A stretch of DNA of 64,000 nt from Bugula neritina (taxonomy: Eukaryota; Animalia; Bryozoa), in contig OZ037770.1 in the NCBI GenBank assembly GCA_964035545.1, positions 5,342,729-5,406,728 on the forward strand, in the 5' to 3' direction. Shown here one piece after another: positions 1 to 64,000 of this stretch. Position 1 is the first letter of the stretch. Every line of letters starts with the position of its first letter. A program made the position numbers and the translations under genes. Under the pieces are notes generated by a model, which saw only the letters and a program-made list of their open reading frames with translations, made no database searches and had not been told where the DNA came from.

Positions 1-391
1 TTCAAAAGCTTTCACCAAAGCTACTATTAGCTGGCAGAGCTAATTCATTCACTGTACTGCATGAGTCAGTGTATCATGATCAAACCGCCATATTTACACT
101 CTTTGTAAGAATAAACTTACGGTTTCGGTATTGTGATGGCTAAGATTTTTATCCACGCATCAATATTGTAAGTTTATTAGAATTACAATAGTTCATGTCA
201 ATTTTTTGGTTCTGTAATATTCATAGTGTTCCTCTGAATTTTGATTTATATTGTGACTACTTATTTATACAATTTCTAATGTTTCCCATTTTATAGGGTA
301 CGATTTGACAGTTAATAAACTCGAAAACCTGTTGCCAAGTTGGCTAGTAGTTAAAGCATATCTTGCAACCAGACACAAACACAAACCGATA

Positions 392-600
392 CAATATCTC
401 ACCTAGTATATAACATATCTCACCTAGTATATGACATATCTCACCTAGTACATGATATATCTCACCTAGTACATAATATATCTCACCTAATATATGATAT
501 ATCTCACCTAATATATGATATATCTCACCTAGTATATGATATATCTCACCTAGTATATAATATATCTCACCTAGTTAATTATATATTTCACCTAATACTA
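392..600. repeat. Minisatellite, ~21-bp unit (atatctcacctagtatatgat)
   Basis: About 9 tandem degenerate copies in an ABCB7 intron. Confidence 0.9.
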
Positions 601-972
601 GAAAAAAGCACACCGAAATGATAGTTAATAGCTCACCTAACACAAATAATTATTATATAAATTAATACAGAAAAATCTTAACCTAGACAAATAATATCTA
701 GTGCAGCACAACAATATTTAACCTAGAATAGAGGCTAGCTTGCTTTAGAAAAAAAAACTTAATAATAGAAAAGTTTATCCTGGGTAGAAAATAATAAACT
801 AAGAATGAGTAGTGAATTCTTAAAACAAAGAGTAGCTCTAAGGCTAGAAATGGCGAGACTGAAACAACAATAGCTAAAGTATCATATGAATAGTTCACAC
901 ACAACCAACCTACCTACAGAGTACATCAAGTATAAGTTCACAGAAATGTAGGGAATCAACTGAAACACAAAC

Positions 973-3900
973 CTCCACTGGGTGGTGGCGATGGTGAACA
1001 GTCCATAAGTTCCTAGAAACCCGAGAGTGGCTACGGCGTACTTCCAACCACAGGTGGCTGTCTGCAAAAGGAAACAGAGTACATGTGAGTAGAGAGAGTT
1101 GAAGAGTAAACAGAGTACAGGTGAGTAAAGAAAATGAAAAAATGTGTATGAAATAAAACGATAAAAAATGTCAGAAAAGAAAGTTTTGATTTTCACTCAT
1201 GAAAAAAGTCTCCGAAGCAACATTTAACAGTAAAAATGTTGCTTCCATTAACTCCACGCATATAGGGTGAGTCAACACGTATATGCTTACCATAGCTGCT
1301 GTAACCATGGCAACCTCAATCATGGTCGGCACAACATTAAACACCAATGCACTCAGCAGAAAGTTAATCCCCCTAAAACAGACCACAACAAACTTACTAA
1401 ACTTCTATCTGATTTCCACCTCAGTCATCTTAGCCCCGTTTCACCTAGTCTGGATTTATCCGTCACAATATTTATTTCCGTAGTCACAGAGATTGAAACT
1501 ATTGCTAGATAATCAGCAAACACTTGATCAAGACATAGCGCTTATTATTTTGAGAAAATTATAGTTAACTGGGTTATTTGAAAATGATATCAATTCGAAT
1601 AGCACATCTTAGAAGTTATCACACCTTGTGCCCCGATCTATTGTCTTGGACAAGGCGCCAGTTTGCCGAGAGAGGTGGAAGTTGAGATCTAGATTGTGCA
1701 GGTGAAGGAACACCTTTCTCCCGACATGACGTACGGAGTTCTGAGCCACCTTGGCAAACACGTAGTTCCTCATCTCATTGAATAGACTGGAGCCTGCCTT
1801 CGCTGTAGCATCTATAGTATTATATTAATGTGTTATATTACTAGCATACTGTGACATATTACTAGCATATTGTGTTATATTACTAGCATATTGTGTTATA
1901 TTACTAGCATATTGTGTTATATTACTAGCTTACTGTGTTATATTACTATCATACTGTGTTATATACTGACATACTGTGTTATATTACTAGCATATTGTGT
2001 TATATTACTAGCATAATGTGTTATATTACTAGCATACTGTGACATATTACTATCATACGGTGTTATATACTAGCATATTGTGTTATATTACTAGCATACT
2101 GTGTTATATTACTATCATACTGTGTTATATACTGACATACTGTGTTATATTACTAGCATATTGTGTTATATTACTAGCATAATGTGTTATATTACTAGCA
2201 TACTGTGTTATATTACTAGCATACTGTGTTATATTACTAGCATACTGTGACATATTACTAGCATATTGTGTTATATTACTAGCATATTGTGTTATATTAC
2301 TAGCATATTGTGTTATATTACTAGCTTACTGTGTTATATTACTATCATACTGTGTTATATACTGACATACTGTGTTATATTACTAGCATATTGTGTTATA
2401 TTACTAGCATAATGTGTTATATTACTAGCATACTGTGTTATATTACTAGCATACTGTGACATATTACTATCATACGGTGTTATATACTAGCATATTGTGT
2501 TATATTACTAGCATACTGTGTTATATTACTATCATACTGTGTTATATACTGACATACTGTGTTATATTACTAGCATATTGTGTTATATTACTAGCATAAT
2601 GTGTTATATTACTAGCATACTGTGTTATATTACTAGCATACTGTGTTATATTACTAGCATACTGTGTTATATTACTAGCATAATGTGTTATATTACTAGC
2701 ATACTGTGTTATATTACTAGCATATTGTGTTATATTACTAGCATACTGTGTTATATGAATCTAAACTTTTCACTTACTTCAGAGAGATAGGTATATGTAA
2801 ATAAGTACAGGTTACTGAGATATACTTACACATATATACTTACACAAATATACTTACACAGAAAAACAAGTGCAATGCCTGTAGGAAGAATAGCTTGCTG
2901 AGCTTCGAATCCGCCGACATTCAGCCAATCAATGAGCTCCTTGAATATGTACGGAACGCACACGTTGACCACCTGTAATAGCGAGTTGAATATTATAGAG
3001 TCCCGGCTAAAAGGGAGCTGAGGTCATTCTACTGATGGTAAGGTAAAGCAACTCCAAGTTTGTTCAAAAGCTGAAACTTGAAAAATTTAATTAAAAAATA
3101 GTAATATCAAAACTAACAGATAAATGATTTCTTCAAGATTGCTTATTTCGAGTATTTCCTTGGCAGCATATAGGTTATTTAATAGATCTTGATAGTGAGC
3201 CAGAGCACTTTACATTCCAAAAACCATGTGTCCTATTTAATGAAAATGTTTCAAACGTTTATCTTTAAAGCAGTACACAGCACACAAGTAATTCATAATG
3301 AAACAATATCATTAGAAGTTGACTGTTACAGGTGATGGCATGAGACAAGCCTAGATCAGTTCTTAAACAGAAGAAACTATTATAAATGAACTAACTTTAG
3401 CTGAGATAAGTAGACTCAGGGCCCCCACAACACGTCTTTTGATCCAGGGCTCGTCCTTAGGCCACACGTATGAGAACATGTTGACCAGCATTTCCTTTGA
3501 CGTAACTTTGTCCGAATCGGTGCGCGAGCCGTTGGTAAAGGAGCTTCCCACTCCAGGGTAAAAACATGTCCGTTTACCTAATATACCTGCATCTGTCTGG
3601 CGAGAGAAAGCAAAAAGAAGACGATTACCAATTTTCTAAAATTATTAACTAAACACAGAGGAAATGCATTGGTGATGCAGATTTCTAACTCTCAAAAATA
3701 CAAAAGATAAATAAACCAAACTATTTACATACTTTACCAAAAAGTCAGAGCAACCAATAATTCAATTCATTTCTATTGCAACTTAAACTGAGCATACAAG
3801 GCAATTAGGTTGCTGTTTTATACGGAACAAATGCTTTGGGTTTTAGTCTCAAATGAGCTGGAAGCACCCCCTGGTGATCATTACGATAATGTCTCGCGTG

Positions 3901-5143
3901 TCTTTCCCGGGTATGCATTTCCACTTACATAGAAGATCAGAAGGGCTCCTGGATGAGATCTAAGACCCTATGCAAGATCTAAATTTAATCTATCAGCAAA
4001 GGAAGTAAACTATCTGAAAGTTTTTTGCTTATCATATCACAGCTAAGATTCAAACTCAAATTATTTAAGTAGCATGTGGTTCAGTCTACTCAAAGTAATA
4101 CCCACACCTTAGCATAGATACAAAATCAACTGGCAATAAAACTGACTTTTAATAACTTCCTAGTAGCAAAATGTACCTTCGTGACCAAAGAATAGTAAAT
4201 ACAAAGACTCAAAAATAGTATACCTTTTTAAGTAGACTTGACTGGCCACCAGAACTACGCTTGTGGAGGTTGTAGGATTTTGAGTGACTTGATGTCATAA
4301 AACATCTCTGCACAATGTAACGATGATACTTGTAAGAAATCAGGAGCTAAAATAAAGAGATAATCATGTTCAATGCCAAGTATGGCACACAAATAAATAC
4401 ATAGGATAAACTAAAATATAACACAAAGCAGAGAATGTAAGATATATAAAAAATGATAATAATTGTATCATTGGTAGTATCACAGCTTTTGACTGGTAGA
4501 ATCCTGAGCCGTCTGCCTGGCTCTACAAGGCTGATAGGGATAGAACTTTTTTAAGATGAGAACTGACCGCAGTAAACATAGTAGCAAAGTTGCCTGTTGA
4601 ATCAGTGGGAGTAACTATAATTTTTTTCAGCTACTCTAATTCGTGCTATTCAAATGATTATTATTATTTATGATTATATTTACTATCAATGCTATTTTAT
4701 TAAACTTGAAGTAAAAGCTACAAAGTCAAACTCAAACTGAACTATCATATTCATAGCCATAAGGCTTAGAGTTAGTTATGTATTTTACTATTACTATTGC
4801 CTATTGGTATTTCTCTATTAGTATTACACTATTAGTATTACTATACTCTATAGTATTACTATTGAGTATTACTATTAGACTTAGTATTACATTTTGATTC
4901 TCATTTTGTAGGTTGAAGTTCTACTACTACTACTAGGACTTCTAGCAACAAACCACACCATTCTTTGGCTTTAATCCAATGCAACACATCAATTTCTAGA
5001 ATATGAGGTTTGTGCTGTTTCCAACTTAAAGTTGAACTGCCCGGCATCGGGCTTAAGCTTACCTTTCGATAATCATAATCCAAGTGACTGCGACGCAACA
5101 ACAATTTTGCAGTAGAACTAGATATGCCACACACAAAACTCAT
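973..5143 (-). CDS. ABCB7: Mitochondrial ABC transporter ABCB7/ATM1, 5' part (continues beyond window start)
   Basis: GT-AG exons with compatible phases: 5063-5143, 4224-4346, 3396-3596, 2858-2972, 1625-1811, 1291-1372, 973-1061. Translation includes [86 protein letters not shown] and ATTQWR, all characteristic of ABCB7. The N-terminus is basic and Ser-rich, like a transit peptide. Confidence 0.95.
1815..2757. repeat. Minisatellite, 21-bp unit (tgtgttatattactagcatac/t)
   Basis: About 45 tandem copies filling most of the ABCB7 intron and reaching almost to the acceptor at 1812-1813. Confidence 0.95.
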
Positions 5144-6198
5144 GGCTACTTACAAAGTATATTACATTTGCACTAAAGTCTAAATTGAAATACTAACGAC
5201 AATGACAATTTAAATGTCCATCTACAGCCATTTATTGTTAGTTTCTCTGTAGTTTGATGTGGATTAGTAAATGTGAAACTAAACGCAAGTTTGCACAGGA
5301 GCGCTTGTGAAAAATCCTTGGCCGTATCCGATTTTTTAAAGTAGACAGGGGGGTCTTTGAAACAACCCTAAATACACTTTATTAAACAAAATAATTTTCT
5401 AACTACCGAAATATCAAACAGAAGAATGGCTCACAAGTTGTCCCTTTAATAAAAAGGGTAAATAACTCCATATATAATGATACTAGTACTGAAAAGAGCC
5501 CAAAACCTTATGAGGCACAACAGAAAAGTTAATGTTGCATTTTAATGATTACAATCGAATTATGAATGAAACTAGATTTAATTATCATTTTGATGACCAC
5601 AGCAGATGCAATTCACTACGGAATACGAATGCAACTTGAACTTAAAGTTTTATGGTAATTTATTGAACAATAAATAGAAAAATGCCAGACTTGGATTTGA
5701 CCCAGAGGTGCACTATAAATATATAAACCTAGAGCAAATATTACACTTAAATGGTTCACTAAGGATTACATATTTAGTAAAACATAAAATATGACATAAA
5801 TTACAACACTAGCCAGCTAATAATAAACATACAAGTATTTAAAAATTGAACACAAAATATAATGTAAAAAAATCTATAAAAATTAACTTGAAACTGAAAA
5901 ACTTGAATAGTTTGCTGCAAAGAAAACTTGTAGCTAAAAGTAATAGATTTATGACACACAGCAACCTTAAACATGGAGATTCCAAAAGTAATAGACTTCA
6001 ACTATTGCACATATAAATAACATGACCAAATGCACTACATATAAATTAATTGTAAAAAGTAAAAAATATTATTGTAGATTATATAAAGTATGTATACAAG
6101 GTATCCAAAACATATAATAGATTGCCTAATCCATAAAATTCACCATGAAGCATCACTAGTTCTAAATCCATAAGGCAGACAACAAATGAAATAATATA

Positions 6199-6598
6199 TT
6201 ATTGTTTTTTGCGTTTTCCTACACTGGCATCATCTAAGGTGACATAGCGGGACGCAACGTAGGCCCCCAAGAAACTGAATATTACCAACAGGAAGAAAAC
6301 AATATAGAATGTCTCTTCATCAAACACAGAGTCAAAAGTGGGAACTTTGCTAAACAAACAAGCAACATAGATGACTAAGTAAATCTACTAAAAATTATAA
6401 TGAAATAAAATAGAATACAAGAATGTAAAATAATTCCTTTAAGCATTCAAGGAAGAAAGTACAGCAAATGAAATAATTCTGTTTACTATCAGCATATAAA
6501 TAAGTACATTAAAAGGTAGAAGTGAGAGCAGAGAAAGCCTACCTGTAGAGATGCTCAGTTAGTTTGTACGCTGGCAGGTCATGAAGAGATTTACCCAT
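6199..6598 (-). CDS. 68-aa single-pass membrane microprotein (two coding exons; absent from the ORF track)
   Basis: Exons 6543-6598 and 6199-6349, joined by a GT-AG phase-2 intron, give MGKSLHDLPAYKLTEHLYSKVPTFDSVFDEETFYIVFFLLVIFSFLGAYVASRYVTLDDASVGKRKKQ*. It has one hydrophobic helix and a basic tail. Candidate upstream exons at 7323-7385 and ~7655-7720. Confidence 0.75.
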
Positions 6599-9500
6599 CT
6601 TAATAGTTACTAGTCAGAGAAAATCAGCCAAACTAAAATACATATAATTATTGGTTTTGTTCCACTTACTAGTTAACACAATATTTTTATTCATACAACA
6701 TACTCATGCGTACAACATAGCTGATCATTTGGCAAATTACCCTTGCCACAACCATGGAGACCAGTAAATAATAATTAATTCAAGTTACAGATTGATCACG
6801 TTGAGTAAATGATTATGAAAGATTATAAGCATGGCTAGACGTTATTCCGCTAACAAAGCATTCAACTCCGAGCATCGAAAAAGTAACAAGAATTGAACTG
6901 TTTTATTTATTGTTTCTTTGGTTAAACAATTTAAAAAATGTTGAGTAATCGAGTTTGATTAAACATCAATATAAGCTATTGAAGCACATTGAATATTAAA
7001 TATGTAACTGTGTTAATTTTAACCCTTGCAAAACCCAATTGCAAAATGCATTTTACTACATTACATAAAATAACAATGTTTTACTAACATTGTCAGTTTA
7101 ATATTTACTATTCTACTACTAATCTTTAATAAATATCAACTCATATGAATTAATAATTTCAGTAAAATCTTTCGTTCTTAGTGCTTAGGATTTTCAATTC
7201 AAAAAGTTGACCATCGAACCTCAAAAATATTAATGCTGCATAACCCTGGTCAAAGAGATAGCAAATGCCATAAAATACATCCAAATGCTATGTAATAGTT
7301 TTCAACAAACCAAAACAAACACCTGTTTGTAAACTGGGTAGTAATGTCACTCTTGGCCAGACAAGACTCCAGCAAGATCTGAAGTCTGACCAGCAAAACA
7401 ACCAAAGGTCTGAAGGGTATTAAATACACATACTACGCTCTGCACCTGCCAAGTCGATTTTTGACTTACACAAGCCTGTGTCGAACGATACAAGAGCAGG
7501 ATGGCATTTTACACTAACTTGTATCAACCAACACTAAAGTATAGCCATAGTTTGCATAATCCACTGAAATTATTCAACCAAGAGCTGTCTGCTTTATAAG
7601 TCACATCAGTGAAAAATAAAATGATACCACAACTAGAACTCTTTCTAAACTTACACTGCTAGAATCAAGAAAGCAAAATCACCAAATGAGATCATTACAC
7701 AACTCTCTAGAGAATGCAGCCTGCAATAATATGCTATTTTCTAGTTATGATGAGATTGTGAAACATAACTATGGTTACCAGAGCTACGAGCAGCAGACAG
7801 CTAATAATATCGACAAGGACGAATGGTTACTTCAACAGTTACCTCTCTCAAACAATACACAATTACTCCTGAGTAGCAACAAATCAGCAATGTGCTGAGT
7901 CAGTCTTATGCCAATTTTAACGAACTCTTATAAATGAGACATTCAACTGGCACAGAATGAGTACATAGTAGGCATTGATCTAAACACATACTGGGATGTA
8001 AATCAGAAGGAAACAAGCAACAAACTGTGATAAATACTATTCTTATTAGTAATTAAACCTAGTATAAGTAACACGATATTACTACTATATTAGTATAAGA
8101 TTAAATATAAATTAAAATATCAATTACTGTTCAAAATAAAAACAACAAAAACTGAAATTCTAATAGTAATAACAATTATCATAATTTAATATTAAAAATA
8201 AAACTTAAAAGATAAAGGTAAGTTAAAAATTTGCTAAAACTGAGTGTTAGGACAACAGCATAGGCAGAATACACAATCACAATAAAAATCACAATTATTT
8301 TATTAATTTACAAACTTACTAATACTAATAGTATTACTATTTCATACTAGTAACTAGTAAGTCATAGTACTACTACTATCGCTACAAATACATCCTGGTC
8401 TAGTACTACTACCGTTACTAGTAGTAGTAGTACTACCACTAGTACTAATAGTAAACGTAGACCGTAGTACTATTAGATAGTACTCCTGCTACATCCTGAT
8501 GGTGATCCTGATCTACTAACATGGTTACCTAAGGCTAATGGTACAACTACTATTAATAGTAATAGCACTAGTAGTATTATTCCCAACTAGTGGTCTGTGA
8601 CTATTACCATGTGAAAGTCTATGCTAACTTTATGTCTAATGTGATATTGACAGCCACACTCACAGTGACTGTCAGTAGTAACAGCAGTAGTAGCAGTAGC
8701 AGCAGTAGCAGCAGTAGCAGCAGTAGTAGCAGTAGTAGTAGTGGTAGTACTACTAATACTAATATTACTGCTGCGACACCCACTGGTAATAGTCATGAAC
8801 TCGAACACCAACATGATTCAATACCATGCATGATTAGCTGATGAGCGGAATCGTAATACTCTAATTCACTAGTAGACGTAGTAGTACTACTACTAGTAGT
8901 AGTAGTGACAGTATCAGTATGAGTATGACTATGAGTCTTAGTGTGAGTATGATATTGATTGGCCATAGCATTACCTAAAGCTAAGCTAGGCCTAGTGCCA
9001 GCGTCACAAGTTTTAGTTCGTTTTCAGTTTCAGTTGGAGTTTTAAACTTAAAATTTAAAAGGAGTTTTGCCCGAATTTAATCATACTGACAATGTTGATG
9101 TTAAACTTAAACTTTAACTTAAATTTAAAGTTATTCATTTTCATATTTTATTAGTAATAAACTTAGTATTTAATACTATGTATATTACTATTAGTAATAC
9201 TAGTACTAATAGTAATACTAATAGTAATAGTAATACTAATAGTAATACTAAAGGTAATAGTAATACTAATAGTAATACTAATACTAATAGTAATAGTAAT
9301 AGTAATAGACATAGTTAATGTTATAGTAATTCTTATTCTTATTCACTAAAAATTGTATTTGTTAATTTTAAAATTAAACTTTTTTTCATTTCTCAGTATT
9401 ACTGTAACTATAATGTAAATTATTGCATTAAACTTTCCTTAAACTTTCTTAACTGTTTTCAATAAAAATGATTCAATATGAATATCAATTACAATAATAT

Positions 9501-9851
9501 AATTACAAGTTATAAAAATAAATATGAATATCGCCATGAATGTAAATACGAAGATTAAAACAAATCTCGCTTGAAGCAGCACCGAGTGGATGGTCAGTAA
9601 GTGCATTGTTTGGCAGGTCTCGGCCTCGCGACTTGGCAACTGTTTATTGTACAATAATATAAGCGTTCTATATTTTCTGATCCTCAACTTGATGCTGTTT
9701 CTAGCGATATTGGACAGTAACTTTCAACTATTCTTCTTGTGGATTGCGTCAAACATTTTTGAGTTGTTCTCTCTAAAACTAATCTTCAGGGAAATTAGGT
9801 GTTGTCGTTCCACAAATTGCTTGTCTTTTTTAGACAAGTAGCTGTCTGATC

Positions 9852-12800
9852 ATGGCCGGCCCAGCTCTGAGATGCAGTTTTTGTGTCCACTCTATGTTGA
9901 AAAAATTCCACAAAATAGATAGGCATTTTTTCTTTCAAAGACTGCTCACCACAACAGCAACAAGTAAGAAGTTTTATTTTTTTATTTGTGTTTTCCTAAA
10001 CATAAGTAAACTTAAAGTTGAGCTATATTTCTTACTGAAAGTAATTCAAATTGAAATTGAAATTGTAAAACTAAAAAATAAAAAATTTCAAAGAGTAAGA
10101 CAAAATCAATTAATATTGCTAATATTATGAATTAAAATGAGTTGAACTTGAAGATCAACTCTTAGTATTAGTGTTCACATGTTGTTTTACTATAAAAATA
10201 GCAAATAGTCATAGTGCCTTTGATTTACTTGGAGTTTTGCTTAAATTTTATTCTAATCATCTTCATATTTATGTTGATATACCTCTTGTTATTGATATTA
10301 TTATAACTCTAGCCCGGCTAGAGTTACGTTAGACTTAGTCCTGTCAGTAATTGAGTATTAGCTACGCCTATTAGTATTACTATTACTATTAGTACTCGTT
10401 ATTACTAATCCTATAGTAGAAGCAGTAGAACGTAGTCCTAAGTCAAAGTGAAAGTGGCATGGTTGTACTACTACTTATAAGTTATAAGACCAACTATAAG
10501 TTAAAATAATTATCATATCATAATTATATGATGATCATTATGATTATGGTTATGATAAAGTGGTAATCATTATGAGCTATACTTCTTATGTCATACTCAA
10601 TTTCATGGTTCTATCAGTATGAGTATCACTAAGAGTATCAGTATGACTACGAGTAGGATTATCATTATGATAGTCAAATTTATTTTTCATTTGATATGAC
10701 CTATTAATTTACTAATGCTAGTAGTTATACTTATATTTATAGTCATACTGAAAATGTAACTGTTGCTATAAGTTGATGTTTAAATGTTATAGTTACACTT
10801 ACAGTATCGGTATGGGTGCAGTCGTTTCATACCCACTTTTTCAAGTCGTTTTGTATACGTCAATATAAATTACCTAATATACATATTCTCTTTATATTGA
10901 TTTATTATTTGGGTTTAAGGTTTGAGGTTAATTCATTATTCATTTTGTGTACGTCAGTTTGTGTACAAAACAACCATTCTGTATTCAAAATGACTGGTGT
11001 GCGGCATGACTTGTGTACGAAATGACAGTAACCCTTATGGTATAAGTATAATTTTAACTATAAGATTAATAATTCTTATTAAAGATAGTAGGCTTTAGTT
11101 ATAATATTCAATTTACATGTATCTGACTATCTTTTATCTCTCATTATTTAATTTCATCAGTTGAATTTAATAAGTTGAAATTAAATAATTTCAAATCAAT
11201 TTGAATATAGTATGATAGAACTATAAGTATAAATATACGATTAGGATTTAATAATAATAATATTAGTTTTAGTAGCAGTAATGCTATTAGCTATAGTACT
11301 ACTATTAGTATCATAAATATAACATAAAAAACATGGAGCCATGGGCCGTAGAGTTACGATTTTGATATGGCCATACTCTGTACTCGTACTAGCACAAGTA
11401 GAAGTCGTAGTAATAGTCATAGTGGTACAACCAATATGCATGCTGATACTGAAGTTGTTAGCACTGATACTATTAGTCTTAGTTTTAGTGTTATGCTTAT
11501 TTTTATTCTTATAATAATATTATTATTACTGCGTATTCATTAGTTGGCAATTGCTGTTCTATATTAAATTAATTACAATCAACTCGTAAGTAGATGAAAT
11601 GTACAATTCAGGGACTTCATATTAAATATGTGATTAGATATGTCATTCTGGTTTACTGTTAAGTGCCTGTCACTTAACGTTCAACTTTAGGTTTATTCAC
11701 GCACAATGCTTTATGGCCAACTGAAACATCTAGTTGATTTTAATATTCTACTCAAGTGAAGTTTTGAAATCATAATTGCAGTCCCAAAGACATAATGATA
11801 CTACTGATAGTAATTCAGTAGATTAACCGTAGTAGAAATCTAAGTGTTATTCAGATTGAACCTGATTAATTTTAAGAATGGTGAAACTTGTCAAGGTTGC
11901 TTTGGTCAGGCATCTGATAACTTTTCTACTAGCAATGTTGATTTAGGTCAACATAACATAAGGTTGGACAACTCATGTTATGGTGTTATAACTCCAACAG
12001 TGAGTGAAACTGACTATATAGTTATACACTGAGTGACTGTAGAATGACAGTGTGATGAATGTTCACAGCTATGTTTGTCACATTGACTGAAGTACTTGAT
12101 GAGCTTTTGAAATTCCTTGACGCAGTCAGTTGACTTGAGATGAATTCGCTGCAAATCTTTTTTGATATAATTTTTGATTTTTGTTTCAACAATTGAAGAA
12201 GTTTTTTATCTGCCGTTTTTCTTTATGAAACTTCTTCAAAGGGGCGCGATTAGAATCATGGATAACATACATACTGTATTTAATGTTTACTGTTAGTGGC
12301 GCCCAGTCGTTATTTATTCTATCTTATTAATACATCATTTCCTGTTCTTCAGCACCTGCAGCCTGGAATTACCAGTGGAAGCCAAGTCCCTACCCAAAGA
12401 CTCAAGCCGAGAGAGAAGCAGCTGCTAAGAAGTATGGCCTCAGAGTAGAGGATTATGAGCCATTCGACCCGTACAAAGGTACCGTCTCTATCACCAGACC
12501 ATCGGCATTCTGTTCAACTATGTCTTCAATAGGCTGAGATATTGCTTAGCAAGTTGAAAGTATTCAATTTTCTTGTTTACAGTATGTGATCACCTGAAGT
12601 TTAACTTAAGACTGTTTGCTAGTTGTTTTGTAACTTTTAGTTGCAATATAATTGAAAAAACACTCCTAGTCCCAACATAATTTAGAAAACATTTTGAAAT
12701 TTATGTCATTGGAGAAATGCTGTTAAAGTGGGTAACTAAAGCGTTTGAGTTTTATGAATGGCTGTTTGAACTCATAAGGGCTCATGGGAAAGACAACTCT

Positions 12801-15197
12801 GGTCCTTCGATTAGAGTAAGATCTTATAAATTATATAATTGGTTCAACATTACGAGAGTCCGTTTGCTCGGTTCCTGATTTCCAATAAACTTCAGAAAGT
12901 TATTTTTAACTTCTATTGGTATTAGCTGAATATATAATTCATTAAGTAGTTTTCGTGATCAGAAAGTTTTAACCTCAAGCGTGGAGCAGGGTATGATATG
13001 ACCTAATTTACCAGATCACTTTTGAAAACGTTTAAGAAGTTTTTTATTTATATTTTTACACTTCTGGGTTGAGATTTCGATTTTAATTTAGTTCTACCCT
13101 CGGTTGTAGTCAGAACTTACCAATTGAAAAAATTTTAAATTTTCTTGAAAAAATTTCTGAAAGAAAAAATTTGGTGGGTTTTAAAATATTTTCGAATTTT
13201 CTTGAAAAAAGATTTAAGATAAAAAAAATAGTGGAGAACCCAACTAGTATACAAAATACCTTCAAATGTCCAACCTATTGTTTCATATTAAGAAGGAACT
13301 TTTAGATACTTCACCAACTGGCCCTATTATCTCTGGTAATATGTCATCATTACATAATATTCACAACAGCTCAGAGTTAACCATAAAACTCTTGGAGTTA
13401 TGTTATCCTGGCAGCTGCGTGTTTCCCATATATTCTTAGGTTGCTTCTCTACAAGCATATAGCAGAGTGATATAAGAGGAGACAATCCCTGAACTTTCTT
13501 TATAGCTTCTTTTATACCGCATGTAGTTTGAAATTACTCGTTTACTGTAGAAGTCCAATTTATTGCGATGTTTTCTTGGTATGTCACCCTCAATGTTAAA
13601 AGATGGGGACATACAGTGCTTCCTTCGTATCTCACAGTTCCAGTTCTGACGAAGCTCCATGAGTCACACCATAAGAATGTAGACCCTTATTTTAGTGGCT
13701 TATGTATGTGTGTATAGGGACCAAATGGGCAAATTTAAAGTATCTAGGGGTTCAAGATTAAATGGAGCGACTAGAATAGAAGCAATTTCCCACAAAATCT
13801 ATAGCCTGTGTATTTGTTTGTAGACCCAGGTTACGGGGACTACCCTAAGGTCGGGTGGGTAGGGGCGAGTCACAAGGACCCCTACCAAGACTATGATTTC
13901 CCGCACATGGGCACCGACTACAAGGAAGTGCTGCATCCAGACGCTGACTTGGCGACATACGATCGGTTCAACCCTCAGGCTGCCGGCTATTCCTATTACA
14001 GCCAGTGAGTATACAGTGTCAGTGAGTATACAGTGTCAGTGAGTATACAGTGTCAGTCAGTATACAGTATCAGTGAGTATACAGTGTCAGTCAGTATACA
14101 GTGTCAGTCAGTATACAGTGTCAGTCAGTATACAGTGTCAGTCAGTATACAGTGTCAGTCAGTATACAGTGTCAGTGAGTGAGTATACAGTGTCAGTCAG
14201 TATACAGTGTCAGTCAGTATACAGTGTCAGTCAGTATACAGTGTCAGAATTAATATTTTCTCTTTTTTTCTAGAACCTTCATGACGCTGTTTTTCATTGG
14301 ATTTATGGTCACAATATACTCCATTCACTTCATCAGCGTGGAATATGGTTGGACGACACACATGCCTATGGTAAGATAATGCTATTCTTTGTGACCCACG
14401 GGTCATGTGACACAGTCTAGCAGTTGTCTAAACTAAACTATTTCTGCTTATCATTTTGAATAATAGTTGAAAAATCTCAGTAGAATATGGTTTGTGTATT
14501 GGGAGTCGTCCCCTCATATCCTTGTCACCTGTCACCATTGTTATTGGTTAGTGTGTGCCACATAATGTCATATAAGAATATACAACAATAATTCGCCGCG
14601 TAGTGTCAGCTTACTGGTACTCATATGATGTGACATGGTTGTAACACTGTAGACACTTGCCATGTAGTGTCAGCTTGCTAGTACTCATATCATGTGACAT
14701 GGTTGCAACACTACAGACACTTGCCACGTAGTGTCAGCTTGCTGGTACTCATATCATGTGACATGTTTGTAACACTACAGACACTTGCCATGTAGTGTCA
14801 GCTTGCCGGTACTCATATGATGTGACATGGTTGTAACACTACAGACACTTGCCATGTAGTGTCAGCTTGCCGGTACTCATATGATGTGACATGGTTGTAA
14901 CACTGTAGACACTTGCCATGTAGTGTCAGCTTGCTAGTACTCATATCATGTGACATGGTTGTAACACTGTAGACACTTGCCATGTAGTGTCAGCTTGCTG
15001 GTACTCATATGATGTGACATGGTTGTAACACTACAGACACTTGCCATGTAGTGTCAGCTTGCCGGTACTCATATGATGTGACATGTTTGCAGATGCCAAA
15101 GCAGTATCCTGACAACCTTTGGGTACAGAGAGGTAGAGACCCTAAAGATATGCCTAAAGTTGTACACTACACATTTGAACCTGCCTCATCTTCATGA
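9852..15197 (+). CDS. NDUFB8: NADH:ubiquinone oxidoreductase subunit B8 (complex I accessory subunit)
   Basis: Exons 9852-9963, 12353-12478, 13824-14004, 14274-14370, 15093-15197, all phase-compatible. Motifs [36 protein letters not shown], one TM helix and [17 protein letters not shown]...VVHYTFE match NDUFB8. Confidence 0.93.
10813..11034. mobile_element. Small non-autonomous DNA element (MITE-like)
   Basis: Imperfect terminal inverted repeats GGGTGCAGTCGTTTCATAC ... GTACGAAATGACAGTAACCC; no coding capacity. Confidence 0.45.
14003..14248. repeat. Minisatellite, ~16-bp unit (cagtgagtatacagtgt / cagtcagtatacagtgt)
   Basis: Starts at the NDUFB8 exon-3 donor (CA|GTGAGT); the first units repeat the donor sequence. 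Confidence 0.95.
14597..15090. repeat. Minisatellite, 64-bp unit, ~7.7 copies
   Basis: Unit catgtagtgtcagcttgc..gtactcatat.atgtgacatggttgtaacact..agacacttgc; the last copy runs into the acceptor AG at 15091-15092. Confidence 0.95.
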
Positions 15198-15961
15198 TCA
15201 TATTATCTTCACAGTTTCCCTACATTTATAATATATATAGAAGTTGTGTACACTTGGTAGTTGTGTTGATATTTATGGTACAAGAGTGATTTGAATTAGT
15301 TGCCAAGACTGTTAACCAAATGCTTCAACGTTTTGTTGTGTTGCTCATTATTGTGGCATGTTTTTATTTTTGCAAATAAAGAGATGATGGCATAGCAACA
15401 TACGTATTATCTGCATTGATTGATTGATTGATTGATATATTGCATATCACATACATGAAAATCGACATCAGATCCCTGTTGGAGTGTAGTCAAAGTATGG
15501 CATGAGCAGTATATTTAAATTTCGAGTTTCTACATTTCTGAGGTTACTTTTGCCTTCGGTCCTCCAACTGCAAAGAGTTTAACATCTCCAAGACAATACT
15601 GTGTTGCTGCTCCTAATAGAGTATTGGATTTTATTTTGACAAAAGTATAAATATTAATAAATAGTTATGTACAATAATTGGGCTAATGGATTAGCAAATA
15701 ATTTTTATATCCATTGCATCAAGCAAACTTATTAATGGTGAACGCTTCACAGAAATTACTATAAGCAGCACGGAGTTGGAATGATAGAGTACAATATTTG
15801 TGCGAACCTCCAAGCACTGCACTCAAGTTACCCCTAACTAGGTGCTTCCTCAAGCAACTTCCAATATTGGCAGCTAATAATTTAGAAAACAACAGAATTT
15901 CTATATTGATTTTAAGTTTCTGTTTGCTGCTCTTGATAATTGTTTATAGCTGAGTTCTCAA

Positions 15962-18900
15962 CTAACTGAGGAATCCTCCACTGCCAAACAGACTACGTCC
16001 TTGGCCTGTAGCCTGTTCCCCTCTCCTTCTCTGGTCTACTGCACTCACAGTCTTCTCGTTTTGGGAGAGCAAATCTGTTTGAAAGTTGAGCAGATCTTCG
16101 CTGCCTGCGTCAGCTTGTAGGCCATCTTCTGCAAAGTTCTCTCCTTCTGACAGCGCCTCTACCTCCTGGTGATTGGCTGCTTGTAGCGACTCCCTCTGAA
16201 ACATTTACAATAATTATGTTCACTATCTGCTTGTAAACATACAGTAGATAGACATTTCATTGCTACATGACAAACACTGCCATTTCAAAGTAACATGCTT
16301 TGGCAAACATCTTGTTTCACACAAAATATAATCAAATAAAGAATAATATATTTTAAACTAAAATATGATAATTGAGTGAGTGGCCTATAAATGCAAAACA
16401 AGTCAACGTTGTTTATTACTATATTCTCTTTTTGCTAAGCCTTTACTGGACCTCTACAGCATAAGTTGAAGTTTCCCATTCAGGGTTATTGCCAATTCAT
16501 CAATAACCAATACCAATGATGTCTTACTAACTCAGCTGTGCCACATTGATCTCTCAGACTATGTTAGCTGCATAGTGGAAAGCCATATTTGTTTAGCTAG
16601 AGTTTATATTTCGATATTTCTTCTGTTTAAAATCCCTCCCCTTGCATTAGGAGATTTCACAGGGTGGCTTGGATAAATCTATGTTATTGCTTCAGTTACT
16701 TAGTACAATTTACACTAAATTTGTTTGAGCTACACTTTTTAATTAATGGGTTTATAATTGCATAACTGATATAAAATATAATAAGTCTGTAGGGCTCAAT
16801 ACAATGTATCCACTAAGAATGCATGAGTCATATAAAGAACCAGGTTATACGAGCAGAATAATAACTCTGCTGGCAGGATACTCACAGTGCCACTAAGAAG
16901 GGGCACTTGCTCTCACCTGTCACTACTGTGTACCTGCCTTATAGGATTAAGCTAATCAATGTCACTATCTCCTTTATACTGATTACTCTGCAAGTTGTGC
17001 AAGACATTGACATTGCTAGCTCATTGTCATAGAAACCAGAAATGCATACTTGATTCGCCAGCTTGGATTTAGAGTTTAATATACTGTATAAAATCACAGC
17101 TTACCCACAGTGCATTCAGACTATATGTCATATAGTGCGTTAATTGATATTTGGATTATAATTAAATTTTATACTCTATTTACTTAAAGCAGGGCTGTTC
17201 AACAGGTGGCCCCAGGGCTAGATGTGGCCAACAGCCTACATTTATGTGGCCCTCAAAAGCCTAGCGAATAAAATTATTTTTTACCGTATACATTAGAGTG
17301 AAAAACCACCTTTTAAATTTGGTCTTATTTATACCCCTACTACAAAACAAGCATGCCTGCAGTAATTATTACAGGTTAATTGCGTAATGAATCATTAGAA
17401 TTTGGAATAGAATAATTTGAAAGTTACTGACGCTGTGGCCCTCAGCACAACACAAGCTAAAGTTTATAATATGGCTCTCATCATGAAATATTCCCTTTCA
17501 GTTGCCCTTGCTCTGAAAATATTGGACACCCCTAACTTCGAGGATGTAAAAGACGTTGTTTTGGAGGTAGTACATTGGGTGCCATGTGCACCATTTTTAG
17601 ACAGCGTGTAGAAAATCATATTATCCAGAAAAATAAAATGACTACAATACTTTACATATTATATATAAGTGTGATGGGGTTTATTTTGTGATAATCAACC
17701 CAACATTCAAGTCATTATAGTTAGCAGACAAGCATATATTATATTATTTCTGTTGGCAGTCTGTTGTATACAATGTCGGCCATTATTAGCACCTATGTAT
17801 GCTATGCAGCTATTTTATTGTAAAAATTGTTATATAACATAATCCTTGCTTAAAATGTAATACAACTATTGTAATGTAATATACACCTATTACCTACATA
17901 CTACTAGGGAGCAGCTATGATCTAGGGGTTAGAACGTTTGCCTAGTAAACACGAAGGTCATGGGTTCGAGCCCAGACAAAAGCCATTGGTGATGTTAAAA
18001 GAGCATTCAGTCATAATTGCTCCTGTGCCTCATTTAAATAAGTCCTTAGCCCGCTTTAACATAAACCCTTTCTATCAGGGGTTTCTCACAGGGATAGTGA
18101 CTATAAACTTGCGTGAGTTTACCTACATACTACTGTATATTAGTGTAACTATTACATATACTTATGAATTGCATATAATTACCTAATGTAGGCAATTATG
18201 GTGGTATTGGCCGTGTAATAGTTATTAATGATATTAAAGGCAATAAATCAGCACTGAATTCATACTCACAGCTCCTATCCTGGTGCCGGATCCAAACTTA
18301 GCTCCATTACTTTTCTGTAGACTGACAGACTGGGCATTGGAGTTCTCCAAGTTGAGAGCTAAGGCTAACAACAATGAACAAGAGTATAAGCTACAATTCT
18401 ATAGCATTAAAGTAACATGAAATAGCCTGGGTACCTCACAATAGCTCATAAATAGATCATAGTTTCACTGCATGGAAGCACTGCATGAACAAAATAATAC
18501 AAGACGGCTAATTCCACAACCACAGGTTTCATGCCAGCCAAATGTTCTTTCAATAATTTTACTTAATTATATAAGTTTTGCTGAATATAATTAAAACATA
18601 AGTTAGCCGTAGCTGCAAAGTTTTTTCAAATTTTGCATATTTTGTAGAGTGAAAATAATTGTTATTCAATCTTTAGGCTACTTTATGAGGTGCCTAATAT
18701 TATATCTAATACTCATTTAATCTGTAACACAAGTCAATTGAGACATAACTACCCTATAAAAATAAAACAGTCACTATTTAAAATAATATATTATGCAGAT
18801 GCCAATTAAAATATGCACCCATGCAGTTAATAAGTTAATGCTCATGAATATTGCATATATTATAGCAGGAAATTGCATTACAGGTTTTTCATTGGCTAAA

Positions 18901-21900
18901 AAGCTAAGATCATTTCTCAGTTGATGAAGATGCAAATGGGCATATTACAGTTATTATGCTGCCGCTAATATTTTACTACTTATAACAAAAATAGCAAGTA
19001 TATGTACTAAACTACTCCCATGTAATTTTGAAAGAAAACAAACTCAAAATTAGATAGGCTGATTTAGTTATATCATTGCAGATATATAAGATATATTTTT
19101 TTCAATTGAAAATTAAGGCTTAATTATAATTTAATTTGAATTGAAAAGTTACTAGGCATTATTTATCAGCACCCCCTAAACATGTTCTCAAACGCATTAC
19201 AAAGAACAAACTAAAATGATGCACCAAATTATGACAACACAATGCTGACTCAACAGCTTCAATGATTGGACAGCTACGCTGACACAACAGCTACGCTGAC
19301 ACAACAGCTACGCTGGCTCAACAGCTATGCTGACTATACCTACCAACTTTGCTGTTAGAGGAGATCCTGGCTGAGGCATCTAGATCACTAAACTCTTCCT
19401 GGTCCTTGAAAGTTTCAGCTGCCAGTTGTTTCTGTGAGTTGAGTCGTTCCGCTTGAGCTAATAGGGAAAACAAACTTTTTACTGAGGATAGACAAAGGAA
19501 CATTTTTGATGATAACAAATTACTGTGTCCTGTATGTTAGTGAGCAACATGCTGTAGTGTGTTTTTACTAAAACATATAACCGCAGGGTATATAATAAAA
19601 GCTCTGATAGAAGTTGAAAATTGTTAGTGCCTGCAATATGTTATATACACAAGTGTTGACCGAATAGAACTGTTGTGTGTAAAATTATTTACGCTACCTT
19701 GCTTCGCTGCTTTCCTTTCTCGAGCACGCTGCCTTTGCTGTTTTCTGAGTGCTTTGTTTTCTTTTTTGGCTGCTTTTAAGTCAACTTTGTTAAGAGACTT
19801 ATTTGATTGTCCAGCATTCAGCCGACTGCCTTGTTGAGTCTGACCTTGAAATTGCTCTCTGCCAATTGATGCTCCGCCCACTACATGTACAATAGGAACT
19901 TGTTCACCTTGCAGGGGAGCTGAGCGAGGACTGTGTGACTGTGATAGAGCATTGCGAAGTCTATTTTGTGCTCTAGCTGTCTTTCTACGTTTTTCTTTTT
20001 GTGAAGGCAAAGCTGTCGGCTGAGCCTTTACTTGGTTTACTGCCTTGGAAATGGGAGAAATCTGCACTGCTTGCTTACTATTGGCATTTATATCTGTAGG
20101 CAATTCAACTGGCTTGTTTTTATTGGCTTTGCTTTGAGAATTTCTTTGTTGTTGTCTATTGCTTTTTCTTCTAACTTTCATAAGAGGAGACCTTGTAGCA
20201 ACTTCATCTCTAGTGTTGGGGTTTTCTGCTATTAAGTTAGCTGTTACACTTGGACTGCTTTCATTTATCTTCTTCTTATTTCCTGCTCTAGAATTTGCAT
20301 TAAGTGCTGTCTGTAAAACATTTCCAATCTGACGGCTATCCATGTCACCATCACTTTGAGAAGAAGTAATAGCATTGTTGAGGCCGCCTGCTCCAGCATT
20401 GTTCCTTCCGTTCACTGTGTTTGCAATAAGCTGATGAACTTCTTCTACTGTTGGTTCATTTGGATCTCTTTCTTGTTCTTTTTTCTTAGCCTCAGCTTCA
20501 GACTGTGCGAGAGCTTGCTGTATTAGTTCTGCTAGTTCTTCTGGTGAAGGTGTGCTTTGGCTTTGCTTCTCTGGCGCTTTAGTGGCATTAGGATTGGCTG
20601 CAGCTTGCTTGTCAATAATAGCTTGTGCTAAGCCACCAAGTGGCTGACTCCCAGCATCTTGTGGCTGCCCACCAGTGCTTTGTACTGCTGATGCAATCAG
20701 ACTACCAAAATCACTATTTCCTTGCTGAGAGTTGCCTAAAAGAGACTGAATGAGCCCTGATACACCAGATGGGTGTTGACTGTTGCTCTGTGTTTCAGGA
20801 ACTTGATTAGCAGAAAGATTCTGAACATGAGATTGGTTTGGCTTTCGAGCTCGACGAGCTTTCTTCTGCTGATTTAGTTTTTTATTTCTTTTGGGCTGAA
20901 AGCGAGACTTTCTAGGTTTCTGGAACAATTTATTTGTTGTACTAGTAGTGTTTTGTTGCTCAGTACTATTATGAATAAATATAAGCTGCTTCACCACAGT
21001 CTTTGGCATGTTTGTGGTTGTTTCAGGTAAGTCTGTGCTTTCAAGTTGAGTAAGGTTTGATATCATAGTGCTTGAGCTAGCATTAATAGGTATAACTGTA
21101 GTAACAACTTCATTCAAAGTCATAGCAGCCGATAATTTGGATTCATTTATCATTGAGTCAGTAGACTTGTTGAAAGCAGTTGTTGAATTAATGTCTAGCG
21201 AATTAGTAGGCTCTAAAGTTTGAGATGACAGTAATGGTGTTGATAGGGATTCTACTGCGTAAGTTGTAAGAGAATCAGAAGTATTGTGGCTATGTGTTGA
21301 GGTTGGAGTTGGAGTTGAAGTGAGCTTCACTGGTGATGACGTCGATTCAATTTCTGGTGCAGGTGTTGGTATGTGCTTTGGTGTCGTTGGTAAAAATGTT
21401 GATGTAGGTGCTGGTGCAAGTACTATGGTTGTTGTTTGTAGACGCTTTGAGGTAGATGTGGGTAGACTTTTGGGTGTGGATTTTGATAGATGTTTTGGTG
21501 TGGATGTGGGTAGATGTTTTGGTGTGGTTGTTTGTACAAGTGCTTGTGTAGATGTTGATACGTGTGAGGTTTTTGTTGTTACAGATGTCACTCTAGATGG
21601 AGGTAAATTCACTGATGTCGGTTTCGGTGTGGATATTTTTGTAGATGTTGTTACATAATCTGGTGTTGTTGGCGCAAGTTGGATGGCAGAGTTTGACATA
21701 GGCAAAGACATAGAAGTTTGTGTTGTTGATTTTTGAGATTTGAGTTTAGATGTAGCGACAGGTTTTGGTGTTGGTATAGTTGTTGATGTAGGTGACAACA
21801 AACTTTTAGATGTGGTTGTTGGTCCAAGAGTTTGCGTGGATGTTGGCACATCTTTTGGTGTCATACTAGTTGTTGATAAGTGTTTAGGCGTACTTGTTGG

Positions 21901-23295
21901 CGCAGATGTTTCTGTAGATGTCTGTACACGTTTTGTTGTAGTTTTTGGCAAATGCGGTGGTGTAGATCTGGGTACAGATTTTAGTGTAGTTGTTGGTACA
22001 GGTGTCATAGTAGTTGTTGGTACATGTTTTGTTGTAGTTTTTGGTAAATGCCGTGGTGTAGTTGTGGGTACAGATTTTAGTGTAGTTGTTGGTACAGGTG
22101 TCATGGTAGTTGTTGGTACATGCCTTGTTGTAGTTTTTGGCAAATGTCGTGGTGTAGTTGTTGGTACAGGTGTCATAGTAGTTGTTGGTACAGGTGTCAT
22201 AGTAGTTGTTGGTACATGCCTTGTTGTAGTTTTTGGCAAATGCCGTGGTGTAGTTGTGGGTACAGATTTTAGCGTAGTTGTTGGTACAGGTGTCATGGTA
22301 GTTGTTGGTACATGTTTTGTTGTAGTTTTTGGCAAATGCAGTGGTGTAGATCTGGGTACAGATTTTAGTGTAGTTGTTGGTACAGGTGTCATAGTAGTTG
22401 TTGGTACATGTTTTGTTGTAGTTTTTGGTAAATGCCGTGGTGTAGTTGTGGGTATATATTTTAGTGTAGTTGTTGGTACAGGTGTCATGGTAGTTGTTGG
22501 TACATGCCTTGTTGTAGTTTTTGGCAAATGTCGTGGTGTAATTGTTGGTACAGGTGTCATAGTAGTTGTTAGTACAGGTGTCATAGTAGTTGTTGGTACA
22601 TGTTTTGTTGTAGTTTTTGGCAAATGCCTTGGTTTCAATCTCGGTACAGCCGTTGATTTAAATGATGGTTCATGTGCTGGGGCATTTTTTGGTAAAAGCT
22701 GTGGCCTAGTTGTTGGCACATATTTAGATGTAGTTGTTGGTAAATGTTTCCCAATTGTTGTTGGTACAGTTGGTAGTTTAGATGCTGTTGAGTGTTTTAT
22801 TGTAGTTGCCGGTGTTGGTGAGGATGTAGGATTTGGACTTTTTTCTGTTGTCGTTATTTCATTGCTCATAGCTTTCATTGCTATTGGTTCTAAGAGATCT
22901 GTGTCCGTAGGATTGCTTGCTACTAACAAAGTTTCTGATGATGAGCCCTGATTCTGCTCAATACCAAAATCTTGTGAGCCTGAGTCTGGTGTTTTCCGAC
23001 TGATATCATTACCTAAATAGTGAGGCTGTACTTGATTGGTTTGCTGAGAGATACCCACACCCTGCGTAGTCTGACTCACCGGTGAGTCGGACTGAAGATA
23101 TGTGACGTGAGAACTTGAATAGTAATCTTCCTGCGGTGGATGGTAGGTCCGCCCACTTCCTGTCTGCCGATCACTTCCTCGCAATGACTTGTAGTACTCC
23201 ATTAACTGATCTAGATCAGTAGCGGAATGCTGACTACAGACATGCGCTGTGAGGGTGAGGAAGAGTGTCACTAGGGTTACTGGTGTGCTCAGCAT
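15962..23295 (-). CDS. Secreted mucin-like Thr/Pro/Lys/His-rich repeat protein, ~1346 aa
   Basis: Signal peptide MLSTPVTLVTLFLTLTAHVCS. Exons 19698-23295, 19344-19457, 18270-18364, 15962-16195 splice in frame (4041 nt). Contains PTTTMTPVPTTTLKSVP / TPRHLPKTTTKHV repeats, Lys/Arg-rich patches and Gln/Ser-rich regions. Confidence 0.85.
17190..17534. mobile_element. Non-autonomous hAT (Charlie-like) DNA transposon
   Basis: Termini CAGGGCTGTTCAA ... TTGGACACCCCTA resemble CAGGGGTGTCCAA-type TIRs; internal TGTGGCCC motifs; degenerate 8-bp flanks acttaaag / acttcgag. Confidence 0.65.
17907..18121 (+). mobile_element. tRNA-derived SINE (copy A)
   Basis: tRNA-like head with A box and B box (GGTTCGAGCCC) followed by a conserved body (gagcattcagtcataattgctcctgtgc...aataagtcc...atcaggggtttctcacaggg) shared with three other copies in the window. 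Confidence 0.85.
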
Positions 23296-25095
23296 GGCTT
23301 CCGATCTGCAGATGTCTCTAAAATTACGAGTTGATCATTGAACAAATTATTGCATTTACTCACTCAGAGAAGCATATGCATACATTATATTATATAGGCA
23401 CACATAAAACCACACATATACGTATACATAATGTATATACATGTATTCGCACATGCTGTACACGCAAACATAATCAGCATCCGATGACTGGTATATATTT
23501 TCACGAGAAAATCTAACCCCTGAGAGCAATTTTTAGATAATAATAATTGATAAAGTAATATTTAATCATTTTCCTCTGAAATCAATAATAATTCGATCAA
23601 CCTACAATAGATATATTTGTGTTCAAATGAAGTAAACTATATATTAGGCTAGCTGCTATATTTACAGAAGCTAAATAGTCAAGTGGCTCCAGATTGTAAA
23701 GTATAAATAATTTGCTGGTTAAGAATTTTAACTAAAAATTAAGCCATAAAAATACTTACTTATTTTACAAATTTTCCAAAAATCATAATATACATTTCTG
23801 AATGCAATATATTACATTAGACTAGATTCTATAACTATAAAAGTATTATATTATATATAGTGTTTCAAACAATTATGAATGCATTACTGCATTGCATTAT
23901 GTTATAAAATAATAATATAAATGTTTTACATTACATTATACATGCATCTTATTATACCATGCAGTTGTAAATGCATGTAATGTATTTTATTATAATTCAT
24001 CATATAATTCAATTGAACGGCAAATCCTGAAGAAATAAAACTTTCTATTAAATTATTATATAACATTACAAATGCTTGTACTGCAGTTCCATGCTTTGAA
24101 TAACATAGATATATGGAAAATGATTTATTTTTTATTATAGAAAGTGTTTGCTTGAATGCAATTGCATAATAAAAGAAGTTTACAAATTCGAACGTCTATA
24201 ATTATTTGAAAAGTTTTATATGTTAAATATTTACTGCTGAATCACTAACTGATATTTACTGCAGGATCGCTAACTTATATTTGCTGCCTTCTTAGCACAG
24301 TAATTATTAACTGGTATAGCACAGGAGCAATGATCTATGAGTAAAAAGTTATAAAAATAAAATAAACACAATTTAGGTACCTCGAAGTTGGTGCTAAACC
24401 TAAGCAGTTCTTTCTCTAAGAGAGCTTTCCTGGTTTACAGTAGGAAGATACTGGAAGCTCTTGAAGAAAGACAGGGTGCCTTTTAGATAAAGAGACGCCT
24501 ATTAGAGAAATATCTAGCAAATTACTGACCGTTCGTTCAAATGGTCTACAACAATTAACATCCAGCCATTATAAGAATGTGAAGATTAGCTGCAGAGAGT
24601 GTAAGAGTATTAGAGCACCAGCACGTAACCTTTGGTAATCCCTTACATTGCTACATGAGTTTCATAATCCTAATTCCCACCATCTATACACTACCCAGGG
24701 AATGCAGTGTCAGTCCTCTGTCATGTGTATGCAGATACCACTTAACACTGGATTTTGGTAATTAATGTTGATCTGTCGGAAAGAAAGTAGATCTTGCAGC
24801 TCTGTGACTCATATCTTGCAGTATGTGACAGACTCGGCTATGTGATGGGAAATAGGATTCAGAAATTATTTCAGTGTTTTTTTCCAGAATAACTAATAGA
24901 TTAAATTAAAGGTTGATAGCAGGAAAGGTCTAATTAACCTAGTTGTATAATGTATTATGTGAACTGAGTTATAAACAGGCTGTTACAAACACTGAACTGA
25001 AACTATAACCAAGTTATAGTTCAATGGTTACAAACTCACTCTCACCAAGTACAGAGTCACCATCCCTATAATCAAAGGGGGAATTTGTTAAATCA

Positions 25096-25199
25096 AGCAC
25101 AGGAGCAATTATGACTGGATGCTTTTCCTAACATCATCAATGACCACTATTGGGGCTCAAACCCATGACTTTGTGCTCACTATACCACGGCTGCTCCCT
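25096..25199 (-). mobile_element. tRNA-derived SINE, truncated (copy D)
   Basis: Reverse complement of the SINE head and body (gcacaggagcaattatgactggatgc...aacccatgact); another tRNA-like head follows at ~25222-25295. Confidence 0.75.
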
Positions 25200-26344
25200 A
25201 TTCTACTGCTTCAGCTATTTAGTAGCCATTTTGGTGCAATGGGTGGTGCCATAGTTTCAAAGTCAGAGGGCTGTGGTTCAAATCCCAGTGAAGGAATTTT
25301 TTTTACAGTTGTATGCTATTTTAAAACTAAAATTTTATTTTCTAACATGAATGAACAACTACCTGTAATAAGCCTATTTTTGTAAGACTTATTTAGAAGT
25401 CTACAAATAGTATATATTGTATTGTTTCAGATGATAAACCAATTTTCTATGTGGTAGTCCCAATAATCTAAGCAATATACCTTTTAACAGCTGTTTGTCA
25501 CTGTACACAACCACATGCTTATTCTACATAGTATGATGTTGTGTTTTGTAGTTGCTAGAGCCCTAATCAATCATATAATAAAACATGCTTGCATTGCTCA
25601 GCGTATGTAGAATTACCACAGAATGTTGTATTTTCATGGATTTTGTCTAAGTTTGAATGCCAGTATGTATGCTAAATAAAGTGAAAGGACAATCAAAGAT
25701 GCTATATAATAATATATACAATTGAAAGTTTATCACAACATATTTTTTGTTTTGAACTTCGCCTTAAAAGTAGACATGGATGGGCAAAGCTGATTGCAAT
25801 TTTTTTTCAAAACAATTTTGTTGAAATGAGCAAAGTTTGAGTTGAAGTCAACTATTAATTATACCTGTCATACCACTTCAGCCACAAGGCCGACACTAGG
25901 GACTACAGCTCAACAACGGTACATTATTTCTGCGCATATAAGTGTAAGTTATTCACCCATTTGGAGCTCAGCCTATATATTTTGTGTTTCTATGCTAATG
26001 CTGTTAGTAAACATGGATTATAATGTCATTGTGCTATACACAGTGCTCCAATAGCAATTGCATCATCTATAATATAACTATTCATCATGTATTGTCATAT
26101 CAGAACTGGTGCCTTTTATATTTCAATCTATTATTATAAGCAGCAAGTTGTCTCTCAGGTTAAAATATTTAAGTTGTGTTTATATAACGCCCCACAAGTT
26201 TAGCATGGCTGGGGAACCTTATGCAATAAAATGGTTAATATAAACAGAAGAAATGAAGCTGGGTTCATTTATTTAAAAGAAAACTAAGTTTAGAATAAAA
26301 AGTAGCATAATAAGGCATTCTATACAGTATAGTTAATCAGTACT

Positions 26345-26590
26345 TTGACTGCACAGTATAGTTATACAGTACGACTATACAGTATAGTCATACAGTACGC
26401 CTATACAGTATAGTTATACAGTATGACTATACGGTATATTAGTACCGTATAACTACAATACATTGTCAAACTATATAGTTATGCAGTAGCTATAGTTATA
26501 CGGTATAACCATGCAGTATGACTATACAGTATGACTATACAGTATGATTATACTGTATAGCTATACAGTATAATCATACAGTCGAACTAT
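26345..26590. repeat. Degenerate ~13-bp minisatellite (tatacagtatagt/gac)
   Basis: Tandem degenerate copies downstream of the RPGR stop codon. Confidence 0.75.
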
Positions 26591-26970
26591 AGAGTAAGGA
26601 TTTATTATTCTAAAATATGAACTAAATGTTACATAATATGAGATGTAAAGTAGAACAATCTGCATACATGAAGAAAGCACTGTAGTGGAATCAGCAGAAT
26701 AAATGAGTATGACTGTTAGTGTAGAAACGTATAATGGTAAGGGTTGTGGTTTGCATTCAAAAAATTTTCTCATCAGCGATTCATATTTTAGAAGAAAGAA
26801 TAATCAAGTTGCATAAAAAAGCTACATTTGGGACGGAACAATATTTTGATGCTAAAGCTAGCAATTAACTGCAGGCCGCTAGCCTGTGGTATCACAGAAT
26901 GGTTAGTGAGCTTATACATAGATATGGAGAAGACTGCAATTCATGTACTCTGAGGCTAAGATGCTTCCAA

Positions 26971-29900
26971 CTATAAGATGACGCATGCTCTAGATTTTCT
27001 GTCCTCTGCCGGTTTTTCCTGCAAAAAGAAATAACAAAGAAGAGTATAGCAGACGTTAGCAGAGAGTATAGCAGACGTTAACAGAGAGTATAGCAGACGT
27101 CAACAGAGAGTATAGCAGACGTCAACACAGAGTATAGCAGACGTCAACATAGAGTATAGCAGACGTCAACATAGAGTATAGCAGACGTCAACAGAGAGTA
27201 TAGCAGAGGTCAACAGAAAGTATAGCAGACGTCAAAACAGAAAGTATAGCAGACGTCAACAGAGAGTATAGCAGACGTCAACATAGAGTATAGCAGACGT
27301 CAACAGAGAGTATAGCAGACGTCAACATAGAGTATAGCAGACGTCAACAGAGAGTATAGCAGACGTCAACAGAGATTATAGCAGACGTCAACAGAAAGTA
27401 TAGCAGACGTCAACAGAAAGTATAGCAGACGTCAACAGAGAGTATAGCAAAAGTTAACAGAGAGTATAGCAGATGTCAACAGAGAGTATAGCAGACGCCA
27501 ACAGAAAGTATAGCAGACGTCAACAGAGAGTATAGCAAAAGTTAACAGAGAGTATAGCAGACGTCAACACAGAGTATAGCAGACGTCAACACAGAGTATA
27601 GCAGACGTCAACAGAGAGTATAGCAGACGTCAACACAGAGTATAGCAGACGTCAACAGAAAGTATAGCAGACGTCAACAGAAAGTATAGCAGACGTCAAC
27701 AGAGAGTATAGCAAACGTTAACAGAGAGTATAGCAGACGTCAACAGAGAGTATAGCAGACGTCAACAGAGAGTATAGCAGACGTTAACACAGAGTACAGC
27801 AGACGTCAACACAGAGTATAGCAGACGCCAACAGAGAGTATAGCAGACGTCAACAGAGAGTATAGCAGACGTCAACAGAGATTATAGCAGACGTCAACAC
27901 AGAGTATAGCAGACGTCAACAGAAAGTATAGCAGACGTCAACACAGAGTATAGCAGACGTCAAGAGAGAGTATAGCAGACGTCAAGAGAGAGTATAGCAG
28001 ACGTCAATATAAACTCTAGCAGACGTCAATATAAAGTATAGCAGACAAATACTTACATTCGTAGCATTGTTATTGCTGCTCGACTCTTTACTCTTTTTAC
28101 TGTCTCCCTTCCCAACTTCCTCTTCCTCTTCGTCTTCCTCTTCACTAGCCTCTTTCGACTTCACCTGCTTTTTCCCTTTGCCTGGCTTTGCTGTTATCAG
28201 AAAAAAGACGGCAATTAAACCAAATGATAATACGCATCAGTTTCAGACATGATAGCAAGACGTAACTGAAAAAACATACTTTTAGATTTTGATACTTTTT
28301 CTTTTACTTCTTCTTTCTCCTCGTCGTCCTCGCTGTCTTCATCATCTAGCACCTTCTTGCCTTTACCGAACACACTCAGTTTGGACTTCCTGTCTATAAA
28401 ATACAGAAGTTATAAGTCAGCACCATGACATGACTCATCAGCATGACTCATCAGCATGACTCATCAGCATGACTCATCAGCATGATTCACGTCCCCTGAA
28501 GGTTTACCAGATATTTAACAATTCGGCATATAATTATAACTGAATTCAGAACCAACAGTTACTTTGCTCTCTCCAGTTTTCAAGGGCTTTGACTCTTATT
28601 GGTGATAACACTATTTGAGCTCTGATACATGTGAGAAAAAGAGTTCTTTTACATATTTACTGCAAGAATAGGGGTGGATAGTGAGCGCCCCTTCTCGCAG
28701 GCTTAGCCTTGTCACACATAATCAACTAGAGGCATTACTGTGATGCTCTACCAAAACTTACAGTTGCAGTAACAGAGAAATTTTTATAGCCTAAGCTCTC
28801 CAATTTTCTTCATAAATTTGTGAGTCGAGAAACGTAAAATTCGCCATAGAATATAACTTCTTTTGATTAATTTAAAAAATAGGCTTTTCCCAATTTCTCC
28901 ATTACTGCATTTAACTCAACTTCACAAAGCTTAAATCTTCGCAGTGATGTACTTTCTCACACCTACTGCACACATTTATTGCACACACACGCGCGCATAT
29001 GCACACACACACACACATATATATATTTAAACTTCTAGTACATAACCAAGAATATAGAATGAATATGAGATAGATTTTCTATTCAGAATATATAAGCTGC
29101 AGTGGGAGCCATGAACAAGGGCAAAAAGAAGACAAATTTAATGTCAAGCTCCTATTGTCACTCACTTTACCCTACGTATATAACATCAACACTGATAGGT
29201 GAGAGAACAATTTCTAACTAGACTAGCCGCTATTACAACTAAGAAGAAAATGCTGCAGTTTGCTTTTAGAGTGAATGTTTATTGGAACATTTATTTAGTC
29301 TAAAGGAACTCAGTAACAATAGAGATGTTGCGTTTTCATACTCGTACCGCCAGATGAGCAATTGTCCGCCCATTGACAAAATATCTTCACATGGGTAAAC
29401 AAAGTTCAACGCCTGCTAAATAGCACGTCCAAAACACTATTGACCTCTATAGATGCATTCGAACAAAAACAAAGACATGTTTTCCTAAAGAACTCTATAT
29501 TTCTATACTAGATATCGTTTGGTTAGACTCCTAGTATAAGCTTATCATTACTCATACCAATTTTCTGAATAGAATCAATAATTTGTAACGTTAAAATAAA
29601 ATTCGCTTTGAATTTACAGGGTTTGCTAACCACATATGTCTATATTGCTAAATCTTAATTATAGCTGAGGAATTTGTTTTGTTTTAATTATATTTGCACT
29701 GACAACACTAAATTTGCAAATTATCATAACTACTTTTCATCATGCTTTGCAAATATGTAAATTAAATTTATATGTTGAGTCAAACTGCACCATTATTACA
29801 GTTGTTTAGTCGGAGATGAACTCAAAGTTGGCAGATTGCCTAAATTATACCACAATCGCCAGTCATTCACATCAGCTCAAAAATTCAAGAGACACAATTA

Positions 29901-32900
29901 TTCAGTGACTTGGGTCTCAATCCACACCCTCTCTATAGACAAACTTGAAGGCTACAGTCTCCAAGGACAGTCACTACAATGTCGAGTTGTGCTCTCATTT
30001 ACAGCTAGAGTGTAAGCTACTAGTTACACACTCAAATAGAGCCAAGAGAAAGCAACTTCAAACGCTACAGATTACCTGGCTTGAAGAGTCGCCCCTTGTT
30101 CTTTTTAACTACATTTAACAGCACAACATACAACCATGGGATGGCAAAATAACACACATGAACTGTCATCATTATGAACTGAATATCAACATTAAAACCA
30201 CAATAAAAATGCTCAAAGACCTATTTTGACTAACAATGTAAAGCAAATTTGTAATGAAAAGCAGCAAAAATTATTATATATATTTAATTATGATTAGACA
30301 CAATTAGGATCCGTGGTGGTGTAGTGGTTAGAGTGCTGGTCTAGTAAGCGAGAGGTCAGAAGGTCAGTAGTTACAGTCGAAAAACCAGCTATGGTGTTAG
30401 GAAGAGCATTCAGTAATAATTGCTTTTATGCCCATATGAATAAGTCCTCAAACCGCTTCTATCAGGGGTTCTCACAGGGGGGGGGGGGCAACCACAAACT
30501 CTCGTGAGTTTTTTATATTATAACGATATAGCTTACTTTAAACTTTAGAGTGTCCAAGAGAGGGGGGCAACTACAGGTTTACATGAATGTTTAGACATAA
30601 CGAGGGTAGAGGTATCTGCCCTTTGCTCTCCACGGCCAGACAGGAGTGGATCAACTAGATGAGCACAAGGGGCATGTCCAGTGACCTAACCTTGACCCTT
30701 AGTAGTAGCTGGTTATACAAAACACGTTAACTATTTCATAAGTTTGCTAATAATACTTTTGATACATAAAATGTGTGAGCGCCAGGAGATATACATGTTT
30801 ATAGTCACCATTCCTGCGAGAAAACCCTTAATGAAGGCAATTTTTTATTTAATCAGGCTACGGACTTATTCAGATGTGGCACAGGAGCAATTATGACTGG
30901 ATGCTCTTCCTAACATCACCAATGGCCCTTGTCGGGTTCGAACCCATGACTTCGTGTTTTCTAGGCAAACGCTCTAACCCCTAGACCACGGCTACTCCCT
31001 GTATGTAGTACAATATTATAATACAAGAAAACGTCTGCAACACAACTACCTCTCCCCTTCTGTTTCCTGTCTTCTGCCTCGCTATTTTCCTCATCCTCTT
31101 CAGATATTTTACTCGATCTCTTCTTATCTTTGCCAGAAGACTTTTTGACTGTATTCTAAAAATAGACAGTAATCTGGAAATTAAAACAATTACAATTTCT
31201 TTCAACAACAATATATAAAATTATATGACATGCTATTATAGTATTACAGAACATTATATCGAATTATACAATACAACACATAAGTCTAAATATTGTATAA
31301 TACTTCATATTGTATAAATTGTTCTAGCAATATCACGTTTAGATTACTTTAGATGATTTGTTGGAGTTGTGCCGCTTCTCTTCTTCACTTTCCTCCTCCT
31401 CACTATCCTCTAGAGCACTGTCCTCTTCGCTCAATGACTTCTGCTTCTAAATATACACACTTGAATGACTCACAAAGTGCTGATACATTTATATAGAAGA
31501 AAATTTAAAAATAACAAATTTCTTTTTAATTTCAAATATATTTCTATTGAATATAGCTGTCACCTTGCAATTTATGTTACCAATATTATTTTTAGAATAT
31601 TAGTTTAATGTATTCACGGCAAAATACTACACTACATCAAACAGCACTTTGGGGCTGGCAATCTTATTGTAATGAAGACAAAAACTTGTTAGTTATACAA
31701 GCTTTATATTATAAAATAACATTACTTCTATAAATAGCATTGTATATATATGTAGAGCATTAGTTAGTATAATGATATATATCTCCTTACTATAATAAAG
31801 TGAATATAGTACTGATGCATATTATTTAAAACGATGTCCACGGTATTACTTTACGGCAAGAACTATCTCTCACAGTGCGACGATATGCCAAACACACCTG
31901 GTTCTTTTTATTCTTTGCAACAACTGATTTTCCGCGCTTGGTAGTTGTTTCCCCTTCTTCTTCACTGTCCAACTCTTTTTTCGAGACTTTCTTTGAGGTT
32001 TTGTCTCCCCTCTACAGTTAGTTCAATAGGAGTCATGTGATTAACTGTTTCAGCTAAACGAAGCCACTTTTACACAGAACTGCCTTGACATTTAGCCTTA
32101 GAGTCTAAGACTAGGACTAGTTACACTAAGACTATCAGATCATGTTCATCACAAGCCGTAGTTTTAATGGAAAAGAAAACAGCATCTAGTAATTGATGAA
32201 AGCCGTTAAATAATCTTTTACAAGTACATTAATACAGTATTGAGTTATTCACGAGCATCGTGGCAATCAGCTAAATACAACATCAGGCTATTATATCCAA
32301 GCTTGTTGGTTTGATGATGACTCACTTAGTGACGGCGTTTTGTTTGACTGAGCGCCCTTAGCAACAGATACTACAGATCATCTGCATGTGAGCCATTATT
32401 CTGAATTACATAGAGGAACGTTAAATTGGAGAAACGTTGTATAGCATTGAGTGATAAAATAATTCAAGATCAAGTAAATGTTGATATGCCGCCCAGTAGG
32501 TTGATTTGACGGCAGATTCTATTTTAGATGCAGTAGCATATTGGAAGTTAGTCTATATATTGGGGGGAGGGCCATGCAACTCATAAAGAATGACTACATA
32601 AACACAGTGGCTACAGTCGCTAGGCAGCCCAAAAAAACAGTGACTACAGTTGTTAGGCAACCCATAAACACAGTGACTACAGCCGCTAGGCAACCCAGAA
32701 ACACAGTGACTACAGTCGCTAGGCAACCCATAAAAACAGTTGCTAGGCAATACTGCTGGCTACCTTTTTGTGTCGGTACTGTGTTTCCTCTTCTGAATCT
32801 GCTTCTGAGTCTTCGTCTGCTGTGTCCTCTTTTTGAGCCTTAGAAGTGGGTTTAGGCAACTGTTTCTAAAGAATAAAGCTAGATATATATGTCAACTAGA

Positions 32901-35900
32901 ATAGAACTGGTGCCGATACCACGTAAACCTCAGGCTACATTCAAGAAAAATTATAATTTATAAAGTCACATAATGGTTGCCCCATATTCCCAGGACTGAT
33001 GCACAGTATATAGTACTAGAGTATTGAGTCATATATTACTAGAGTATTGAGTCATATATTACTAGAGTATTGAGTCATATAATACTAGAGTATTGAGTCA
33101 TATATTACTAGAGTATTGAGTCATATATTACTAGAGTATTGAGTCATATATTACTAGAGTATTGAGTCATATATTACTAGAGTATTGAGTCATATATTAC
33201 TAGAGTATTGAGTCATATATTACTAGAGTATTGAGTCATATATTACTAGAGTATTGAGTCATATATTACTAGAGTATTGAGTCATATATTACTAGAGTAT
33301 TGAGTTATATATTACTAGAGTATTGAGTCATATGTTACTAGAGTATTGAGTCATATATTACTAGAGTATTGAGTCATATGTTACTAGAGTATTGAGTCAT
33401 ATATTACTAGAGTATTGAGTCATATATTACTAGAGTATTGAGTCATATATTACTAGAGTATTGAGTCATATATTACTAGAGTATTGAGTCATATGTTACT
33501 AGAGTATTGAGTCATATGTTACTAGAGTATTGAGTCATATATTACTAGAGTATTGAGTCATATATTACTAGAGTATTGAGTCATATATTACTAGAGTATT
33601 GAGTTATATATTACTAGAGTATTGAGTTATATATTACTAGAGTATTGAGTCATATGTTACTAGAGTATTGAGTCATATGTTACTAGAGTATTGAGTCATA
33701 TGTTACTAGAGTATTGAGTCATATATTACTAGAGTATTGAGTCATATATTACTAGAGTATTGAGTCATATATTACTAGAGTATTGAGTCATATATTACTA
33801 GAGTATTGAGTCATATATTACTAGAGTATTGAGTCATATGTTACTAGAGTATTGAGTCATATATTACTAGAGTATTGAGTCATATATTACTAGAGTATTG
33901 AGTCATATATTACTAGAGTATTGAGTCATATGTTACTAGAGTATTGAGTCATATGTTACTAGAGTATTGAGTCATATATTACTAGAGTATTGAGTCATAT
34001 ATTACTAGAGTATTGAGTCATATATTACTAGAGTATTGAGTCATATATTACTAGAGTATTGAGTCATATATTACTAGAGTATTGAGTCATATGTTACTAG
34101 AGTATTGAGTCATATATTACTAGAGTATTGAGTCATATATTACTAGAGTATTGAGTCATATATTACTAGAGTATTGAGTTATATATTACTAGAGTATTGA
34201 GTTATATATTACTAGAGTATTGAGTCATATATTACTAGAGTATTGAGTCATATATTACTAGAGTATTGAGTCATATGTTACTAGAGTATTGAGTCATATA
34301 TTACTAGAGTATTGAGTCATATATTACTAGAGTATTGAGTCATATATTACTAGAGTATTGAGTCATATATTACTAGAGTATTGAGTCATATATTACTGGA
34401 GTACGGAGAAGAGCTGTGACTGAACAAACATCTTGCAGACGTTACGGCCCCTCATATTCTATACTTAGACTTATATTTTACTCTATTGAAACTTTTATAT
34501 TCTATTTTATTTAGAATTTTACATTCTAGTCTATCTAAAGCTCTATATTCTATTCAACTAAACTTTGCATCAGTGTATAAGTTAACCTTTACATTCTATT
34601 ATGTTAAACCATTATTATCTTGAATTTCAGTCTATTTAAACTTTTGTACCGATTTGGGAGTAGGTTTGCCTTTGCCATTTGCTAAGCTACTTGATTGCCT
34701 CTTCATGGCTTCTCGTTTGTTTGACATTGACCTTTGAACAGTTTCATTCTCTTCCTCCTCACTACTGCCCTCTGGTGTCACAGACACATCCGAATCTTCA
34801 GAATCTTCTTCTTTATCTCCTACACAAAAGATAGCCACTGGTTACCAACTAAAAGAGCTGCTGTTTAGTTAAAGAGTTACCCCATATGTTTCACCAAGAT
34901 TTAGCTGTTATGACATAATATGTAAAAGAATTGCTAGTCATCGATTTATAATCACATTTAGAGATAAAATGCTGACTCTTTGTATTCATAACACAACAGA
35001 AACTGTTGCATGTGGTAAAATATAGGTTGCTACTTCCAGTGCTCAAATAGATACTTTCAAAAGAAAACAGCTTTTAGACATTAAGTTTAGAGCCATGAGT
35101 TTTCTTCCTGATAGTGAGTACATGCAGACGATTAATCATGAGTCATGAGTGTTGACCGAGGCATGAGATTCTTGTTTCATCACCCAAGTCCGCTCAGTAG
35201 TAGGCCACACCCACCTTGAGTAAACTTTGCGTTGGGAAGCTTTCTCTTGTCCAGACTGGTTGGCATTTTAGCGCCATCTAGTGAGGGAAGTGTGGAGGTG
35301 AGAGGTGGAAGCGTGGAGCTGCGACTTGATGCTGTTAGCGGAGGTAGTGTTCTGTTGCGGGCTTCTGGTAACTGAATGACAACAGGGCAAACAAGTTGAA
35401 CATCTGAGCAAAGAAATCTGACTCGGATATAATGCACACTAGCTCACTCACTCACTCACCCACCCACAAACTCACTCACTCACCAACCCACTCACCAATC
35501 CACCCACAGACTCACCAACTCACTCACTAACTCACCTACCCAGTCAGTCAGTCACTGAATCACTCACTTACTAAATCACTCACCTAGTCACCCAGTCAGT
35601 CTTTAGACCACTCATTCAGTGACTCACTCACATGAAATTGATTAACTTACTCACAGCGACTTATCCCAATAATTGAACAAATACAAGTTATGCAACATTT
35701 GTCATTTGATGGAAAATATCAAAACTATAATTTAATGAATTGCCTATATATTTACCAATACAATAGAAAGACAAAGCGATTAGCTGCAAATTACTGCCAC
35801 CACTGGTGACCACTCCATCTATTGCATAATCATGTACTTGTAATTTCCCCACGAGACTTATTAGTACTTATTTCAGCAGATGGAATACAAAATTGAGAAA

Positions 35901-38900
35901 AAAATATAGAATCTCTGTTATTCCAAAGGTATTTCATAATTAAAGATAGAGTGTCGGTTTAGGAGCCCCTTAAAAGCTGCTTACGTCTTTGGACCTCCGT
36001 CTATCCCTGGCTGATATGGACGAGTCCAGGTCAGTAGAGAGCCTAAGACTATTAGCAAATGTGCTGTTTAAAGGGTCGTGTATCTCTTCGTCCTCCCCGT
36101 CATCATCTAAATCTTTTTTATGAGCCAAGGCTATGGTGTGACAGCCTCCGCATGAAACCTGAAAGTGAGAGGAGGTGAGATGAGCAAATCTAGGACCAGA
36201 GTGGTAGTACCACAGTAGTAGCACCAGAGTATAACACCAGAGTAGTAGCATCAGAATGGTAGCACCAGAGTGGTAATACAAGAGTGATAACACCAGAGTG
36301 GTAGTACTATAGTGGTAGTACTATACTGGTAGTACTAGAGTAGTGGTACTAGAGTGGTAGTACTAGAGTGGTAGTACTATACTGGTAGTACTAGAGTAGT
36401 GGTACTAGAGTGGTAGTACTAGAGTGGTAGTAATAAGGATTGACATTAGTTTTAGTGTACTAACTAGAAAGCTGTAGAGTAAGACAGAGTGAAAGTATCA
36501 GAGTTAAATAATAATTTATTGCCACCAGTTTCAGTTTGACTCAATGAGCTAGAAAAAAGTCACGTTTCAGCTAAATGTACCTTTGTAACACTAAACCTAG
36601 CAAATCTAGGAACTCTGAATGGACGGAACTGATTTGTAAAATTCTCAGCACCAAGGGCCAGTTTTCCGTGACGGCCATTTCCAAACGTGTATAGCTGCCC
36701 CTTTTCTACAACAGAAAATATTTTTAATCTGTCTGTCACAGACATCGGCCAGTTCAACCATGAATCACTCACCAAAAGATTTCAATTATAACTAGCAAGA
36801 TGCGTACCTGATATTACAGCGGTGAAGTTTTCCCCGCACGACGAACGTTTTATTCTTATATCTTTGAGGTAAGTAACAAGAGTAGGTCTAGATGTGTCCA
36901 TTGTGTTGGTGCCGAGTCCCAATTGACCATCTGAACCGTCACCAAATGAATAGACAGCACCTTTAGCTGCAACACAACGCCAAATACTCTCAGCCAATTT
37001 AGACAAGAAAGCATCAAAACACCAACAAAAGACTACAACTTCTGCAAAGATAAACCATAAAAGAGTTTCCAACATTTATATATAGAAAATATTTAGACGT
37101 AAGTAAAACATTCGCTTTAACTGTATAATTTACTTTTTTTCAACAAAACATTACATTATGAATATAAGTTGTGTGCTCAGTTATAGAAAGAAAACAGCTA
37201 CAAACACTAGCTGCTAACACAGAAGCTGATTTGTCTCTATTAGACAGAAATCTTTAAATTATTTACCTGTGACTGCGACAGTGTGTCTGCCCCCGCATGA
37301 CACCCAAACCACCTTTTCTGGAATGTCAACTTGTAGAGGTTCTGAGGCCAGGACTCCCTCTCCATGACCTAGCTTCCCGCCTTCCTCCTCTCCAAATGTA
37401 TACAGAGCTCCACTAACTGTAACAGAAAGCACTTGCATATACAGGTCAGACACCTGGCAGCCACCTGCTAGGGTGTGCCAGCGACTCCAATAGCAACCTG
37501 TCAGATGTCATCAGCTCAAGGTGCTCTAAGTACACAGATGTTGCGACAGCAGGCAGAAAGCAAGAGCAGGGTTACAATTACATGAATCAAAGTTAACTAA
37601 AGAGGTGATTGAAACGCATATTTGACGCCGAAGTTCAATACTTGTCAGAGTTGACATATTTTCAATATTCCAAAGTAAAATGAAATGCAAGATAACTGTG
37701 TAACCATCTTGTAAGTTATCCCTGGGAGATTGGAGTTCGATATTTAAGAACAGTTGCCATACCGACTTTTCAATTTATCATAAATCAATTGAAATCATGG
37801 AGTTAATTTTGCTATAAAAGAAATTAAATTACAAACACAGGTTGATTGAACTTTAAAAATACACTTCACCCGCTAGAATGAGGTTTCACAACCTGATAAG
37901 TATATATTCCATTAATTTAAAAATGATTTAAAGTTCAATGTAAATGATTCAGCTTCTTTGCGTTATTCAAGTTTGTTCGGCACCTCTTATCATTCAAAAC
38001 TAATAACTTATTGTTAAATAATGGAAGTTGAAAGTGATTAGGGTGTTTACACGTTGCTTAGCGACATGATTGGGTCACCCTTGAGACTACACTGAGTTTG
38101 CTATATTCTAGTACCATGTGATGCTTTAGTAACTATGCTATGAATGTGTTGACATGAGAACCTCAACTTTGCATATAAGCATTTCGCTGACGAACAAAGA
38201 AATGCTGCCCTTTGTATTTTCAGCAGAATAAAACCCTGTCAACTCATATGCGTGCAGCAAAAGTTCACCACTAAGATAGATATATTCACATTGCAGTCAA
38301 TACATTACTCATCATTACTCGTATATATTATTTTTTGTATTAGCTTTCATATACTATTTTCAAATATAAGTTTATATATATATAGTTTTTTTTTTTCATA
38401 TAATAATTTTAGGAATTATTTTAACATATCACTTTTATACATTAGTTTTATGTGTAATTTATTTTATAGTATATTACTATACGACTTCCTTTTAAGAAGT
38501 TAATTAGGGCACACAAACACTTACAAAACGGTGACCAGAATTTGATATCATAACTTTAATATACTACTTTTATATTATATTGCTTTTTATATATTACTTT
38601 AATATATTACCATCATGTATTAATTTTATATATTACTTGTATACATTAGTTTTACATATTACTTTAATATAATAGACTTACACCTAACATATGATTCTAT
38701 TACTTTTACACTTCACTACAATTAGGTATTAAGAAGTCAGTGACGACCAGAAAAGAGACTAGAACTGATTGACATCTAACCTGTGACGACTGCGGTGTGA
38801 TAGTAACCACAGGAAATATGAACCGCCTTCTCGTCTAGTCTGAGTTGTTCAGGAAGTTCAGCTTCAGAGACTCCATCGCCTAGTCCTAGTTGACCTTCAG

Positions 38901-41900
38901 AGTTGTCTCCCCAAACATATACCAATCCATTTTCTATAAGGATTTAATAGTTAATGCCAGAGTGAGAAAATGGTCCTGTGGCTACTAGTTAAAGTTACCA
39001 AACACTGAACTACTAGCAACCCAAGTCAAAATAAGTCAAAATGTGATATAAAAAAACAATTTAAGTTCCTTTAAGTGATGATTTAATCAACTTGAGACAA
39101 ACTAAATAAAACAATAAATTGCTAAATTGAGCCAAGCCTCCATTTTCCAAATTAATTTATAAATATCGGCTAGGCACTTAAATTTATTTAGTTATTTATG
39201 AAAAGAACATCTTTAGTTGTAATTCTATTGAAATAGCATAATATTTTTCAGAAATAATAATAACTGAAAGGTATGACACTGTCAAAGTACTACTGACTGA
39301 CTAACACTGACAAAGTACTACTGACTAACTAACACTGTCAAAGTACTACTGACTGACTAACACTGTCAAAGTACTACTGACTGACTAACACTGACAAAGT
39401 ACAACTGACTGACTAACACTGTCAAGGTACTACTGACTGACTAACACTGTCAAAGTACTACTGACTGACTAACACTGTCAAAGTACTACTGACTAACTAA
39501 CACTGTCAAAGTACTACTAACTAACTAACACTGTCAAAGTACTAGTGACTGAAAGGTATGATACTGACTATCTAATCCAACAGAGTGACTACTGCCTCCA
39601 CATAGCTGAGTGAAGACAATCGGCTTTTTGAGTAGGACTTCAGTCGGGGTCTCCACGCTGCCCTCTGCGTCTAAGCCACACTGATGGTAGTTATTCTTAC
39701 CAAAGGTGAAGAGGACGCCACTGGATGTGCCAACCAGAGTGTGATCAGAGCCACATCCTATCACACTGACCTGTTCCCCCTTCAGACCTGCAAACATATA
39801 CACCTATATACTACCTATATACACCAGTATACTACCTATATATACACCTATATACTACCTATATATACCTGTATACTACCTATATACACCTGTATACTAG
39901 CTATATACACCTGTATACTACCTATATATATCTGTATACTACCTATATATTATATCTGTATACTACCTATATACACCTGTATACTACCTATATAATATAC
40001 CTGTATACTACCTATACGTACACCTTCGTATAAATAGGCTGCAGCAAACCTATCGGAGGATAAAGCAGGTCTTGATTTAAAAATGGCTTCATCATTTCGA
40101 AGTAAAATAGAAGAAGAAATTTTCTAAGTAATTTGGTAACAGTAACCAATCCTCGAACAAATAAAACGCTCAAAATAATACCATCTAATAGCAAACTATA
40201 GTATAACATTACATTTGGCAGGGTAATGAATATAGATATAACACAGCAAAGAAATAAATTTGGATAACAGAATAAAATCTTACTTTTGACACAAGTTGGT
40301 TTAGTCTGTGCTTTTGTGTTTCCTAAACCAAGCTGACCATATGAGCTATCTCCAAATACAAATACCCTGCCCGACTCTACAAAACACCTCTATACTAGAA
40401 CACAGGCTAATATGCAGCATATAAGTGACAGAACAGAAAAATATATATTTATACTAATCATATTGCTTATTCGAGATGATTGCTTATAATAGGAAAAGTG
40501 AACGAATACATGATTACATGACTTTGTTATGTGTTGACGAGAGGAAAAACCTTGGGGGAGTTGTTGTATTCAGATGGAGTTATATATACAGTATACATAC
40601 TTACCAGCATAGAGTACAGTATGTTGGTCACCACAGGCCACCTGTGTAACTTCATCATTCCGTATCCAGAATTTATTAGGTAAGTTTTCAGCAAACTTGC
40701 TTTTACCAAATGTGAACACTCCGCCAGATTCTGAAATTATAGTGTACAGTTGCGTTAGGAAACTCACCCTATTCTGTAGAATACGTCTTTTGTTAAGTGG
40801 AGATAACTTTATACATAAACTAACTTAGTTTAATGAAATTGCACTGAATTAGACACATCAATCAAAATAATATAGTGACACAATGCCTTCATAAAAACTG
40901 CAATTAATTTCTAGCTTATTGCATCGCACTGAATGAATGACATGTGTCCAAGTTACCAAATTAAAGACAGACTTTTTTACCAACAATTTGTAAACTGATG
41001 AATATTAATCTGCTTAATATAAAATAAAAATCACTTGAACCACTTTATGACTGTTGTTTATACTTAGAGTACTAGTACATAATAATTATATGGATACACT
41101 AATTTTAGCAGCGCAAGAACTTGATAATAAGTACAACCACCAGATGACAGCACATTAAATCACAGACAAAATCAACATAAATATGATAAAAACAAAATTT
41201 AATTTCAATTTGTTTGATAACTTTAAAATATTTCCCAGCTAATTACTAACTGGTATAAAATTCTTTTTTTAAAGAATTAAAGTATCAAACTAAGCTAAAA
41301 CTTTATTGCATATATAAAATTACTTATAATAGAAATATACTATATTTAACATACTTTTATAAACTCAATTTTTCCATTCAATCTTTTAGCCAATTCCAAA
41401 ATAAAAACTATATAATTTGTGAAATTTGTAGCAGTAAATGATAATATTCATAGATAAAAGACATGATTACTAGTTACTAGTATTTGAGTTAGTATTATTG
41501 TTGTTGTATAGATAATCAATATATCAACATATTGTTTGAATATAACACTGTACTTAGTTACTATAATACTACAGGTATTGAACAGTTAATTCCCCAACTA
41601 CCTACAATACAGTAACAAGTGAGATACAAACACGACACAAGAAGATACAAGATAGACAACTCTTAATTTTAAATTAAAACTTAAAATACCAACTGGCAGA
41701 TGAATAATAAAATCAGGAAAAGCTTTAGTAGAATCGGAGATTCAAGCAAACAATTTATATTCTAAATATTATTGAATCATATATCATCAGATTTCAAAAC
41801 TTGCAAACTCGCAAGCAACTAGGTTTCATGTTTCACTCCAGCAACTGTTCAAAGCACAGTCAAAAAATCCGATATTTTTCGGCTCACATAAAATGTATTG

Positions 41901-43352
41901 TGTTGAACGAAAAACATCAAATTTCAAAAAAGATTAGACTGAAAAAAGTTTATAAGAACGATGAGTGCAAAAGATTTTGATAAAGATTCAGTACATCTTA
42001 TTTCTTTCCCGCATTAACTTAGAGATAGTAAAAACATGAATATACCAGATCTAAAAATTCAACTAGAACTGAGTTAAAATATCATTGATTCTAGCAACAA
42101 ACGAACTAGAAAAAACAAATGAACCAAAACCAGAATACTGTCAAATATTATGTATAATCACAATGAAGGTTTGCTAATCATAAACACTAAACTAAAGTAT
42201 ATGTTTAACTCAGCAATATTATTATAATAGTATTACAAACTATCCAATAGCAATAGCAATAGCATTTCTATGTGAACATGATAATCATAGTGATAGTGAT
42301 TATCACACAATGCTAATTATGTTTATTACGTGATTAACACTAACGCTAATTAGCTCAATCACTGTCATTAGTGCTTCTCATTCACCATGCTTAAGAACAT
42401 GCATTTTTCAAATTTGACAAGGATATAAAGTCATCAAGTGTTTTTGGTATTCGTAAAAACATCTCAAAATTAGGTTTTTACTTAATTTTTCACAAAATTT
42501 ACATTGACAATAAAAAAAAAATCAAAATGACTATAATTATAGTTATACTAATACCTATATCTACAGTAATACAAATAGAGTTGGAGCTACACCGCACATC
42601 GACTTACAGACACAGTAACTCACATAGCCATAGTGATACCGATACCTCAAATGCAAGCTAAATTTCAATCACTTAATATCATCATAATCATCATGACTAG
42701 CCATTAAACGAAAGGAGTTACTGTTAGTTATATTGTTATATTCATTATTGAGACGAAACGAAAAAAACTCAGAATACAAGTCAAACTTAAAGTCAAAGAC
42801 AAATTTCAAACTGTGAATGTCATTACATGATTAGTGTCAAATAAAAAGTGAAAGTAATACTAATACTTAATAGTAATACTAATAGTGATACTACTACTAA
42901 TAGTAATAGTAAAAGTAAAACTTAAACTAGAAGTAACACCAACAGTATCATTAAAATAATCAAAATGAAAATGATAATGACAATCATCATGATAATAAAA
43001 ATCATTATGATGAATTAAATTTAATATCAACATATTTCTAAAAGTAAACAATAATCACTTCATCATAACTATAACAACATCAATATGATAATCAATCATC
43101 AATCTGAATCATCAATTATCAATGATCAATCATTCAATCATTCAATGTGAATGTGATACTGATTATCATTATGATTGAATATAACGGTCATCAATATGAA
43201 ACGAAAATTGTTTCAAACTAGCTACTAAAGCTAATGTCATAAAATAATGCTTAAAAAGTTTTTAATGCAAAGGTTCGCAGATGAAAGTTTCAGACTGAAA
43301 ATAATCATAATGACAGACCTGGAATGTCGCGGTCATCTTGCTCGGTCGCCAT
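26971..43352 (-). CDS. RPGR: Retinitis pigmentosa GTPase regulator ortholog (RCC1-like repeats, acidic/basic tail, C-terminal CaaX)
   Basis: 19 phase-compatible exons: 43319-43352, 40605-40730, 40284-40376, 39569-39787, 38781-38933, 37267-37416, 36808-36966, 36581-36705, 35985-36158, 35215-35371, 34650-34819, 32764-32865, 31898-32011, 31348-31446, 31050-31155, 30076-30108, 28280-28393, 28057-28190, 26971-27018. Motifs [62 protein letters not shown], RDRRR and terminal KSRACVIL* are typical of RPGR. Confidence 0.93.
27040..28045. repeat. Minisatellite, 22-bp unit (agagtatagcagacgtcaacag)
   Basis: About 45 copies filling the last RPGR intron almost from donor to acceptor. Confidence 0.95.
30307..30512 (+). 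mobile_element. tRNA-derived SINE (copy B)
   Basis: A box TGGTGTAGTGGTTAG plus the same body as copy A. Confidence 0.8.
30798..30999 (-). mobile_element. tRNA-derived SINE (copy C)
   Basis: Near full-length reverse complement of copy A, with B box GGTTCGAACCC. Confidence 0.85.
32598..32750. repeat. Minisatellite, 33-bp unit
   Basis: About 4.5 copies of acagtgactacagtcgctaggcaacccataaac, next to the donor at 32762-32763. Confidence 0.85.
33013..34402. repeat. Minisatellite, 23-bp unit (tattactagagtattgagtcata), ~60 copies
   Basis: Very homogeneous tandem array in an RPGR intron. Confidence 0.97.
35443..35655. repeat. Degenerate (CACT)n microsatellite
   Basis: ctcactcactcac runs. Confidence 0.8.
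36195..36433. repeat. Minisatellite, 14-bp unit (actagagtggtagt)
   Basis: Tandem copies close to the RPGR acceptor at 36159-36160. Confidence 0.85.
39278..39548. repeat. Minisatellite, 28-bp unit (actgtcaaagtactactgactgactaac)
   Basis: About 9.5 copies next to the RPGR donor at 39567-39568. Confidence 0.9.
39797..40025. repeat. Minisatellite, 21-bp unit (tatacacctgtatactaccta)
   Basis: About 10 copies next to the RPGR acceptor at 39788-39789. Confidence 0.9.
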
Positions 43353-43710
43353 GGTAGGAACTATGCCTCTCGTAAACTTGCGTAGTTTATGAGAATCTTT
43401 TAATGATTAGTTATTATTGGGGGTGTTATGACCGTACCTTAAAACATTTTAGGAAAGGACCCTTCTCGAGAGTGTGCATGGACTCGCTACGAATCGAAAC
43501 CTTTACCAAAAAGTGTTGAAGTTGAAACCGAATTGAAGCCGAACTGAGCCTTGATGAACAAGTTCATGTATTCAAAATCGAATCACTCACGACGTATAAA
43601 AGGTCAGCCATATTGAAACGAGGTTAAAACACTGCAGTCGAGGTTTCTGTCTCGTTATCATATTTTCTACCAATTTAAACGATAGTACCGCGTAAGTTGC
43701 TATTAGATAC
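43353..43710. promoter_or_regulatory. Putative bidirectional promoter between RPGR and CARF
   Basis: Head-to-head genes; locally CpG-richer sequence; TATAAAAG at 43595-43602 on the + strand; X-box-like GTTGCTATTAGATAC at 43696-43710 (RFX sites are typical of ciliary genes). Confidence 0.4.
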
Positions 43711-44619
43711 GTGTATACCCACTAATTGCTTGTTTAGATTAAATGGAGACAGAGATGCCGGGAATTTGGCATTTTTTACTCTTTAAACGGTAACCTACAT
43801 TGATAATATATTTAATTTTAAACTATTGATATTTATATTACTATTAGTATTAGTAGTAGTTATTCTAAATTCTAATAGTATTACTGTAATAGTAATACTT
43901 AGTTATACTATTAGTATTACTATTACTATTAGTATTACTATTAGTAATACTAATACTCTAATCGTAATAGTAATACTAATACTATTAGTAATGTTAATGG
44001 TAACACTTAATCTTATACTAATATTAATAATATTAATAAATAATGATACTAATAGTAATACTAATACATATACTAATACTAATGTCTAATGTCTACTAAT
44101 ACAGTAATACTAATAGTTATACTGATAGTAATACTATGAATAAATGTAATACTAATAAGAATATTTGTAGCTAGTGTTACTAGTACTAGTAGTAGTACTA
44201 TTATTAGTTAGTAGTTATACTTGTCTACTGTCTGGTAATAGTAATGTTGAACTCGATAGCTTATTATTATTAGTAGTAGTACTAGTAGTACTAGAACCTT
44301 GTGGTTATGTTTATTATTATAAAAATAACACTAGTTACACTATTTAATATGATAATTTATAGTAGATATTTTGTTTAACCAAAATAGATTATACTATACT
44401 AGTCTAGTTATTTTTCAATTTGACTAATATTATGAATTGTAACTTAAACTTGTTTTATTTTAATTATGCTTATAATTAGGCTTCAATTTTATGATTTTAG
44501 ATCAAATGTCTATTCTATAGTCAGTGTGATTTACTTTATTTATAGCTGTGGTTCTATCATTCCTTCTATTTATTAGTAATACTCTTGATACATATAAATA
44601 ACTTTTAGACTAAAATACT

Positions 44620-47600
44620 ATGAATGCTGGTCTAAACCAAGATGGCGACTCCGAAGGGAAAGTTTTGGACTCGAGTACTCATTTGATTATAGAAGATCAG
44701 ACTCATTATACCGAGGAACAAGAGTGTAATGAGCAAATAGTAATTTACGCTGGCAACGCAATAAACACTGACACTAGTACACCACAACCAATAAACATAG
44801 GTAGTTGATGTACAATTCATTACTTCTACTCTCATGTTTTCTATATGAAAGTAAATCAACTATTAATATTATGTAAACCATTACACCTTGTTTTATGAAA
44901 CTATAGCCTAACTTTTCTTTTTTAAAGAGGAAGCTTCGTTTTAGTTCGACAACTGACACAATCTAAAACTATAGAAACGATGATATATGTTGGCAAACAG
45001 GTTTTTTAATTGCTACTTTATAAGTGGATTTTCTTTTGATTATTTAAAATTATTCAGCTGTTTCAGAAGAATAATAAATTTTAGTTTTCATCAACTAGTT
45101 CCTGTTTAATTAAGAATCATTTTTCCATTAGTGAGTCAAGCTGGTAGTTTCAGTCTATGCATTCCCAATGGTCAGATCAATAACCGACTCACTAAATATT
45201 ATTTTATTTTTAACGTAGAGAGAGGTAATGTTATTCTCGCGACCAACGGCTCAGGCCAGGAAGGGGTGGAGCTTGTGGAGATCTCCGAGTTGAATAGTAG
45301 CCAAGGTAAGGAATCTTGATGTGCAGATTGAAGACTTATCCCTGTCAAGTGGCAGCAGTAGCTCTCAAATTAAACATTCAAAGTTTTTACAGGTGACAAG
45401 GTGTGGCAGATTGTGCCAAGTAACTTGAACATCACTGCCAACTCGGTTGTCATAGTGGGAGATCCAAACCAGCATATTACTAATGTCGGGGCATCAACAA
45501 GTCAAACTCAGTTCACCTTGGTCAATACCACACAAGCTAAGGCTACGCTAGCAGACGCCCCTCACTGGGCAACACTGATTCAGGATTGTGAGGCTAGTAT
45601 AAACCGTTATGATGTCAGAGCCTATTTGATTAATTTACAGCCTGACATTCAAGTGTTGATATTTAGAATATAATCAAGTTATCTACTCTCTGCATTATAG
45701 TTATGCTATTGGCCTTCAATCCAATATTTTATTCATTTTTTGATTCAGATTTCCATAGCAAGTGCCAGTATCAACGTGTAAATGGTTTCAGTATATGTGA
45801 AAAATTCATAGGATGAGCATTTATGTTGTAATATGCAGCTGTTATGATCTTGCAGAAAGTTGGTCACTATTACCGGGGCTGGGTGCACACAGAGCAGGAA
45901 ATGGATGTTATACTAACTCTGCATAAGCAGCAAACTCACAGTTTTTGGGGCACGCGGCAAAGCCCAGCCGGTAACCGGCCCACCGCCCGTATGATGTGGA
46001 AGTCCCAATATGTGCCGTTTGACGGCGTGCCTTTCATTAACTGCGGTGAGACTTTTTACGTAGTGTTGGCATGTTAACTTGAGCCCTACTGCTTATCTGC
46101 TCAACTCAATTTTTCTCGCAACTCTTGCATATAGGAAGTCGGGCCACTGTGATGGAGTGCCAATATGGACCAAGGAGGAAAGGTTCTAAGGCTGATGGTA
46201 CAGGAGAAGGAACAGGAGAGGGTTAGTGTATATCACTACTGGTGTCTGATAATCTTCATGATACTTACTTCATAGCTCACTGCTCTTCCCCCATATCATC
46301 TAGTAACTAGTTAATCGAAGTATATGCAGTGAAGTAGCAGTTATATTCTCCTATTTAGCTCTCTCTCTAAAGTTGCAAATATTAACCAGTTTCTAATCTG
46401 TTTCCACTATGAGATTTTTCGCATCTAGTTTGAGCACTTTTGGATTCTTCAGTTCAATAAACTAACAAACTCTCTTCACTTGAGTAGCCTCCAACAAGCC
46501 TAATTTTCATTATGGTGAACAGTAGAGGCTTAGAGCAGCCGTGGTCTGGATTACATGTACAGTTGGGTATATAAAATATTAACCAATCATGATATTATAA
46601 TACTGATTACAGACTACAAACACGCCTGTCCAGCTCGTATTTATGTGAAGAAAGTACGAAAATTCCCGAACTGCTCAGTTCCAACAGATGTTAACAGGAA
46701 GGTGCTCAAACAGCTGATGGACAGAGCGTTCCAGGTTCTAAGGGAACAGGGGTTCAGTGAAGGCGGGGAGGAGCGGTACGTCCCTACCTTTCTGGCACTG
46801 CGATGACTCGGTGCATCTTCTACATTATACTATTACACTATCCATCTAACATTGTCATGAATAATTTATATTTTAGTTTTATATTATATGGTGTGTTGCT
46901 ATACAGTTAACTACTTCCTGTATACTATGGTGTGTCTAGAACATATCTGAAACATCTTTGTACTGCAGGCATTATCTGCAGCTACCAACTACTGCGGCAC
47001 ACGAGTATCACACTGCAGATTCCACCTTAACTAAGCGACCTCTCATCACCAGGACGTACAATGTGTCTCCACCAGGTCAGTTCAACTGTAACATATCTTT
47101 ATGTACCCAAGTCAAACTCTCTCCTCTGCTAGTTACTGCATTTCCACTGCTTCGCATTATACAAATAAATGTTTCTTGGGAAGATTTGCATTGAATAAAA
47201 CCACAACCATGAATGAATGCAAACCACAACCACAAACCTATGTGTACAAATCTATGCGGATTCGATTGAAGGATAAAGAATCAGTTGTCAGGATCTTCAG
47301 TCGATTTATTTGGAGAGTTTTCTCTCTCGTTTAGTTCACATTTTCAACATCACATGATATGTTAGGATATCTGACCCTACATTTAGACTGTCAGTCTATT
47401 AGTTACCCGCAAGGATTGAAATTGTTACGGTGAAAAGTATATTAAGTTGTTGTCAAGGCTGTGTTTGTTTGTTCTGTATTAAATATGATGTTTCTGCTGT
47501 TCCAGCAGTCCTCTTAGAACAGTTTTCATCAACCGCTCAGATGTGGGTGGGGCTGAGGTTGGTGCAGAACTTTCTACTCCCACTGTCCGGAGTTTGTAGA

Positions 47601-50551
47601 GAAATGCTGTCTCTTTCGTGCTGCATTCCCTCAACGCAACTTGAAAGGTAAACCTATGGTGTGGCTTCCTAATGTATTCTCATATTTTTCTTTTGTATTT
47701 TAGAAAGAGGAAATACTAGACTCGCTCCTGCCTTAGCCAATAAGATTAGAGATATTGTCTCCTCTGGTATACACCATGTGACTACTGTTAGGAAGATGCT
47801 GAGGTGAGCAAACAGTTCTCAAGACAGAATCATGTCCGTCAATAAAATAAGTCTGTATCAGTTTTTGTCCCACGTGATTGACTGTCGGGACTGCAGCTCA
47901 AACTGCTTAGAATATTCATGTGGTTCTAAACCTGATAAAATATAACCACTGATGCTTCAGCATGAAGTCTTGCCATCAAGTTCTTCCTAAACTTTATGAA
48001 CATTTTTTATCAGTATTAGGGATACAACTTAGTCTCAGAAATACTTCTAGTAGAATAATTTGCCGGACATTTTGTATTATAAAAACTTGAGTGTTGTTGG
48101 TTTTTGTCATAATTATTTTAAACATGTTTGTTGTGTTTCATTTTGAAACTGTCTTACCGTTCAGTTGTCTGATAACGTTAGACTATTTTAAAAGTGTTAG
48201 AAAGCTAGACGCAATTTAACACTTCTGTAGCCTACTATCTATAAGATCAAAAGATCAAAGCTACTGAGCCACACTCATACCACCTGATATTCTCATACAG
48301 GAAATACGTGGAGAAAGAATTGTTCAGTAATGAGGAGCCTCCAGTCAGACATGACTTGAGTTTCTTCCCGACTGTCAGCGATCTGAAGAATCACATCCAC
48401 ACAGCTCTCCGTGATATTGATAGTGGCGTGCTGCCTCTCAAAGAGGTACTTCTGTACATGTGGTGTTGTTTGTGAAATTGTAAAAGTTTCTGTGATTGGC
48501 AAGTAGATAATATAATCTCTCATGATTGGCTACTTTTTTATACTATTTCATGCATGTTCACCTTGTTCCATCGTTAAAATATGCACACATAGTAACTATG
48601 TATATAAATTACTTCGTAGGGCAGTGTGGATACTTTAGCATCAGAGCAGGATCGAGTATGGACTGAAGACTGGGCGTCACATATAGGTCCCCATCTAGAG
48701 ACTGTGACAGTAACACTCGCTCATGAAGGTCAAGGGTCAGGTTAGTATCAATCAGTCACTTGATTTCCCTTTCCCAGGTCACATGATCGCTCTCTACCAG
48801 GTCACATGAATTTTCTATCCCAGGTCACATGATCTCAAGGGTAAAGACACAGCTGTCAGATGGCAGCATCCACACCAGCTCAGCTCTGACTCCCGAGACA
48901 GCAGCTCTGTTAGCCAGACTCAACTCTAATATGTTACACAACAACATACAGGATACTGGAGAGACGGTAGTTGAGGTTGCAATTGAGAAGTCAGAAGACG
49001 GGGCTGTGGAGGAAACCCCCCAACAAGTATCTGGTAATTATCTTAGAGAATATATTCAAAATTGGTTTTTTGGTTTACTGCATTACATTATCTGCTGGTC
49101 TAATATTACTTCTTCTGCCTACTGTTTATATCTTCACCACTCTATCAGTTATTTGAATATATATATAACACATCCATCAACTTATCCATTTAACAGTCAA
49201 GAAAGTATTTATATTTGATATACTCTTTTCCTATGTTTGCGATGTCAATTTACAATCAAGAGTTGTGCCCCATTAGCAGGTACATGTTTCAATTAAAATT
49301 TACAGTTTGACTGTTTTACATGCAATACACAACAATGCTAGACACCTTTTCAATTTGGTGATAGACATATTGCTGATGCCAAGCTTAAATTAGCATTTCA
49401 AAAAACTACTGCTTCAGGATACCATTTGAAAAATAAACCTCAAAGCATATATTTGTGGTTTTGGCTATTGAGCAATGCTAAAATGGCAGCTAGGATATAA
49501 ATCCCGTTATTCACTAAAAAAACATGTCTATAGTGTAGTTGCAATTTCACATTGCAGTAAAACTGTAAAAGTTTTAAGGCCTTGCAGTCGTGAGAATCAA
49601 ACGAAATCATGAGACGATTCTTGTGAGTTATCCTCTCGTTATGACGAGCCACACACTCGTCAGACAAAACACATATTAAATAGTCTGTGAATGAGTCTTG
49701 TGCAAGGTAAAATCAGCCGGAAATTACCAAATAGAGAAAAGTTGTAGAAATGAAATAATTACTGTTGCTAAAATTCTATTGAACAATCAAGTGGTACTTA
49801 TGGCCGAATGTGATTTTTCCCTAGTCATCGGTGTGTACACCCAACGAGGACGATTTCGTTTGAATTCCCTCAGATTTTCTCGTGCAGATGTTTTTGTGTT
49901 AAATAGACGATTTCGTGTGATTTTCACGATCGTGAGGCCAGGCCTTTAGTGAGACTGCTCCCTGATATTAAGGTTGAAGTATGTAACTGCTAAAGGGACA
50001 CAACTCTTAATAGTAGATCATGAACTAGGAAATATTTATGTATTAATACTTTAGATGGCAGCGTAGCCCACATCTGTCCAGCTGAATTTAGTAAAATGGA
50101 GGAGGTTCATGAGCCTGCCCTTCCTACTGAAGGTGTTCAATTAGACCTTGGACTACATTATCCACCTCAAGTTTCAGGTATGGTAAGATATATATCAGCC
50201 TCTGATGTAATGCTATTTATACAGTATATATGATACTAAGTATACAGTATATATGATACTAAGTATACAGTATATATGATACTAAGTATATAGTATATAT
50301 AATACTAAGTATACAGTATATATGATACTAAGTATACAGTATATATATGATACTAAGTATACAGTATATATGATACTAAGTATACAGTATATATGATACT
50401 AAGTATATAGTATATATGATACTAAGTATACAGTATATATGATACTAAGTATACACTATCTATATAATATACATATCATATTGTAAAGTACATCTCACAC
50501 TGTAATATATACTCATTCTCTCTTGTAGAAGTATCTCTAGAAGGTGACTGA
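44620..50551 (+). CDS. CARF: Calcium-responsive transcription factor
   Basis: Exons 44620-44800, 45219-45305, 45393-45592, 45856-46045, 46135-46221, 46613-46775, 46969-47075, 47704-47803, 48301-48445, 48620-48740, 48824-49033, 50055-50177, 50529-50551. Motifs [76 protein letters not shown] and KYVEKELF...RHDLSFFPTVSDLKNHI are characteristic of CARF. Confidence 0.92.
49577..49945. mobile_element. PIF/Harbinger-like MITE
   Basis: TIRs AGGCCTTGCAGTCGTGAGAATCAAACGAAATC ... GATTTCGTGTGATTTTCACGATCGTGAGGCCAGGCCT, with TTA on both flanks. Confidence 0.65.
50217..50458. repeat. Minisatellite, 23-bp unit (tatacagtatatatgatactaag)
   Basis: About 10 copies in the last CARF intron. Confidence 0.9.
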
Positions 50552-51119
50552 TGGAGTTACATAATATAAAATGTTATATAACACACAGTTTGATACTCTT
50601 GTAACATATATACATTATATGACAGTCACCAAGTGTTGTTGACATCACTTTTACACCGTCCACTACAGCATTAGCTCTTAGTTTGTAGTTAGAAGTTTTT
50701 TTTTGTAAAACTATCTGATAGTTTTAAAACTAGTTGACTTTCACCTGATAGTTAAAAGTATGTATATCCGTTGCATTAATTCTTCCTTGTTTTTTGTATC
50801 CTATTTTAATAAAACTAATTTGAAATATACCCTCACTTTCATTCCTTCTATCAGTTCAATGACATAGCTGCGTTATAAACTTGATTAGTTAATAAATAAA
50901 TTGATACAGTTTCCCACTTCTTCAGCTGTGACAACACAGTAATGTCATATACCAGTATTCATGAGCTTTTTAGTCCTCTAGCATCAAGCAGGGTGCAGGA
51001 AAATAATCAATAGACTTTAACATCCATTCATTGGTAACAATAATGACGAATATTAATATCCTACGCTTTGAATAAATCAAATAGCTGTTTTAAATTGCAA
51101 ATTTTTATCTGCTTAATAG

Positions 51120-51393
51120 TGTAGTAATTCGTGTAATTACTATGCGTGGGTTCCTAGCTTGTAATTATAGTCTATTTATCCACATGAATAAAGTGTTTAA
51201 GTAAGAGTTTACAAAGTTTATTCGCTGCTAAGTATATAGAAAGATACAGAAAGTACGCAGATTAAAAACTACATCTTCACTTAGTTAGTACGCTCTCCCT
51301 ACTGATAAACTACTACCAGCTGAGGGTTATCACGTGACGCACTCGGATAGGCTGAAGGGGTTTGGGGGACGCTCGTATTACATCCTCACTACA
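51120..51393 (-). repeat. LTR 2 (TGTAGTGAG...ATTACTACA)
   Basis: Follows a second, near-identical PPT block; its 3' end cacgcatagtaattacacgaattactaca resembles the LTR1 end; internal AATAAA. Confidence 0.75.
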
Positions 51394-51649
51394 CCGCCCC
51401 CCCCCCCCCAGCAGAAAGCCCTACTTTCTGATAACACAGATACAATTAATTCAGACATAAAACGTTATAAAACTAAAAAAACTGAGAGAGCGTGTGGCAC
51501 ATAAAAGAAAGAACATGGCTATGTACAGTAATAAGAAAAACATATATATGTAAAAAAATATATAACAGTAAATACACAATGACACCGGCGGGAGGCACTT
51601 GTAAGGGAATAGTCTATAGAGGTAGAGCTGTATACTGGTAGGTTACTAT

Positions 51650-52002
51650 TGTAGTAATTTGTGCAATTACTGAGCGTGAGTTATTTACTTGCGTATAATT
51701 AGTTGGTTATTCTGCTAGTAATTACTAGGGTAGCTGTCGAGTAATTATATTTATTATCCACAATAAAGCATAAAACAAACATCACATCAAATTATCCTAT
51801 ACATCAGTCAACTTCTAACACATGTTACTACTTCAAGCCTCCGCTTACAACAACGTGATATAATGTTAATAACCCGGGAAGTGTCACGTGAATCGGAAGC
51901 ATATCTTCCGGAGCTGCTAATTGGTTGCTACATAAGGGTCTAAGTATTCCAAGAGTAGAGAGAGGGCGATTCCCGTATTTGTACTTTGCACTACTCACTA
52001 CA
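51650..52002 (-). repeat. LTR 1 (TGTAGTGAG...ATTACTACA)
   Basis: Directly follows the PPT (ctgctgggggggggcgg); terminal inverted TGTAGT/ACTACA; internal AATAAA. Confidence 0.75.
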
Positions 52003-52295
52003 CCGCCCCCCCCAGCAGAAAGCCCTACTTTCTGATAACACAATAAAAAAAACACATAATGAAAAACTATACAATAATCCAAAAAGAAAAACATACATAA
52101 GTAAACCCACAAAGAGTAAGAAAAGAAATAGTTGAGCACGACACATTTACATTAGAAGACAACAGGGTGATCGAACACACACATCTAGTCAGCTATAAAG
52201 AGAGAGGGTGCTTACCAGCACGCGGGCCAATGTCGGAGCACTCGTCACTTTCCAGACGAGTTACAGCTCAACGAAGGTGCCTACCCCAGGCATTC

Positions 52296-53353
52296 TCATT
52301 GGGTGGACTCTGACTCTTGTAGCGATCGTGCTCTGTGTCGAGCCTGTCGGGCACGTAGCCGCCTCTTCAGTCGCCCCACTGAGTCCTTCAACTGGTATAG
52401 ACCTGTCGTCGTATCCAGCAAGTCAGGGGCAAGTTGTGTGAACTCGGCTTGTAGTCTTACAAGCCGCTCTTCTACATTAACCAGCTGGCTAGGCCTTGGT
52501 GGGGTTGTAGTAGTCTCTGTTAGAGGGGGTATTGTTGTTTCTTCTACTTCTGGGGTGTTGCTAGGGTTGACGGGGGTAGGAGACGGGCCCTGAACCATAG
52601 GGGACTTATGGCGGGCGGATAGCAGCAGTACGTGGAACCCTGACGCTAGTGCGGCCAGGGTGATAGCCTTCCTGATGACTGGCTTGATGGCATCTAGGTA
52701 TAGGGGGAAACTGTCCTCATCAACAGTGTGGTTCTCTCCGGCGAAGCAGCTCAGCTTATGTACTGTCACGGGATACGGGTAGACGTCGTGGAACCCGCAG
52801 GGACAGAAGTGGAGTAGGAAATGGGCGTCTACATGTAAACGCAGGGAGCGGTGTGACGAGCACTCCTCAAAGCAGACCTGGCAGGTTCGGTGGGGTCCAC
52901 TGGGTCCCCAGGCTTCTTCAATTCTCCTTTCCGTCGTGGGTGACACCCAACGGTGTCGTCGACGGAGCACCACGGGTATGCCATTCTCCATTACAGGCTC
53001 CTCTTCCATAGGCAGAGAGGTTGGCTGGTCCCGTGACCGGGAGGTGGTCACTCGAGTGTGATCTGAAAGAGTAGCAGTGTTAAAGATTATACACTGAGGT
53101 ACCGTCGGCGTGTACAGCCTGACCGGTACTCTGTTCAGTTACACTCGTTAGATTCAGGCTAATGAATAGTTGATGGAGAACACACTCGCTATGACAGATT
53201 ATTTAAAATCAAAGTCGACGTGTATTTCCACCACTGTTTATTATTATCGAATCTCCAGCTCGCTAGCTAGTGTAGCTAAAGCTGACTGATGCAGTCTAGT
53301 TATCGTACCAAAAACATAATTAACTCACCCTTCGATCCAGAATAGTAAGACAT
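52296..53353 (-). CDS. Retrotransposon-borne spliced accessory gene, ~263 aa, C2H2-like zinc finger plus coiled coil
   Basis: Exon 53329-53353 (MSYYSGSK+G; donor GTGAGT) joins exon 52296-53062 (acceptor tctttcag) in frame. Contains CQVC-x12-H-x3-H, then CPC...H...C, and a C-terminal heptad region VEERLVRLQAEF...LKDSVGRLKRRL. Confidence 0.7.
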
Positions 53354-53376
53354 TTTGGAATGAGAGCGGTAAATGA

Positions 53377-54507
53377 TTACTGTTTACTGGCACGTCTACT
53401 CTTGACTGCATCAACATAGGAAAAGACCGGACAGCGTGGTTGTGAAACGTGACTAGGGCTTTTCACTTCCAGCGGATGAATCTCGTGTGAGATTCCGCCG
53501 AGGCAAAAGTTGAGATTTTCGTGGTGATCACAACTCCCACGGCTCTTTGCCTGTTTTCCCATGCGAGGCCTCTCTAGACTTTCGTTACTGCCGCTTATAC
53601 CGCGGTCACGTACACAGTCTCTGAGACACGCTGGAAGTTGCCTAGTGTGTAGTCCTGGTCCTACGTTGGTATCTCCTTGCGGAGCCCCTCCCACGGGGGG
53701 TTTTTGCACTTCCGGACCCGTTTCTGGTTCCGGAAGTGGTGGTGATGGCAGGCTTGACGTTGGGGGCGGTGGGCGCACTTTCAAGGACGGAAGTGGCCTT
53801 TCTCGCCTCTCCAAGTCTTCCTGACGTGTCATGGAGGTGTTTCCGGCCAGGCTGACAGTCTCCGCCTGCCGAGACCTTCTCGCACAATGCGTCTGCCGCC
53901 CCGCTTCACCAGGGAGACGGCTATGCTTGTTGGTCTGGCAGACTTTGCACCGTCTCACTCTGCGCTGGATATTCCGTTCCATGTTGGGCCAGTACCACCG
54001 GAGTTGTAGCTTGGTGACCACCCCTTGGATTCCTCCGTGAGTCTCCTCGTGGGTGTCTTGTATCAACTTCCGGCGGATGGCAACTGGGCAGACAACCCTC
54101 TTCCTGGCTGGCTGTCTGCTGTTGGCGGCCAAGGTCATGGTCAGCAGACCATCTGGCCCGACCCGCAGAGAGCTCCAACGTTGACAGTACAGCCGTAACT
54201 CGGCGCATCCCTGTCGTCGTTGTTTACTACTGGGTCGTCGCCCTTCCTGTTTCGCTCGGTACACGTCGGCTACCACCCCAGGAAGGCTTTCCTGGAGCTT
54301 CGGCAGCTCCCTAACGTTACCAGCCCATACAGGTTTGGCGCGGAGGCTCTGGACAGCCTCCGGGGGCGTGTCAGCCCTCTGTTGGAGTAGCTGAGCAGGG
54401 GCGGTCCTCGCCGCCCGTGGTACCTCACGACAGCCTGCTCTATTTAGGCGGGCTCCGTGGTCTGTGTGGCGGAACGCCTCACTGTACCCATGTGGCAACC
54501 TAGCCAT
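53377..54507 (-). pseudogene. pol remnant with integrase H2C2 zinc-binding domain
   Basis: LTMTL...RVVCPVAIRRKLIQDTHEETHGGIQGVVTKLQLRWYWPNMERNIQRRVRRCKVCQ; the catalytic core is missing. Confidence 0.75.
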
Positions 54508-54585
54508 AGCCTGGCGCTTTTTGTTGCCTGTGCAGCCACGCGTCCCTGGAGGAGGGGAGGCGTGGGTTGGGACGGTCCTCCGCCC

Positions 54586-55155
54586 TCAAGACGGGCTCTG
54601 CTGAGGACCTTCCGTCTTAGCTCCCGACGACGGCCCAATGGCTTCCTCCTGGACAAGATGGAAGCGACCCAGCATGGATCTGGGTGGTAGGTCTACTGTC
54701 TCTGAGAAAGGGTTGACACACTGCACTGAGATCTCTCCTTGTCCCGTAAGCCGGCTAAAGCTATGGGCAAGTTGGACTCTCGAGTGCGTACTTTCGACAA
54801 CTCCCAACTCAGAGGTTTGGCCACCGTCTACCTTGCAGCGGACGGTAGCCCGGGAGTGGCCTGGTATAGTACAGCGCCGTACTACCTGCACTGCTCCCGC
54901 TAGAGGACGACCAAACTTATCGACACAAGCGAGCTCCTTGTCGCCCATGATCATCGCAGATTTACTGAAATCGATGCGACATCCGTGTCGTTGTAAGAAT
55001 GGCATCCCGAGGATGGCATCCTCGTTGAGCTGCCCGACGATAAACGTCTCTTGGATGGCCTGGTTACGGACGTAACCAGTTAGCTCAATAATGCCGTAGA
55101 AGGGAATGCATGACCCGTCTGCCAGGGTGCCATGATCCCCCTCATACGGTGTCAA
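54586..55155 (-). pseudogene. Retropepsin-like aspartic protease remnant
   Basis: ADGS flap and DAILGMPFL motifs present; the N-terminal D(T/S)G is absent because of truncation. Confidence 0.75.
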
Positions 55156-57728
55156 CTAAACTTTGAGGTTTATTAACATGACAATGATGATATGCTATAG
55201 CATGATGATCATGTTATATAAACTAATGGTGAGGCACTCACTGATGAAATAAAAACACTTTCAGAATGTTGTCTTTGAGAAATGAGCTTCATGTTTCTAC
55301 TGAGCATTCATATAACAAGAAGTTAGTATGAAGGTTACAATTCAATTCTTCAGCCTGTGGCCTACCATTGCATCAGATGTTTGCAAAGTTTTACATTTTT
55401 TAAGCCATTAATTCTGGTGGATAAGTTATAAAGTTTAGCACAAGTACCTAAATATCATTCTTAATCAAACATATGCATGAAGTTAAAATATTAAATGTCA
55501 AAAACTCTAATGAAGCTATCTAAAAAGTGTAAGAGTTGGTTTCAAATAAAAGCAAAGATGCATTTATAAAATTGCATCTATAACAAGAGATAGACATGTT
55601 AAAACTATGTTTTATGACACTGTGGGTATGATATTGTAAGGGTTTTGACCCCTCCCTTCCCGTGTATACCGAAAAAACTCCATGTCGAGAGGAGACAACT
55701 CCATCTTTCTTCAATCTGAATCTGAATTATAGCAAGACCATGCATAGGCTTGCAGCAGATCAACTACTTTAGTTATAAGTTCCCACATAAAGTGAAGCAC
55801 AATTTAACAACAATATAAACTAGTACACCACCAGTTGACAAATCAGCTCCACTACCTCTAACTCCTGCTGGTCAACATGTCACTATAGAATCAGAACAAA
55901 CCAACTTGTCGAGATTGATATGTATACGTCTAGCAATTGCAAAAAAAATGTTCATCATAATAAAATCATTTGGCCATTTTCTCACATCTTTTCCTAGCTG
56001 TTATAGTTATTATATAAAAAATCTTGTCAACGCTGGCTGATTTACCTTTCAAATTTTGCTGACAAATCACAAATGATAGAAATATTGTGGTGGCTCAATG
56101 GATTACTGTGTAATAAACAAGGGGAAAACATTAATTCTCTTCTAAACAGACTGTGAGGTCATTGCATGTACTAGGGGATGACCTGATCATGATGAACTCT
56201 CCAATAGAAACAGTCGTAGGTCATGTATTGAGGAGAGTGGCTTCCTGCGCAGTAGTTAGTTGTTACTAGGCAGGCAAACTGTAAACACTTGACTAAGTTA
56301 TGAGTTGTCAGAGTAGAGGTGAAGTTTTGCTACTGTATATAATTGTATAAATATAATTACCTATTATCTCGTAACTACAATCGTGAAGCTGATTGGAACA
56401 TGGACAATGTGCTATATTGCTATATCTCGTGAAGCTGATTGGATTATAAACAATTTGCTAAATTGATTATACACTGAAAACCCCCCACAAGAGCAAAAAT
56501 ACAACAATATATAAGAATTACTATTTATAAAAAAATTAATTTCTAAAAAATTTTCCCAGGGTTCATAATTACATATGTGACATCTTGACTGGATTTTAGC
56601 AGATGCAAGTTCCATAATTATATACCATATGCAGTTTACTATCTGTTTAGTAACTTTGTGAAGATTGCTAAGTGATGCAAATTAAAATAAGTTACTTAGA
56701 TATTCTTTTTACCAGAGTGGGACATTGAGGTCTACAATAGCATTACATATATTGAGCTAATAACGGACACACCACAGGCTTGTAGAGAAAAGATTAAATA
56801 ATAAATTGCCTGATTTCCCTTTATTTAGTACTCACGCACCAACAACTTGTGATGAAAAAATTGCAAGGATCAAGGTTTATATTCCTCTACTATTTGGGGT
56901 ATTTTTATGTGTTAAAAATGTTAAACGTATTTGCTAATTTTGTTGTTTTGACTAAATTGGTCAAATTCAAATAAAGTATTACCAAATATTTTAATCTAGG
57001 TTACATAAAATACGGTTTACTATGTGAGATTAATTCTTTTGAGATTAAAATTAATCTGTTTGTTGTTTGTTGTTCATAACCTCAAAGTATGTTTTACAGC
57101 TAAAAAATCTTCCATCATCGTGTGACATTTACTACCAGATTCTAGTTTTAACGTAAAAACCTAGACAAAACTTTCATTTCCTGTGAGTGAAACTACTTAA
57201 ACTCATACAAAAATTGACTTTCAAAAAATGTATAGTTCAATAAAATTTATTGAAGAAATATGAAATAAAACTTGAATAAAAAGCCAGCAAAATATGTGAT
57301 AATGATGCATGTAAATATCATTATTATAAATTTTTAATTGAATAAAGCAAGTGCAAAGCTAAGCTTTGTCAAAGCTTTATAGGGCATAAAAGAAGCAGTG
57401 AAAAAACATCCAGTACAAAGTAATTAAAGCACACTCCACAACAAATTAACTAATATATAAATCAGTATGATATACTAGTTCACAACACTATAAGATATAT
57501 CAATAGTAGATAAATAATCCACCAGATAGACAGCCTTAGCAACTGTCAGATTATCATAAATATATAATTATAGCGGAGTATGTATAAGAGTGCAAATCAT
57601 TTGTCAATTAAACTAATAGAATAACTATTTCTGGTTCATTAACTGAAAATTATTGTTTGTTTAATTCAACATATCATGCTGGATACCCAAAGAGGGTAAA
57701 TGCTATGAGTTACATCATGTGCTAAATT

Positions 57729-60700
57729 TTAGGAATGATCCTCTCTATTGGGTTTTTCCTCTTCATCCAACCCATCAAAGCCAGGAAACAGGTAAAGTCT
57801 TTTACGGGGAGGAAGAGTCTTCCAGATTACAACCAAATTTCTGCTTCTCTCTGAATCTTCATCTGCATAAAGTTTCTTTACTAGTTTAGTCTGCACCTGT
57901 AGAGTAAGTAATGACTAGTAAGATTGTGTACCAATGTACTACCAGATGAGATAAACATTTACAACTCTTAGCTGCTGGAATATATCGTCTTACTCTTACT
58001 TGTATCAAATCTAAGCAGCAAAATCTTGAGAGTTGTCAGGTACAATTAACAATATAAGATATATCATTGCAGTGAGACTGAGACAGTCTGTAAACCTTTA
58101 CAACAGGCTGATAGAAAAATATAAATCAAGGAATATGAATAATCAACAGCTGAAATAAAAGAAATGTGTTTATATAAAACCATAAATCAGCAAAACTATC
58201 ATTCTACTCTTACCTGCTTGAAAATGGTGTAGAGATCACGGTGACAGGCATGTTTGTAGATTGAAGATACTAGAGCTCTGATCATAGGAGATCCATACTT
58301 AGGATGCCTCTTTGATGCTATAATAAGAATAAATGCAGTCAAAACCATGGTGCAATCAGAGCAAGCTCAGTATATTTTAAAATTTTGTTCAGTTTTGATG
58401 AGCAGTGTTTGGTATATACTTTTTTAAAGACAAGTCTAAAAGATTGGATTAAGGAGAGACAACTTCCTGAATAACTGCAACTGTGCACATGTAAAACTGG
58501 CCAATCACTATTTAGTATACGTACAGCAGACGTTACTCTTTAGAACAAGAAGATTATCAACATCCAGTCTTGTCATACGTTCTTCTATTCTAGGTGCTGG
58601 TGGTGAGACAGGTCTGATGGGTCTTATTACACTGGGTGTTTCAAGATATACAATATCATCATCAGATTCAGAATGTGTAGAAGAGACAGCTTCAGTTTCT
58701 TCTTCTTGAGCTGCTGCAAGACCTGATCTGTCTGGAATCACCTCAATGTTTGCTGCAACACAAACATGTAATTTGATAAGCGAAATAATTTAGAGACTTT
58801 CAATTCTTTGGCCTTAAAAATCAAAACTGTTATTTAGACTAGAGTGAGCAATAATCAGATGACTGATGTCTGACAGGGTAGAGGAAGTCTAGACTAGTGA
58901 GACCATTGACCTTAAAGTGATGATTTATATTACAGAACAGTGACTACCTCCACTGCTGGCTTCTAGGATGACAACTTTAGGTTTTCTCCTCATTCCGTCA
59001 AAATACAAAGGAGTGAGCAAATCATACAGATCGATGAGGTTAACCTTCTCAAGGTCAGTTCCATAGATGCAGCTATCTTCTCCACCATGAGTCATAACAA
59101 CCAGTATATGACATCCAAACTCTTTGTGTTTTTCCTCTTTCACTTCAGACTTCACTGCAGACAGTGTTTCCTACAGTGTGCAGAATTTTCAGGTGAATAT
59201 TTCTCAGAAGCCTTTCATTTACATTATTGTGAAGCCAAAAGCCATTTGAATGATTCCACCATTATATCTATTTGGAAATGTCATGTTTGACTATGTAAGT
59301 CAGAGTTAGTTATAAGAATAACACGAAATATTATTCATCATGATTGTAATGGTAATTGGTAATGCCAATATAGCATTTAATACCAAAAACACTATTATCT
59401 GTTGAAATTTACACAATCAAAACTTTTAACCTATTTCCTTTATTCATTTTTAGATTTTACGACAACTAAAATAACCAACTGTGTATAAAAACATGCTAGA
59501 ACTTTGCTGTTTTCTCAAAAACATAGATCAATAAATCTCAAAGAAAAACTTTTATTCAAAATTTAAAATTCTCAATAATCAGGTCAATGAAAGCAAAGTG
59601 GAGAGAGTTTTTTTAAATGTATAAAAGGTGACTTTATAGTTGGAAATCATTGCTTAAAGTCTAAATGTGTACCTCTGCTGTCAAGTTTGTGTGTGTCACA
59701 ACATCAAACTTGAGAGATTTCAACATGACAGACATGTTCTCAACATCAGCATCTGAACCTTCCCTGCATAAGTCTGGTCTCTCAACAAAATGTTTGTTGT
59801 TTATTATCAGAGCGTTTCCTCTTTTTCTTGTCATACTGAACACCTGCAGAAAAGTCAATTTATAATAAAAGATACAGTATTGGCATGTAAGTCTACTGAA
59901 TGAAGAGTATAAAGCTCGAAAAAACATTCTCAATATAAATTGAGAAAACCTCCTAACAGGTTGGCGGACTGATCTTTATAAGGTCTGCTTTGTTACTAAA
60001 ATAGGTGAACAGTGATAACATGAAAATGCTATATTGCATTGAGTACTTGAGTTAACATGCCAAACAAGTTTTATAAACTAAAATCTTAACCTTGTCAGCA
60101 TTTGTAAAGAGATTTTTTATCTTCAGGTTGCTGGTCGGCTTCAGTTTGAGTTGTATCAACTTCATATCCTTCTCAATCGCTTCATCAAGGTTCAGATTGT
60201 CATCATCTTCAGAGAGATCACTCAGATCATCATCACCAAATTCATCTGCAGTCACATAATTAGACAGATTATGGTCAACATTTGAAAGCGGTATACTAAG
60301 TATTTTGCTTAGTTTCCAGAAGAAGCATTTATTTTAAAAGAAGATGCTTTTAGACATGGTTTTTATATCGAAATCACCAGGTAAATCAAAAAATTTACAA
60401 TAATTGTTCAGTTTGTCAAACAATTGCAGCATTGCAATAGTAAATCCGCTAACTATGTTAATAGTACAGGTAAATAAAATTATAGATAATAATGCACCAG
60501 CTCTACTTGAATCATTCTGCTGTTTACGAAGTTTGAGTTCAGCCAGTAACTTCTCCAACTCAATAGTTTCTGTCTCAGACAAAGTCTCACCTAAGTAATG
60601 CAAACCAGCTCACATATATTATGAATAAAACCAAGTAAAATAAAGTTTCAACCCTAGTATGTAATAGTTTTACGTTTTACATCAAAATTTAAAAAAAATA

Positions 60701-62872
60701 ATTAAAAGAGAGCAGCTAGTTCTGGTTAGATTGTGTAGTGATTATCCGTTAAGGAATAACTTTATTATTCTATCAAGAGTAAATTAGCACGCACGCAAGC
60801 TCTCACACACAGACCCACAGGTACACCCACACAAACACGCGCACACACACACACCATCTATAAACTTACATGGATGAATTAGAGCTCTTGGTATCTCTTC
60901 ATTATAGCACAGGGTTGTAGAAGATCCACTGCACTTCTTGAAATCTGGTGAAGGTTTTTTCAAAGAGCGAAAACACCATTTTGGATGAACAATTTTATTG
61001 GGGCAAGGAATTCCTAGCAGCATGCAGTGAGCACAAATGCAGGCAGTAACTGGTCGGCTAGCAGTCCATGTTTCCATAACATGTCTTAGAACATTGTTGT
61101 TGGCTGAAATGAGTTTTTCCCATGCTTTGGTGATATTATTTGAATCAGATGATGTGTAGAGTAAAACTCTTCTAGACTGATAGTCATGTACCAGCTGTGT
61201 GTATATTCTATCTTGATAAACAATGGCTCCATTTTTCTTCACCTCCACTTTAGCAAAATCATTGGAAAACAGTTCCAACAACCCAACTGTCATTTGATGG
61301 TAGACATGCTGCGGTAAAGCCAGACCATTGAAATGTGTCTCGGTATGAAGGAACAGGCTTTTCGGTGACGCGTAGGAGATGCTATAAGTTTCCTTGGCAA
61401 ACTGAGGAATTATAAAGTAATGCTCTCCAGACTCATTTTCCAATGGGCCATATAGCAAACGGAATGTTCTGAGCAAGTGGATAGCAATTTCAACGTCACT
61501 AGTAGCAGTAAACGCAGTTTCTTTTCTGATCAAATATTCAAGAAGAGATTTCATCATCAAGCCATTGTTTTTGAAACAATTCACTGACTCTTGGAAGTCT
61601 TGTTTTTCAATCTTGACTCCTTCTATGGAATAATACGGTTTGAACTGATCAACTCGACTCTGCCAAATGTTTGGGTCATGGTGATACAAAACACACAACA
61701 GTTTGGTTACTTCCGTGATCTTGTGGAATATGTATGGCTTGAGTGCATCAATATTCTTATACCACAATACTTTGCCACAATCATGCATGTATATGAGGAT
61801 GGTATCTAATTGGTTTACTTCAATATCATCCCGTTCTTTCTTTATCTCTGCCAATATTTCATCGAAAGTATTGTGTGCAGACTGCAAAGACAACACCTTT
61901 GTGTTGACATCTTCCCAGACTTTTGGAAGGGGTTTGACAAAGTGCTGGCAACTTTGAAGGAGAGACTTTTTTATTGATTCGAACACCATGTAATCATCAT
62001 CTTTCCCAACTTCATAGATATCTTTGTTAGAAGATACTATTCCCATTGAGTCATTAAAATGTTTAATTTCTGCAAATTCACCGTCTAGGCCTTTCTCTTC
62101 TTCAAGAATTTCTTTGCACAGCTGATCAGATACTTGGAAAAATTTCTTGTGAAGCTTCGAAAACTGTTCTTTCTGAAATTTATCTTTGTGCGTCAAGACA
62201 AGCTTTGGTGGGCCAATATATGGATGGGCGAGATAGAGGTGAGACATGTAATCAAAAGCCAACTTCCTGACAGCCTCTCTGTCTGTAGACGATTTTGAAA
62301 TCTGATCATACTGCTCCATGTTGACTACAATTACTGGTACACAATTCTGTCTCAGTGTCAAATGATAGGTGATATGGTAGACCTCCTGGCCTCCCATATC
62401 TATGAGACGAAGAGTTGTACCATCCACCTTCACCTCTTCCACATTAAACACTTTTGTGGTTTCATCATGCTCTGCATTAGGACTTCTGTCAGTCAGAACT
62501 CTCTTCTTGTCAGTGCTCTGTAATGTTCTGATCAGACTGGTTTTACCTGCCATGGTGTTCCCCAACACTGCTATTGTAGCAAATGGCAAGTTTCTACCAG
62601 TGCCCTTAGCCAAATCTGTGTAGTATTGTCGCACAGCATTTAATCCTCTCCGACAAACTTCTAGTGGAGGAGATGTAAGAGCATCGCAATAATCTATATT
62701 CAGTGTGTAAAGACGGGTTAGCTGTAGTATCTCAGGGTTCAAGGATGTCATGAATTTGTTGAAGAAAAGATTCAGTGTGTGCAGATTACTCAATATGCAC
62801 ACTGACGATGGTAGACAGGTGAAGCAATTCATTGATAAGTTTAGTGTCTGTAGCTCCTGTAGATTCTGTATC
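57729..62872 (-). CDS. ROCO protein (LRR-Roc-COR) fused to a C-terminal caspase (peptidase C14) domain with catalytic Cys->Ser; 5' end lies upstream, probably outside the window
   Basis: Exons 60870-62872, 60498-60590, 60091-60245, 59673-59843, 58948-59170, 58525-58752, 58214-58317, 57729-57896, all GT-AG with matching phases (1,1,0,0,1,1,0), give >1047 aa. LRRs (LQTLNLSMNCFTCLP, LHTLNLFFN, SPPLEV); Roc G1 GNTMAGKTS, G3 DMGGQEVY, G4 THKD; COR (LIYMHDCGKVLWY); caspase RGNALIINN, REGSDAD, MTHG, KPKVVILEASSG, KRHPKYGS, TLPPRKRLYLFPG. Confidence 0.88.
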
Positions 62873-63319
62873 CTAATAAAATAGTATATTTCTATTACCA
62901 GCACACATATGTAGAAAAGAGAATAAAACATGATATCAGAAGAGTACCCAAGAGGACATTCGAAAGTAAGAGAAATCAAGGACACCCAAAGCATAGATGG
63001 CAGGAGACAATCAGAAATGATATCCAGTCACGTTGCATGAGAGTCACTATAATAAACTCATATAAAATTCTTTGAAGCCGTACAGTACATAGATATGTAT
63101 CCAAAAAATCACCTTAATAGTAACTACAAGTAGGTATAGGCTAAGCTACAATTATTATATTACATACTGTATGTAAAAAGGTGTTATATGGTGAGAGTAG
63201 ATACAACATAGAACGAAGATTGAAAAACTGGAAGAGAAAATTAGTGGATGTCCACCTAAAAGTCAGCGGGTCTAAAACTGAGTACCTATCACCACAGAAG
63301 GCAGCAATGACATCAGATT

Positions 63320-64000
63320 GAGATAATAAATTCTTTGGATGGCTTATCAATGGTCCAGCTTTCTAGTGCCAATGTCAATAACTGGACCTTCCTTTGGCCC
63401 AAAGAAACTTTCACTTTTTTATTCAACGAACATATTAAGATGATCAAATTTTTATGGTTATTAGGCTTTATACAGGCATTTGTTGTTTCTGGGTGGAGTT
63501 TCTCTCTCTCTATACTTGCAACTGTGGCAATCTTCTTAATATTGACCTCCTCCACCTGATTCTGATTTCTTTTCCCAAGTTCACTCTACTGGATGGGCTG
63601 ATTTTTGGGGCTCTCCTGGTATAATTTTACTCCTTTGAATTGTAAAAACTGAGAGAAACTTTAAAAAAGCTGAGCTCTCAGAATACTTTAAGGAAACTAA
63701 AAGTGATGGATTTCTTCAAGTTGAGAAGGAAGCACAGACAGTGAACAATGGAATAACAGGGTTGAGAGTTTTTCCCTTCATTTGAAAGCTGCAAAAATCA
63801 GCCCATCTGGTAAAGTGAACTATAGGAAAAAAACGGAAGAAAGTGGAGGAAGCCATTACTGAGAAGGTGGCCACAGTGTTGAGTTTAGATGAAAAGGAAC
63901 TCATCCCAGAAGCAACAACTGTCTGTATAAAGCCTAGTGATCATGAAGATTTGAACAAATTATTATTATTCCTCGAATAAGAACGTGAAAGTTTTCTTGC
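63320..64000. repeat. Two diverged, inverted copies of a degraded coding (transposon-like) fragment
   Basis: ~63390-63607 (-) and ~63791-64000 (+) share caaaaatcagcccatc...gtggagga...gccacagt...cccagaa.caacaa.tg.ctgtataaagccta. Translations: VEEVNIKKIATVASIEREKLHPETTNACIKP versus VEEAITEKVATVLSLDEKELIPEATTVCIKP. Confidence 0.7.

Follow-up and report, generated by a model that had tools for sequence, protein, structure and literature searches.

The ROCO-caspase gene and probable transcripts of close copies

The window, i.e. the whole stretch of 64,000 nucleotides of Bugula neritina DNA that was analysed, carries on its minus strand a gene in which an LRR-Roc-COR module is followed by a caspase fold. 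As originally predicted, this gene comprises eight exons with matching phases (all seven introns GT-AG, 195-502 nt, n=7, phases 1, 1, 0, 0, 1, 1, 0), and its spliced path is open, stop codons being absent from the eight exons as well as from the split codons. The exons sum to 1,047 codons, i.e. 1,047 aa within the window. Exon 1, as far as it lies there (60870..62872; 2,003 nt, 667 codons), runs from a phase-2 acceptor to a phase-1 donor and encodes the last LRRs, Roc, COR-A, and a COR-B with a CxHC motif. It is followed by a short linker, probably helical, that is present at 29 of the 30 paralog loci (exon 2, 60498..60590), and by a linker rich in Asp (exon 3, 60091..60245). The large caspase subunit begins in exon 4 (59673..59843; Peptidase_C14, E 8.5e-10) with the first specificity Arg (LCREGS), and continues with the catalytic exon 5 (58948..59170). 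Exon 6 (58525..58752) comprises the linker between the subunits, in which VIPD and SESD are Asp sites, and the beginning of the small subunit, exon 7 (58214..58317) the second specificity Arg, and exon 8 (57729..57896) the end of the small subunit. The p20 and p10 subunits and the LYLFPG motif that had been expected to close the protein are thus all present, except that a 16-residue tail still separates this motif from the TAA stop.

The phase-2 start of exon 1 indicates that the gene is incomplete at its 5' end in the window. Using a paralog cassette as query, at least four LRR cassettes were found upstream on the same strand, outside the window (C6:5408518-5411829), while the cassettes of this gene were not among the matches listed from a Pfam LRR_8 search of the genome; the LRR cassettes of paralogs are 141-nt exons, apparently of phase 2-2. 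Neither a signal peptide nor a membrane segment was seen in the in-window part of the protein. Just downstream of the gene, the minus strand contains a GC-rich region (52296-55155, about 50%) with ORFs, one of which matches Integrase_H2C2 (E 3.8e-14), and which is probably an LTR-retrotransposon remnant. Further away, a minus-strand ORF of 1,223 codons (19624-23295) starts like a signal peptide and is rich in Thr, Ser, and Pro; it has no Pfam match and, judging from its composition, appears mucin-like.

Domain and similarity searches of the spliced model were made exon by exon. In exon 1, Pfam recognizes LRRs and Roc (PF08477, E 5.7e-7, above cut-off), together with a weak COR-A below cut-off (E 4.7e-4). 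The Roc motifs GNTMAGKTS, ETT, DMGG, and THKD are intact and are conserved in 30 paralogs. Besides, the structure model of this exon (pLDDT 86.6) aligns along the whole LRR-Roc-COR of LRRK1 (E 1.8e-24) and of the C. tepidum Roco, CtRoco (E 2.8e-21), LRRK2 being matched as well, all of which bears out the claim of a 2-kb LRR-Roc-COR exon. As modelled, the protein is a ROCO protein, with a Roc domain carrying the G1-G4 motifs and COR directly after it. A STAND ATPase of the NACHT or NB-ARC type is absent from the eight exons, whose NTPase is Roc, and any likeness to NLR or inflammasome sensors is by analogy only.

Contigs of four runs, probably RNA, were mapped to the window. They cover mainly exons, introns 4 and 7 showing empty bins, and they splice exons 2-3, 3-4, 4-5, 5-6, and 6-7; the exon 3-4 joint, from the linker to the caspase, was recovered in runs X2 and X3 from two studies, and the exon 6-7 joint is exact in run X2. 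Two of the junctions proposed for checking, 60498>60245 and 60091>59843, are thereby found spliced in RNA contigs of close copies. The third one, 60870>60590 between exons 1 and 2, is not among the joints listed from the contigs of the four runs; in run X2, two contigs of equal depth each extend 12-14 letters past this joint, which only hints at a splice. Since the contigs diverge by about 3-12% from the window and their variants fit none of 30 loci well (best 7/13), they represent the family or another allele rather than the window sequence itself. In addition, a 514-letter contig of run X1 (62845-63363) crosses the exon-1 acceptor unspliced into the upstream intron with 29 differences; it may stem from DNA, from a transcript that retains the intron, or from a paralog with an alternative start.

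A caspase fold without the catalytic cysteine, in a large paralog family

Peptidase_C14 (PF00656) matches exons 4, 5, and weakly 7, and the best PDB matches of the caspase exons are CED-3 and caspase-8; the encoded region is predicted to be a caspase (C14A) fold with homology to both the large and the small subunit and with an inter-subunit linker. The caspase had been described as complete, but it is not catalytically so: while the catalytic His is retained (codon 59089-59087), the position of the catalytic Cys is occupied by Ser (AGC codon 58957-58955, minus strand), the usual QACxG reading EASSG. This pentapeptide aligns with the QASRG of the CED-3 entry 4m9r, which we take to be a laboratory-inactivated mutant. 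In the specificity pocket (Arg, Gln, Arg), both Arg are retained and Gln is replaced by Glu, and the loop that leads to the Arg of the small subunit is short by two residues relative to CED-3, Watersipora, and three other paralogs. Because of the Cys-to-Ser change and the shortened loop, this copy very probably adopts a caspase fold with no protease activity and would thereby be a pseudo-caspase. cFLIP-L and other pseudo-caspases also have a caspase fold devoid of the catalytic Cys. The parallel with cFLIP-L would be one of function; the present protein is fused to an LRR-ROCO and shows no DED or CARD, none of its eight in-window exons giving a death-fold match for such a prodomain.

The fusion holds, and the gene does not stand alone: the genome contains at least 66 full ROCO exons of 59-100% identity, its own included, in arrays on C6 and C1, and the caspase catalytic exon has 133 matches genome-wide. 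When the two match tables were paired by hand, a same-strand caspase exon was found downstream of each of the 66 ROCO exons, within 5 kb for 61 of them and within 16 kb for the remainder. Exons 5-8 of the paralogs, like the upstream LRR exons of the present gene, are known as search positions or motif matches. According to motif searches, the catalytic residue of the 66 paralogs is Cys in 53 (QAC, EAC, ETC, EVC, or HAC), Ser in eight, and unread in five. Among the Cys members, many have Glu or His at the pocket Gln and some are devoid of the second Arg, so that even these may not be ordinary Asp-cutting caspases. The Ser is encoded by AGC in seven copies and by TCC in one, and the use of two distinct codons suggests that the change arose at least twice; an additional AGC copy lies at C6:3521341, without a scored ROCO exon. 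On a quick tree of the ROCO sequences, the Ser copies are scattered among the Cys copies, and this interleaving suggests that caspase modules have been exchanged between paralogs.

Purifying selection acts on Roc and COR (dN/dS 0.18-0.22). The LRR part evolves faster, with a ratio of 0.47 that reaches 0.96 against the nearest paralog, and in the seven LRR cassettes compared the changes fall mainly on the exposed x residues of the LxxLxLxxN repeat. For caspase exon 4, the ratio is about 0.27 overall.

Relatives in bryozoans, other animals, and bacteria

Close relatives of the gene occur in JGI assemblies, with up to 79% identity, and more divergent contigs (33-40% identity) keep the order of LRR, ROCO, and a QACAG caspase. 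In the public protein sets, the Watersipora subatra models XP_067947674.1 and XP_067948342.1, among others, and the Bugula neritina model KAF6038145.1 are single chains of 1,300-1,400 aa of the same bryozoan family, labelled as MFHAS1 homolog, as CASP8 (UniProt, KAF6038145.1), or as uncharacterised. Unlike the copy in the window, these models keep the Cys (QACSG or QACGG in Watersipora, QSCSG also being found). The notion of a sensor, a switch, and a caspase on one polypeptide is therefore upheld for the family, of which 53 of 66 members keep the Cys and which has full-length models in two bryozoans, but not for the present copy as an effector protease. In two of these models, P0087 (XP_067948342.1) and P0213 (KAF6038145.1), the Cys is intact and the Roc P-loop is degenerate or unmatched; by sequence they seem to be the mirror case, a dead switch with a live protease.

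Outside bryozoans, about a dozen LRR-Roc-COR-caspase models are available from several amphioxus species (XP_002614028.1 / C3XQ16 and about 11 more). They resemble the bryozoan ones in domain order and form a small multigene family, whereas C3XQ16 keeps QACRG, which this copy does not. On a second quick tree, of Roc-COR, the bryozoan sequences, including those of Watersipora, form one clade (SH-aLRT 100), and the caspase-fused ROCOs of amphioxus cluster with other ROCOs of these animals that have GT4 or OTU at the end (support 99). This separation suggests either independent fusion or effector swapping. Given its place in this clade and its downstream caspase exons, the present copy is assigned by sequence to the bryozoan LRR-ROCO-caspase family.

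The original prediction knew of no characterised animal example, and none was found in the literature covered; the architecture itself, however, had already been noted. Amphioxus proteins combining LRRs and a caspase with an intact QACXG were reported in 2008 and proposed to be a shortcut from recognition to apoptosis (PMC2575513); the passages on them name no Roc-COR, and they may correspond to the LRR-Roc-COR-caspase models. In the annelid Owenia fusiformis, a caspase with a ROC prodomain, one gene, is mentioned in passing (PMC11463336), i.e. ROC stands upstream of a caspase in another lophotrochozoan. In bacteria, LRR-AP-GTPase-COR conflict proteins carry at least 24 effectors, including caspase (PMC8195603). 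They share with the present family fast LRRs, Roc-COR, and a variable C-terminal effector, but they are prokaryotic and distant on the ROCO tree, whereas the caspase described here is of metazoan type and has introns. MFHAS1/MASL1, LRRK1/2, and the C. tepidum Roco have the LRR-Roc-COR fold and the GTPase motifs in common with this protein, but no caspase, and only 12-16% identity in structural alignments. The design as such is thus not new: bacteria have it, and there are glimpses of it in amphioxus and in an annelid. The contribution of this locus is the subset of dead caspases and its scatter among active copies.

The C-termini of animal ROCOs vary in other ways, with GT4, OTU, caspase plus GT4, CARD, and HEPN plus CARD among those of Branchiostoma (P0093, P0110, P0205, P0208), Lingula (P0146, the Lingula ROCO ending in CARD), and P0129, and with TIR at the end of an Aplysia ROCO (PMC9334734). 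By analogy, the C-termini of animal LRR-ROCOs would be an effector-swapping system resembling the bacterial one. Metagenome contigs searched with exon 5 gave one match, unrelated, and the literature covered, which includes few subscription journals, contains nothing specific on bryozoan or Bugula ROCO-caspases or on invertebrate pseudo-caspase expansions, and no functional test.

Possible function of the Ser-bearing copy

We give about even chances to the reading that this copy belongs to a large family of cytosolic LRR-Roc-COR-caspase receptors of bryozoans as one of its non-catalytic members, likely tuning a Cys-bearing paralog. In such receptors, the LRR array would bind a ligand, probably microbial or non-self, and this binding would shift the nucleotide state of Roc-COR and the balance between monomer and dimer. 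In the Cys members, paired caspase domains would be brought together or freed and would then process themselves. The present copy would still sense and would most likely pair with a Cys paralog through COR and caspase-fold contacts, tuning its partner either as an activating subunit bringing in a further specificity or as a brake; in the same line, cFLIP-L tunes caspase-8. For a model of activation by dimerisation, the switch may work in either direction, since the best-studied Roco, from C. tepidum, forms a dimer without nucleotide or with GDP and a monomer once GTP is bound (PMC5714945). Activation could thus use the GDP dimer, or release from a restrained dimer.

An alternative, rather unlikely in our view, is that the caspase of this lineage is a decaying, non-functional module in a fast birth-and-death array, the gene being an LRR-ROCO of the MFHAS1 kind or a nascent pseudogene. 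The several active-site lesions (Gln to Glu, Cys to Ser, the short substrate loop) would fit such a decay, as would a stop in the ROCO exon of one Ser copy (L027) and the Watersipora ROCO models with a truncated caspase or none; yet a Cys copy (L004) has a stop too. All caspase exons are open here with intact splice sites, no stops occur in the matches to exons 5 and 7 at the Ser loci, and nine Ser copies persist. Besides, the exon-4 dN/dS of three Ser copies (0.24-0.39, small counts) resembles that of all copies; the value for the Ser copies is based on 57 codons and may be older than the Ser change.

Retention of the His and of both specificity Arg, along with the Asp-rich linkers as potential cut sites and the frequent swapping of the C-terminal slot of animal ROCOs, could also be expected of an integrated decoy, in which the dead caspase fold would bait microbial proteases or inhibitors of caspases, and the ROCO switch, together with a separate active paralog, would be triggered once these bind or cut it. 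However, fast change is seen in the LRRs and not in the caspase fold, the opposite of what a bait predicts, and we know of no such microbial factor for bryozoans, which makes this reading improbable. Slightly less credible still is a role in colony self/non-self recognition or in programmed polypide turnover rather than in microbial defence, with this copy as the inhibitory partner: bryozoans are colonial and recycle their zooids, and variable LRR arrays with a death effector would suit allorecognition equally, but parallel expansions are found in the solitary amphioxus, the bacterial anti-invader systems are a parallel (PMC8195603), and, as mentioned above, neither a signal peptide nor a membrane segment was seen in the in-window part. 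Finally, it is very improbable that the Ser is an assembly error or a rare allele, eight loci sharing the AGC motif, or that ROCO and caspase are separate transcripts, as a read-through of exon 1 to the stop at 60784 and some unspliced contigs might imply, given the conserved linker exons spliced to the caspase and the single-chain models in Watersipora and Bugula.

Returning to the tuning of Cys-bearing paralogs, a wider and more speculative proposal, which we regard as doubtful, is that bryozoans replaced NLRs with a ROCO-caspase repertoire of dozens of receptors with reshuffled LRR, GTPase, and caspase modules, the dead copies being selected as paired sensors or brakes through GTPase-gated heterodimers. 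Six-frame searches of the genome, which genes with short exons may escape, gave one weak partial match for NACHT and none for NB-ARC. If the receptor reading holds, the family would be a type of animal death or immune receptor whose switch is a small GTPase rather than a STAND ATPase, active and dead members occurring together, and would explain how intracellular threats are sensed where hardly any NLR genes can be detected in the genome. With the Cys paralogs, the Roc-COR monomer-dimer cycle, which is debated for LRRK2, could then be read out directly as protease activity, and the present copy would be a natural inactive control.

Caspase exons are also found in other settings in this genome. 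Those clustered at C1:32868442-33658733 read VAC or LAC at the catalytic motif and have no adjacent scored ROCO exon, LRR cassettes being near some of them, and near-identical QAC caspases stand in tandem at C7:5068524-5110477, C7:7582733-7711647, and C9:9322752-9412877.
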